Shown: positions 1 through 64,000 of the stretch, in pieces
How positions within the stretch are numbered: position 1 is the stretch's first letter
How the letters are laid out: the number at the start of each line of letters is the position of its first letter
Assembly: GCA_946965045.2 (NCBI GenBank)
Contig: OX337228.1
Span: 1,178,001-1,242,000 of the forward strand
Reading direction: 5' to 3'
Source of the DNA: Epithemia pelagica
Lineage: Eukaryota; Protista; Bacillariophyta
DNA length: 64,000 bases
Notes under the pieces: generated by a model
Told to the model about the DNA's origin: nothing
What the model saw: only the letters and a program-made list of their open reading frames with translations
The model's database searches: none
Translations under genes and position numbers: made by a program

Positions 1-1364
1 CCTTCATTGATGAGTTTGAGAAACTTTCGTTTCTCATGAGCGGACAAATTGGCATACTGGGCTTGGGCTTCCTCCGGTGTTTGCGATTGAGATTGGTCAT
101 CGTCTGTGGACAGGGTCCTGCCTCCAGGTTCGCGTTGTTTGGATTGCTCGTAGTCCGCCTTGGCTTTGCGTGCCATCGCCCCCAACAGAGCATTTTTTCT
201 TCGCATTGCCGCTTGTTCCTTGGCTCTACGTTCGACAGGATCGACAAATTCTACCTCGATCGCGGTCTGCTCATCCATATCTTGCTCTTGAAGATGTCGT
301 TGCGAGCTTCGACTACCCGACTCCGGTGGATCAGGTCGAGTCCCCGAGGAATCTTCATCATACGGCGGTTGGTCCTCTTCTTGATTTTGTTGTTGCAGTT
401 GTTGCACAGGCGTGTATATGGGTTTTTGAAATCGGCCTTGCACTTGGGAGGACGGTTGTTGATTGTATCCACATAAATCAGTGAGTGCCGTCAAGGTTTG
501 TCCGCAAAAACTAGATTCCTCGGGATCGGCCCTTGTTTCATTTTCGTGTTCGTCATCGGGAGCATCCGTTTCATCGTCAGGTCTGGTCGTGCTGTAACGT
601 CGAACCCCTTGATGAATGGCAATGGTCGCCATGCGCTCATCCCCCGGATGAGTGTCAGTCTCGTCGTCGTTCTCATCTTCGGCGGTTCGTTCCTCGTCGT
701 CGTCTTCGTCATCTTCATTGGCATCCAATTGTCCCCAAAAGTGTCGACCATGATCGTCTAGTTGCGCTACCATTTGATGGTCCTGCGACAATCGTTTAGC
801 GGGAGGATCCTCGGCCAACGAACGTTGAGGAGAAGGAGGGGGGAGTGGTTTTCCTTGCCAGGAAGAAGGAGAGGCGGTTGGAGAACGTCCTCGAGAACCA
901 CTTGCTTTGGAAGGTGACAAGGACGGCAAATCACCATCTTCAAAACTTTCCTCGTCATATTCTTGATATCCTGGTTGTTGTGCTTCGTCCTCTTCTTCTT
1001 CTTCCTCGTCCTCTTCTTCTTCCTCGTCCTCCTCTTCTTGGTCTCGGGAGCTTTCCTCATCTTCATCATTGGAAAGAATAGTGGCATTGGCGTTATTGTT
1101 GTTATTGTGCATTCGATTGGGATTTCCTTGCAGTGATCTTGTAGGGCTCGTTGTTGGAGGAGGCACCATCGACCCACTTCCCACACTATGAGAATCAATC
1201 CGCTGATCCCATGGTTCCTCATCATCGGTTCCCTCTTCTTCTTCTTCTTCCTCCATGACCATGTCGCTCCTACAATTGTCGTACAAGCCCCCTTGTCGTT
1301 GTTGTTGCTCCCTTCGCAGCAAGGAAGACGATTCGTCGTGGTTGTTGTCGTCCACGGCAATCAT
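1..1364 (-). CDS. Acidic, low-complexity hypothetical protein, truncated by the window start
   Basis: Minus-strand frame from ATG at 1364 (MIAVDDNNHDESSSLLRREQ...), with E/D-rich tracts (EEEEDEEEEEDEAQQP), reaching the window edge (...QYANLSAHEKRKFLKLINEG). Ends and sampled segments translated by hand without stops. Absent from the ORF track because there is no stop in the window. An upstream exon cannot be excluded. Confidence 0.7.
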   Translation of the reverse strand, partial: MIAVDDNNHDESSSLLRREQQQRQGGLYDNCRSDMVMEEEEEEEGTDDEEPWDQRIDSHSVGSGSMVPPPTTSPTRSLQGNPNRMHNNNNNANATILSNDEDEESSRDQEEEDEEEEEDEEEEEEDEAQQPGYQEYDEESFEDGDLPSLSPSKASGSRGRSPTASPSSWQGKPLPPPSPQRSLAEDPPAKRLSQDHQMVAQLDDHGRHFWGQLDANEDDEDDDEERTAEDENDDETDTHPGDERMATIAIHQGVRRYSTTRPDDETDAPDDEHENETRADPEESSFCGQTLTALTDLCGYNQQPSSQVQGRFQKPIYTPVQQLQQQNQEEDQPPYDEDSSGTRPDPPESGSRSSQRHLQEQDMDEQTAIEVEFVDPVERRAKEQAAMRRKNALLGAMARKAKADYEQSKQREPGGRTLSTDDDQSQSQTPEEAQAQYANLSAHEKRKFLKLINE

Positions 1365-3351
1365 TTGCAGACAAGTAAAGTGTGGAGAAAATGGATTCGG
1401 GCTGTTGTTGTTGTTCTTGATTCGGTGATTGCCGTCGTTCTCTTACGCGGGTCGGTAACTTCGTTCGACTCTCACGGAGCAACGAAATGGTCTAACTGTG
1501 GAATGTTACTGCTGTTGGGTGATTGGCGTTGAAGAATTCGGTGATCCCAAATCTGCCCGAACTCACAACGCATTCAGAAAACTATCTATTGTTGCGGTGG
1601 CGGATTTTGCGTCTCGATGCTCGAACGCTGCAAGAGACACAAACGAGGGTCCCTCTTCACTTTGAAACGAGTTGATTCGTTTTCTCCCTCCCACTGAAAG
1701 AACCACTCTCAATGACGGTTGGGGCAATCGTTGAGTGATCAGTTGGTTGGGTGTCCCCAGTCCCCAGTCCCCACTCCAAGATAGAAAAAGAAGAGCAAGC
1801 AAACAACCCACACACGACAGGACCAAGAAATGCAGCCAAAGAGAAAACGAGTGAGGTGCGTTTTCCAAGATAAAGACCAACTTTCACATAGAGAATAAAG
1901 ACAAAGGCTTAACAAACCAAGGATACATTTCAGTAGAGTATGATGAATGACAAGTCTATTTAAAATTTGACAAGCTCGTCTTGCGCGAGGAAGCACTTCA
2001 TTTCTTCTAACTCCTTGGCATTTGCCATGTGCCCGAGGATCATGATACTCCTGAGCCACCATGTGGGTTACTTTTCCAAAAAAATCTAAAGTATCATCAG
2101 TCCAGAGTGATAGGGAGACTCATTTTTCTAGTCCCGTATGATTCCACCAGTTGGAATCCTGAATCCGACGGAATTTGTCGCCAAACCCAACGGATCCATG
2201 GCACACTTTGTATTTATAGTAGAGGAGTAGGGGAAACATAAGATATATGCCCTCCTGGAAATCCACGGTTACTTAGAGGGTATGTAGAAGGCTTTGGTCT
2301 TGGTGGCCTCATCACAGACTGTACGGTCAACAGACAGTCAGTACGGTCTCATTTCTCATTTTTTGTCCAAGACTTGCTTCCACCACAACCACACACACAC
2401 ACACGGGTGCGCAAGGCAGATCTGGTACCAGTGGATTGGCGATGGATTCAACGATCCATCGGCAGGTGCGCGGCGCCGAGCGTATCCACAATGCAGGGGG
2501 AGAGTGGCTTCCTAGTTCCTCGAAACTCATCTCATTGTCGAATCCAAGCCGACTCTACAATATCATTGATGTGAAGATATCGACGGCCCAGGGCCCAGCC
2601 TTCAGATTGGATGTAACTTCCGGCCTACGACACCGTCATTGACACTCAATCGACTACAATAATTTTCCCTGTACATTCTCTTAGTCTTAGTCCTCTGTCT
2701 ACACTCTCTAGCTAGCTAGAGGGAGCTCGAAAGCCAGCTCTACCTGTTGCAAAGAACGTGTCTCGGTTTTCGGACACGCTGGCACGCCACACGACCGAGC
2801 GGCACACTGCACGAATGCGCCGGCCACGCCCATCGTGCGAGTCCGCCACGTGACATCCGTCTTCTCCCTTCTCCCTTTCTATCCAGCGTACAAGTGGTTT
2901 GAAAAAGTTTTGAAAACGCCGCTGTAAAAAGTATTTGAGGAGCGACTCCGCTCTCAAATTTTACTGTACGTTCGTCCCTAGTTGATGTAGATTCTGGTCC
3001 TCGCTGAGGCCATTCGTTGGATCGACCACCCGGCGCGAAACGAACTTCGACCGCTCAAACTTTGGACATGGTCACAGAGGCGCCTATTCTTTTCTCTCTA
3101 TAGAGAGGCCCCAACCAATGCTTCGCTGCTTTTTCTGGCGCCAAGAAGAGAGCGCAACGACAAGACACCCTCGGCGACAACAGAATCGAGAGAGAATCTG
3201 TCTCTTCTCTTTGAAAAAATAGAGCCTTGGTGCTTGGTGTGGATGGATCGATAAGGGCGAAGGATTGTTATTGTGTTGTCACCTCTCTCTGTTGTGGAGT
3301 TGTACTATTTTTGTGATTCGTGTTTTAGTTGTGCATTAGTGAAAGTATTGA

Positions 3352-5242
3352 ATGATTGTTGGAATCTCTCCAGCGAGCATCATGCAACAAGCCTTGCCAG
3401 TAAGTGGTGCTGGTGCGGATGTGGCAACAGGGGACGATGTGGGAGGTGGAGGGGATGGGGACGTTGGACCAACCCATCATCCACAACAACAACAGCAACA
3501 ACAACCCCCAATGCATCCGACCCATCCGAACGCTACTAGTGTGCCTCTGGTGGATCATCGACACATGATTCATCCACATCATATGAATGGTTACGTTGGT
3601 GCAGAGCATCAGCCCGACCCCTCCTTGGAAATGATCTCAAATGGAAGCAATGTCGTTGCACCCGGACCGTATCCGCATCCCAATGGCGAAGACGAATTAA
3701 CAATGTACACGCCACCAGCATCAGTTGGTACGGAAAACGAAGGAAGCGCAGCGGATATTGAAGAAGAACCATTGAAACTTTTTGTTGGCCAGGTATGTAC
3801 TCAGGTCTAGGAGAAGGACGGTTTTGTGTCGAGAAGATTTTGCTGATGTTAGGTATGTTTGGATGATAACGCAGGTCCCCAAAACAATGGGTGAGGAAGA
3901 CATTTTCCCCACCTTTGATGCCTTTGGTCCCTTGAAAGACGTGGCAATTATTCGTGACAAACACACTGGTCTCCATCGCGGATGTGCGTTTGTGACTTAC
4001 TGGTCGGCTAGTGATGCACATAGGGCACAGCAAGCTCTTCACGACAACTACACCTTCCCTGGAGCTCGGAGGCCAGCACAAGTTAAGCCAGCCGAACCAT
4101 CAGGTGAGTGCAACTAGTTGAGTCGCTTGGTATACCCGAGCGAGAGTTTGCATAAATCTCGTGCGTTTTTTCTTTCTATCTCACTCGTTTCTTTGCTATC
4201 TTTAGTTCCTGAAAACAAATTGTTCATTGGGATGCTTTCGAGGACAGCGGGCGAGGATGACGTTCGAGAGTTGTTTGAAGGCTTTGGTGAGATAAGAGAA
4301 ATCCATATGATTCGACTCTCGGATGGCACGTCGAGGTGTGCCGCGTTTTTGAGATTCGTCAAGCGGGAATCCGCGATGAAGGCCATTGAGACTTTGAATA
4401 ATACAATTGTAATGGAAGGGGCAACCAGGCCATTAATTGTTAAGTTTGCTGACAATAAGCAACAACGACATCAACGGCAGTTGCGTAACATTCGCAAACA
4501 AGAAATGATGTCCGTCGCTGTGGGAGGCGTCCCCCCTCCGTACCCACCCGCAGCCTACCAAGGAGCAGGGGGGCCGCAAATCCCATTGCCACCTTCAACC
4601 CCTGGTGCTTCTCCTGTTGCCGCTGGACCTGCCTATCCTCATCCTTCCATATCAGCCCATCACCCCGCTCATCACCAGTTTCCTCCACCGCCGTATGGTG
4701 GAGCTCCGCCTTATATGTATCCTCATGCAGCCTATATGCAGCCGACCTATGGACCACCTCCTCAACACCCACCGCAACACCACCAGCAACAAGATGGAAT
4801 TAGTTCTAGCAACCCGCGCCCTCGAGAAGGCCCTGCAGGCGCTAACTTGTTTGTGTACCATTTGCCGCATGATTTGACGGACGCGGATTTAGCAACTGCT
4901 TTTAACTCTTTTGGAAATGTCATCAGTGCCAAGGTTTATGTGGACAAGTATACCGGTGAAAGCAAAGGCTTTGGTACGTACAAAATGCATAAAAATGAAA
5001 CAAGTAGTCGAGGAAGGAGCTGACCAGTCCATTTGTCTTGTTGACCAGGTTTTGTCTCGTATGATTCCGTCATATCGGCCGAAGCGGCTATTGAGCAAAT
5101 GAATGGGTTCCAGATTGGAAACAAACGCCTCAAAGTACAACATAAGCGTGTTCATGGGATGAACCCGAATTTGCCAGTCCATCGTTCCAATCCTCCACCT
5201 CCACCCACTACATCTTCCGACGTGAGCACATCCTCTTCGTGA
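3352..5242 (+). CDS. CELF/Bruno-like (FCA-like) RNA-binding protein with 3 RRMs, 4 exons, ~543 aa
   Basis: Exons 3352-3792, 3875-4103, 4206-4973 and 5049-5242 joined by GT-AG introns give a continuous frame. RRM1 KLFVGQVPK...RGCAFV, RRM2 KLFIGML...CAAFL...[11 protein letters not shown]3 [14 protein letters not shown]...SKGFGFVSYD...RLKVQHKR are the hallmark CELF layout. Confidence 0.93.
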
Positions 5243-5496
5243 CGTGACGGGCACATCTCTGTTATTCTGTAACGATAGTAGTACCAGTATATATAATCAT
5301 ACACACGTTACTGTTGACGACCGATGGATGTATGGATCTACATCTAAAATAACTTCTATCACTTTCCATAGGTCACTTAAAACCGTCTTCAATAATCCAA
5401 GCCTACAATAGTAACATGGTGTTTGGGTGTTTTTGATAACCGTCATGGAAGGAACAATATTGTAATATGGCTTGTGGTCACACGAAGACACAAGTC

Positions 5497-8376
5497 TTAA
5501 CCTTCATCTTCAATATCCCATGCTTCTTGGGCAACATACGGTGTTTTCATAACCATCGTAGCTGGAACAACCTTGTAATTCTGCGACGACGCAGTGGTAA
5601 AGTTCTCATCTGTGGTGCCAATACAACATACATAACGTGGTCTTCCCTGCCGTTTGCCCATCATTGTTCCCCGCGCTACCATGGGTACAAGGCGAACTTC
5701 TTGAGCATCTTCATTGTAGTTTAGGACAAAGAAATACTGACCCAGGGAGGAAGTGCCCTTGATTGGTTTTACCACACGATTGTAAAAATGAGGCCGAGCT
5801 CGTGGATAGGCCTTCACTTTTTGTTTGCGTAGCTCTGCGGGATTTATACTCTTTGCCTTTTTGTTGGGCAACGGCGCAGAACTTGTGGAAAGCGGTTTGT
5901 CGTTAGGTCTTCTTATTGGTCGAGGGGAAGACGGTGAAGGATAGGCCTGAGGTAGCGTTTGTGTCGCTTTCCGCTTTGGCAATTGACGAAGTTTGGTTGA
6001 GTCTTCAACACGCTTAGAACTCTTGCTGACTGAAGTGAAACTGCTCCTTCCTTCGCCCGCAGTCTCGGATAAATAAGTTCGGGTGAATCTTCCATCGGTT
6101 CCCCGAACTGAGTAATAAATTCGGTCACCTTTCTCCGACGTGGAAGTCCGTTCACTTGGATTTTCATGTTTCGGAGTGATTTCGTCTTGGACACGATGCG
6201 AAGCTGTTTTATCATTCAAAGCTGTGACAGTTGGTGTTCGTGTACTCAATGAAGGAGGCTTTGTTTGCTCATCCATTGTTGTCTCTCCACATGACCGAGG
6301 ACTCAATGGCTTGGGGGAAACAGGGACAACACTTAATGACCTGGATTGATCTGTGATTATTTTCCGTCTCTTTACCGGAGGTGTTTTAACCTCGGACAAA
6401 GAACTTGCCCTCCGTTTCATCTTTCCATTGGTTGATGGATGTAACGACTGGCCATTCGTTGGGCGAAGCTGAGGGGATAGGATCTCCAGCCCAGGAACTA
6501 CCACTGATGCAGAAGTTGCTGATTTTCGGATGGTTTTCTTCTTCACCGCTGGAGACGAGTTCGCGGACAACGGTGTTGCAGAGAGTGAGGAAGAGCGACG
6601 TTGCAACGTCTTGGAGAACACGGAAGATCCATTTGCACTTGTCAGTTGTTCGATAAGGGGTTTGGTTTTAACAGCAACTGACATCATGGCATCAAGAAAC
6701 GACGCTCTTCGATTTTGTTCCTTGGAACAAGAACTACACTTCTCTGGTACGTTTTCCCTCGATTGCTCATCATTCAGATTGTTATTTTCACCCGAAAGAT
6801 TAAGACACATCATGTAACTTGGTCCACCGTGCATTTGTAAACTTGCATCCGATTCGTTGGCATGTGTCCAGTGACGGTATCCCACTATTGGTGGTTCATC
6901 TGGAGCCATGGCATCACTCGTAGTTGTCTCTTTTGGCTTCTCATCCGATTCCATCGATTGTGGTGCAGAGGAAGGGTCCGTTTCCGATGTGGTCTTGTCA
7001 TCGGATGCACCGTCCACAACAGGAGTCTCTACGGAGTTTTCCTCCCTATATTCGCTGAGATTGTCTTCCCTTCCGTTTCTTGTTGGTGCTGTATCAGTTG
7101 GAGCTTGTACTTCGTCGATACGCCGTTCAGCCTGCGGTGGTTCTGATGGTTGGATTTCTGTAACCAGCGAATGGGGCTTTTGTGGCTTTTTCTGTCCCTG
7201 CCGAGGTTTCTTTGCTGCCGGCTTTTTGTTAGAGTGGTAACGGCATATTGCTCCAACACGCACAAATCCAAACTTTTCGTAAAATGGACGACTGGACTCG
7301 GTTGCCTGCAACACAACAAATTTGTATTGTTTCTGTGACCGAATGTCGTCCAACGCCATGCGCAACAAGTACTCTCCACATCCCAGTCCGCCAACCAATC
7401 CAATTTCGGCAATATTTTCAAAAATGATTCCACTGATTAAGGGATCTCCTGTCCTCGGCAAACTTTCTAGCGCCTTTGCCAACGAACCGTCACGGTCCAC
7501 AAAGTCGCCAGAAACTGAGTCCATGCCACTTTGAGGGTGTAACGAGTCCCAGCGGAAATAATGAGTCCAGGTAGTGAAGTTAGTCCACATAAGAAATCCT
7601 TGCAGCCATCCTCCCACAGCGTGTCTAATTTGATAACCATTCAATGGATCATCGATATCGACTCGATCGGATATGTAGTCTCGCGATAGAGGAGCAGGTT
7701 GTTTGGTTGGTTTTTTGCTGCCAGGGGTTAAAAACCTGTTATCCATCGTGGTTCGGCGACGGGCAGCGGTGGTGCAAAGGGCTGTCATTTCCAATATTGA
7801 ATCTTCCCATTCAGACCTCTTTGAGGGAACCCAAACAAGACTACTACAGTTGAGAAACGGTGGAGGTATTGGGTCACAATCATTGCACGAGTTACTCTTC
7901 GTGGTCGTCTCAGTTGTCTCGTTTTGAGACAGCCGTGAGGACCTCCGAGGCTGGGACGAACTTAGGTGAAGATTGTTTTCGTTCGGATTTTCATTCTCTT
8001 GTTGGCGTTGCAACCGTCTACCAAAATACAACAGAAAATCTTTGTTTCGTTCCACAAATGGTACAGTTTGCATGTCATAACGAACCCGAATCCGAGCCAG
8101 CGGTACCTCTCTCTTCCCTTGCTTGTCTCTATTCGATCGACGTGTCTTCTCTTCGATCTCTTCCTCCGTCGATGAAGCACAAAATAACCCCTCGCTTGAA
8201 TCCGAGTTCATCAGTTCTGGATGAACAATTCTGCTACGCCTTGGCGGGGCTCCAACGAACTCATCCACTATGTACAACTGGTAATTGATCGCAAACGTAA
8301 CATTTCTTTGCACTGAACGTATATTCTCAGTGTTACTGTCTTCAATCGAAGGGTTCGATTCTGCTTGTGGCGGCAT
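5497..8376 (-). CDS. GNAT-fold acetyltransferase-like protein, 959 aa
   Basis: Single ORF. The segment EIGLVGGLGCGEYLLRMALDDIRSQKQYKFVVLQATESSRPFYEKFGFV matches GNAT motifs A/B (FYEKFGF). The rest is largely disordered, with a globular C-terminal domain. Confidence 0.8.
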   Translation of the reverse strand: MPPQAESNPSIEDSNTENIRSVQRNVTFAINYQLYIVDEFVGAPPRRSRIVHPELMNSDSSEGLFCASSTEEEIEEKTRRSNRDKQGKREVPLARIRVRYDMQTVPFVERNKDFLLYFGRRLQRQQENENPNENNLHLSSSQPRRSSRLSQNETTETTTKSNSCNDCDPIPPPFLNCSSLVWVPSKRSEWEDSILEMTALCTTAARRRTTMDNRFLTPGSKKPTKQPAPLSRDYISDRVDIDDPLNGYQIRHAVGGWLQGFLMWTNFTTWTHYFRWDSLHPQSGMDSVSGDFVDRDGSLAKALESLPRTGDPLISGIIFENIAEIGLVGGLGCGEYLLRMALDDIRSQKQYKFVVLQATESSRPFYEKFGFVRVGAICRYHSNKKPAAKKPRQGQKKPQKPHSLVTEIQPSEPPQAERRIDEVQAPTDTAPTRNGREDNLSEYREENSVETPVVDGASDDKTTSETDPSSAPQSMESDEKPKETTTSDAMAPDEPPIVGYRHWTHANESDASLQMHGGPSYMMCLNLSGENNNLNDEQSRENVPEKCSSCSKEQNRRASFLDAMMSVAVKTKPLIEQLTSANGSSVFSKTLQRRSSSLSATPLSANSSPAVKKKTIRKSATSASVVVPGLEILSPQLRPTNGQSLHPSTNGKMKRRASSLSEVKTPPVKRRKIITDQSRSLSVVPVSPKPLSPRSCGETTMDEQTKPPSLSTRTPTVTALNDKTASHRVQDEITPKHENPSERTSTSEKGDRIYYSVRGTDGRFTRTYLSETAGEGRSSFTSVSKSSKRVEDSTKLRQLPKRKATQTLPQAYPSPSSPRPIRRPNDKPLSTSSAPLPNKKAKSINPAELRKQKVKAYPRARPHFYNRVVKPIKGTSSLGQYFFVLNYNEDAQEVRLVPMVARGTMMGKRQGRPRYVCCIGTTDENFTTASSQNYKVVPATMVMKTPYVAQEAWDIEDEG

Positions 8377-9193
8377 GTTCTATCATGCTTTCAATATGGC
8401 TATTCAATCAATCGTGCGGTGAAGCAACGCTTCGGCTTGTTTCGATGGAAGCCCCGACACACACAAAACAGGGAAAAATGACACAGGTTTCACCGTAGAG
8501 AGAAGAAGCATATCTTTTGCTGCTCTATCTACACCCCTTCGTCCGAAGTGCTGTGATAGACTGCGTTACTTCGAAGAGGTCAGTAATCTGTATGGGGAAG
8601 GCACGCTCCCGTAGAATCACGACTGATGAGGTGTTAAGGGGTGATAAGATCTCAAATCTCAACTCGCGTCTACTGTTGTACTCATAGAGCTAATAGGAGT
8701 GTTTACGGATAGTAACCCCTATTGTACCATGAGCGTCACTTAGCCAAAGTCCAAGTGGGAAGGATCTAATGCTACTCCAAGGTAGATCGCTTCAATGGTG
8801 TGACCATCTCGACTATGCTGATAAAAAGAAGTCGATGGACAGTTGACCTACTCTCTAGAGACATAAGCTTGCAAAATGCAAAATACAATAATTCGCCCTG
8901 GATATCGAAATATTGTCCGACTGAATTGCTACCCTCCCAATAAACATCGAATCCTCCACAGAACCTGGGAGTAAGGGATAATGATGAATGATATGAATCG
9001 GCTTTATCGTTAGCATGCACAGCCTGGAGTCACTGTAGTCAGCAGTCATATCCCTCTGTTTATTTCTTCCACAGCATCATTGCTTGTCTGTGCAAGCCGA
9101 CACTGTCGACGGTACCGTGATGTATAATCGTTTCTAAGCATTACGTTGTTTCTATCCAATTAAACATAAAAGATATGATGTCAGTCCTGGTGA

Positions 9194-10720
9194 TCAATCC
9201 GAATCATCGTCAAAGTCCAACGCAGCAAACATATTCCCCCCGCCCTTTCCAGTGGTCCCACCCTGCTGAGTCACTACTTTCTTATCCATTGCTTGATTGG
9301 CACTGTTCTTGTTTGCCAGATCTGTGGACGGTCGAACAGCTTCCTGGCTCCCTTGATGACTCGGAGAGTCTCCTCCCTTTCGATGATCACGTCGTGTATT
9401 ATGCGGCTGTTTCGAAGAACCATCACGTCTTCCCCTCCCTCGTCCACCGCCACGTTCAGGATTGTGGCTATTATAATGTCCTCTGCCACCACCTCGTCCA
9501 TTGTTCTGATGGCCCCGATACTCGTCCTTATTAGAACTACCACGTCCACCGTCTATTGTCGTAGAGTGACGATGATGGTGGTGGTGGAAGTCGCCGCCGC
9601 GACCACCTCGCCCACGGCCTCGTCCTCCACGTCCACCATGGTGTCGATGGGAGTCAGTCTCCTCCACACCGCGTCCACCCCCTCGTCCCCGTGGAATGGA
9701 CCGCCGCTCCGCGTCATTGTGGGCGTGGTGCCGCGAAAGGGAATCACCTTCTGGTTTAGGATCCGAGGTACTTTCCGTTCCTCCACCAGTAGCTTGTTCC
9801 GCATTGGAACTATCCGCGGGAGGAGTTTCCCCGTTTGTGTCTGCTGTCACATTGGAATCCACACCAGCACTCTTGACACTTTTTCTCTTCTCATAAGCCT
9901 GTTCGTCTCGAGCCTTGCCCGATCCAAAAATACTGCTACTGGTACCAGCACTTGTTGCTGAATCTGTTGGTTTGGTTCGAGGAGCCAATCGCAGACTGGT
10001 TCGTTCACGAGGAGGAGATTGTTCCTGTTTCTGATTTCGTTGAGGACGATTTTGGTTGTACTTTCCAGCACGAAAACTGGAACCATCCGGGAGATTGGAA
10101 ATATTGTTGGAACTTCCGCGTCCATACCTGGTATCGCCGTGTTTGTTGCGATTTCGTGGTGAAGTGGACGTATCAAACTGAATGTTCCGTCCGGCTAAAT
10201 AAGCTCCAGGTGTTTCGTTAAGTTCCAAAATGCTTTTCAGCATATCGAGGGTTTCCAGTTGGACGTAGGCGAAGCCCCGATGTCGCTGTGAATTATGATG
10301 ATCAAACATAATCCGGGCTTCTGTCACAACTACTTGTTGACCCAAGTGCGTGTGTGCTAGCTCAATCAACCGATGGGCAAGATCTTCAGATTCCATAATA
10401 CTATACGAAAGATTTCCAACGAAAAGGGTGAAGGGCGGTTCCGAGGGAAAGTCGTATGTACGACGACGAGTTTCCGGTTCTTCAGTCTCGAGGTTGGGTT
10501 CCTGGGTCGCATCGTTACCATTTACTTGTTGTTGTTGCGAACTGGTTGCCGCGGCAGCGTCAGCTCCTTGCGCCTGCTCAACCGATTCGACAAATTGCTG
10601 GATTCCCTCCTCTTCTTCCTTTTTAAGTCCGTTGTCCTTATTGTCCAGGCTCTGATCGTCGTCATCTACACCGACATCCTCCTCATCTGAACTGCAGTGA
10701 TCGGCCCAATTTTTCACCAT
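9194..10720 (-). CDS. eIF4B/eIF4H-like translation initiation factor (RRM plus RGG-rich tail), ~508 aa
   Basis: ATG at 10720 (MVKNWADHCSSDEE). RRM PFTLFVGNLSY...RGFAYVQL; eIF4B-type linker RTSLRLAPRTKP...SSIFGSGKARDE; RGG boxes; C-terminal NMFAALDFDDDSD. Confidence 0.78.
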   Translation of the reverse strand: MVKNWADHCSSDEEDVGVDDDDQSLDNKDNGLKKEEEEGIQQFVESVEQAQGADAAAATSSQQQQVNGNDATQEPNLETEEPETRRRTYDFPSEPPFTLFVGNLSYSIMESEDLAHRLIELAHTHLGQQVVVTEARIMFDHHNSQRHRGFAYVQLETLDMLKSILELNETPGAYLAGRNIQFDTSTSPRNRNKHGDTRYGRGSSNNISNLPDGSSFRAGKYNQNRPQRNQKQEQSPPRERTSLRLAPRTKPTDSATSAGTSSSIFGSGKARDEQAYEKRKSVKSAGVDSNVTADTNGETPPADSSNAEQATGGGTESTSDPKPEGDSLSRHHAHNDAERRSIPRGRGGGRGVEETDSHRHHGGRGGRGRGRGGRGGDFHHHHHRHSTTIDGGRGSSNKDEYRGHQNNGRGGGRGHYNSHNPERGGGRGRGRRDGSSKQPHNTRRDHRKGGDSPSHQGSQEAVRPSTDLANKNSANQAMDKKVVTQQGGTTGKGGGNMFAALDFDDDSD

Positions 10721-11541
10721 ACTTTTGGAGTTCAAAAACTAAGCGTAAACCAAGCCTGACAACTCAACAAGGGTCTTTTCTTCTTTGTCGCTTCTGAAAT
10801 TCCGGATTGCCGTTTCAGGCACAAAACCAGCCAAGCGGGGGAAAGGATACGGTGACCTGTTCGTTTGGAGGCTGTGGCGTATTTTTATTTTTCGTGAAAC
10901 AAACCAATCCAATTGATCGAGGGACCAACAGAACGTGCGGCGATCTTGTAGAAAAGATTTTTCCAGGTCAAAAGTGAACCGAAGAGACGAAATCTGAGAG
11001 GAGCTTCCAATTCGAGACTGCTTTCCTTTCTTTTCTTTTGTGCTTTCTCTTTGGTCAGATCTCCCAGCGCGAAAGTTGTCTTCCTTGTTGTCTCTCGTGT
11101 CCTCTCCTCTGCCTTTTGTTCTTTCGGAGAACGTTGTGTTTGTGCGCGTTGAATACAGACCAGCAGCCGCGTTGCCACACACACAGAAAAAAGTGCAAAC
11201 ACGCAAGACTGAGCCGATAATTTTACGATATATGAAAAGAGTAAAATATGTCTTTTGCTCCCGACAACCCCAAACTCGATCGTATTGTACTGATCATTCT
11301 ATAGAAAATCGGTTTATGAAAAAGAAGCGGACACCACCGGACACCGGGCACACCCAAAATTAAATGGTTTTTCCTTTTGTCTGATGAACAATTTGTGAGA
11401 ACGACAGTCGCATTGGAAAATCCAATGAGAGTCGTCATTGATCATTGATCCCATGGATGCAGGAATACAATAATAGAAACAGGGATATAGAATGAATCTA
11501 GAGTATCCAACCATTAGGAACGAAACGCAGACATTTTGAAA

Positions 11542-14320
11542 ATGGAACCGGAAGATTCATCACCGCAAAAGCCCCGATTGACGTCGGCCATTGAGACGCC
11601 CTTGGAGGCAAAGCATGATAAGGACGAAGCGACGAAGAAGAATGAGCTACCCTCCATGCATGACGACGTGGCCATCGAGGCCGCGCCTTCCCACACACAA
11701 GTTTTATCGACTGGCGAACTGGATCGGGGAACAAAGAGAAAATGTTCGGACCCGAGGAATCACACGCCCTCTCGATCGTCTCATCGAGGCCGGAAACCAC
11801 GCACGGACATGGGGTTCTTCTTGTATGAGTCGCCTTCAAAGTCATTTCCCCAAACGACGAGATTCGATGGAAAGTCACGAAATGTCGTTTCCACAGTGTT
11901 GAAAGATGAGATCTGCAACCTGAAATCTGAGGCCAGTGTTTCGGCCGAAAATGAAACTCTTCCGAGTATCACCGAGACTCCGATAGACGACAAATCACCA
12001 CGAGATGAAATCGAGTCAAAATCAAAGAAACAGGATACTGAGTCCGCCCCACCAACGGCGTTGTCGGCTGCGAACTCGCTGAACGGAGGTAAGAGAAAAC
12101 GATCTGGAAGACAAAGATCCACACCAGCAACAAACATAATCAAAACAACTGCTGACTCGTCCACATCAACCAAACGGCGACGAGCCGTGGATGGTGGTAA
12201 GGATTTCTCAACATCCTGGATCTGTTGTGAATGTGGTGAGGCTGAATGTAGCATGTTGAGTGCCCATCAGAAAGCCGATACAAACGACGATGACTTGATC
12301 ATTTGCGAGGGAACATGTTGTCGACTGTTTCACTATCCTTGTGCTGGCTTGTCAAGAATGCCTTTACCACACGAGACGTATGTCTGTCATGATTGCCAGG
12401 TCGGACAACATGCTTGTGCCTTTTGCCACACCTATGGTGTTGATCATGTCGACGTGTTTCCCTGTAGTCAGGTTAATCAATGTGGATTGTTTTATCACGA
12501 GTCCTGCCTCGTGTTGAATGACATTTCCTTTCAACTTGTACCAATGGGCAGTGACGATCCCCGAAACCAAGACAGTGCTGCGTGTGGGGAGGAACCACTT
12601 CTTCGTCGTGAGTTCACATGTCCAGCTCATTCATGTTGGACGTGCAGTTTCGTTGCAGAAGATGAAGTTAGCCAGAGTAAGAAGGTGAAGAAGAAAAAAG
12701 GACGCCCCGCTAGTACAGTCAATAAGAACTCCAGGGGATTGATGGTACGTGATACTCAGAATGATCTCATTGTTGATGACAAAGCCTTCTCACGCGTGCA
12801 TCTTGTGTTGAATTTGGCTGTGTACCAATGAAACCCCACAATAGCGATGTCTTAAATGTCCTCGAGCATTTCACGTCAGATGCATTCCACCAGCAGCACG
12901 ATTCCACGAGTTGGCTCTTTTGTGCCATGAACACGCGCTTACCCACAAACTGCCTGAGCTAGATTCCAAACACTCTCTACAATCTCGGTTGGAAGAAGCC
13001 ATCTGCAAAAAGTTTGAGAGTACTGATAAAAGGAATGTCTTGTATCAAAGAGCTACCGTCAATGGCGAAAAGAATAATAATTTCTTCGGAGGGTTGTCAG
13101 GAAATGTTATGACGAAAGCAGAAAAACTTCTTCTGCAAGACTTGTCTTGTCTCACTAATAAGGAAAATGAAAATGACGATAGCGACGACGATGGACTTGA
13201 AACATTAGAAGCTCTCGGAATCCTCCCTTTTTGTCTCCCATGTGGAATCAAGGACGATATATACTCCAAGCCACCACCTTACAAGCATGTTCAATCACTG
13301 CAATACAACAATGGTGGTCGCCCTCAAAGAATCTTACCAATGCAGGGAGAAAGATGCCAATGCGTCGGTCGATGTGGCGATGATTGTATCAATAAAGTTT
13401 TGTATGTCGAATGCTTCGGTGATGCCGGTTCTCCTCATTCAAATTGTAACGTGGGCAAGGAATGTGGCAATCGTCGTCTTGGTCGTCGGCAATTTGTGAA
13501 ATGCAAGCCACAACGTGAACAAGGTCGCGGATGGGGCTTGGTGCCTTGTACCGACGTCAAAGCTGGTGATTTGGTGACTGAGTATGTCGGTGAAGTGATT
13601 GATGCCTCCACGAAAGAGGAGCGTTTGGCCAATTGGGCTAAGGACCACCCAAACGACTCAAACTTCTATGTTATGAGTCTTTCAAATCAATGGTACATTG
13701 ATGCCCGTGAAGTAGCCAATCTTAGTCGGTTTATCAACCACTCATGCCAACCAAATTGTCGTTTGACCCAAGTGAACGTTGACGGATACTTGAGGAATGG
13801 CATTTTTGCTCTGGTCGATATCCCAGCTGGTGAATTTCTGAGTTACGATTACCGGTTCGATACCAGACAAGACGAAGACAAATTTATCTGCCGCTGTGGA
13901 GCACCAAACTGCCGCGGGACCATGAAATCTAGTTTGGTTCCTAAAGCCCTGATGTCTTCGTCGTCGTCCACACTGCATCCACGCAGCGAGGCTGAGAAGA
14001 AGGCGTGGGAACAGGCTAAGAAGGATTTGCTGAAAGACGAGGCATTTGTCCATGACTTTTATGCAAAACGAGAAGAACGCCGTTCACAAGTACAGGCGAT
14101 GGTACCTGCTGCAAGCAACAGCAGCGAATACGTTTCTAACGGCGTTCAGGCTCGTAGTCGTACAATCCACACGCCTCGGTTATTCTTGTGGCGCAATGCT
14201 GTTGTTGGCTCAGACTTCGAAACTCGTCTGGGTAAATTGAACCAACAAACTACCTACAGTACTCCGAACACAACAAAGACAAGTTCCCAACTTCCTTTGC
14301 TGCACGTAAGGAGAAACTGA
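11542..14320 (+). CDS. NSD/ASH1-type histone lysine methyltransferase (tandem PHD fingers, AWS, SET, post-SET; likely H3K36), ~892 aa
   Basis: Exons 11542-12744 and 12845-14320; the intron gtacgt...atag splits PHD3 and restores RCLKCPRAFHVRCIP. AWS CQCVGRCGDDCINK, SET GRGWGL...EYVGEVI...SRFINHSCQPNC...LSYDY, post-SET CRCGAPNCRG. Confidence 0.92.
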
Positions 14321-14744
14321 ATCCATCTTTAATGTTGTTTTTTAGGAATCAACATTTGGCACTGAGGATGCTGAGTCGGCTAGAATAATACAGCTGAGCA
14401 CCATGCACATTCGTCTCTCTTGTCTTGGTACTGCGCGAGGGCGGCAGCAGCAACAGTTCGGTACGAGGAACAACAGGGCTTCCAGAAGAATCGTTGACAA
14501 ATAAGTTCACTTACTTCCGTGAGCTAAATATTGGTCCTCATCCTTTTGTTGACTACACCTTAGACACAAATGGAATTTTTTCGGCCTTGCAACAAATCTT
14601 GGAAGCAGGGGCTGAAGCTATGACACAAGATAGAGATATCATCCTGGTCCACTAGCGTGTTGTACTTCTAGAAAGAAATTATAGTGATGCCCAGGACCAG
14701 GACGGGATTCCGATCTCGCCGCTCTCTTTAATCCCTGCTCCTCT

Positions 14745-14951
14745 AGCACGCCATGGACGCACACTAGGGTTACTTACTAGGTAGTAGGAGTAGTACTAGC
14801 TAGGAGTATGAGGAGAAGTACTATTGAAGCCGAAAATGTAGTGTAGACTTACTCCTCTAGCTATCTCTACTGCTACTAGGAGTACCTACTCTAGCTAGCT
14901 CTAGGGACCGCCAACCTCTTGGAGTGGCTCTAGCTAGAGGATTAGTACTAG
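14745..14951. repeat. CTAG/TAGTAC-rich low-complexity patch with short palindromes
   Basis: About 13 CTAG tetramers counted by eye in ~210 nt; palindrome ctctagctagag at ~14928; imperfect inverted pair tagctaggagta / tactcctctagcta. Confidence 0.65.
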
Positions 14952-15105
14952 TGAGTTGTGAGCCTCCCGAAGATGCGCTTGTAACGTGTAGAGTTCATGA
15001 GAGACCCAACTACGGCATGTCTTCGATTCTCTCGATTATTTTATTCATAGAACAGTGAAGTCGTTGTTCTGTCTCCAATGCCTATGTTCCTGATTACTGA
15101 TCAAG

Positions 15106-16713
15106 ATGGATACAGACTCGCCAGATAACAAGAGAGAAGACAAGCTCGATGATGACACCACGAATCGTCGAGAGAATCTACGGGCCAAGCTGCGTCAATC
15201 AGAAGCAAGACTTTTGAAATTTACTCGAAGTGAAGATGCCACCGGAGGAATAATCGGTCATATGGCCGCTGTCACAGCGGATCTTAAGAAAATTGAAGAG
15301 GAAAGGAGTATGTTGGAAGTCGAGTTAGGCCAACTTCAAAATAAAACTGATGACCAAAATGACGAATTCTTGAAAAAACAGATGGCTGGAATCCAGGAAG
15401 GGTTTAAAAAACAAGTTGAAATGATAACTGGGCTTCAAGAAGAACTGGCAATCAAAGAGGATGAAATCGCGCAGCTGCGTGAAGATCTCGTCAAAAAGCT
15501 TCGTCGGATTGTCGAACTCGAATTTGATTTAGAAACACACTCGGTCCACTACACAAATTACGCGAAGGAGCAGTTCAAGCTGAGTGAGGAGGCACTAGCG
15601 GAAATCAACTCCAGCATTTTGCAATCTGCTGACGTCGAAGTCACGGAGGCTGCGTCACCATCTACTCTCGATGGCGATGTATCTTTTCGAAGTGTGGGCA
15701 CTAGACATGGTTCTCAGCGCAAAGCTGAAAAATTGATTACGAAGCTTCTTGGGGACCTGGATGACTTAGAGGCACGATACAAGGTAGATCGATTGGATTC
15801 AGCTTCGGAGATCCACAAATCCCAGATGACGATTGACCAGTTGACTACTCGGATCGAGGTTCTGGAACAGGAACTCGCGTCATCGAGGAAGAGCAGCGAC
15901 GACGCAGAGAACTCAAATGACTTCGACAGGAGTACGGAGCAAAAGCCTCCGCTCCACAGTTCAGATGCGGGGGAGGAGAGCATGACTGTCCAGGTTCTGC
16001 GGAGACGGAATCAGGCGTTGGAAGCGCGCAGAGTCTTGTCACAAAGGGAGATTGAAAGATTGAGTGCTGCACTTTCGGCGCACCATGCTTCTACAAATGA
16101 ACTGACGCTGCAGCACCAAAACACAATCGATGAATTGAAAATGGATAACTCCACCCTACGTGCCCGTCTGAATGAAATGGAGAATTCGTCGACGCGACAA
16201 AATCAACGGGGGGGAGGAGGGATATTGAAAAAGATGACATCGCGCAGCAAGAGCCTCGCTTCGGCATCTGTTGTACCACAGCATCCTTCTGGTGAATTAT
16301 ACGCGTCGATACAAAAAAGACTACAGCAATATGTTGGAAAACTGGCTCTTTTGGAAGCAGAACAGTCTGTGAAGAACCGCCAAATATCCACCCTCAAACA
16401 GGAAGTGGCATCGCTCAGAATGAGAGAAATTGCAGTTGGGAACAATGTAGCTTACAGCGAGGACGATTCGAATTTGTTGAAATCCCAGGTTGGCCGGGGA
16501 CGGATGCGAAGGGACGGCAGCACCGAATGCAGTGACGAAGGTGGAAAATCAGAGGACGATTCTTACATTTGTGAACTTCAAATGCAACTACAAGAGGCGA
16601 ATCATCTTTTGGTAAAAAAAGACCAAGAATTGGTGATCGAACGGGCAAGATCAGCATCCACTGCGGCAGGCCTTCTCGCACGCATTACAGCCCCGAGTTC
16701 CTTGAAAAATTGA
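15106..16713 (+). CDS. Coiled-coil protein of unknown function, 535 aa
   Basis: Single ATG-started ORF with long E/L/K/Q heptad-like runs (e.g. QEELAIKEDEIAQLREDLVKKLRRIVELEFDL). No recognisable catalytic motif. Confidence 0.8.
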   Translation: MDTDSPDNKREDKLDDDTTNRRENLRAKLRQSEARLLKFTRSEDATGGIIGHMAAVTADLKKIEEERSMLEVELGQLQNKTDDQNDEFLKKQMAGIQEGFKKQVEMITGLQEELAIKEDEIAQLREDLVKKLRRIVELEFDLETHSVHYTNYAKEQFKLSEEALAEINSSILQSADVEVTEAASPSTLDGDVSFRSVGTRHGSQRKAEKLITKLLGDLDDLEARYKVDRLDSASEIHKSQMTIDQLTTRIEVLEQELASSRKSSDDAENSNDFDRSTEQKPPLHSSDAGEESMTVQVLRRRNQALEARRVLSQREIERLSAALSAHHASTNELTLQHQNTIDELKMDNSTLRARLNEMENSSTRQNQRGGGGILKKMTSRSKSLASASVVPQHPSGELYASIQKRLQQYVGKLALLEAEQSVKNRQISTLKQEVASLRMREIAVGNNVAYSEDDSNLLKSQVGRGRMRRDGSTECSDEGGKSEDDSYICELQMQLQEANHLLVKKDQELVIERARSASTAAGLLARITAPSSLKN

Positions 16714-18075
16714 TGGGAATGGCCAAAACAGCCATATCTCGTCGCGGCTTGTGTTGGAGGGGAAATCTCGACAATAGTATAGAGTGATGGGTGTGTCTTT
16801 GTTGTTGCCCCGGAAAGATCTTTCCAGCACGCCCGGAAGTTTGCTAATAAAGAAGTCCAGTCACCAGTATTGAACGCCATCTCTGTGTTGTCTTTGTTCA
16901 TTTCGGTTTTCGGTGACAAAGCCCGGTTTTGATGACCCCTCAAGACACACAGCCACAGCAATGAAACCGCGACGTACATTGTCTACAGCGGGATTTCCTA
17001 CATTGATCAGGTTCAGACTGGGAAAGTGCCCCCGATTCGGAATTGAAAAAGCTGAATCTGGTTCTCAAACCTCTCGGCAGCTCCATGAATGAATAATGGC
17101 TTGGAGACTTGACCGCTGTTTCATTTTAAAAAGCCATACCGAAAATAAGACGCGGTGCGATTAATAATAGTGCCTTTGACTCGATGTACTTTTCGTGCCC
17201 CGTACATTAATTGAATTGCAGGGAGCCAAGAGACAACACCAGAGTTGCGTCGAAAAGCGATGAATTTTATTCAGAGTACTGTCTCAAAGCTGTCTCAAAG
17301 GTTTGTTCACGAGACATCGCTTGTTCGTAGTTAATTTTTAACCAGCATGATTTTCTCTAGCAAAATAATGATCTTTCTTTAAGTTCTTCAAATATGATGT
17401 GTGTAATCGATGATGCGAGGGACGGCCGGAAGAAGGCAAAATTACTCAAGAGTCATCCATCCGTAATCGGTAATCGAGCAGCACACACACACACCTACCT
17501 AGCACACACATCTCGCACACACACACCTCGCATAAAAATGGTGCATTATTTTATTACATATACTGCTCCCGCCATTTCTAGTTGTGCAAACTAACTACTT
17601 ATTCTATCAGAGTTGATCGCTTGCACATTTTGTAGAACTTTTATATGTGAGTACTCGATTCAATCCAGTGATAATCAACTATCATCAGCCAGTCACCACC
17701 ACCACACCTGGTACATGCGCAGACCGATCCAACAATCCCAGCCAACTGCCACACCCAGGACCCAGCGCCGGTACGAAAAATTGGCGAAAATCACGAGAAA
17801 GCTGTCAACAAGTTACAGATTACAGCGATGCAAGTCATAGACCTCAGAATAGAATTGGAACTGATGCACAATTAGGCTTAGATCAAATATGCAAATATTT
17901 GCTCTGGCCAGCTCTTGGAATAAAGTAGTCTATAGTTTGATTCGGACTGATTCATCATTTTCCGATATAGATGAGAACATAAAATGCGTCTCACCAAGTA
18001 CGCGGCTACGTCGTGATAAAGGTCTTGTGCCTCGCAACATTTTCACAAGCATACTGAACTACAGGCGAAGAGGCA

Positions 18076-18149
18076 AGATATCGAACATCGAAATACGCCA
18101 GCCATATCCTTGAGATATCGAACATCGAAATACGCCAGCCGTATCCTTG
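18076..18149 (+). repeat. 37-bp tandem duplication (2 copies)
   Basis: agatatcgaacatcgaaatacgccagcc(a/g)tatccttg twice, head-to-tail, one mismatch. Confidence 0.95.
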
Positions 18150-18187
18150 AGTCACTCCTCTATCGGCTTCTCAAAATTGAAATGTTG

Positions 18188-18223
18188 TTTTACTTTTATG
18201 AAACATTTTACTTTTATGAAACA
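18188..18223 (+). repeat. 18-bp tandem duplication (2 copies)
   Basis: ttttacttttatgaaaca x2, exact. Confidence 0.95.
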
Positions 18224-21200
18224 TTCAAGTTTGTCAAAATTTCAAGCATGGAAATTGTTGCCACATCTGGTTCGGTTTGTCACAACTAATCACACGTTCT
18301 TGCACGGTTCACGGTCCTTACAACCTTGGACCAGAAGGAGAATATTAGAGTTCAAATACAAGATGAAAAAACACACTGTGTAACATCATATGCCTACGAG
18401 TGCAGTCGAAAGCTAAGGCCTCGAAAATCAGAATATCCCTTCACTAGACTACCCTGACTTCAAGTGCTTGTGTGTGGTAACTTTCAACGGTGCAGTCGAT
18501 CAACTCTGCTTTCGCTGTTGGCAGATGAACGACTTCAGATATCAACCCTATGCATTGTTTGTTTTGTAGTGTGGCCAAACACAGGGGTAGGGAGCAAGCC
18601 CTCGTAGTTCAAGGCTTACTTCGGTGTTCGGTGTTGTCTACAAGCGCTTCAAAAGCCCGATCTAGAACATTTTTTGGTAGGGAGGGAGCAAGACTGCTTA
18701 TTTCCAGGGTGAATTCTCTGTCACATCCAACCGATCTTCGAAAGGACGATCTATTACAAATGGAATGGACCGTCGTTAGCGACGAGGCGGGGACACCGTT
18801 GGACATCATCGACTGGGCTTCTTTACAAGTCGTCGCCAGATTATTTTCTCACAGAGGTTGTCGCCAAACCCGCCGTACTGGGATGCGATGGACATCAGCC
18901 CGCCGAACTGGGCTGTAATGGACAGGAATAGGGTCTCAGAAAGAAAACGTGACTGTCCACTAGATTCTCCGGTTGCTTAGCTTGGTCGAGTGCCCATAAC
19001 TTACGTGAACAAGCAATGTGGAGCACTCTTACGTGGTCCTGTGACAGACAGCAGGTACGAGTCCAAATAGACAAGCGAGGATCGAACGATTTATGTTGCA
19101 GGAATCACATTCTCCAGAAAGGAGCCGAGAGCTTCCATTGGTTCATGTTCGATAGTAAGGCATCATATAGGCTATCTACGTGTAAAGCATCTCCGTGTAG
19201 TCTATTTTTTGTGACGTGAGAAAAATGATGGTGGTAAGTACAACAGGTATCCCTGAACTAGAGCACCCACTCTCTCTTTAGTGATTGAGGGTGATGCAGC
19301 ACAAACCATGTGTCAGAAGAAGTTGCTTTAGTGGAAGCACCACTTACATAAAAAGGAGCAATGCAGGTTGAAGTTTGTTTCCCTTACCCTCCATGGTGCT
19401 GATCAATTTTGTGTGTAAGACATTTGCATAACTATAGGTACTAGAGGTACGTTTACGTAGTTGCCACGCAGCAAAATTTTCCTTAAAAACGTCCGCATCG
19501 CAAAAATAGAGCTTGCGGCAAAAAATTTGTCGAGGACCCGCGAGACCAACATGTAGAGAAGACTTAGTATGAGGCGACGGCTATATTTTGTTGTTCCATC
19601 CCCAAAAGTCTTGAACTGAGATATTGAAAGAGCTGTGCCTCAGGGATCTCATTCTGCACAAAGGAAGTGATCTCTTCTTCGCAGTATTGCTCCGAGGTTC
19701 CATGGGTGCATATTTGAGGCAACGGTCAATAAATCGGTGAAATGTCCACATCGAATTTTCAATTTTCCACAACCTGGATTCAAGGCGATACCCACCTAAA
19801 ATACCGAATTCTCGACCACTTTGGGATAGTGATTCTCAACAACCCACCACCAAGAGACTACCATCTACTACCGTTGAAGAATTAATGTACAGTGCTTGTA
19901 CAGGCTGAAACTTCAGCAGAGGGTTTCGCCATTTTCAGATATTTTTGCGTGGAGAGTGTGTTGTCATACAATGTGCGGTGTCATTCACGTTACAACAAAA
20001 AGTTATCAGGTGAGTCTACAAGTTTCCAAAACAGTGCCGTACACTGGAATCTGTTGGGAAATCACAATAAGAAACCCAAATTTAGGAGGTACATAATTCT
20101 GTCGTTTGTACAGAATTCAGTAGGGGTGGGGAAAATTGGATTGCTTACGCTTCGGAGTATTAAAATGAAGATTTTCTGGTCTGAAAATGACAAACTGTGG
20201 GTCTGAAAGTTATCCATGAAGTTGACGATTGAGGCCTAACCCTTGCTAGTGGTCTGAACGGCGATTTAGGGGCTCAAATTAGCGAGCCTCTCTGGTTGAT
20301 AGTTGGTGTCTACCCAGTAAGTCACTTTCAATCCTCTTTCTCATCCCGCGAACCTAACCATGCTCCCAAATCTACCGAGTTATAGGCTGTCTTGTACCCC
20401 AAGTGCCCCCATTAGTCTTCCATCTGGTAAACTATCCATGCCTTGTGCGTGTGGGTTTACGACTCTTCGTTTTGTAATACCCTCATGCGTGAATTCGAAC
20501 AAACTCGACGGATTCTTGTGCGGAATACAAAAACTGGCTGTGTGCGTCTGCTGCAAACTATTTGGTTTCGTCTGATTTTGAATATGTAGGAATGCAATGC
20601 CATGGACTGTAGGTGAGGGCCAGTCATGTACAATAGAAACTGACTCAAACTAGATATCGTGATTCAAAGTTGTTAGAGGCTCCATAAACGATTCTTCTTA
20701 TTCTAAGCTTACAATGTTACATAGGACTTGTCCCATTTACCGTGGCTGTTAGCCAATACGGAATTGCAGTAGATATGATGGGCATCCATGCCTAACATGA
20801 TGCTTTCGACATGTTCTCTGGCTTTGACTCGAAATGGATCAGGTCACGCTGGGAGCAAGGTACCACGATACCTCATCAAGCATTCCAATTTCCATGCGAA
20901 TGTAACCTAACCTAGAAAGTTAGTTATTCAATTGTTCAGAAGCAAGGGAACAGAGAACCTTGATGCTCCTTTTTGTCTTTGCCAGCCTATGTCAAGGTTC
21001 CTTGTTTGCGATGGCGGATAAACAGAGGAGATGGATGGAGAGATACCACCTAACAGTATATGGATGAAATTTGTGCACATTCGTACATCAACAAATGAAT
21101 GCTTACTCATTACTGCGATAGCTGTTTCGTTCCCAATCTCCAACGAGTTCATTCAGAAGCACGGTTTCAATGGTTATTGAATATGCTCTTTCGACCGACT

Positions 21201-22606
21201 ACTCCTAGCCTGTATTCTATTTTGATCACTCAACAACAACAAATCGGATGGGACACCGCTTCTCTCGCGAATGGATTGCCGTGCGCAATATGTATGTCGC
21301 CACTCGCGATAGTACATAGATTGGTTTGGAGCCATCACCAAGAGGGCCAAGAGCATCTTCCAGTATTCCACTACCAAAGCGAGGAATTTCCGACAGTCCC
21401 TCGGTCTGATCTCGGGAGCTTCTCCTACCAGCCGCACTTCGCATGCCGGAAACCCGGTTATTTTTTGATCTGCTTTTCGTTCCCTTCCTCTGAATTTACC
21501 GACCAATATCTATCACTGTTAGCGCTCGTGATAAACTTTTCGCACCGCGCTGTTTTGGCAAACAACAGCAACTACTAGAGTAACTACGAGTATCGTAGAA
21601 TCTTACGTAGCTTCTGTACTGCTGACCATGGCCGCCGCGATGGAAGGCTCCGACTCCGACGATCCCGATTCCACCATGGCTACTCACCGTACCAACACTA
21701 CTCAGAACCCCGCTGAGCTCGAACAACCCCGTTTTCTATTTTCTGGACCTCCTCCTCCGCTGTAGAAGTCGCGCTGGCACCTCGAAACCCGCTTGGCCAG
21801 GATGGTGCTATCCAAAAGACTCACCAGAGCGCAATTCAGCAACGAGTCTCTACCGGATAGCACCGACTTCTCCAACGCCTTGACGCCCATCACGCTTCCT
21901 CCACTCAACAGTTTGAATATCTTGCTTCCCTCCTCTGAAGGCAACCACATCACTTGATTTCTGCAGCGAAGAAGGAAGAGTGGTTTCTGGTTAAGTTGGA
22001 TTGTTGTCAGCGGTAATCTTGTTAATACCTTTACCAAGACGTGAAAAAGTCAGGTGTACGAAATCTTTAGTTTCCACATACGGTAGGGTAAATGAATAGA
22101 CCAGATAGAGCCTGTTCCTTGTGAACACGTCGCTTATGAAACACACACTCATTATCAACAATAGGACGAGAGTTTTCTCATTCTGCGCAATGAATGTCAG
22201 TACCTCCGGTATTTGCCTATTTATTCTATGGACTATGCAATGCAAATCTGTCATTGACTGTTGAATTCCGACCAGACATATGTTGGTGCTCCATTGTTCC
22301 TGCCCCATCTTAACAGATTCTGACTTGATTTGAGGATGGAACGTGACATATTTTCATGGTTCTCCTTTTTCATGCTCCTTCGTGGTCAGACACCGAATCG
22401 TGAAAACGACAAGTTCTCGCTGTGATAAATATATATAGTGGTTGTCTCCATTTCCTCTCTCTGAGCCCTACAAGACCGGTCATCGGGATGCCATACCAAA
22501 CAAACCACATGCAACTTGTTGAAAATACCGTCTCGGTTTGTAATCTCAAGTGTGCACGAGGGAGTGAACACTAGAAGGAGAGAGGTACCCACGCCCTAAC
22601 AACAAC

Positions 22607-22655
22607 GCGCAATACTCAAAACGCATCGCCGCGCAACACCTCAAAACGCATCGCC
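22607..22655 (+). repeat. 24/25-bp tandem duplication
   Basis: gcgcaatactcaaaacgcatcgcc followed by gcgcaacacctcaaaacgcatcgcc. Confidence 0.9.
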
Positions 22656-22962
22656 ATTACTACTGCCTCGTCGGGCGTCCAAAAAAGTAGTCTGTTGGGG
22701 TTGCTTCGATGTTGGTCCCGAAAGCGTCCTGCGTTTTTCTTGTCGCGGAAGTGAAAAAAATACAAAATACGTGTCGTTATTTATTTTATATTTTATGAAA
22801 ACTGTAACCCTTTTCCGCCCTAACAAGAAGATCTTCGTCGTGGATGATTGTTGTTTTCCCCATCTAGGAAGTTAAGACGTTAGTTAGTTTAACAAGAAGG
22901 CTAATTTTACCTCCTCAAAGTCCCCCAAGCAGTTTGTACAAGAAAACTGCTTGTGAGTTACG

Positions 22963-24163
22963 AGGTTGGTGTGTATGTTTTCAAGAGATGTTGGTTGTGC
23001 TTCCCCATTTCTTGTTGTTTGTTGCAGAGACGCTGCTGTGCTGGTTTTTTTTAGTTAGGTAGAGAGGCATACAAAAAATGAGAAAGGCTAGCTTTTTTAG
23101 TTAGTAGAGGGAGGGGCATACAAAATGAGAAAGGCTCCTTCCTACCTGTTGTTGTTTGGTGGTTTGAAGGTCGAAGAAAGGCGGCGGAGCATTTTCAAAG
23201 CATCACGGACGGGGGCCCCAACCACTCGATCGAATCATCCTCTATTATTATTTATTATGAGACGAGCTTGTCTTCCCATTTTTACATATAATATATTATT
23301 AACCAAATGCCCCACGAGACGAGTTTGTCACTCAAAGATTTCTTCTCTTCATGATTCAAGATCTCTTCGCAACTCGAGAGAGTTTTCTTGTCGAGAGAAC
23401 CAAACCCTCTCTATCTATGTAACTCGATGATGATATTTATTTATATTATTATCATAAAATCTCATGAGAGAGACGCAGAAGCTCGCTTTTAGGTGTGCAT
23501 AGTGCCGTTTGAAGAAGGAATCGAGTTCCCTCTTCACTTCTTCAGTGTTTCGCTTCGTCCGACGCACAAAACGCCTTCCTTGTTCAGTTCACACACCCCT
23601 TTGAGGCGGAATAATCTGGAGTCAGGGTGTGTGTGTAATGTTTTTCAAAAGTTGTTGGTTGTGCTTTTCCATTTCTTGTTGTTTGTTGTAGAGAGACGCT
23701 CCGCTCTGTGCAGGGGGGGGGGGGCTTTTTTAGTAGAGACATACAAAAAATGAGAAGTTTGAAGGTCGAAGAAAAGGCGGCGGAGCATTTCATGACTTTT
23801 TTAAAAGCATCACGGACGGGATCCCCCAACCCCCGATCGAATCTATGAAACGAGTTTGTGTCTTCCAATATAAATAATACCACGGGACGAGTTGTCACTC
23901 AAAGATTCTTCTTCTCTTCATGATTCAAGCTCTCTTTGCAAAACGAGTCTTCTTTCTTGTCAAGAGAACCAACCTCTACTTAAAACTCGATGATCATCAT
24001 GAACGAGAGACCCAGAAGCTCACTTTAGGTGCAAGTGCCGTTTGAAGGAATCGAGGTCTTTCTTCGCTCCCACAGGTGGGAAACGTCCTATAACGTGTTT
24101 CGCTTCGTCCGACGCACAAAACGTCTTCCTTGTTGATCCCGTTGAGGTGGAATATCTGGAGTC
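22963..24163. repeat. Diverged head-to-tail duplication: copy A 22963-23623 (661 bp), copy B 23624-24163 (540 bp), covering the 3' end of the RCC1 gene
   Basis: Shared anchors in the same order: gttggttgtgctt (22990/23654), gtttgaaggtcgaagaaa (23162/23757), gtgtttcgcttcgtccgacgcacaaaacg (~23546/24096), atctggagtc (ending 23623/24163). Confidence 0.92.
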
Positions 24164-26476
24164 CCGCTGATGGTCGCAGTCAAATCATTGGATCCTTTGT
24201 TGTTGCTCGAGCTACCGCCGCCCAAACGCCTTCTAAGTTTCAATGACAAGCGGCTTATTACTGCACGAGGACCACGTGGCGACTCTCGATCCAAAGGCGA
24301 CACCGGCACTGATGATGAAACAAGTTGGCGAGCACTCAGAGGGCTTGTCATATTCTCGCTTTTATCCTCCTCCTTCTTTGATTCGATGGTTGCTACGTCA
24401 GAGATATCACCCTGTCTTGGACTTGACTTCATGGCAGGAGGAAAATGATTATAACTGACAACGTGGTCAGATGAAGACTGTGCAGCCAGGTCAGCGTCAC
24501 TTGTATTGATTTCGTCATAATTCTTTGAAGTTTTCCTCCGATCTAGAGCAGGAGCTGTGACGCCGAGCCTCTGTTCAGTAGCAGCTTCTACTTGTACTTC
24601 GTGAAGTGTTCTCCCAACAACAAGTGATGACGTGTTTTCGTTACCATCCAGTTGATCGCCCAAAAACCAAACATGGTTTGGACCACAAGCTACTGTTCTT
24701 ATCCGTATTGATTCGACAAGCTGGTCAACACGTGTAGGCAACAACACATTGTGACGAGAATCGAACGTTTGAACATGAATGTCCTGGAAAGGATTCGGCT
24801 CTTCTTTTCTGTTCCCAGAAGACGATTGTGAGCCTTGAGCAGTAGATGGGTTTGAGTTCTCTCGAAATGGGAGCTCTGGAGGCGTCACCAATCCAAGTTG
24901 GCCAGCATCATTCGAACCAAATGCATACGCATGCCCTGACGAACTAAGGGCAATCGAATATGAAGGACCGACGAATATGTCAACAATTCGTGGGATGCTC
25001 TTGAGAGGACTTTCAAAGTTTTCGCCAGTTGATGGTCCACTCAAAGAGTAGATACTGGTAGAACCTCCATTTCTCTGTTGAGCCCTCCATTCTTGTCCAG
25101 CAACTATTGCTACAAAATCCAATTCCGACACCAACCTCGGTTTGGGTTGGGCGAGATAGGCTGGACCAAGACCGAGCTGGCCTTCAGTTTGCTGTCCCCA
25201 ACTGAAAAGCCGGCCACCAACACTTAGAGCAAGGCTGTGGTTTCCGCCAGCAGCTATCTTACCAATGTTTAGGTCTCGCATACCTTCGACCAAACGTGGT
25301 GGCTGTGGCGACCGTCGAACTGCATGGCCACATTGCCCATAGATTGAGCTTCCCCAAGAGTAAACCTGTTGCGAGACTTTTGTAAGCGCTAGCGAGTGAG
25401 AGCGACCAGCAGCAATTTGGGCAATTTCAATGTCCAAAGGAACTGGGAAAGGAACTACCAGCGTAGGCATTTCGTCGGGTCCGCTGGTATTAGATTTGTG
25501 TTTTCTTCCACACTGTTGAGACCGATTGGATCCCCACGCCCATACCATACCGGACTCAGTCAGAGCCATGCCATGCCATTCACCTGCTGCGATTTGTCGG
25601 ACCGTGCTACCAATCGCACGAGGTAGCAGTCGTTCAACAACTATCGGACGAGATGTGAAGGTTACGGGCTGCTGCTGGCTGTCTGTGCTTCCCGTTGCTG
25701 GAGACGCTACGGGAACTGTGCCTATGCCCTGAACGGCGTTTTCTTAAGTTAGAAACGGGCAAACATCAAAAGCAAATGACAAGATGACTTACAAGTTGTC
25801 CAAAGTGTCCCGCCCCCCAACTGCAGACTGCAATTCCACCTTGCATCCTTGCCAAGCAGAAGTGTCTCCCAGCAGCTAGTTCAACACAGGGAATCGGCAG
25901 GGGCATTGAAATCGCGGTAGGATAAAAGGATACCTGGCCATGAAGAGTTCCGGTCTGGTAAACTTTTCCTACCATCGTCAAAAACACTGTGCTCTGAGCA
26001 GTCGCGACCGCTTGCAAAACACCATCTCCGTCTCCTTCTCCAGGTTTTTTGTTACTTGGATTGTTGATACTGTTACGGCCATTTCTTAACGAAATGAGTT
26101 TGTTGCGAGGCTGTTTGATCTCGTTCTCTTTCATCCAGAAAGGTACGTCCCATTCATATCGAAGAGTTGTGTCTGTATCAGATAGTTGGGTGCTCGGTGT
26201 CGTTCGTTGACTTGTCTGGGGAGTGTCGCCAGATCCATGGTCTTTGCTTAACGTAGGAATCGATCCTCCCAATGCATGGAAATAGTTACGCCCAAAGGCA
26301 ACAGCCTTCAACGAGGGAGAAACTTCTGTACTTCCTTGAGAACTCGTCATGGAGGTATGTGAAGGTTCTCCTACTACAACTTGGTCATCTGTGGATTCAA
26401 CCACTGCAGTGCCGTTCAAACTGGCATCATTTTCCCTGTCGCCTGTCTGTTTGGCTTTCTTTTGATGAGATGTCAT
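24088..26476 (-). CDS. RCC1/BLIP-II repeat (UVR8/HERC-like beta-propeller) protein, 2 exons, ~774 aa
   Basis: Exons 26476-25793 and 25728-24088 (64-nt GT-AG intron). Repeats such as QIAAGEWHGMALTESGMVWAWGSN, QIAAGRSHSLAL...VYSWGSSIYGQCG, KIAAGGNHSLAL...LFSWGQQTEGQLG. Confidence 0.9.
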
Positions 26477-27803
26477 CCTAAGACGGGCTTCAACAAGACT
26501 TCCCAACTGATTGCAGAGCAAGTAGCAAATGTTGCAAGTTGCAAGCAAGGCCGAATTTGCGCAGGTGTAGCGGAAGGAGTTTTGTGCGACTAATTCACAT
26601 CAGTCGCAGGAATATGTCGATTGTACATTTACACTATTATAAAGTCCCGGGTCCCGGCGCGCAGCGCACAGGTGATGTAAGGTGCAAGTCCCCCGAAAAC
26701 ACAAGAGGACAATACGAGATCTTACTCGTCAATGTCAATGTCATCGGTCCAGGAGCTTTCGTCTTCCGCCTCTCAGGTTTAAACTTCTAGGCACAAAAGA
26801 AAAAATCAAAAGCGAACGAAAAAGTCTAGAACAACGTTGTTTAACTTCCAGGCATAAAAGAAACGATCAACAGTTGAACGTAGAAGAAAGTGACGGGTTC
26901 GATCCACAGCATCTTTTCCCACCACCGCGTTCCGATCTGACATCTTGCATAAAAGGCAAAAAACCAAGGGAGAGATCATGCACAAAAATGTAATGGAAGC
27001 ACCCTGAACCTTAAGTTCTTGAGATTCAAGACACGTTTGACGACAAACAGCTCATCGATCGATGACAAACACGTTGGTTCCGCGTGTATGTCGTCGATTG
27101 AATTCTGTGTGGAAGTGAATCTCGGTGTGCGCGAAGGCGCGTTGCCGCACGTGCATCCCCCTTTGTATTGGTAATCATACTCTTATAGGTGCGCGAGTGC
27201 TACAGCATGTGATATTGTATATCTCTTTGGTAGTGTAGATCGTCAAAATGTTGGCGACTAGCGATTGGCCCGGCATAAAAAATAGTCGGGCATTGTTTCT
27301 CACGGATATATCGTTGTCCCGATGAGTAGTGGAATGTTTAGTATATGCGAGTTGCTTGTGCTCTTTTCCCTGCTATTTCGTGTACACAATTGTTTTACAC
27401 TACTTTGTACTTTGTATTTTGTTTGATTTTGTCGGTGCGCTGTGCAGGTGCGATGTGCGCGATCGATGCTTGGTGCTAAGTGCTAAGAACGTAGCTATTC
27501 ATATCTAATAATGCGCGTATTTCTCTCTACTTCTTCGTTCCACAGCGGTCGTGATCACCAGGCAATTCTATCCAATTTTTGGGGGTTTTGGCCGTTTATT
27601 TAAGCCTTCATTATTTCTCACACTTATCGGCGCACCCAAAACAAGACTGCGATGGTGGCGAGGAACAAGCGATTCCAATTCAGATTCCATGCACCCGAGT
27701 TTTCAACTGTTGGGAGCTCTCATGCTTTCAACAGTTGTTTTTTTGTTGGAAATTGACAAACGTCGTTCATCTTTAAGAACAAGTTGTTCCGTTCATCTAC
27801 GCA

Positions 27804-29239
27804 ATGAAAGTGGAAGACCTCCTTGGGCGGAAGAACAGTGGGCATGCATCGCCCGGGAAAACAAAAAGTAGTAGGAACAATAAAGGACGAAGGAACAATG
27901 GAGGTAGCTCTGACGAAGAGTCGACGTCGCACATGTCGAGTCTCTCCGACTCAACCGAGGATGACGAAAGCGCAAGTGGCGACGAGAACAGCGAAGACTA
28001 TGAACGATACGAACGATCTCTTCGACTGAAGCACACGAAAGCGTGCAAAGCCATGGCAGTAAGTATTTTCCTTCATGTTTCTTTCGTCTCCCTTGCCTGT
28101 TTTCTAAAGAACGATGTCGGCTCCTCTTTTCACAGAACGGCGTATATGACGTTGCACTCCAAGAGTTCGAATCAATCCTCTCAGATCTCTTGGCGCGCTA
28201 TGGCGAAAAACATGAAAGAGTTGGGGCGGCTCTGCACAACGTTGCAATTGCCAACCTGAGAGCTGGAAGTCTGGATGACGCTATGGATGCGATTGAAGAG
28301 GCAATCAAAATTCGGTCGAGATCACTTGGACGCTCACATCCCAAGGTCGCTGATTCACTTGTGGAATTGGGAATTATCTTGTTATCAATGGAGGAACACG
28401 CCGATAGTCTGAAAGTTTTCGAACGTGCCCTCAAACTTCGCCGAACCGAGCATGAAGAAATGTATTCACAAGAGGATATCGATGATTCCAACTTGAAAAT
28501 TGCCAAAGTACTCAACAATATGGGATGTGTAAACTTTGAACAACAGTATCTGAAAGAGGCAAAGAAAGACTTTGAAGATGCAACAACACTACAAAAGAAC
28601 GTGTTTCGCAGCGTTTTCAACTTTTCTGTTGGATACGACACAAGTAGCCCTGGAATCCTCACCATGGCCTCGACAATGTGTAACATGGGGTATGTAGCCA
28701 TTGAGCAAGGGAACTTCAACGAGGCGATTCAGATATTCAAAACATCGCTTCAAATTCAAAAGGCTGTGCTTGGGCAGGGCAATAAATTGGTTCAAAGCTC
28801 ACTGGACAACCTGGGATATGCATATTCCATGATGAACACGTATGAGAAGGCATTGAAAGTGTACGAAGAGATCTGGGAAACACAGAAGAAGTCAACCGAT
28901 TCAAGAGAAGAAAAAATTGCTACTCTAAAAAAGTTGGCTACATGCTGCGTTCGAATGGAAACGTATGATAAAGCATTTAGCTATCTGGAGTTTCTTGAAG
29001 ATGCGCAGGTTGCCATGGCTGACGAAAACTCAAGAGAGCTTTATTTGACAAGAAAAATGATGGGCGAAGTGAACTACCAGATTCTCAAACTTCCCTCACT
29101 ATCTGATCAAACAAACCGTGCGGTTGGTTTCGCGCTTTGCATGGGTGAGACGGAAGAAGAGGTAGATCTGGAGGAATGGATAATTCCCAAGCCCGAAAAC
29201 ACCAGCAAAATGTCGGGACACAGAGTAACACACGCATAG
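27804..29239 (+). CDS. TPR-repeat protein (kinesin-light-chain-like TPRs), 2 exons, ~452 aa
   Basis: Exons 27804-28058 and 28136-29239 (gtaagt...cacag). TPRs: VGAALHNVAIANLRAGSLDDAMDAIEEAIKIR, HPKVADSLVELGIILL, IAKVLNNMGCVNF. Confidence 0.88.
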
Positions 29240-29632
29240 CGGATATATGTACACCGTACGAGTTGAAATGTGCAAACAATAGTGTCTGCTGTTTTATAAA
29301 TTCACTCTGTTAGGACAGTATATTTGTTTTCCCCATCACGTTCTAGAGCTCCTGTGTCCACAGGGACATAGATTGAGGTTCGTTGTTCGATCTCGGACTC
29401 ATTGTATGCGAACATCCGTGAGGACGAGTGTCCAAAAGCAGTGTTGGTGATCCTCCATCGCCCGTTCCACACTGACATCAGGTTGGCTGTTCATGCAATT
29501 TCCTTCCAGCAAAACCGTGATGACTTATCGCAGCTAATTGTCTTACCCTCCAACCAAAATAGTAGTGTTTCTAAACTATTCGTTTATGGTGCTGGATTTG
29601 ATAGAACCTGCCAGTGCATAGCGAAATTCTTC

Positions 29633-32600
29633 CTACTGCGATCCGTGGACTGCACGATTCTGTATTTGTACAACCTCGTCGGGAGGACAGATACTGTTGG
29701 CGTTGCCAGCGTCGGTTTCAGAGTCTTCTACAGTGGTACCGGAAAGAGCTGTTTCGTACTGCTGTTGCAGTGATGGTGTCCAAACATAAGAAGGGTCAGG
29801 AGTTTCATCATTTTGACAGTAACGCCCCCTTCGATAGCACCATAGACGACTGTCATTAAAGAACCGTCCACCACTGGGGTCCGTGGGGACCACAAAACGT
29901 AAGCCTGTTTCCGCATCCGCTAACAGAAAGGTGCGAACAACACCTTCTTGTGTCCGTGGCGAGGCCGCCTTCATGAAATGGTCGTTGTTACTGCTATCTT
30001 GAGTTTTGGGAGTGTTGGTGTTGCTGAGGGAAGGAATATAGAGTCCTTGAAGAATGTCACCACCATTACTGTCCTCGTCCCCACCTACAGTTAAGCTGGG
30101 GAAGTACTCCAAGGCCCCACAGCAATTACTGGCCATTGATGCCACATCGTGATCTTCGGTATTTCCGTACGATGTCTTACACAGCTCTGATGCAGCGGCG
30201 ACTCTTGCTGCTTCCAATCGATACTTTGCATCGGCTGCTAGTTGCCGTGACGTTTCTTCCACATCAGAACAGTGGATGTAAAACTCAAAAGCTGTCAAAA
30301 GTCTTTCTTCCATGGACGGAACAAACGGCAATGATGCAGTGCCGGCTGCAGGGATCAGGTGCGCTGTCAATGCCTGGAGCGCTTGCACGGCTAATTTGGC
30401 GCTCGTGACATCCTCTCGTCCACCGCCAACAATGGCTCCGCCAGTTCCCCCCTCCACGCAAAAGTCACTGACGACGCACAAAAGGCTTTCAAACACCAGG
30501 GCAGTGGCGATTCTTTCCTTCATAAAGTCAGGTCCACATGCGAGCGCTGCAATGCAACCGACAGAGGAGCGGAGAGTGAATACCCCGTATTTGTAACCAT
30601 TTCCTCCCCGTCCAGCCAAAGTGTTGTGCAGCAAGTTGATAATCTTCGGTATAACCGTTTCCGTTTTCCGAAGTAAATCGTAGCATTCATCTCCTTTATC
30701 GAACCGACAGCAAAAAGTCACAGCCATGGCAGCTTTTAGACTTTGGTAATGGTCCAACGTTAGGAGTGGCGCGAGCAATTCAACAACCCCCGCTTGTCGC
30801 AGAGTAGGAACGGCTTCATCACATTGTGATATGTTCATCAGGAATCCAACACACCACGATGCTGTTTGCCCCTTCCATTGTGTTGGATCGGCTCCCGCTT
30901 GTTGCAAGATATCCATTAGTGGAACCAGTGCACCTGCTTGAAGCAAAGGAACTGCATTCTCTAAGGATTCAGCAAGCAATGTTAGGGCAGCGACGCATTT
31001 GAACCTGGCTTCCGTGGTGACGTCTTCTTGAGCTACTCGAACCAATACAGGCAAGATATCTCCCCTCTCCACCACCGGTACTTGGTTCTTAATCTCTGCC
31101 GCAAAACTCCATAGAATCGAACAAGCTTTCGTTCTACCTTCTCCCTTGTCTGAAGAAATTACACTTAAAATAGCGGGGACAAATCCGGGAAAATGAAACA
31201 TAGGAATCTTGTTGTCATAGCCTATTGCCAAGTTGGATAAGGCAGAGCACGCTTTGACTCGCGCTTCCGTATTCGATGAAGAACTCGATCTTGTTCTTTC
31301 CAACACTTTCATCAGTGCTTCCATCACACCGGGTGTTCGGAAAACCTTGTGTTTGTTGGACTTGGAGATGGATAAATTCATGAGTGCCAAACAAGCGTTG
31401 GTCGTACTGACCGTTGCACCAGCACTGCTGCTACTGCATGTCGTGGCGGCCACATGTCCCAGTGCTTCGACCAAGCCCGGAGTTCCCAAAAGGGTAGCAT
31501 CATTGGCGTCCGCATTGCTCAAGTTTTTAATACAGGTAGTTGCCTTGAGACATGCTTCCTCGTTAGATCCCAACATGACATCTCTCATGGCTTCCAAAAC
31601 CGCCGGGACTTTGGCAATCTCCATTTTATTTGCTTTTCCACAGCTCAGGTTCATAATAGCAATGCATGCATGAAGTTGTGCCTTTTCGGAAGCCAAGGGG
31701 ATGGTACAGTGTACAAGTCCTCCATGGTTGCTACTACCGTTGTTGCTTGTGGTCATCGCCATTTGTTCCAAGGAAGAAGACGAATTGGTATTTTGCGCCG
31801 CCGTCACAAACGGCCCTCCAATGGAAACCATCGCAAGAGCCTTCAAGAGGCCGGGAGTATTCATGAGGTATTGATCACTTGCTTCCGTTGCGGTCAAACT
31901 CCGAATTGTCTCCACGGCATATTCGCGCCCAATCCAATTGGAATCCGATACCTGTAACATCGTGCGTTGGACAAAGTCCAGGATTTTCTTGTTGGAGGCG
32001 ACAGCGACTCGTCTATGTGCCATTTTGGCATAGTCTGCCAGCATCCTGGTTCCTAGAGCAACCAATCGTGGCGTTTTGAGGGCTTCCAGTAAGGCAACAA
32101 TGCACCCTCTCTCCGCAAAGTACTTGAGATCTTCTACCGTTGTATTCTGGCCAAAGGAAAGCATGATTGCCCGCGGTGAAGCGGGCGTTGTGCTGCGAAA
32201 GGAAGATGCGGATACGCGGTGCTGCTGATGGCTTTGTTGGTCCACAGTTGAGGAACCCTCTGTTATTACGGATGGAGACGTCTCTTCCCCATCAAAGGCA
32301 ACATTTCTGTAAATCATGCGCATCGAGTCACTCGAATCCTCCGATTCCACCGACAGAATACTTGACATTTGCTCCGGCGGGGGTGGAGGAGGGTAGTCTT
32401 CGGCTCCCTCGGTAACGAGATGAGCCGCCTGATGAATGCTTTGGTCTTCTTCGAGCTCCGCCACACTATTTTCATCGGCTTGGTCTTCGTTGGCCATACT
32501 GACATCTCCGATCGACTGCTCGGTCAAATGTCTTTGTCCTGTCACCTGTGGAGTCACTTCACTCCAGGAGTGTTGATGCGCAGGGCCGGGGGTCGATGAA

Positions 32601-33127
32601 CCCGGAAACAAGGAACTGGAGGAGATACTGAGGGGAGAGGAGGAGGCGTTGCTGGAGGTAGTACTGCTTACCAGCCGAGGTGGTGGTGAGGATTCTTCTT
32701 GTGAATTCATGGACGAGAACAATACTCTTTGTGCAGGCAAGGGTGGCATTCCAGCGCTAGAATTCCAAGAGTTGTCTGCTGTTCGTGGCCTTGGTACCGT
32801 TACCGGCACACTGTTGGTAGGGTCAATGGAGAGTGGGTCCACGGGAGAAAGCGCCCCCGTCGCACGCTCTTCCATCATGGCGGAAGTGGTCGTCGTAGTG
32901 GTATGATTGTTTTCCGACTCGCCATTTGCTTCACCAACTCCCACCGAGGGACTCTGTCCCATGAGTGGGTGGTCCAAGTGGGTGAGAGGAGGCGTTTGTT
33001 GTTGTTGTTGTTGTTGCGGAAGAGCCGTGGGAGGCGGCAAGGGAGCGGCAGCCGGTGCTACTACCGAGTCATAATCAAACAAGAGGAATTGGTCCGGAAA
33101 TGACCCAGTTGCCTCTCGTGGCGCCAT
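29633..33127 (-). CDS. Armadillo-repeat protein, 1164 aa
   Basis: Single ORF with ARM-like repeats (ACIAIMNLSCGKANKMEI; ACLALMNLSISKSNKHKV; ACSALSNLAIGYDNKIPM) between disordered termini. Confidence 0.88.
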   Translation of the reverse strand: MAPREATGSFPDQFLLFDYDSVVAPAAAPLPPPTALPQQQQQQQTPPLTHLDHPLMGQSPSVGVGEANGESENNHTTTTTTSAMMEERATGALSPVDPLSIDPTNSVPVTVPRPRTADNSWNSSAGMPPLPAQRVLFSSMNSQEESSPPPRLVSSTTSSNASSSPLSISSSSLFPGSSTPGPAHQHSWSEVTPQVTGQRHLTEQSIGDVSMANEDQADENSVAELEEDQSIHQAAHLVTEGAEDYPPPPPPEQMSSILSVESEDSSDSMRMIYRNVAFDGEETSPSVITEGSSTVDQQSHQQHRVSASSFRSTTPASPRAIMLSFGQNTTVEDLKYFAERGCIVALLEALKTPRLVALGTRMLADYAKMAHRRVAVASNKKILDFVQRTMLQVSDSNWIGREYAVETIRSLTATEASDQYLMNTPGLLKALAMVSIGGPFVTAAQNTNSSSSLEQMAMTTSNNGSSNHGGLVHCTIPLASEKAQLHACIAIMNLSCGKANKMEIAKVPAVLEAMRDVMLGSNEEACLKATTCIKNLSNADANDATLLGTPGLVEALGHVAATTCSSSSAGATVSTTNACLALMNLSISKSNKHKVFRTPGVMEALMKVLERTRSSSSSNTEARVKACSALSNLAIGYDNKIPMFHFPGFVPAILSVISSDKGEGRTKACSILWSFAAEIKNQVPVVERGDILPVLVRVAQEDVTTEARFKCVAALTLLAESLENAVPLLQAGALVPLMDILQQAGADPTQWKGQTASWCVGFLMNISQCDEAVPTLRQAGVVELLAPLLTLDHYQSLKAAMAVTFCCRFDKGDECYDLLRKTETVIPKIINLLHNTLAGRGGNGYKYGVFTLRSSVGCIAALACGPDFMKERIATALVFESLLCVVSDFCVEGGTGGAIVGGGREDVTSAKLAVQALQALTAHLIPAAGTASLPFVPSMEERLLTAFEFYIHCSDVEETSRQLAADAKYRLEAARVAAASELCKTSYGNTEDHDVASMASNCCGALEYFPSLTVGGDEDSNGGDILQGLYIPSLSNTNTPKTQDSSNNDHFMKAASPRTQEGVVRTFLLADAETGLRFVVPTDPSGGRFFNDSRLWCYRRGRYCQNDETPDPSYVWTPSLQQQYETALSGTTVEDSETDAGNANSICPPDEVVQIQNRAVHGSQ

Positions 33128-34158
33128 TCTTTATTCTTATTCGTTCCGTGCCAAGAAATAGGGTGAACCACAGCTTCTTCAATCAACGGACTCCTGAACT
33201 CTTTCTCCCGGAGACGCCTTTCGTCTTCGCTACAACAACAGATAACGTAAGACTGCAGATTCTAATACAGCAGTCTCAGTGGAGTTGTTGTTGTTGTCCA
33301 AGTCAGTAACCAACACACACAGCAAATGAGACACCCAATGTGGAGGACCGAAGGAGCACGAAATAGTCTCTGTAACACTTTTTTCTGACAGGAGGGCAAA
33401 ACCCCAACCACAACACCCCATCCGCTTCCCACCTGGAATGGTACCCTCAACGGACACAACACGACAAAGCACTCAACGCAAGGATTTTGTTGGATTCTCT
33501 CACATTTTCGTGCACCAGTATTTTCGTCCATGGGGTGCACGGCGCGCCGTAAGGGCAATAGTCTCCCACCTACTCTTCACAGGACTCTATGGGGAGTTGG
33601 ATCCCGTAGCGGGGAGCAGCCCTGTGCAGTGCAAACTCACCACCAAAATCCACTCCCTTTTTTGGTTCCGTACGTCCGACTCACACGTTTCCGAGCACCG
33701 TACACTCTGCTCTACAGTGAATAAAACTACGGTTAAATATCGTTACGCATGCTTTCGCACAGTCATGAAATCCTCCACCTTTTCGATGGGACGTTCGACC
33801 TCCACGTTCCGCGTGTTTGTCGTTGTGCCCTTGTTTATACTGACGAGAGTGAGTATCGAGATCGTCGTGCTGAAATTAGGCAGTTGCAACAGTATGGAAT
33901 GATGTCAACGTAGATATGGATGATGTGGATGTCAGAGACTCCATTAGTGCATTCCCCTATTTTGGAGATGACCCTGCAAATCCTAAACGGGGTGAGTCAC
34001 CAACAACCGACCAACTTTCCCCTTCCACACAAGGAGCAGGTGGCCTTTTCACAGACGGAAAAATAAATGGTAACTTTACTATGAATACGGAAATGCATTA
34101 TGTCGCAGGCATGCAATTACTTGATGAATTCGTGGAGAACAGATAACACATTGGAGAA

Positions 34159-35609
34159 TTAACATTTCTTGATACACAGACCAACGTTGCTGATTTCTCT
34201 CCTATCGTCATTCTCGTCAAAAGGTGCAAAAAAATGATTACCCCCAAGAAAGACCCCTCCTGACGTTTGAGCCGTATATGCCTCGGCTTCCTGTCGACTG
34301 GGATTAGAACTCACTGATCCCGCTTTGACAGTAACCAGAACAATGACATGATCGGTACTCGTCAACCTAAAGGCGATGGATATGAGTTCATCAGGTTTGT
34401 CTGGCTTGTATGAGGACAATGAGCCATAAACTTCAAACTGCACAGTCACAACTTCACTCCCGGAATCGTATTTGCATGTAAACATTTGAGTCGAACTGCT
34501 CTCAAAGACAGAGTCCAAAGCAGCAATACCACGTTCGTAAAATTGTCCTCCTCCTGATGCACCCTGGCCGCAAATAAAAGATTCTTCGGGACAAGGTCTC
34601 CTGGAGCTGGGAGAACCACTAACAAGCGAAGCTGAAGGACTCCCATCACCCACGGGAGATACGGTAGGACATCCACCCGGCGTGGCTGTCGGTTCCTTTG
34701 TTGGTGTTTGAGTTGGAAGACTTGTTGGTGAATCTGTCGGTGATGCCGTTGGATTCTTGGTAGGTGCTCCGGTTGGCTCAGACGTTGGTGGTGATGTGTT
34801 GGTGCTTTCGTAGGTGAACCAGTTGGTGTGCTGGTCGGTGAGCCCGTAGGGGAACTTGTCGGAGCACTGAAAGGTGGTTCCGTTGGTTTATCCGTCGGTG
34901 TTGATGTGGGAGTCTCTGTTGGTGTGGCAGTGGGCGTTCCAGTCGGAGAACGTGTCGGGGATATTGTAGGATCACTTGTAGGACCAACTGTAGGTGAGGA
35001 AGTAGGCTGCTCTGTTGGTTCTGCAGTCGGACTTCCGGTTGGACCGTAGGTTGGTGAAGCAGTAGGGTCTTCTGTTGGAGAAGACGTTGGGCTTGACGTC
35101 GGTGAGCTGGTTGGAGAAGCTGTTGGTACTGAAGTCGGTGTCCTGGTCGGCGAACTTGTGGGACTTGATGTCGGCGAACTTGTTTGAGTACCAATCGGAC
35201 TGGACGTTGGTTCTAATGTTGGTGCACCAGTTGGAGAACTTGTTGGGCTGGACGTCGGTGAACTCGTTGGAGTCGCCGTCGGACTGGACGTTGGTGAACT
35301 AGTAGGACTAGATGTTGGCGCTGTATTCGGTGTTTTGGTCGGAGAGCTTGTGGGACCAGCCGTTGGAGCACTTCCGGTTGGACTATACGTTGGTGAACTA
35401 GTTGGAGAGCTTGTTGGGCTGGACGTCGGTGAACTCGTAGAAGTCGCCGTCGGACTGGACGTTGGTGAACTAGTAGGACTAGATGTTGGCGCTGTATTCG
35501 GTGTTTTGGTCGGAGAGCTTGTGGGACCAGCCGTTGGAGCACTCGTTGGGGTTCCGGTTGGACTATACGTTGGTGAACTAGTTGGAGAGCTTGTTGGGCT
35601 GGATGTCGG
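34159..35609 (-). pseudogene. Former 3' coding tail of the giant adhesin gene, beyond a premature stop and a 1-bp deletion
   Basis: After TAA at 35612-35610 the same frame continues as PTSSPT repeats for ~270 codons. A missing base at ~34798 (+ strand ggt gat gtg _tt ggt) shifts into the frame of ORF 34159-34653, which encodes a Cys-bounded globular domain ending ISNVGLCIKKC*. Confidence 0.85.
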
Positions 35610-38600
35610 TTAACTCGTTGGAGTCGCCGTCGGACTGGACGTTGGTGTTGGATGACACACTATTTTGACAAGCTCCTTAACTGCGGTCACGTCAAGTGCC
35701 TCGAATGAATCCACGCCCAAAACGTGGTTGTCAGACGTTGCAATCTTTTTCACTTTCGCCACGTCAGTGCTTACCGTATCAACGGTTACACCAATTATGG
35801 TTGTACCTTTGTTCTTTTCTGCGGTGGCTTTGTCCATCGCGTATGCTAGATGTTGACTATTCTTGTCATTGCCTTCAATGCTCCTTGTCGGTTCTCCATC
35901 GGTCAAGACGATGATCACTTTGTTCTTAGAAGAACCATGATCCAAATAGTGACCACATTTCATAATTGCCTGGCCAGTGTTGGTGAATCCGCCCGTGTAT
36001 GTAAGACTATTGATCGCGCTCGTCGCTTCATCAGATTCGCTTAGACCAATAATTTTGTCTGCGGTGTCGGCAAACGTCACAACAGCATACTGTGAGGTCC
36101 CCTTGAACATGGCCATTGTGTCGATGAATTGCGTAGCAAACTGGCGCTCCAGATAGTGATTAACACAGCATATTTTTCGATCTTGTGATACCAAAGGAGA
36201 GTCTCTATCGAAACAAACATCCTCGCAATAGCTCTTGTAACTCTGACATGTCGTGGCACGACGAGGTGGCGAACATATGGAGCCGGACATGTCAATCGCA
36301 ATACAAATATCAAAGTCCTGTTCACAATCAGGCATATCAGGAGGACCGTCCTCGGAACCCATGGTTGTTGGTTCACCAGTCGGACTTGCAGTTGGTGTGG
36401 AGGTTGGATTCGATGTAGGAATAGCAGTTGGGTTGGCGGTAGGGGCTGAAGTTGGAGAACTTGTCGGGGAGTTCGTAGGCGAACTTGTTGGAGATATGGA
36501 AGGTGATTCCGTTGGTTTGTCCGTCGGAGTTGATGTAGGAGTCTCTGTTGGTGTGGCAGTGGGCGTTCCAGTGGGAGTCTCTATTGGGGACACCGTTGGA
36601 GCACTAGTAGGACCATCTGTAGGTGAGGAAGTTGGCTCCTCTGTTGGTTTTCCAGTCGGACTTCCGGTTGGAGCACTCGTTGGAGAAGCCGTCGGGTTTT
36701 GTGTGGGACTAGACGTCGGGTCCTCTGTTGGAGAAGACGTTGGGCTGGACGTCGGTGCGCTGGTTGGAGAAGCTGTTGGTGCTGAAGTCGGTGCCCTCGT
36801 CGGAGAACTTGTGGGACTTGATGTCGGCGGACTTGTTGGAGTAGACGTCGGACTTCCTGTAGGTGAACTAGTCGGACTAGATGTTGGTCCTTCTGTTGGT
36901 GCCCCAGTTGGAGAACTTGTGGGACTTGATGTTGGGGAACTCGTTGGAGTACCAGTCGGACTGGGCGTTGTTGGAGAACTAGTTGGAGTTGATGTTGGTG
37001 AACTTGTTGGGGTACCAGTCGGACTGGACGTTGGTTCTTGTGTTGGTGCCCCAGTTGGAGAACTTGTTGGACTTGACGTTGGTGAACTTGTTGGAGAACT
37101 TGTCGGAGCTCTGGTTGGATTGCTTGTTGGACTCACGCTCGGTTCACTCGTTGGTGTGTCTGTGGGGAAGAATGTGGGAATATTGGTTGGAGGTTCTGTT
37201 GGTGTCATTGAAGGCTTATCCGTTTCCTTACAAGAACCACAAGTTCCCACCTTGACAAGTTTGAAGCATCCGATCTTCATTCCAATGTACAGAGGAGAAG
37301 AACAGTCCAATTTCACAGTGATATGTTGCACAAGCTTCGGACCATGCTTGATAATAATAGAAAAATGCGATATATAACCTCCACCATGAATCGTAACCAT
37401 GATTTTCCCTTCCTTTGGCCACCATCCCGACATGTCGCAGTTCTCCGTCTCAATCTCGTCGTCCCAGTTATCTTCCGTTGTAATTCCACCATTACACTGG
37501 TGCTCTGCGATAGGATGCCAATTGGAACAGGAACAATCCTTGTGCGGCCGATACAAAAATACAAACGTTTTCAACTGATGCGCTTCGTTCAAATCATGAT
37601 CGCCTCCACAAATTTCACCAGAGGCACAGTATATTTCATCTCCGTCTGCACATGAGTATGGCTTTATTACTTTCTTTGTTGGTGAGTTGGTCGGTGCAAA
37701 TGTCGGTAAGCTCGTTGGATTGGCCGTAGGTGTACTTGTTGGCTCGGCCGTTGGACTTGCTGTAGGACTGGCTGTTGGTTCACCAGTCGGACTCGCAGTT
37801 GGTGTGGAGGTTGGATTCGATGTAGGAATAAAAGTTGGGTTGGCGGTAGGGGTCGAAGTTGGCTCTTGTGTTGGTGCCCCAGTTGGAGAACTTGTTGGAC
37901 TTGATGTTGGTGAACTTGTTGGGGTACCAGTCGGACTGGACGTTGGAGAACCAGTCGGACTGGACGTTGGTTCTTCTGTTGGTGCCCCAGTTGGAGAACT
38001 TGTTGGACTTGACGTTGGTGAACTTGTTGGAGAACTTGTCGGAGCTCTGGTTGGATTGCTTGTTGGACTCACGCTCGGTTCACTCGTTGGTGTGTCTGTG
38101 GGGAAGAATGTGGGAATATTGGTTGGAGGTTCTGTTGGTGTCATTGAAGGCTTATCCGTTTCCTTACAAGAACCACAAGTTCCCACCTTGACAAGTTTGA
38201 AGCATCCGATCTTCATTCCAATGTACAGAGGAGAAGAACAGTCCAATTTCACAGTGATATGTTGCACAAGCTTCGGACCATGCTTGATAATAATAGAAAA
38301 ATGCGATATATAACCTCCACCATGAATCGTAACCATGATTTTCCCTTCCTTTGGCCACCATCCCGACATGTCGCAGTTCTCCGTCTCAATCTCGTCTTCC
38401 CAGTTATCTTCCGTTGTAATTCCACCATTACACAGGTGCTCTGCGATAGGATGCCAATTGGAACAGGAACAATCCTTGTGCGGCCGATACAAAAATACAA
38501 ACGTTTTCAACTGATGCGCTTCGTTCAAATCATGATCGCCTCCACAAATTTCACCAGAGGTACAGTATATTTCATCTCCGTCTGCACATGAGTATGGCTT

Positions 38601-41600
38601 TATTACTTTCTTTGTTGGTGAGTTGGTCGGTGCAAATGTCGGTAAGCTCGTTGGATTGGCCGTAGGTGTACTTGTTGGCTCGGCCGTTGGACTTGCTGTA
38701 GGACTGGCTGTTGGTTCACCAGACGGACTCGCAGTTGGTGTGGAGGTTGGATTCGATGTAGGAATAAAAGTTGGGTTGGCGGTAGGGGTCGAAGTTGGCT
38801 CTTGTGTTGGTGCCCCAGTTGGAGAACTTGTTGGACTTGATGTTGGTGAACTTGTTCGGGTACCAGTCGGACTGGACGTTGGAGAACCAGTCGGACTGGA
38901 CGTTGGTTCTTCTGTTGGTGCCCCAGTTGGAGAACTTGTTGGACTTGACGTTGGTGAACTTGTTGGAGAACTTGTCGGAGCTCTGGTTGGATTGCTTGTT
39001 GGACTCACGCTCGGTTCACTCGTTGGTGTGTCTGTGGGGAAGAATGTGGGAATATTGGTTGGAGGTTCTGTTGGTGTCATTGAAGGCTTATCCGTTTCCT
39101 TACAAGAACCACAAGTTCCCACTTTGACAAGTTTGAAGCATCCGATCTTCATTCCAATGTACAGAGGAGAAGAACAGTCCAATTTCACAGTGATATGTTG
39201 CACAAGCTTCGGACCATGCTTGATAATAATAGAAAAATGCGATATATAACCTCCACCATGAATCGTAACCATGATTTTCCCTTCCTTTGGCCACCATCCC
39301 GACATGTCGCAGTTCTCCGTCTCAATCTCGTCTTCCCAGTTATCTTCCGTTGTAATTCCACCATTACACTTGTGCTCTGCGATAGGATGCCAATTGGAAC
39401 AGGAACAATCCTTGCGCGGCCGATACAAAAATACAAACGTTTTCAACTGATGCGCTTCGTTCAAATCATGATCGCCTCCACAAATTTCACCAGAGGTACA
39501 GTATATTTCATCTCCGTCTGCACATGAGTATGGCTTTATTACTTTCTTTGTTGGTGAGTTGGTCGGTGCAAATGTCGGTAAGCTCGTTGGATTGGCCGTA
39601 GGTGTACTTGTTGGCTCGGCCGTTGGACTTGCTGTAGGACTAGCTGTTGGTTCACCAGTCGGACTCGCAGTTGGTGTGGAGGTTGGATTCGATGTAGGAA
39701 TAAAAGTTGGGTTGGCGGTAGGGGTCGAAGTTGGCTCTTGTGTTGGTGCCCCAGTTGGAGAACTTGTTGGACTTGATGTTGGTGAACTTGTTCGGGTACC
39801 AGTCGGACTGGACGTTGGAGAACCAGTCGGACTGGACGTTGGTTCTTCTGTTGGTGCCCCAGTTGGAGAACTTGTTGGACTTGACGTTGGTGAACTTGTT
39901 GGAGAACTTGTCGGAGCTCTGGTTGGATTGCTTGTTGGACTCACGCTCGGTTCACTCGTTGGTGTGTCTGTGGGGAAGAATGTGGGAATATTGGTTGGAG
40001 GTTCTGTTGGTGTCATTGAAGGCTTATCCGTTTCCTTACAAGAACCACAAGTTCCCACCTTGACAAGTTTGAAGCATCCGATCTTCATTCCAATGTACAG
40101 AGGAGAAGAACAGTCCAATTTCACAGTGATATGTTGCACAAGCTTCGGACCATGCTTGATAATAATAGAAAAATGCGATATATAACCTCCACCATGAATC
40201 GTAACCATGATTTTCCCTTCCTTTGGCCACCATCCCGACATGTCGCAGTTCTCCGTCTCAATCTCGTCGTCCCAGTTATCTTCCGTTGTAATTCCACCAT
40301 TACACTGGTGCTCTGCGATAGGATGCCAATTGGAACAGGAACAATCCTTGTGCGGCCGATACAAAAATACAAACGTTTTCAACTGATGCGCTTCGTTCAA
40401 ATCATGATCGCCTCCACAAATTTCACCAGAGGTACAGTATATTTCATCTCCGTCTGCACATGAGTGTGGCTTTATTATTTTCTTTGTTGGTGAGTTGGTC
40501 GGTGCAAATGTCGGTAAGCTCGTTGGATTGGCCGTAGGTGTACTTGTTGGCTCGGCCGTTGGACTTGCTGTAGGACTAGCTGTTGGTTCACCAGTCGGAC
40601 TCGCAGTTGGTGTGGAGGTTGGATTCGATGTAGGAATAAAAGTTGGGTTGGCGGTAGGGGTCGAAGTTGGCGAACTTGTCGGTGCGCTCGTTGGCGAATT
40701 TGTTGGAGATATGGAAGGTGGTTTCGTCGGAGGAGAAGTTGGTTCATCTGTTGGTGCTGCTGTAGGTGTAGTCGTTGGGTTACTTGTCGGAGTGGAAGTC
40801 GGAAGGCTTGTTGGAGGACCTGTTGGTATCATGGTAGGCTGATCTGTTGGGTCCTTACAACAACCACGGGTTTTCACTGCGATTAGTTCAAAGCATCCGA
40901 TTTTGAGTCCAATTTTCAGAAGAGAAGAACAATCCAATTTGTATGTGATAACTTGCACAGCCTTTCCATCATGTTTGATAATGATTATCAAGATTGATGT
41001 CCCGTTACCCCAATCCAAATCTATCTCAATTCTTCCCTGCTGTTGCCAAAATCCCGTTATATTGCCTTGCTCAACGGCAAAATTGTCTCTTGTCGTCTTG
41101 TCTGAGTCCGGTAGCCATTGATCGTCCATTTTATCGGTACAACTGTGGTCGTCGATTGCCTTAAATTCTGAACAGTTGTGGGGCCGATACAGAAATACTA
41201 ACGTAACCAAGTCATGAAAATCGTTCAAAGAATGATGGCCTCCACAAATTTCACCAAAGGTACAGTATATAGGATCTCCCCCGGGTTCTGCACATGAGTG
41301 TGGCTTTGTTACTTTCTTTGAAGGTGAGTTGGTCGGTGCAAATGTCGGTAAGCTCGTTGGATTGGCCGTTGGTGAACTTGTTGGCTCGGCCGTTGGACTT
41401 GCTGTAGGACTGGCGGTTGGTTCACCAGTCGGACTTGCAGTAGGTGTGGAGGTTGGATTCGACGTAATAGCAGTTGGGGTCGAAGTTGGCGAACTTGTCG
41501 GTGAGCTCGTCGGCGCACTTGTCGGAGAAGCTGTAGGGTTATCCGTCGGAGAAGAAGTTGGCTCCCTTGTTGGTGACGCTGTAGGAGTACTCGTTGGGCT

Positions 41601-44204
41601 ACTTGTCGGATTGGAAGTGGGACTTGCCATCGGTGTAGGTGTCGGAGCCGACGTAGGAGTAGCTGTAGGATCATCTGTCGGAGAAGAAGTTGGCTCACTT
41701 GTCGGTGATGCTGTAGGAGTGTTCGTTGGGGTACTTGTTGGAGCAGCAGTGGGAGATGCAGTGGGTGTGCTGGTCGGGGCGGAGGTAGGAGAAGATGTAG
41801 GGTCATCCGTCGGGGAAGAAGTTGGCGTACTTGTGGGTGATGATGTAGGAGTACTCGTTGGGCTACTTGTCGGATTGGAAGTGGGAGTTGCCATCGGCGT
41901 AGGCGTCGGAGCCGATGTAGGAGTAGCCGTAGGAGATTCAGTCGGGGAAGAAGTTGGCTCACTTGTCGGTGATGCTGTAGGAGTACTCGTTGGATTACTG
42001 GTGGGAGTAGCAGTGGGAGATGCAGTGGGTGTGCCGGTCGGGGCCGATGTAGGAGTAGCCGTAGGGTCTTTAGTCGGGGAAGATGTTGGCTCACTTGTCG
42101 GTGATGCTGTAGGAGTACTCGTTGGATTTGTGGGATTCTGTGTTGGGTTTGCGGTTAGAGGCAGAGTAGGAATGTTTGTGGGACTTCTCATTGGCGGAGC
42201 CGTCGTTGGACTTTCTGTAGGGACTTCCGTCGGCTCAAGGGTTGGATTTGCTGTGGGTGTTTGCGTCGGAGAGGTCGTGGGAATGTCGGTGGGACTTCGA
42301 GTAGGGGTAGTTGTCGGTTCGTTTGTCGGTAGAGACGTCGGGGTGTTTGTCGGGAAACCTGTGGGTGGAGATGTGGGCGTTATTTGACAACAGCCAGCCA
42401 CCAGGACGTATTCGAGGAAAAAGGAACCAATGCGAGTTTGAACGACAATTCGTCCGTCGCATGTTGTATAAAATTTGAACTCTTGAACCATGACCATTCC
42501 AGTATCATTCAGAATATACAAGGACACTTCGATGTAGTCAGGAAAAAGGTCCTCGTCATCACCTCTTGTGATCTCAAATTTCATCATGTCATCCTCCATC
42601 ATCATTGCCTTGTTTACTCCAGGATCAGATTCGATCATGACGTATAGCATTTCGTCCTCGAGATCCCAATTTGTGACTACATCTTCACAATCCGGATCGT
42701 CGGGTTCAGGACAATACATTGGTTCTAGTCGAAAGACGAACTTTATGATTTGTTCGTCTGTATTGAGTGGCTCCATTCCTCCAGTATAACCTTTCTTGCC
42801 GCCTTTCTTGCCGCCTTTCTTGCCGCCTTTCTTGCCGCCTGATGTCAAGCTCGAATCACAAATCAGACCGTCAGTACAATTGAGAAATGTGTCCTCCGGG
42901 TCATCTTCATCGACGCATTCTCTTTCGCAGCTGGGGTCGTCTGGGGTGAGAGTGCAATCTGGGCCAGTCAGTGCTTCAGTTGGAGGACACGTAGATGGAT
43001 TCTCCGTGCAGTCCACCGGACAATCTCCAATAACAGAGAAGCGCATGAGGGTGAGGGTGACAGTATTGCCATTGTCACTGCCAGAAAATTGACCACCAAT
43101 CCGGAGCATGGAATTCGGGCAGACAAGGTCAAGGTCAAGCTCGATTTCGATATCTGTCATTCCGTTGTTCGTTGTCACCTGGATTTCGATTTTGGGATCA
43201 TCCGGGAAAGAATTGCCGGTAGGACGGATCGCAAATACCGAGGGATTGGCGGACTGCCACACCACGTCGATGTCTTCGTCTGAGGTCACACCAGTCACGG
43301 CTCCGTCTGTTGAGGTGATATCAAATTCAAGAATGGCCCAATTGCCTCGATCTACATCATCAGCGCACAAATTGCCAGAGGTGCAATCGTCGAGCGGAGG
43401 GGGGCAGCTTTGGTCGAACTCAAAGGCACAAGTCTTGAGACATCCAAACACGTCACCAACGAACAACCTTTGACTGCAAGATGTGTGGACGTTAACAAAT
43501 TGTTCAGTTCCAGCCGAGTCCGTAATTGTAAATCTTGTTTCCGTGGTAAACTTTTCGCCATTGGCCGGACTGATTGTAATGTACAAGATCCCGTCGTCGT
43601 CCTTGGAAACTTCGAATGGTACATTAGCTTTATCATCTTTGGTCTTTACCTGAATACTGACAATATCGGTCAAGTTTCCTTCGGCGCCCGTTTGCACACA
43701 TTGAAATTTGCCTTCCTGAGGGTTGTTTTGCAAAATGTTGCTACATGGCAAATTCATCAGTTCAAAAGCAATGCGTATAATATTGTCTCTCTTTTTAGGG
43801 CCAGTGCAGAGATCGCCATCCGTGCAATAGGAGTTCTCTTCACCGATGGGTTCCGGGTCGTAGTCGACAATTGTACCTAATTCCAAACCTCGAGAGTTGC
43901 GTCCCTGTACGTGTTGGTTGAGGAAGGAGACTGGTGGGAGAGGGGACGTGGCGGACGGAGTGGCCCCCGTTTCCAACGACGGGGAACTGACGGACAAGGA
44001 ATTCGGTGGGTCGCGGGGAGACAAATCCACATGGGGGAGGGGTGTGGTCGTCTGAAGAAGCCAAGGGTGTCCACGAACTTGAGACAGAGAAGCAGCTGCC
44101 ACAGTGTTGAGGACCGATAGGAGCATCCATGAAGCAAGAATGGCGACAGATGACAAGCTCATCGTCATCTTGGTCGTCTGGGTCTTGACGCTGGTCGTTT
44201 TCAT
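35610..44204 (-). CDS. Giant secreted mucin/adhesin-like protein: signal peptide, 8 Cys-rich modules, PTS-rich linkers, vWA domain (~2864 aa to the first stop)
   Basis: Intronless ORF. N-terminal hydrophobic segment VAILASWMLLSVLNTVAAA (start could be 44273, 44204 or 44168). PT-x-x-PT linkers; repeated C-x-x-G-x-I/L-C...LDCS-x-x-L-x-IG-x-KIGCF modules; vWA MIDAS DMSGS...TNTG...IVLTDG. Confidence 0.9.
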   Translation of the reverse strand: MKTTSVKTQTTKMTMSLSSVAILASWMLLSVLNTVAAASLSQVRGHPWLLQTTTPLPHVDLSPRDPPNSLSVSSPSLETGATPSATSPLPPVSFLNQHVQGRNSRGLELGTIVDYDPEPIGEENSYCTDGDLCTGPKKRDNIIRIAFELMNLPCSNILQNNPQEGKFQCVQTGAEGNLTDIVSIQVKTKDDKANVPFEVSKDDDGILYITISPANGEKFTTETRFTITDSAGTEQFVNVHTSCSQRLFVGDVFGCLKTCAFEFDQSCPPPLDDCTSGNLCADDVDRGNWAILEFDITSTDGAVTGVTSDEDIDVVWQSANPSVFAIRPTGNSFPDDPKIEIQVTTNNGMTDIEIELDLDLVCPNSMLRIGGQFSGSDNGNTVTLTLMRFSVIGDCPVDCTENPSTCPPTEALTGPDCTLTPDDPSCERECVDEDDPEDTFLNCTDGLICDSSLTSGGKKGGKKGGKKGGKKGYTGGMEPLNTDEQIIKFVFRLEPMYCPEPDDPDCEDVVTNWDLEDEMLYVMIESDPGVNKAMMMEDDMMKFEITRGDDEDLFPDYIEVSLYILNDTGMVMVQEFKFYTTCDGRIVVQTRIGSFFLEYVLVAGCCQITPTSPPTGFPTNTPTSLPTNEPTTTPTRSPTDIPTTSPTQTPTANPTLEPTEVPTESPTTAPPMRSPTNIPTLPLTANPTQNPTNPTSTPTASPTSEPTSSPTKDPTATPTSAPTGTPTASPTATPTSNPTSTPTASPTSEPTSSPTESPTATPTSAPTPTPMATPTSNPTSSPTSTPTSSPTSTPTSSPTDDPTSSPTSAPTSTPTASPTAAPTSTPTNTPTASPTSEPTSSPTDDPTATPTSAPTPTPMASPTSNPTSSPTSTPTASPTREPTSSPTDNPTASPTSAPTSSPTSSPTSTPTAITSNPTSTPTASPTGEPTASPTASPTAEPTSSPTANPTSLPTFAPTNSPSKKVTKPHSCAEPGGDPIYCTFGEICGGHHSLNDFHDLVTLVFLYRPHNCSEFKAIDDHSCTDKMDDQWLPDSDKTTRDNFAVEQGNITGFWQQQGRIEIDLDWGNGTSILIIIIKHDGKAVQVITYKLDCSSLLKIGLKIGCFELIAVKTRGCCKDPTDQPTMIPTGPPTSLPTSTPTSNPTTTPTAAPTDEPTSPPTKPPSISPTNSPTSAPTSSPTSTPTANPTFIPTSNPTSTPTASPTGEPTASPTASPTAEPTSTPTANPTSLPTFAPTNSPTKKIIKPHSCADGDEIYCTSGEICGGDHDLNEAHQLKTFVFLYRPHKDCSCSNWHPIAEHQCNGGITTEDNWDDEIETENCDMSGWWPKEGKIMVTIHGGGYISHFSIIIKHGPKLVQHITVKLDCSSPLYIGMKIGCFKLVKVGTCGSCKETDKPSMTPTEPPTNIPTFFPTDTPTSEPSVSPTSNPTRAPTSSPTSSPTSSPTSSPTGAPTEEPTSSPTGSPTSSPTGTRTSSPTSSPTSSPTGAPTQEPTSTPTANPTFIPTSNPTSTPTASPTGEPTASPTASPTAEPTSTPTANPTSLPTFAPTNSPTKKVIKPYSCADGDEIYCTSGEICGGDHDLNEAHQLKTFVFLYRPRKDCSCSNWHPIAEHKCNGGITTEDNWEDEIETENCDMSGWWPKEGKIMVTIHGGGYISHFSIIIKHGPKLVQHITVKLDCSSPLYIGMKIGCFKLVKVGTCGSCKETDKPSMTPTEPPTNIPTFFPTDTPTSEPSVSPTSNPTRAPTSSPTSSPTSSPTSSPTGAPTEEPTSSPTGSPTSSPTGTRTSSPTSSPTSSPTGAPTQEPTSTPTANPTFIPTSNPTSTPTASPSGEPTASPTASPTAEPTSTPTANPTSLPTFAPTNSPTKKVIKPYSCADGDEIYCTSGEICGGDHDLNEAHQLKTFVFLYRPHKDCSCSNWHPIAEHLCNGGITTEDNWEDEIETENCDMSGWWPKEGKIMVTIHGGGYISHFSIIIKHGPKLVQHITVKLDCSSPLYIGMKIGCFKLVKVGTCGSCKETDKPSMTPTEPPTNIPTFFPTDTPTSEPSVSPTSNPTRAPTSSPTSSPTSSPTSSPTGAPTEEPTSSPTGSPTSSPTGTPTSSPTSSPTSSPTGAPTQEPTSTPTANPTFIPTSNPTSTPTASPTGEPTASPTASPTAEPTSTPTANPTSLPTFAPTNSPTKKVIKPYSCADGDEIYCASGEICGGDHDLNEAHQLKTFVFLYRPHKDCSCSNWHPIAEHQCNGGITTEDNWDDEIETENCDMSGWWPKEGKIMVTIHGGGYISHFSIIIKHGPKLVQHITVKLDCSSPLYIGMKIGCFKLVKVGTCGSCKETDKPSMTPTEPPTNIPTFFPTDTPTSEPSVSPTSNPTRAPTSSPTSSPTSSPTSSPTGAPTQEPTSSPTGTPTSSPTSTPTSSPTTPSPTGTPTSSPTSSPTSSPTGAPTEGPTSSPTSSPTGSPTSTPTSPPTSSPTSSPTRAPTSAPTASPTSAPTSSPTSSPTEDPTSSPTQNPTASPTSAPTGSPTGKPTEEPTSSPTDGPTSAPTVSPIETPTGTPTATPTETPTSTPTDKPTESPSISPTSSPTNSPTSSPTSAPTANPTAIPTSNPTSTPTASPTGEPTTMGSEDGPPDMPDCEQDFDICIAIDMSGSICSPPRRATTCQSYKSYCEDVCFDRDSPLVSQDRKICCVNHYLERQFATQFIDTMAMFKGTSQYAVVTFADTADKIIGLSESDEATSAINSLTYTGGFTNTGQAIMKCGHYLDHGSSKNKVIIVLTDGEPTRSIEGNDKNSQHLAYAMDKATAEKNKGTTIIGVTVDTVSTDVAKVKKIATSDNHVLGVDSFEALDVTAVKELVKIVCHPTPTSSPTATPTS
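35655..36330 (-). other. von Willebrand factor A domain within the giant adhesin
   Basis: DICIAIDMSGS (DxSxS), QYAVVTFA, GGFTNTGQAI (T), KVIIVLTDGEPT (D) give a complete MIDAS motif. Confidence 0.9.
36990..40670 (-). repeat. ~3.9 tandem copies of a 936-bp (312-aa) coding repeat
   Basis: Near-identical ORF-track entries recur at exact 936-bp spacing (37687/38623/39559/40495; 37228/38164/39100/40036). Confidence 0.97.
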
Positions 44205-45249
44205 CGTGATCTGGGACACGAATCCAGAAAAGGCAAGATGTATCGACGGTCGACGAGAACAATGCGCGTTCAATCGAAAAACGAAAAGTTGTTGATCTGT
44301 CGACTGAGGAGAACGTTTTTTTGTGAGTCCATTAGCCGCGTGAATTGTTTCGTCGTGAAAGACGGGGAAAGCTCGTCATTTGTTTTGTACAATCCTATCA
44401 TTGGTTGGGAATGGGGGTACTTGGGGAGGACTTGGACATAATTGTTCTGTCATTTTTCATTCACGATTTGAAAAAGATTCGTGTCTCCTTTCCCCCGAGA
44501 TGAGATCCCCCCAATTACGCCTCAGCTTTCCCCGAACGATAAAGATTTTAAAACATCATTTCTGTAGACGCCAACGAATCGCTGTCGTCCGAGTCTCGGC
44601 TCACGATTCACGTAATCACGAGCAGTTCACGAGTTGGGATCTTACTGGGTCAAAGCGTTCCAATTTCTGTTGTCACGACCATATAGCACCCTACCGGGAT
44701 ATTTAAATATTGATCCAACGATTATTGGCTGGACTAGATTTACGAATAGATAGGGAGTGAGTTTTGCAGTGTACGTTTGATAGCTGCTCGGGACTGTTGG
44801 TCGCGTGAGACTCCCTCACACCACTTATAGATGATTTTCATTCAGGATTCACGCGCCGGAACTACAGTAATCTGCAGCATTATTCTTACACTACAATAAT
44901 AAAAAATGCGATCGTTACTCGTAGTAAGAGTCACGCTAGCCCGCAAGGCCAGTCAAGACGAGCTCCACGACGGTGGGGCATGGCCAATTGGGCATAGATC
45001 AATTCATTCGATGGCACGTGTGTGTCACGGTTTACCAGATTCCAAAACAGGTTTGGAGCGTGACCAAAGACAATCATCTGGATCTGGTCTGGGCCCATAA
45101 AGTTTCTGACCGCATCAGCCTCATCAAGTCCTGCAACGACTGATTGTGTGAAGAGACGACCGATAGCTCATCGGATTTTTGAAATTCGAAATGGCGCCAG
45201 GGCAGTCAGTCCAGTATCGACCGTTACCTCCTCCATGGAAAAGGAGGAG

Positions 45250-45325
45250 CACTTAGGACTTAGGAGTCGAACCTAAGCACTAGGTAGCTAGTGAGCCTTT
45301 TACTCAACCAATTCCACACTAATTA
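45250..45325 (-). other. Decayed tRNA-like sequence (tRNA pseudogene or tRNA-derived SINE head)
   Basis: Minus strand: perfect T-arm CTTAGG-TTCGACT-CCTAAG (45277-45259), preceded by hairpin CACTAG-CTAC-CTAGTG and an A-box-like TAGTGTGGAATTGG (45321-45308). The acceptor stem and anticodon loop are not canonical. Confidence 0.45.
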
Positions 45326-45329
45326 GCAT

Positions 45330-47304
45330 ATATGGACACCAAAGTGCTTGTTCCAACATACGATGCCGTGGCAGCTGAAATAGACTATCCCTTTTTTGCA
45401 TCGGATTTGGCATACAAGAGTGCTTTGTGTTTGTGAACTGCCACCACATTGCACGCACAATCAGTGGTATCATCTACGGATAGGGGGAGCGATGATAATG
45501 GCTAATGTGGTGGGGCTTCTGCTGTAGGTATGTCTGTTTCCCATATTTCTGTTCAGTTCCTCCGGTCTTCTAAGCTCAACACCTTGGTAGTACTCTGCCA
45601 CAAGCTAGAAACCTACTGAGGGTGTTGAAACACTTCGAACCATAAACATAGTTCTTGAATGCACTCGTCGGTCGAAGGCGCATTGGACAACTGGAAGGTG
45701 CTCGGGGAAGAAGATTGAATAGGAAACTTGACATGAATCCCATACTGTTATTTTTCTTTCAAGGATTCAATAATTTTGTCATACTGTTGCACACGAAATC
45801 TTTGTTTTTATGTCCCCGTGCGCGCCCTTGACACTTAAAAGAAGGTACATGGAGAGAATGGGACATCGAATGCCACGCGTCCAACCATTTCTTGGAGTAC
45901 ATATGAGGAAGAGATTTTCCATGAAAGAAAAGGACAATGGCACTTCCTTCCTTTACGAACCAGACATCTTCCACCAACAGTGTTTGTAATCATGCAAACG
46001 AAGTAACCATTTGCACCGAGAAAGAAGGAGTTGTGTTTGCTGTACTCATTTCTGACACTGCCGAGGTGGTTTTGGCATGTTTGCTGTTGTTATCGACATT
46101 CAAGTGCTGTTGTTTTGAAGTGCCGGTGGGAGAACGCACTATACCAGAGGGATAGTTCTTGGCATGCAGCATGAGCTGCACGCCATGTTTGACAGAAGGG
46201 GGAGGGAGGACTTGGTTTGATTACCATGGTATGCTGTGAGATAGGAGCCTTCATTTATTTTTCACAAATGGATCCTCAACACGGGAGGAGGAGCATTGAC
46301 AGGGGTTGGATGAGAGGCTGCTGTGGGGAAGACCAAAGGAGCTTCTGAGGTGGACGTAGTTGACAGTGAATTGTTATTGGCATCATTGTTGGCAGCTTGC
46401 ATGGCAGCTTGCACGGCAGCTGGGACCACGTGTCTGGAATTTGCTTGTTGCTCTATGGCAGGTAGAAGATTCAAGGACTTCCGTGATGATGATTGAGTAC
46501 CGTACGAAGATTCACGATGCCAAAGATTGAATCGAAGTCGATGAAACGCTTGTATGGATGGAAGAATTTGTAACAGGTTGAGTTCTAGCAGTGGGAGCAG
46601 CAGAAGGAGACGGGGCATCGGATAGAGGAAAGCTGCAGAAAAGGTAGAAGGTGGTGGTGGCATAGGAGGGTCACCTTCGTTTGTTGCCCTTGATGGTATG
46701 GTCGACAGATTGCTCGCAGCTCCACTAGCAAGAAAGGTTGATGGTTCCGAGTTATTGTTGCCTTCTTGTGGGTGAGGTACAGTTGGGAAGGAAGGTTTGC
46801 CGCCAGTAGTATTGAAGTCATCATTGTCAATATTGAAGTCATCATTGTCATCCTTGTCACCCTCGTCACTGGATGCCATGTCAGGGATTGAAGGATAGGC
46901 ATCACCACTGTGTAACTAGTGGCATAAGGAACAAGGGCTTCATTCTTTTCATTGGACGCCGCTAAACTTGGTGGGTTTCGTGCTGAGCCATCATGAGTTT
47001 TCAATGCATCTTCATCTGTGACATGGGAGGAAGTGTCGGGTGTCGGGGACGGGTGGAAGGGCTTCATTGTGTTGAGGTGGTGAAGTTGTTTGGTTTTTGG
47101 TGATGGCTTTGATGGTGTAGCTGGTGACTTCAATACTGTCGGGTATGGATCGATTGGCTTGGTGTCGGGTTGGCCGTAAAGGTCAAGAACATCCCTTTGA
47201 GAGCAACACTGTCGCTTGTGGGAAGAGGACGACCTTGATGACGACATAGAATGTCCTTGCACCTTCACCCACTGTATTGACTGTGGTGCAGTTGCAAAGG
47301 ACAA
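45330..47304 (-). pseudogene. Frameshifted, stop-riddled relic ORF (P/S/T-rich and acidic N-terminal part, Cys/His cluster at the 3' end); possibly transposon-derived
   Basis: Overlapping ORFs 46585-47304 and 46262-46879 read as one low-complexity protein across frameshifts. Protein-like but stop-interrupted frames continue to ~45330. CpG is sparse by eye (about 3 in 47281-47580). 21-bp tandem duplication at 46811-46850. Confidence 0.45.
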
Positions 47305-48226
47305 AGGGTGTTTGTCTAGACAGGAATGTGGTGAGTGCTAGGTTTTAGTGGCTGTACCAAAGCCTCAGAGAGCAAATAGGACAATCAAGAGTCACCAACT
47401 GCATAGCCAGTTCCCGACGGGACAAGGAAAAGGTCAACAACTACTAGAAGAGTATGGTGGACAGGACACAAAGAGATGTGATGAATAGTGAGCTTACAGG
47501 TTGTGAGCTTTGTTCTAGATTTGTATGTCGTTCCCCATGGCTGTCTTTGCTGCCTCATTAAGTTATTGTCCCTCCACTGATTCCTCTCTCTAATGTACTG
47601 TGGCTATGTATCCTGGACGGATTCCTACATGATGGTGCATTTCCCAATGACCATTGACTCTCAAATGTTTACCAATGTCGGTAATCCCGCCATGGTAAAA
47701 GGCGACTGTATCGCCTTGTATCGAAATTATGATAGGTCGAGTCTTGTGTGTGGTGTGTTAAGTGAATCAACAGGCGTACTCCCTATCGAAACGATTCGAT
47801 CGGACAACTACACCTTGTGCGATGTGGTTTGGAATGTGGCAGTTTCTGTCAAAAAGGAAAGGACGGTGAGCCAAGTCGCGCCTTCGCCTTGGGGGTGAAA
47901 AAGGGAATCTCTCGCTGGGTATTGTCATTAAGGGAACCTCTCGCTGGGGTGTTGTTTCCCGTCTAGCAGTGTCGTTTTAAGTATCTCCTCTAGAGAGTAT
48001 CTTTCTCTCAGACACAAGCAATGGCTAAGAGCAAATCTCATCAGTCTCGGGTTCTGGGTTCATGACAACGAAACGCAATAGACTCTCGGTTCTAGAAAGC
48101 GCTCATCCTTAACATGTTTCACTACCAGTTACCCAGATAACGTGCCGTTTCACGATCCTTCAGATTCAACTTAGGCCAAAGCTCGTGTTCGAACATGCTA
48201 CCTTTGGGAAAACCCAAACACGCAAC

Positions 48227-51200
48227 TCACGAATCCCTTTTCTTATTTTTCTTCCTTCGACTACGATCAGGGCTGCGGCTTCGACTTCTAGGGCTGCGGC
48301 TGCGCTTGCGATCGTACTCAAAGTCTCTCCTTGATTCTCTTCTCCCTCTCGAGTCGTCATTGTCACCCCGACGTCGACTCGGGCTACTACTATGAGGGGA
48401 TCGATCCCTATCTCGTGAGCGATCTCTTTCACGATGACGCTTTCGTTCTCTGTGACGATCCTCGCGATCATAATCCGAATGGTAACTGCGTGATGAACTC
48501 GGTCGATCCCGCCTCCGCTCACGATCATAATCGTAGTCACGATCGCGATCGCCTCGATCGCGATCATAATCACGAGGATGAGAATCATATCCATACCCGC
48601 TTCGCTCGTAGGCTCTTACACGGCCATATCGTTCTTCCATGTATCGTTCATCCCGGTATCTACTGTCCACGCGATGTCTATCAGGACCGAAATCATCGCC
48701 CCGCCAGCCTCCATCAGGCGGAGGAGGGCCACGGCCATTTCCGTTGTGCATTGGATGGGGAGGAGGTCCCGGAGGCAGAGCAGGAACAGAACAGATACAA
48801 TACTTTGGACGATATCCGCAATTTACGCATCTGTCCTTTGAGACGCCAACAGGACCAGGCTGGGCCCTCCCAGTGTCCGTGGTACCAGCTGAGTTACTCC
48901 TTGCAACTTTTAGCAAACGTCCTGCAATCTCATGTTTCTGACCGGTCAGCGCTTTTAGTGCGATAGATTCCGGCATTGTAACAAAACCAAACCCTCTAGA
49001 TCTTCCAGTCTCTCTCTCAACAGGAATGTGACATTCCAATATGTTGTCCTTTCCGTAGACTGACGAGAAAAAATCATAGAGATCTGAAGGGGTTGTCGAA
49101 TAGGCAAGGTTTCCGACATGAAGTTTCAGCGCAGGTGGTTTGTCCGCGGTTGCCCCTGCTGCTGCTCCTGACGCTACCGCCGCCCCAGCAACAGCTGCTC
49201 CTTCTTTCACTTTTTTTCGGTTCCGTCGCCTTCGGCCAGGAGAACTTTTCTTTTCACCCGCTCCACCGGACGTGCTATCATCTTTTGCCCCCGAACTCGA
49301 TGCATGTTTTGAGTCACTGTCTCCCCCAACATCTTCGTCCGCACCTTCGTCATCACTGAGTTGATAACCAAGGCCTTGAATCTGGCCAATCAAATCATTT
49401 CCCTCATTTGACACACAATCGAGTGACGACTGCAATGCTCTCAAGTTTCCATCGTAGAGTGCCAAGGCACAACTTTCCGGAGCCATGGCGTAGTAGTTCT
49501 TTTCCACTTCCATGGTCGCCCGATATGCGTTTTCCTCAAAGAATGTTTGCCACCCCAATACTCGCTTTCTGTCCTTTCCCTCAGTCTCGCTATTAGTTCT
49601 GTACTTAAGACCACCATCAGAGAATTTTGTCCACAGCACCATATTTCCAAAATGAGCCTTTAAGCCGGCATCCAAATTCATCAAAAGTTTCTCAAGTTTT
49701 CTCGAAAAGAAAGAGGAGAGTGCATTACGAAGAGACTTTTGATGTCGTTGATTGAGTACAATTTTATCTTCCGATTTGGAGAGTTCTGATTTTGGAATCG
49801 TCGCCACCACAAAGGCAGTTAAAAGAACAGGATGAATGGCTCCATCGTTGTAGGCGAGTGCGGAGAGTTTTTGGCCCCCTTTCAGTTTGTCCACTAGTTC
49901 CCCCAGAGACGCTTCACGCTCCAGGAGCTTCAGTCGCTCCTCTGTCCACCAACTGTCGACCATTTGCTGGTCACCACACTCATATACTTGATCTCCACCC
50001 TCCTCCAGTGGCTCAAACTCTGGAGGAACTGGTGCACCGCCCACAGATTCTTGCAATCCCCAACCTAAGCGTGTTTCATCTCGAGTGTTGTTGATTTGAG
50101 CCATTCCATACTGAACAATGAGATTGTGGTTGGTCAAGTCACCGTAGGCACAGAACACCTCTGCACCTTTTCGAACCTTCTTTTCTAATATCCCCTGTGG
50201 CGGATGTGGCGGCTCTTCCTCTGTTGCTAGTTCCTCTGTCACTGTAGGCCGCCATCTAACCTGGTGCGCATCAATCTCGTGATTTAGCATATCCAGCAAG
50301 GGCACCATCACACCCAGTTCATCCCAAATATCTGGCGGCGAAAGAAACTCCTTGTCATCATTCGGACTGAAATCTGAAGCTTGTTTGTCGGATTTGTTGT
50401 AGTAAGCCGTTGCGGGTAACATACGAGAGGATACAATAGACGACGCCCAAAGCCATCTATCCCACGTCAAAAGACCTGGAGGAAATGTTTCACGGAACCG
50501 TTCCAAAACCCCTGCTTCCAGGAGCGATATGAATTCGACCGCTAATTGTGTTGTTTGTGCTAAAACATCCTCTAGAATCGCACGTCCTGGTATACAGCCA
50601 CTTAAGAGGGCTAGTTCCTCACGCGTCCAACAAATTGGAATGAGCACGGAGGATGGCAATGTTCTGGCGTAGGGTCCGAAGCTTTGTGGGAAACAAGGGG
50701 GTGGACTCGATATTGTATCTTCGTCCAAGGCATTCAAAGGCGAATTCACCGCCAAGCGAAACTGATCTTTAGTCTTTTTGCCTTTATTTACCACACATGG
50801 ACGATCATCGCTGTGAAACCGTTGGTGAATCAAAAAGGCCAAAAGAGGAGCACGTGTGGATATTGTTTGTGGTTCCGCGAGTTTGAAATTATCATCCAAC
50901 GAAGAAGAAGCTCGTTCCGAATCTGCAAGATGCGTGGCAAAGGATGTTTCGACTCGCTTTCGTTCCTGTAGTATCTTGACCAGCAACTGTGGTCCTGTAT
51001 TTGTTTTGGGTTTAAACTTTGTTTCTCGTTCCCGTGTATTGACAAAGGTATTCCAAAAATTGACAGCCCCCAAACCTTTCTGGATGGTTTGGTCGTCGTT
51101 TCGTTTGCAACAGGCCAAAATGGCTTTTCCAGCGTCACTGCAAGCGACCAAATCGGGGGTCACCATGGATCCACGAGGGAGAGTGATCATGGTATCGCCC

Positions 51201-51541
51201 TTTTTCATTTCGCGCACGGCCCGAACCTGGCAACCCATGGTCAGTGCGTAAAGAGATTCTTCTCCTCGTCCTTCAACACTTCCCACACGTTCTCCCTTTT
51301 CTTCTTTCTCTGTTGCCGATAAAAGGTCGGTGGGTAACCCCAGTGTCAGAACAGGGGCATTTCGAGTGCCATCAGTGGCCTCCGAATTTACAATACAAAT
51401 GGAGGGATGAACCATCGCTTGGGCATCGTCTTTGAGCCAGGATCGAAATTCCACAAGCCGCGACGATAAGGACTCTGCCGCACGAGCACGAAGCTCTTCG
51501 AGACTGGGATCATTATTCGAAGTAGTATTGCTGGATGCCAT
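48227..51541 (-). CDS. SET-domain (Rubisco-LSMT/SETD3/SETD6-like) protein lysine methyltransferase fused to an RRM and an RS/RD-rich tail, 1104 aa
   Basis: One uninterrupted ORF. SET motifs VMVPLLDMLNH and GAEVFCAYGDLTNHNLIVQYG; RRM KLHVGNLAYST...SRGFGFVTM...RLLKVARS; tail RDRSRDRDRS...RSRSPRSRSRSPDRSRR. Confidence 0.9.
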   Translation of the reverse strand: MASSNTTSNNDPSLEELRARAAESLSSRLVEFRSWLKDDAQAMVHPSICIVNSEATDGTRNAPVLTLGLPTDLLSATEKEEKGERVGSVEGRGEESLYALTMGCQVRAVREMKKGDTMITLPRGSMVTPDLVACSDAGKAILACCKRNDDQTIQKGLGAVNFWNTFVNTRERETKFKPKTNTGPQLLVKILQERKRVETSFATHLADSERASSSLDDNFKLAEPQTISTRAPLLAFLIHQRFHSDDRPCVVNKGKKTKDQFRLAVNSPLNALDEDTISSPPPCFPQSFGPYARTLPSSVLIPICWTREELALLSGCIPGRAILEDVLAQTTQLAVEFISLLEAGVLERFRETFPPGLLTWDRWLWASSIVSSRMLPATAYYNKSDKQASDFSPNDDKEFLSPPDIWDELGVMVPLLDMLNHEIDAHQVRWRPTVTEELATEEEPPHPPQGILEKKVRKGAEVFCAYGDLTNHNLIVQYGMAQINNTRDETRLGWGLQESVGGAPVPPEFEPLEEGGDQVYECGDQQMVDSWWTEERLKLLEREASLGELVDKLKGGQKLSALAYNDGAIHPVLLTAFVVATIPKSELSKSEDKIVLNQRHQKSLRNALSSFFSRKLEKLLMNLDAGLKAHFGNMVLWTKFSDGGLKYRTNSETEGKDRKRVLGWQTFFEENAYRATMEVEKNYYAMAPESCALALYDGNLRALQSSLDCVSNEGNDLIGQIQGLGYQLSDDEGADEDVGGDSDSKHASSSGAKDDSTSGGAGEKKSSPGRRRRNRKKVKEGAAVAGAAVASGAAAGATADKPPALKLHVGNLAYSTTPSDLYDFFSSVYGKDNILECHIPVERETGRSRGFGFVTMPESIALKALTGQKHEIAGRLLKVARSNSAGTTDTGRAQPGPVGVSKDRCVNCGYRPKYCICSVPALPPGPPPHPMHNGNGRGPPPPDGGWRGDDFGPDRHRVDSRYRDERYMEERYGRVRAYERSGYGYDSHPRDYDRDRGDRDRDYDYDRERRRDRPSSSRSYHSDYDREDRHRERKRHRERDRSRDRDRSPHSSSPSRRRGDNDDSRGRRESRRDFEYDRKRSRSPRSRSRSPDRSRRKKNKKRDS

Positions 51542-52032
51542 GATCCCAATAGAATCAGAGCCTTTTCTGCCACAAGATTTGCCCCCGTGCTGGCAAAGGT
51601 TTGCCCACTGCCAATGGATCTAGTGTTCTCTTTTTGGTTGACTCCAAAGATCTGACTAGAATCCAAACAAGCAATGGTTGGTCGGGGGATTTCTAATGCA
51701 ACAGTGTCTGGGTGTTGTTATTCACAGACTTGGCGTCGCTCTGTGGACAAAAATCAACCGAGACAACCCAAAACACAGTGATGTACTCATTCCACTGTCG
51801 TGATGGATGGAAAGAGTGGTCGCGATGTCGGTTCTTATCATCCGGCCACAATCGCTCCACATAATTTATGCGACTGATAGTAGCTAGGAGCAGCTAGGGA
51901 GATCGACCATCTTCGACCATCACATAGTCAAATCGACTTTCCGATTCACTAATACTTTCTACCGCTTTACTTGGCTTCATCGACTCATGCCAAGCGGGGA
52001 CTTGGAGGTGTATCGTCAGGAAAAGTATCAAG

Positions 52033-52555
52033 ATGATAACAAGTCTCGCGGAGTTGAGTGATGTTCAAAAGGAAGAAATGGTGGCTTCTCTAGCCATTCT
52101 TCTGGCTGGAATGGGCGAAGACGAGGTGGATGGCGACAAGTTGGTGGCCATTGCCGAGGCTTCGGGCAATAGTCTGTCGAGTGGAATGGCCACATTGTTT
52201 GCCTCGGTTGCGACCAAGGCACCTAAAGGCATTAAGGAATCCTACATGCCATCTCCTGGTGGAGGCGGTGGAGGCGGCGGCGGAGGGTACGTCTTGTTCA
52301 AAGTTATGTTGCGTGTGCGTTTGGGATGGTCTACAACGGCAACTCATTCTGGGAATCAATCTCTTGCATCATCTCGTGTGTTATTATCATCTAATGGACC
52401 TGTATATCAACAGCGGCGGCGGTGGAGGCGGTGGTGGTGCCGCTGCTGCCGAAGAGGAGAAAGAAGAAGAAAAAGAAGAGGAAGAAGAAATGGACTTGGG
52501 CGGTGGAATGGACATGTTTGGAGGAGAAGAAGGTGGTGGTGGTGGCGACTATTAA
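52033..52555 (+). CDS. RPLP1: 60S acidic ribosomal protein P1, 2 exons, 131 aa
   Basis: Exons 52033-52286 and 52414-52555 (gtacgt...caacag). N-domain EMVASLAILL...DKLVAIAEASGN...LFA, Gly/Ala hinge, acidic EEEKEEEKEEEEEMD tail. Confidence 0.85.
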
Positions 52556-53074
52556 TCGTGGCAACCAAAGCATACGAATGTACAATAGACTATCATTACA
52601 TGGAATCTTGTCTTTCTCCCTTTTCATGGACCTGCTGCCGTTGGATCGAACAAAATTTGATTAATCGAAATGGATCGTCCAGCGAGAATCGCTTTTGTGA
52701 CTTGTGACATTGACGAAGAGAAGCGATTGCTATGCGAATGACAGGAATCGCCATTGGAAGCACTTTAAATTTACAGAGATGATGATGGTAGCAGAAAGCT
52801 AGTCTATGGACAAAATTTTATCGTGTTTTCGAACCATCGAGAAATGACGTATGCGAATCGCCTGCAAGTAGGTTTGGAGCCAAGAGCTTCCTGGGTAGAC
52901 ATCGTCGATTCGATGGATAGTAGGGTCTCATACATGGTCTAAGAACCCAGAGTAGCTTCGCATATGGAGAAGCGCGCCGTGAAGAAATTTCAGGTTGGAA
53001 TCGTCTCTCCTCAGGGAGACCGGACGGCTGGCCGTTCGAAAACTGGTACAGTCATGTGTTGGATTACATCCTGG

Positions 53075-55768
53075 TTAACCATCGGCGAAACGAGCAGCTT
53101 GAGCAACTTGGTGGTAAAAGGCTGGTCCATACTCAATCGTGAACGCCGAGCTGGGTTGTTCGTCTTGGCGTTGTTGGTTTTCCTGTCGTCTGGACTGCTG
53201 CGTTGCCCATCCCACATAGCTAGCCGTATAGAGATCCCAGGTTCTTGGAATTAGAGTGGTCGCAAGCGGCTCTAAGGATTGAAAAAACTCGGACTCGATG
53301 TGCCACAATTTTCGGTCCACTCCAGGAACAAAGAGCGGCAAACGCCAAACCAGCGTGACATTGGGATACATTGCCTGAATGTTCTGGATGAGACCCTGAC
53401 ACGCCAGCACATACTCATGATCATCTGGTAACAGTGAGGGAGTTTCGTTCGGTGATGATCCACGTTGATCGGCATGTTCGTTGCCATAATTGTCGTAAAA
53501 CGGGTTGTCATGACCATTCTGATCCTCCAAGGATTGCAACTCTTGTTGGAACTGTTCTTGTTGATGAACCAACTTGCGGTTGGCTTCTTTGCTATTTCTA
53601 TTGGTAGTGCCATGGGCCATGGCATCCCACATGGAAGATCCCACAACCAAAACAATGGATCGATTATTGTGTGCTTGTTCTCCTTGCAGAAGGGTTTTCC
53701 CGTAACGTTCTCTCAGTTGTTGCATCAACACAGGTACATTCTCCACTGTCAACAAGGGTTTCTTGGTATCATCATCGTCGCCGCCATTTGGATCTCCAGC
53801 AGAAAGAGGTAAAATGGATCTCATGAGACTCTTCCAAGCCGCTGGTGAGCGACTAATTTTTGTGCCTTCCAGTCCGCTCTGTTGTTCTGCTGTGTTTGTA
53901 GAACATTTTTCCAGTTCCAGGGATACCGGATCCCACCCAAAAAACAAAACCAAAGGCCTGCCTGTGGTCGTATCTGTGATAGTTACTGGCAAGGGCGACA
54001 TGGAAGGAGATCGTGTCGAGGGAAGCGAGTCCAGGGTTGGACTGTTGTACCAACTGGACGCACCAAACAAAGGAGACTGCAGTCGCCAATCCTTTCTTGT
54101 CCAAATGTCTGCGGTTGTTGTTGTTGTTGTGAGATTGTTTTGTGGCACACAGCGTTCCAAGACTTGTAACGCCATGTAGTACGACTCATGCAATAGACCC
54201 GAGGTTGAAGTTTCCTGCGTCGTGTCACTGGAGGAGTTGCTTGTCGCGGTAGCGCCGCCTGAACGTGTACTATTAGTATCCGATTCCCGGGTGATTGTGT
54301 CTGCTTCCTGAACCTCTACAAAGTCTAAGGGAAGGTAGCGATTGGCACTGGATGTCAACGATCGTCTTTCCGTGTCCATCAATACGGCCACAGCTGTAAC
54401 AGTTTTTGTCACCCTTGTTGTTGAAGTAGTAGGAGGAGCTGTCCCATTTTGCATCATGTGATTTTGGTCGAACGCTGAAATGTTGGAAGAAAATGGCTCC
54501 GAGAATTGACGGACTGCGACAAGCGTTACAATAATAAGGCTATCGTTCAACTCGGACAAGAACCCCTCTTGAAGCTTCCATTGTGGACGCGATTCCATGA
54601 CGACAAATTGATTCGAACTACGTCTCAAAGGATGATGACAGAAAGTAGAAGTAATGTCAGGGACATGACCGCTGTTCTCATAATCTTCGGAATGCGAAAA
54701 GGTCAACGTCCATATTTTGGGCGAAGGAAGGATATTGTAATCGACATGACTAACCGAGACCACCAAGGTCTCTCCGGTTCGGCCAAAACTGTCGGATGCC
54801 GTTGCAGGTGGTGTTTGAGTTCCATTCACCACAAAAGAGGATGTCGTGCGAGAAGCTGAGGATGATGATGATGATTGGGCATGAGAATTGTGTACGATTG
54901 TCGATGCAGGTTTGGTCGTCAGGGGGTCTTGATTGGACGACAAGAGTGGGATGACGGCCAAGAAGAGGACAACGAACAAGCCCATTAATCGTTGATTGAC
55001 CGCTTTTCGGTAGCCTTGTTGGTGGTGTTTCTGACGTTGCTGTTGCAAGAGTTCTCTCTGCACCAAGGTCAATCGCAATTCTTGCTGTTCCACTCGCCAT
55101 TGGGCCAGCTCTTGATGTCGTTCGTTCGAATTTTGAAAGGTGACATGCCGTCGAGACAGGGTGACCGGAGTCTAATTATACCCCCACTTTTAGACCCGGT
55201 CTAAAAGGGTATAATTATTTTAGACAGAGGTCGAGTCTAAAATAAAATTTTTAGACTCTTAACCTTAACCCTTCAGTAGCGCCGCCACCACTGCGTGAGT
55301 AGGAGACCGTTCTGCCTCATTCATCTCAATGCCATCGCAATGAACAAAGTAAGGTCTCAGTTATCCTCTCTCATGCTTAGAGAGTGCAAGAACAATGTTA
55401 TCCATACCATCTAATAGCTTAGATGATGAAGCTATGAGGTCCTCTGGATGTGTTGTCATAGACAATGCTCGCTCCTAGTAGCTGGCTGTCTAGGGTTAGG
55501 GTTATTGCTTCGCCGTACAAAACCACGGAGAGATTTTAGACCCTGTTTTAGACATTTTATACAGTCTAAAAGTACTTTTAGATTTATTTTAGACCCGAAA
55601 TATTTTAGACTGTCTAAACGGTCACCCTGGTCGAGAGGGAGGAGAGGATGAAGAAGAATGACTTTTTCCTGTAGCTTCGACGCGGCGTATGTTCGTGGTG
55701 CTTCTGTCGTTATGACGAATGATGGAATGGACCGAGGAAGTGGTTGGTTGGGAGGAGGATCGATTCAT
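53075..55768 (-). CDS. Type II membrane-anchored protein (possible SGNH/PC-esterase-like fold), interrupted by a MITE; ~737 aa when repaired
   Basis: ORF 53075-55093 lacks an upstream ATG. Deleting 55157-55636 joins it in frame to ATG 55768 (MNRSSSQPTTSS...SSPP/SRRHVTFQN...). Hydrophobic anchor LMGLFVVLFLAVIPLL. C-terminal IVLVVGSSMWD...NVTLVWRLP resembles SGNH-like blocks (inference). Confidence 0.8.
55157..55629. mobile_element. 473-bp non-autonomous DNA transposon (MITE), hAT-like
   Basis: Perfect 11-bp TIRs CAGGGTGACCG (55157-55167) and CGGTCACCCTG (55619-55629). 7-bp TSD GTCGAGA at 55150-55156 and 55630-55636. About 13 subterminal TTTTAGAC/GTCTAAAA-type motifs. No coding capacity. Confidence 0.93.
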
Positions 55769-56163
55769 CCTTCTTCGAGAGAGATCTCACAAAGAAAGAA
55801 AATGGCGATGATTGATGTTGACAAAGAGTCATCGGGACTATTACGACTTCAGCGCAAATCTCCGACTTGTTCTCCATCCGCCGTGCCAAACACTCCTTCA
55901 ATACCGTCGTCCGTTGAGTTCAGCCGTGGATTTGCCCGCGCGGCATGTGAGGGAGCGTGCCCGTCCATTCTGGGATTTGGTCGTATTGGAGTCGCTCTAA
56001 ATGTTTTTAGGTCGAATGATGACGTTTCTGCCCCCTCTTTGTTGTCAAAGACAACGACGAATCTTTGAGTGACACCGTCCAGATTACTCTCTACTACTCC
56101 TAGGTAAATTGATGAAGACCGAAAGAAGAACAGCAGCAAACTAGATCGATTTCTGTAACGACC

Positions 56164-57551
56164 ATGTCCTCGGAGAGCGTCAAGAACAGTCCGACTGTCT
56201 TGGTGACGGGTGGTTGTGGATACATTGGGTCGCATACTTTGGTGTGTTTGTTGGAACAAGGCTACAATGTAGTGGTGGTGGACAATTTGTCCAACTCCTC
56301 CGTCACTTCCTTGGATCGAGTGCGAACCATTGTCGGCTTGCCGACTGCCAGCGACGACGTCAACAACAAGAAGGACCTGGACCGATTGGTCTTTTACGAA
56401 TTGGACATTTGCGATCCCGACAAGTTGCGTCAAGTCTTTGTCGATCAAAGCAACAAGCACGAAGGTCGACCCTTTCATTCTTGTATTCATTTCGCTGGTC
56501 TCAAGGTACGTGTTGGATGGTTGGTTTACAAGTTGGAGTCGTTGTGGGGTCGTCCAAGCCAAGGACGAATGACAATGGGGGGAACGAGTTGTGGATGGAA
56601 TCCCAGCGCAGTAATCCGTATCACCAGAGTCCCTTGCGTCAATGCTGGTGGATCTTCAATGTTTTCGCTGTCTGGCTCTTACGTCTTTGTCATGTTTGAA
56701 TGTTTTCTTGTCTCTGCTGCTACCCGAACGATCAGGCGGTTGGCGAATCGACCAAGATTCCTCTCAAGTATTACGAAAACAATTTGGGCGGAACCTTTAC
56801 CCTCTTACAGTTATTGGAAGAATATCAGTGCCATTCCCTCGTCTTTTCCTCCTCGGCCACGGTTTATGGGGCTGCCAAGGAAATGCCCATTACCGAACAA
56901 GCCACGGTAGGCTTTGGCATTACCAATGCCTATGGTCGTACCAAGTACATGATTGAAGAAATTCTGAAGGACTATTTCCAATCCATGACACTACGGAATA
57001 CAGAAACATCAACGACGGATTGGTCAATTGTTATTTTGCGCTACTTTAATCCAATTGGTGCACATCCGAGTGGTTTGATTGGCGAAGATCCCAATGGCAT
57101 TCCCAACAATCTCATGCCCTATGTGGCCCAAGTGGCTGTGGGTCGACGGCCGAAATTGACCGTCTTTGGCAACGATTATGCGGAATCGCACGATGGAACG
57201 GGTGTTCGCGATTATTTGCATGTCATGGATTTGGCCGAAGGACACTTGTCGGCTATTCAGTACATGGACCGACAAACACGGGGTCTCTTTACCTTTAATT
57301 TGGGAACAGGCACGGGCTACTCAGTCCTGGACATGGTAAAAGCCATGCAAAGTGCGAGTGGAAAGGAAATTCCCTACGATATTGGACCTCGACGATCGGG
57401 AGACATTGCCATTTGTTATGCCAATGCCGAAGCGGCGGCCTCGGAAATGAAGTGGCGGGCCAAACGCAATTTACAAGACATGTGCAAAGATTTGTGGAAT
57501 TGGCAATCGCAAAATCCGAATGGATACACGACACAAGACGAAAAAAAGTAG
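56164..57551 (+). CDS. GALE: UDP-glucose 4-epimerase, 2 exons, 385 aa
   Basis: Exons 56164-56505 and 56736-57551 (230-nt intron). VLVTGGCGYIGSHT Rossmann motif, HFAGLKAVGES, FSSSATVYG, YGRTK (YxxxK), LRYFNPIGAHPSG, GVRDYLHVMDLA. Confidence 0.97.
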
Positions 57552-58482
57552 AAACCATTCTCCCAAACAACCATCAAAGGGCACGTGTCCATCAGACCAA
57601 CTACATCAAACAATAACAAAATGTTACACGGTCGAGAGAGATTGCTTGTTTCGGCCATGCAAGGTTGGTATTTGGGGTGTCAAGCAAGATGTCCTTGTGA
57701 TGGTACCCTTACGTTTGGATGTGATCCATCGATATTTCATATTGTGATGGTTATGTCTCTTGGAAAAGGATGATTGTATGTGTTTTGTTCCTATTAGTGA
57801 TAGAGTTGTACTGCTGTAGGATCAATCTGTTTGCGTTGTCGTCTTTAGCATTGCTATTTCTCATTCGCTCCACACAGGTGTCTCCCTACAACCATTTGCA
57901 ACAACGCGCAAGACAGGATCCGGTGACATAGAGCCAAGCATATCGCAAAAGAGCACAGAAAACTCTCCGACAACAGCAACAATCAATGGCTCTCACGAGT
58001 ACGACATTGGTCCTGGTCAACGCGTCTGCTTGTTCCGTCTCTTCACCTCTCATGCCTAGACGGTCGAATGGAGGTAGAAGATGCAGAGAATTCCAGTCAT
58101 GTACTCCTACTCCTATAATGCAGCAACTTTGAGTGGTTTCCGATGTTGGATGGTACCAGAAATGAAGCCTCTGCTTGGTACAACTAGAGGGAGCTTTTTC
58201 AATTGGCTACTGGCTACGCTCCAAATCAATACTAGAGTAATATAGGTATTAGCAAAGGTTGTCGTGCGAGCCTCATTTGCGACGCGTGCAAAGTACCTGG
58301 CCCGCGCCGCTTCCCAGAAAGTTTGGGATGGGACGCAAAGAAGACCATGATCGTCGACTGTCGACTTCCTGTGTAGGGTCGACGACGACGACGACATCAT
58401 TTCATTGTTCCAAACCGCCTCCTTCGTGCAATAGCAACACACAACAGCAGCAACTCTGGGTAATGCGGCGTGAGTAAACAGC

Positions 58483-59748
58483 ATGGACCAGCAGCAGAAC
58501 GATATTGATATGAGTTATTCTCCCCATCATCGACGACGGAGAAAGGATGGCCAAGCAGGACAACCGCCCTTTATGCACAAGCTATTGCTTCGGTCTCCTA
58601 CCAACCCGCCTGTCCTTTCTCCCCTTCGTCCAAATCTACCCTCGAATCGACCCACCGAGGAGGATGAAACCATGCCGGCCGATCCACTCTTTTACGACAC
58701 GGCAAACAAGGATCCCTACCTGCTGCCACTTGAAATGGAACTATTGTGGTTGGCTGAAGAATCCAAGTTTGCCCAATTTGTTCCCCATTGGTCAAGTACT
58801 ACTAGCCCGAACACTTCTGAGGACTACGACTGGGCCTTTATCTATCAATACGCTTCGGCCCATTTGCAAATTCAAATCCGAGAGCACTTTGTGTTAGATA
58901 TCGTTATGGATTCACCAGAAAAAAATAAAAACAAGGATGAATCGAACCAATCTGGTCAGCAATGCAATCACAGCAACCATCCAAACCATAGCAGCCCTCA
59001 TGCCAAGCAGTTATTGTTGCCGTCCCGTTTGCTGGTGCGCCAAGATCGTTTGGTACAGATACGATTTCAAGAATTGTCCAAACAAGTCCGTAACAGTTTG
59101 GAACAAGGCGTTCGACGGCCTTGTATGAAGCACATTTTGGCGCAAAGACGGTTGGAAGCTCGACGTCAGCAACAATCATCATCATTAGCACAACAACAAG
59201 CCAAAGACAAGAACCCGGATTCTTTCGAGTCGGAGGCACCCGCGGCCGAATCCCGACAACCTGCAACTCTAGAAGCATTAGAGGGGCAAGCGGGTGTAGA
59301 GACTGCTCTCCCTCAGCAACCAAAAACAAGCATGGCAACCGACAACGATGGTATGGCGGTCATAACCAACCACCTGGCAAGTGCCGAAAACAAGGACACC
59401 GACATGGGAGGAGTGGAGGAAAACGACGAAACTAGAAAACAGGCAGCCACACGACAACGACACGGCCGTGCCGTCCAACAAGTGGATCCGGGGACACGAA
59501 CGGTGGTACGCGTCTTTGCGGACAAGACGTCGGCCGCAGAAGCCACAGGCCTCTCCGTCTTGGATATCGCGCGAGCCATTCAAGAAGAACCCCACTCGGC
59601 GGGCAATTTTCTATGGCAGTATGCACCGCTTCCTAACCGGCCCGATCCTGTGGGGAATAACCGCCATGAAACGAACAAGGAGAGTGAGAATGCTGTTCTA
59701 CCGGAATCGTCCATCAACAATCGTTACCAACAATCCATGATTATCTAA
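58483..59748 (+). CDS. Hypothetical protein with a C-terminal IENR1/NUMOD1-like helix-turn-helix module, ~421 aa
   Basis: ATG-started ORF. Segment 59473-59624 VQQVDPGTRTVVRVFADKTSAAEATGLSVLDIARAIQEEPHSAGNFLWQYA follows the NUMOD1/IENR1 pattern. The true 3' end is uncertain (possible intron 59684-59757). Confidence 0.7.
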   Translation: MDQQQNDIDMSYSPHHRRRRKDGQAGQPPFMHKLLLRSPTNPPVLSPLRPNLPSNRPTEEDETMPADPLFYDTANKDPYLLPLEMELLWLAEESKFAQFVPHWSSTTSPNTSEDYDWAFIYQYASAHLQIQIREHFVLDIVMDSPEKNKNKDESNQSGQQCNHSNHPNHSSPHAKQLLLPSRLLVRQDRLVQIRFQELSKQVRNSLEQGVRRPCMKHILAQRRLEARRQQQSSSLAQQQAKDKNPDSFESEAPAAESRQPATLEALEGQAGVETALPQQPKTSMATDNDGMAVITNHLASAENKDTDMGGVEENDETRKQAATRQRHGRAVQQVDPGTRTVVRVFADKTSAAEATGLSVLDIARAIQEEPHSAGNFLWQYAPLPNRPDPVGNNRHETNKESENAVLPESSINNRYQQSMII

Positions 59749-60319
59749 ACCACAAAGACGCGGCACTTCCTCAGTGGACATATGATTGGAGCGAAACGCA
59801 ACCCATTCACTACTACGTAGGCGGATCGAATCTGACAAATCATCCTCCAAGATGAATGAACGAGAATCGAACCGGAATCGGATGGGTCATGGAATCTCCT
59901 GTCAATGGATGAGAATTGATCATTGGGAGTTTGTACAATGAATGAGGATTCCATACGCGATCCCTTTTGGTGTGACAATAATGACCACAAGAAAGCCGAA
60001 TCAAGGATAGTCTTGTTGGTGTGTATCTGCCGTCGTTCCAGCGTTGTGTCTTCGCTGTCGAAGGGATCTTCTCACGAAACGAATCTCATTCCACCTACAG
60101 GCAGTGTGTTTCATTATCACAACGCAGATCGAATAATCCATCCATCTACAGAGACTTTTGTCCAAATAACACTTTGTTTGTATGGTTTTTTGAATCATCC
60201 TTTCTCCTCATCCCTTCCTCATAACCATTATTGCCTTTTAGTTGTGTTGGCCGAAACGTGCGCGATAATAACGCTAAATATGAGCGACTTCGCGAAGCAC
60301 AAAAAGATCCACCAGATCT

Positions 60320-63300
60320 TTTTCGTCCGAACCTGCAGTCCTAGAGAAGCGTTTATTCAAGATTTGGGGGCGTTCATTCAAGAAAGAACAGCGTGCAACT
60401 CGGGCATTTTGCTGATAGGTGATTTTAATGAGGCATTGACTGATTCTTATTCGGGGATGTCAAAACTGTGCTCTGATAACAACTTACAAGACATCATGTG
60501 GAAAGTACTTGGCACCACAGATTTCGGTACTCATGCGAAAGGACGAGACAGAATTGATTATGCACTGTGCAGCGACTGGGTCGCAACATCCGTTACGAAT
60601 GCATACTACGAGGCTTTTGGGTATCGTCCAAAGGGAGATCATAGAAACATCATGATCGATTTTGACATCGAGAAGCTATTCGGAAATCGCACACAACCTC
60701 TTGGACCTATCTCAAGTCGGAATTTCACGAGCCAAGATAAATCTTCGAATAGGAAATATATCGAAGCTAAGCACCGGTATTGCACCAATCACAATTTTGG
60801 ACAGAGACTTGCAGCACTACAACAACAATGGGATCAAGATGAAGCAGAGAAGCTGGACAAAGACTGGCAACGAGCTGGTGAGTTTGCGGCAGAGCAATGT
60901 TCCAAAAAGCCAAGAGGAGTGCCGTATGTTGCTGAGTTGGCCAAACTGAGAAAACGTAAGAACTTGCTTTTGAAACTTATCTCTGCTGCGAAGCTGAACA
61001 AGTCCTTCGATGCTGGTATCGCATACTTGACGAAGAATGGCCACCAAGGCAGTCTCCCATCTACTTTGGCAGATTGTCAGACTGAGTGCCGTGTTACACA
61101 ACAGAAAATCAAAGCATTGACGAAAACAGCGATTCACAGACGACAGAATGAACTCAAGATAGCTTTGCAAGAAGCGATTGATAGCGGTGACAAACAGAAA
61201 TCAAAAGCTCTCAAACACAGGATATCCGCCGAAAGAACCAAAGCAATGTACGCTAAACTTCGTCAATGCGGCGAGAATCCAAAAGCAGGCATAACTCGAT
61301 TAGACGTTCCATCGGACCAAGCAAATACCGATTACAATTCTTGCACAAGTTGGATAACTATTGATGCGCCTGCGGAAATAGAAGAACGACTACTTCAACG
61401 CAACCGTAACCATTTTGGGCAAGCCAAAGATGCATTTCTGACAAAACCACCGTTTTCGGAATGGTGCGACTGGGGAGCATCGTCTCACGTCGCAGAACTG
61501 ATCCTGGAAGGAGACTGGCAATCGGATGAACTCACCGATATGCAACAGTGCTTGATAAATCACATGAAAGCGAGAGTTACACTGGACGCGATTCCAAATA
61601 CAATAAGCACAGAAGAATGGGTGGGAAAAATTCGCTCGTAGCCCGAATCTACAACAACTTCTCCATCAGTCTTCCACCTTGGTCATAGTAAGGCTTTAAT
61701 CTCGAACCATGACATCGACACGAATACGCCAGAGGGATCCCAACTTGAACAGCAACGAGCAGATTTGATTGAGTGGCAAGTGTCATTGTTAAATTGCGCT
61801 CTTTCCAACCAATACTCCTTTGCGAGATGGCAACACATCGTGAACGTGATGATTCTCAAAGAGCCAGGCGACTTGAGAATCCATTGCCTACGAGTAATTC
61901 ATCTATATGAACAAGATTACAATCTTGTTTTGGCTATCAAGTGGCGAAAAATGATTCAGCTATGCACCAATCAACAGGTGTTGCATCCCACTCAATTTGG
62001 TGGAGTCCCCGGACGCGATGCTATTATCCCAACTCTCTGTGAAGAGTTTCAATACGAGATATCGAGAGCAAGTAAACGACCGCTTGTACATCTTGATTAC
62101 GACGCCACTGCGTGTTATGATCGGATTATTCTCTCGTTTGGCAGCTTGGCTTCAAGAAGCTTTGGACAGAACAGGTCTATTGTGTTCATAAACGCACGAA
62201 CACTCGAACAAGCGAAGTATTATTTGAAGACACAATTAGGGGTGTCAGAACGCTTTTACAAGCACTGTACTCTATACCCTATCTACGGTTCCGGGCAAGG
62301 TGCAGGAAACTCACCGGCCATTTGGTGTGTGGTGTCCAGTATTCTCTTTGAAACGTACGAAGAAGGTGCCCACGGCGCGTCTTTTGAATCACCAGACGGT
62401 TCTGTGAAAACAAAAGTGTTTATGATCGGATTCGTCGATGATACGAGTGGAAGTGCAAACGACTTCCGCCGCCCATCTCGTGCTCCTCCCGCCCATTATA
62501 TTTCCAAGGCCCAAGAAGATGCGCAACGTTGGAATGACGTGCTTGCTTTGTCTGGCGGTGCACTGAACCCTCAGAAATGCTCATACCATTTCATGTACTA
62601 TGATTTTAGTATTGACGGGATCCCTTTGCTTCAAGCTGGAACATTCGGCCCTACTATTACCATATCCTTCAACAATGACGCCCCAGCATCTCAATTGACT
62701 CAATTGTCGGCGTACAAAAGTCACAAAACCTTAGGGGTGCAGAAATCACCTCATGCAACCAATAAAGGCTTATATCTAGCTCTGGCCAAACGCAACAACA
62801 GTCACACGAAGATCATGGCTCGCAGCCCTTTTACCAGGACCGATGCATGGGCCTATTACCATGCCATATACTTGCCTAGTATATGCTACCCCTTTCCTTC
62901 TTCAACCATTTCGGATTCCTTTTGCACAGCATTACAACGTCAATTCAAGAAGGCTTTCTTACCTAAGTATGGTTTCAATCGAACCATGCCCAACGCTGTG
63001 GTATATGGACCGTCAGAACTCGGCGGAATCGGTCTCCGGACTCTATCCGTGGAACGTGGTATTGCTCAAGTATATCACTTTCTTGCCTGTATTCGATCGG
63101 AAGGCGTGCAGCAACAATTGGCACAAATTATGGTCTCTTGGGGCCAGTTTCTGGCTGGTACAGGAACCCTGATTTTAGAAGAAGTTCACACGCCATTGCC
63201 GCATATGGATCCAATGCAATGGATACCACAGATGCGTTCATTCCTGTCTACAGTCGATTGCAGACTTGAACTAGAGCAGACGTTTGTACCTGATCTTCAA

Positions 63301-64000
63301 CGAGAAGCTGACTCGTACCTGATGGACTTGGCACTTGCCCATACTACTTCTCCTACTGATCTGAAAGTCATCAACGCTTGTCGGCTTTACCTTGGAGTAA
63401 CCTTTGTCAGCGATATTTCTACTCCCGAAGGGAAAACAATCACTCGAGCTGCCCTTGACGGACGGCTGGATATTTTAACACAACACCGTGGTCTTATCCC
63501 GTATCAACGACGTCCCGGTCCCACGTCTTGGACCAAGTGGAAGAAATTTTTGCGTAGCTTTGTCAGCTCAACCCAACAAAGACACTTGCTCCAACCACTT
63601 GGAAAGTGGTATTTTGGTGGCTCCTCCACTTATCAGAATTGGCTTTCCTACTTGGATCGTCCTACGTCTCGCCTTTTTGTGTCTGCTCCGAACGGTCATT
63701 GGCTCGAATATCGTTACCAGGGCATGATCTTCTGGCCCACTACAATACTCCACTACTCTGTCCCACCATCAGCATGTCCGGCCCAAACTCTCACAACAGG
63801 ACTTGCAAAAATTTTGACATCGAGTCATTACGTGATTCCTCGGCCCGTTTCTCCAATTCCAAACTCTCTGACAGAACACATGCAACAATTAGATTCTTGG
63901 GAACGTTCTCTTTGCTCACAGTGCACCTTGGTTTGTCCTACTGCGGATCTCGCCACTTTTCTCCACTCCAATTCACCTTTACTGGTCAGCAGCGATGGTT
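60320..64000 (+). mobile_element. Non-LTR retrotransposon (APE-RT-RNase H, Ambal-like), 5'-truncated, one premature stop, runs off the window end
   Basis: One frame: C-terminal APE motifs ILLIGDFNE (~60418), RIDY (~60550), GDHR (~60634). TAG at 61639-61641 in KIRS*PESTTTSPS. Then open to 64000 with RT motifs DYDATACYDR, YGSGQGAGNSPAIW, GFVDD (62428-62442), GGALNPQKC, and the RNase H start LLVSSDG at the edge. The 5' boundary is approximate. Confidence 0.92.

Follow-up and report, generated by a model that had tools for sequence, protein, structure and literature searches.

A recently inserted Ds-like hAT element in the 5′ coding sequence of a conserved diatom gene of Epithemia pelagica

We analysed a stretch of 64,000 nt from the genome of the diatom Epithemia pelagica (GenBank assembly GCA_946965045.2, contig OX337228.1, positions 1,178,001 to 1,242,000 of the forward strand; hereafter the window), with a GC content of ~47-48%. 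On the minus strand of the window lies a protein-coding frame in two pieces, separated by a transposable element that is flanked by 7-bp target-site duplications (Table 1). The element (473 bp) and one copy of the duplication make an insert of 480 bp, a length divisible by 3; excising these 480 bp joins the upstream 44-codon frame and the downstream 693-codon frame. With the insert in place, translation from ATG 55768 runs into the element for four extra codons (S R P G) and meets a TGA, so that 48 codons are read in total. The element, its inverted ends, the duplication, both frames and the stop had been described in an original prediction made from the sequence, and all of them were recovered at the same positions.

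Table 1. Positions in the window of the element, its flanks and the pieces of the interrupted gene
Feature	Position	Strand	Remark
Non-autonomous hAT-type element, Ds-like internal-deletion derivative, 473 bp	55157..55629	+ (transposase-sense)	Antisense to the broken gene
Left terminal inverted repeat CAGGGTGACCG, 11 nt	55157..55167		100% complementary to the right end
Right terminal inverted repeat, 11 bp	55619..55629		Minus-strand reading gives the premature TGA
Left 7-bp target-site duplication GTCGAGA	55150..55156		
Right 7-bp target-site duplication GTCGAGA	55630..55636		
Relic transposase start, 27 codons and stop	55395..55478	+	First 19 codons match the start of the contig-7 transposase
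Upstream piece, ATG 55768 and 43 codons, ending ...SSSSSPP	55637..55768	-	In-frame stop precedes the ATG
Premature stop TGA made by the insertion	55622..55624	-	Inside the inverted end
Downstream piece, 693 codons and stop, no internal stop	53075..55156	-	Single copy; homologues P0002-P0006 align over the full length
R-R-H-V-T-F codons, invariant motif, predicted cytosolic	55136..55153	-	Starts 1 codon below the junction; V-T-F 4 codons below
Predicted membrane anchor LMGLFVVLFLAVIPLLSSN, the only strongly hydrophobic segment	54932..54988	-	Kyte-Doolittle mean 2.2 over 19 residues; conserved in all homologues; contains ATG 54985
C-terminal domain, SGNH/GDSL-like alpha/beta fold probable	53078..53971	-	Residues 396-693 of the downstream piece

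The start of a divergent neighbour, a gene for an NAD-dependent epimerase/dehydratase (Pfam PF01370, 7.7e-12), lies at 56164-56502 on the plus strand, 395 bp from ATG 55768. The transposase-sense strand of the element faces this gene from ~535 bp, and read-out transcription into it is conceivable.

The inverted ends of the element match perfectly (11 of 11 positions). The element has 11 occurrences of the short subterminal repeat TTTAGAC, in either orientation and in both arms, versus one in the remaining 63.5 kb of the window. Two telomere-like repeats of the element, TAACCTTAACCCT (window positions 55260-55272) and AGGGTTAGGGTTA (55492-55504), form an inverted pair.

The original prediction had proposed a genome search for the copy number of the element and for an autonomous partner sharing its terminal repeats; further copies and such a partner were found. 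In the whole genome (60.5 Mb in 23 contigs) there are at least 22 full-length copies of the 473-bp element with identity of 91-100%; several partial or rearranged copies (<10) bring the family to ~25-30 copies, a count to be read as a lower bound. Among the 15 copies for which both ends were paired by a script, 14 had a perfect 7-bp duplication and the 15th had one mismatch. The recurrence of the same 473 bp at least 22 times genome-wide, together with the 7-bp duplications and the density of TTTAGAC, excludes chance by far.

The partner is a 4531-bp element on contig 7 with identical inverted ends, a 7-bp duplication (aaagtag) and an uninterrupted ORF of 1074 codons. The ORF product matches the Pfam domain Dimer_Tnp_hAT (PF05699; E-value 7.7e-10, 38.9 bits, above the cut-off of 21.4), while its match to DUF659 (27.3 bits) is below the cut-off of 34.7; in PDB it matches Hermes transposase at residues 445-503, i.e. 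in the dimerisation domain only (E-value ~6e-4). According to the genome search, this is the sole intact copy: a copy on contig 5, 98% identical, is split by other DNA and has a stop; the remaining hAT transposases of the genome are only ~35% identical to the contig-7 transposase. Relatives of the transposase carry PF05699 and PF04937; the closest named ones are fungal proteins (22-24% identity), and closer ones (38-42%) come from unnamed environmental or algal contigs. Between the transposase stop and its 3′ end the partner has a tandem array with an 86-bp unit (8.8 copies, 99% identity; L031:820-1578, G000:C7), which is absent from the 473-bp derivative.

Bases 1-303 and 310-473 of the element match the two ends of the partner with 85-95% identity. 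As both partner ends and the first 19 residues of the transposase are kept, the element is a Ds-like internal-deletion derivative. The 473-bp element would presumably be moved in trans by the contig-7 transposase; we infer such cross-mobilisation rather than observe it, since the derivative is just 85-95% identical to the partner ends. We also found a mini-derivative of ~230 bp (G000:C10:3344725-3344954) in which bases 1-117 of the 473-bp element are joined to bases 357-473, with 98-100% identity; it is a second, independent internal deletion.

The inverted ends of hAT elements start with the consensus YARNG, and their target-site duplication is usually 8 bp long. The perfect 11-bp ends found here start with CAGGG, in agreement with the consensus, while the duplication is 7 bp both in the derivative family and in the autonomous copy. 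Families of hAT elements with duplications of 5, 6 and 7 bp exist (PMC12730594), so that the 7-bp duplication is a variant compatible with membership; the 473-bp element and its partner belong to the hAT superfamily as its 7-bp-duplication variant. With respect to the target preference nTnnnnAn, a hand count in a small sample gave T at position 2 in 11 of 17 targets and A at position 6 in 10 of 17, which resembles nTnnnAn.

Three other copies were seen near or inside genes. An older one (L014:1190-2827; element at G000:C2, 2922760-2923232), with 13 mismatches to the family majority and the duplication ATTCCAT, lies inside a second gene. The ORF that it hits encodes a voltage-sensor-only protein of 289 aa (Pfam Ion_trans, 4.8e-8), ends with ...RVWRFVRIGHG and, judged by its sequence, resembles a proton channel of the Hv1 type. 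Across the empty site the frame runs on into a coiled-coil-like tail of 101 aa, hence this copy cuts off the C-terminal tail. Two more copies, L007 (G000:C3:3498295-3498767) and L013 (C17:876405-876876), precede long open frames, lying 62 and 81 codons before the first Met. It is common for hAT elements to land at gene 5′ ends, and from the positions of these two copies the family seems to do the same.

The copy in the window is the least diverged one. It has two mismatches in 473 positions to the majority of the 22 aligned copies, the fewest in the family; the copy nearest to it, on contig 3, differs from it by a single base. The downstream frame of the gene keeps 59 of the 63 residue-aligned positions at which the five homologues all agree, within the range of 0.80-0.98 that the homologues give when each is left out in turn. 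The low number of mismatches and the undecayed 693 codons indicate a recent insertion; thus the original prediction of a recent event, which had rested on the perfect ends and duplication, gains two further lines of evidence. The insertion is recent, and this is an observation on the same footing as the anatomy of the element, its family, its partner and its coding position. The intact 693-codon frame is explained by recency, but continued use of the frame would explain it too.

Only five homologues of the interrupted gene were found in two exhaustive protein searches; they have 635-674 aa, one comes from Epithemia clementina, and another is identical to an ORF of an MMETSP transcript that carries the N-terminal region. 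Among the homologues found, the family is limited to diatoms, as far as protein sequences tell. The database searches were made with the downstream piece only, the 44-residue upstream piece being short and of low complexity; the empty-site join was aligned locally. Another public contig, of 161,962 bp, carries this gene as well. A 562-aa gene call at the locus (P0001) begins at a codon that is Val in the genome; we read it as a bacterial-type gene call and did not accept it as evidence for a downstream start.

In the assembly we found no paralogue of the gene and no second copy of the gene or its flanks, thus nothing that could compensate, and no haplotig with the empty site. The metagenome contigs searched had neither a protein relative nor an exact match to the 24-nt empty-site junction, a result of little weight as close records may be missing from them.

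In all five homologues the initial Met is followed by a variable tail of 15-34 residues, then by a proline, by the invariant block (V-T-F, E-R, W, Q, F-R) and by a single hydrophobic segment. The variable tail thus stands before V-T-F in each of them, and none starts at the equivalent of the first in-frame ATG below the insert, 54985; the condition that the original prediction had named as refuting it, orthologues starting there with no conserved upstream frame, does not hold. When the site is modelled empty, the proline invariant in 5/5 homologues comes from the upstream piece, with the right spacing (P, four residues, V). On this evidence from sequence comparison, the insertion sits in the 5′ coding sequence, within the first 50 codons of a conserved diatom gene, and the interruption of a 5′ coding region that the original prediction had put forward is borne out. 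One copy of the element would have been inserted, by a 7-bp staggered cut, at codon 45 of this single-copy gene.

One could argue that the element landed in a 5′ UTR or an intron, with the true start of translation located downstream and the gene unaffected, particularly as the copies L007 and L013 do precede the first Met of long open frames. At this locus, however, the conserved coding sequence starts 1-4 codons below the junction. Among the 4 codons from the junction to V-T-F there is no ATG and no AG dinucleotide, so that neither a downstream start nor an intron acceptor could rescue the motif, and the homologues all start upstream of it. Given that both the sequence at the junction and the homologue starts contradict a UTR or intron location, we rejected it as extremely improbable.

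The product of the gene would have, in order, a variable cytosolic tail, the motif R-x-V-T-F, a long helix, a membrane anchor, a Ser/Thr-rich linker, a beta-rich domain and an SGNH-like domain. The hydropathy scan places the hydrophobic stretch at residues 57-75 of the downstream piece; this segment, MGLFVVLFLAVIPLLSS, is the conserved single membrane anchor of the family, with invariant F, F, L, P and S. The basic residues and the predicted long helix preceding it suggest a type II anchor; therefore the product is suggested to be a type II membrane protein, with the topology derived from prediction.

The pattern [R]-x(0,1)-V-T-F is present in all six proteins (the window gene and P0002-P0006) and fits the RVxF docking motif of protein phosphatase 1. 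This RVxF-like motif may be a putative regulatory handle on the cytosolic tail.

For the C-terminal domain, in a structure search against representatives, all 50 matches listed were SGNH/GDSL-type esterases/acyltransferases or SGNH-like domains in larger proteins (Z of 9.7-7.2, the best over ~160 residues), the query models being of low confidence: pLDDT of the AlphaFold models was 42.5 for the full length and 56.6 for residues 396-693. An Atlas lead, to be taken as a lead only, also points to an SGNH-like fold. A Foldseek search produced nothing significant (best E-value 0.15), a Pfam search with the gene and the five homologues gave no match, and neither did a PDB profile search. An invariant G-S-S-x-x-D (G506, S507, S508, D511) follows a beta strand; on the other hand, with respect to the SGNH blocks G-D-S and D-x-x-H, the C-terminal domain has no invariant His, and its T-W-D-L-Y block has no His at +3. 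The domain is probably SGNH-like, and we use this label as a lead.

The insertion parts the only usable start, ATG 55768, from all conserved sequence, and places a stop four codons into the element. With the start cut off and a premature stop added, a loss-of-function allele on the sequenced haplotype is the most likely outcome; from the sequence we judge it probable that this allele is a fresh one, too young for decay. A read-through transcript would present to the ribosome, in this order, the stop after 48 codons, eight ATGs of the element, ATG 55146, ATG 55100 and then ATG 54985. The two ATGs that precede 54985 below the element are out of frame: 55146 opens 25 codons, and the 116-codon frame opened by 55100 overlaps the main one. 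Since the start of the relic transposase is directed to the opposite strand, the element offers no obvious promoter for the broken gene.

Besides a null allele, the original prediction had considered a soluble isoform created by the transposon. In this scenario transcription newly initiated within the element or just below it would give a protein from ATG 54985, whose anchor would become a cleavable signal peptide with the luminal domains secreted. Indeed, the first in-frame ATG is 54985, with 636 codons of intact frame from there on; the P-L-L-S-S after the hydrophobic core of ~14 residues agrees with the rule-of-thumb -3/-1 pattern of signal-peptide cleavage. Still, the hydrophobic segment is the conserved anchor of the family, so its signal-peptide-like composition is no evidence for secretion, and Met 54985 is replaced by V, L, I or A in the homologues. 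The protein would be devoid of the invariant cytosolic motif and the helix. With ten ATGs to pass (the eight in the element, 55146 and 55100), the zone where a useful start could fall is only 115 nt long, and the relic promoter side of the element points to the other strand. We regard secretion as unlikely: the null allele is the part of the prediction that we favour, and the isoform is the part that found no support. The stronger statement, that the insertion re-wires the gene from a Golgi/ER-resident SGNH-like enzyme with a docking motif to a secreted, unregulated one, appears rather improbable; if true, a transposon would have changed the topology of a protein in a single step, and the change would have been caught in the act.

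Function might also be preserved if the element were spliced from the mRNA as a new intron, as is the case for some maize Ds and dSpm insertions, giving a near-normal protein with a slightly changed variable tail. There are 13 GT..AG combinations that restore a stop-free frame; the conserved motif is retained in full by one, with donor 55681 and acceptor 55172. Nevertheless, all donors are weak (GTCGAA, GTCATT, GTGACC), 12 of the 13 combinations remove part or all of the invariant motif or the helix, and the introns would be 510-660 nt long; introns of this length are long for diatoms. Such a rescue of the gene looks quite improbable to us, and the preferred reading is still the loss-of-function allele.

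Taken together, the intact transposase, the nearly identical short derivatives and the fresh hit in a gene indicate a DNA transposon family that is mobile now, or was so very recently, in a diatom hosting a nitrogen-fixing endosymbiont. For a conserved membrane protein restricted to diatoms, the locus would offer a natural knock-out or knock-down allele, and the insertion would be a polymorphism to track in populations. The compact pair of transposase and ends could be tried as a tagging tool for diatoms. Disruption of a gene by a transposon is textbook biology and an event of an ordinary kind, so no concept is changed; the added value is modest and consists of an apparently live 7-bp hAT family and a natural disrupted allele.

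Comparison with known proteins and elements shows what is shared in each case. As for the gene product, SGNH/GDSL esterases/acyltransferases include Golgi type II PC-esterase/TBL proteins (XOAT1), which have a similar architecture, an N-terminal anchor followed by luminal domains; the diatom C-terminal alpha/beta domain matches their fold with the Z values given above and has the invariant G-S-S-x-x-D. The diatom protein differs in having no sequence match in Pfam or PDB and no conserved D-x-x-H, its models being of low confidence.

The original prediction had called the element a MITE. The element is indeed a short non-autonomous transposon: it is below ~800 bp, has only the 27-codon relic ORF and is non-coding otherwise, has inverted ends and a target duplication, and its family is found near gene 5′ ends. 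However, MITEs reach hundreds or thousands of copies, whereas the whole genome holds ~22 full-length and <10 partial copies (a lower bound). With so few copies and a parent element that can still be recognised, it is not a typical MITE, and the description as a low-copy, Ds-like derivative of a hAT element formed by internal deletion fits better.

In rust fungi, families with 7-bp duplications received the name ‘hAT7’ in December 2025 (PMC12730594). The diatom family shares with them a hAT-type transposase and a consistent 7-bp duplication, and the nearest named relatives of its transposase are fungal (22-24% identity); this likeness does not imply shared descent. The diatom partner has no TET/JBP passenger gene, and the host is a stramenopile, so the 7-bp-duplication hAT elements extend past rust fungi, the only hosts named in that work.

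A further parallel is the maize Ac/Ds system of the hAT superfamily, in which Ds deletion derivatives cause insertional mutations. The duplication is 7 bp in the diatom and not 8 bp; the diatom transposase is only remotely similar, its match in PDB to Hermes being to the dimerisation domain alone; and the diatom partner has an 86-bp tandem array (8.8 copies) after its ORF. Still, the two systems have in common 11-bp inverted ends starting with CAGGG, short subterminal repeats in both arms, a non-autonomous copy that arose by internal deletion while an intact transposase is encoded elsewhere in the genome, and an insertion in the 5′ part of a gene.
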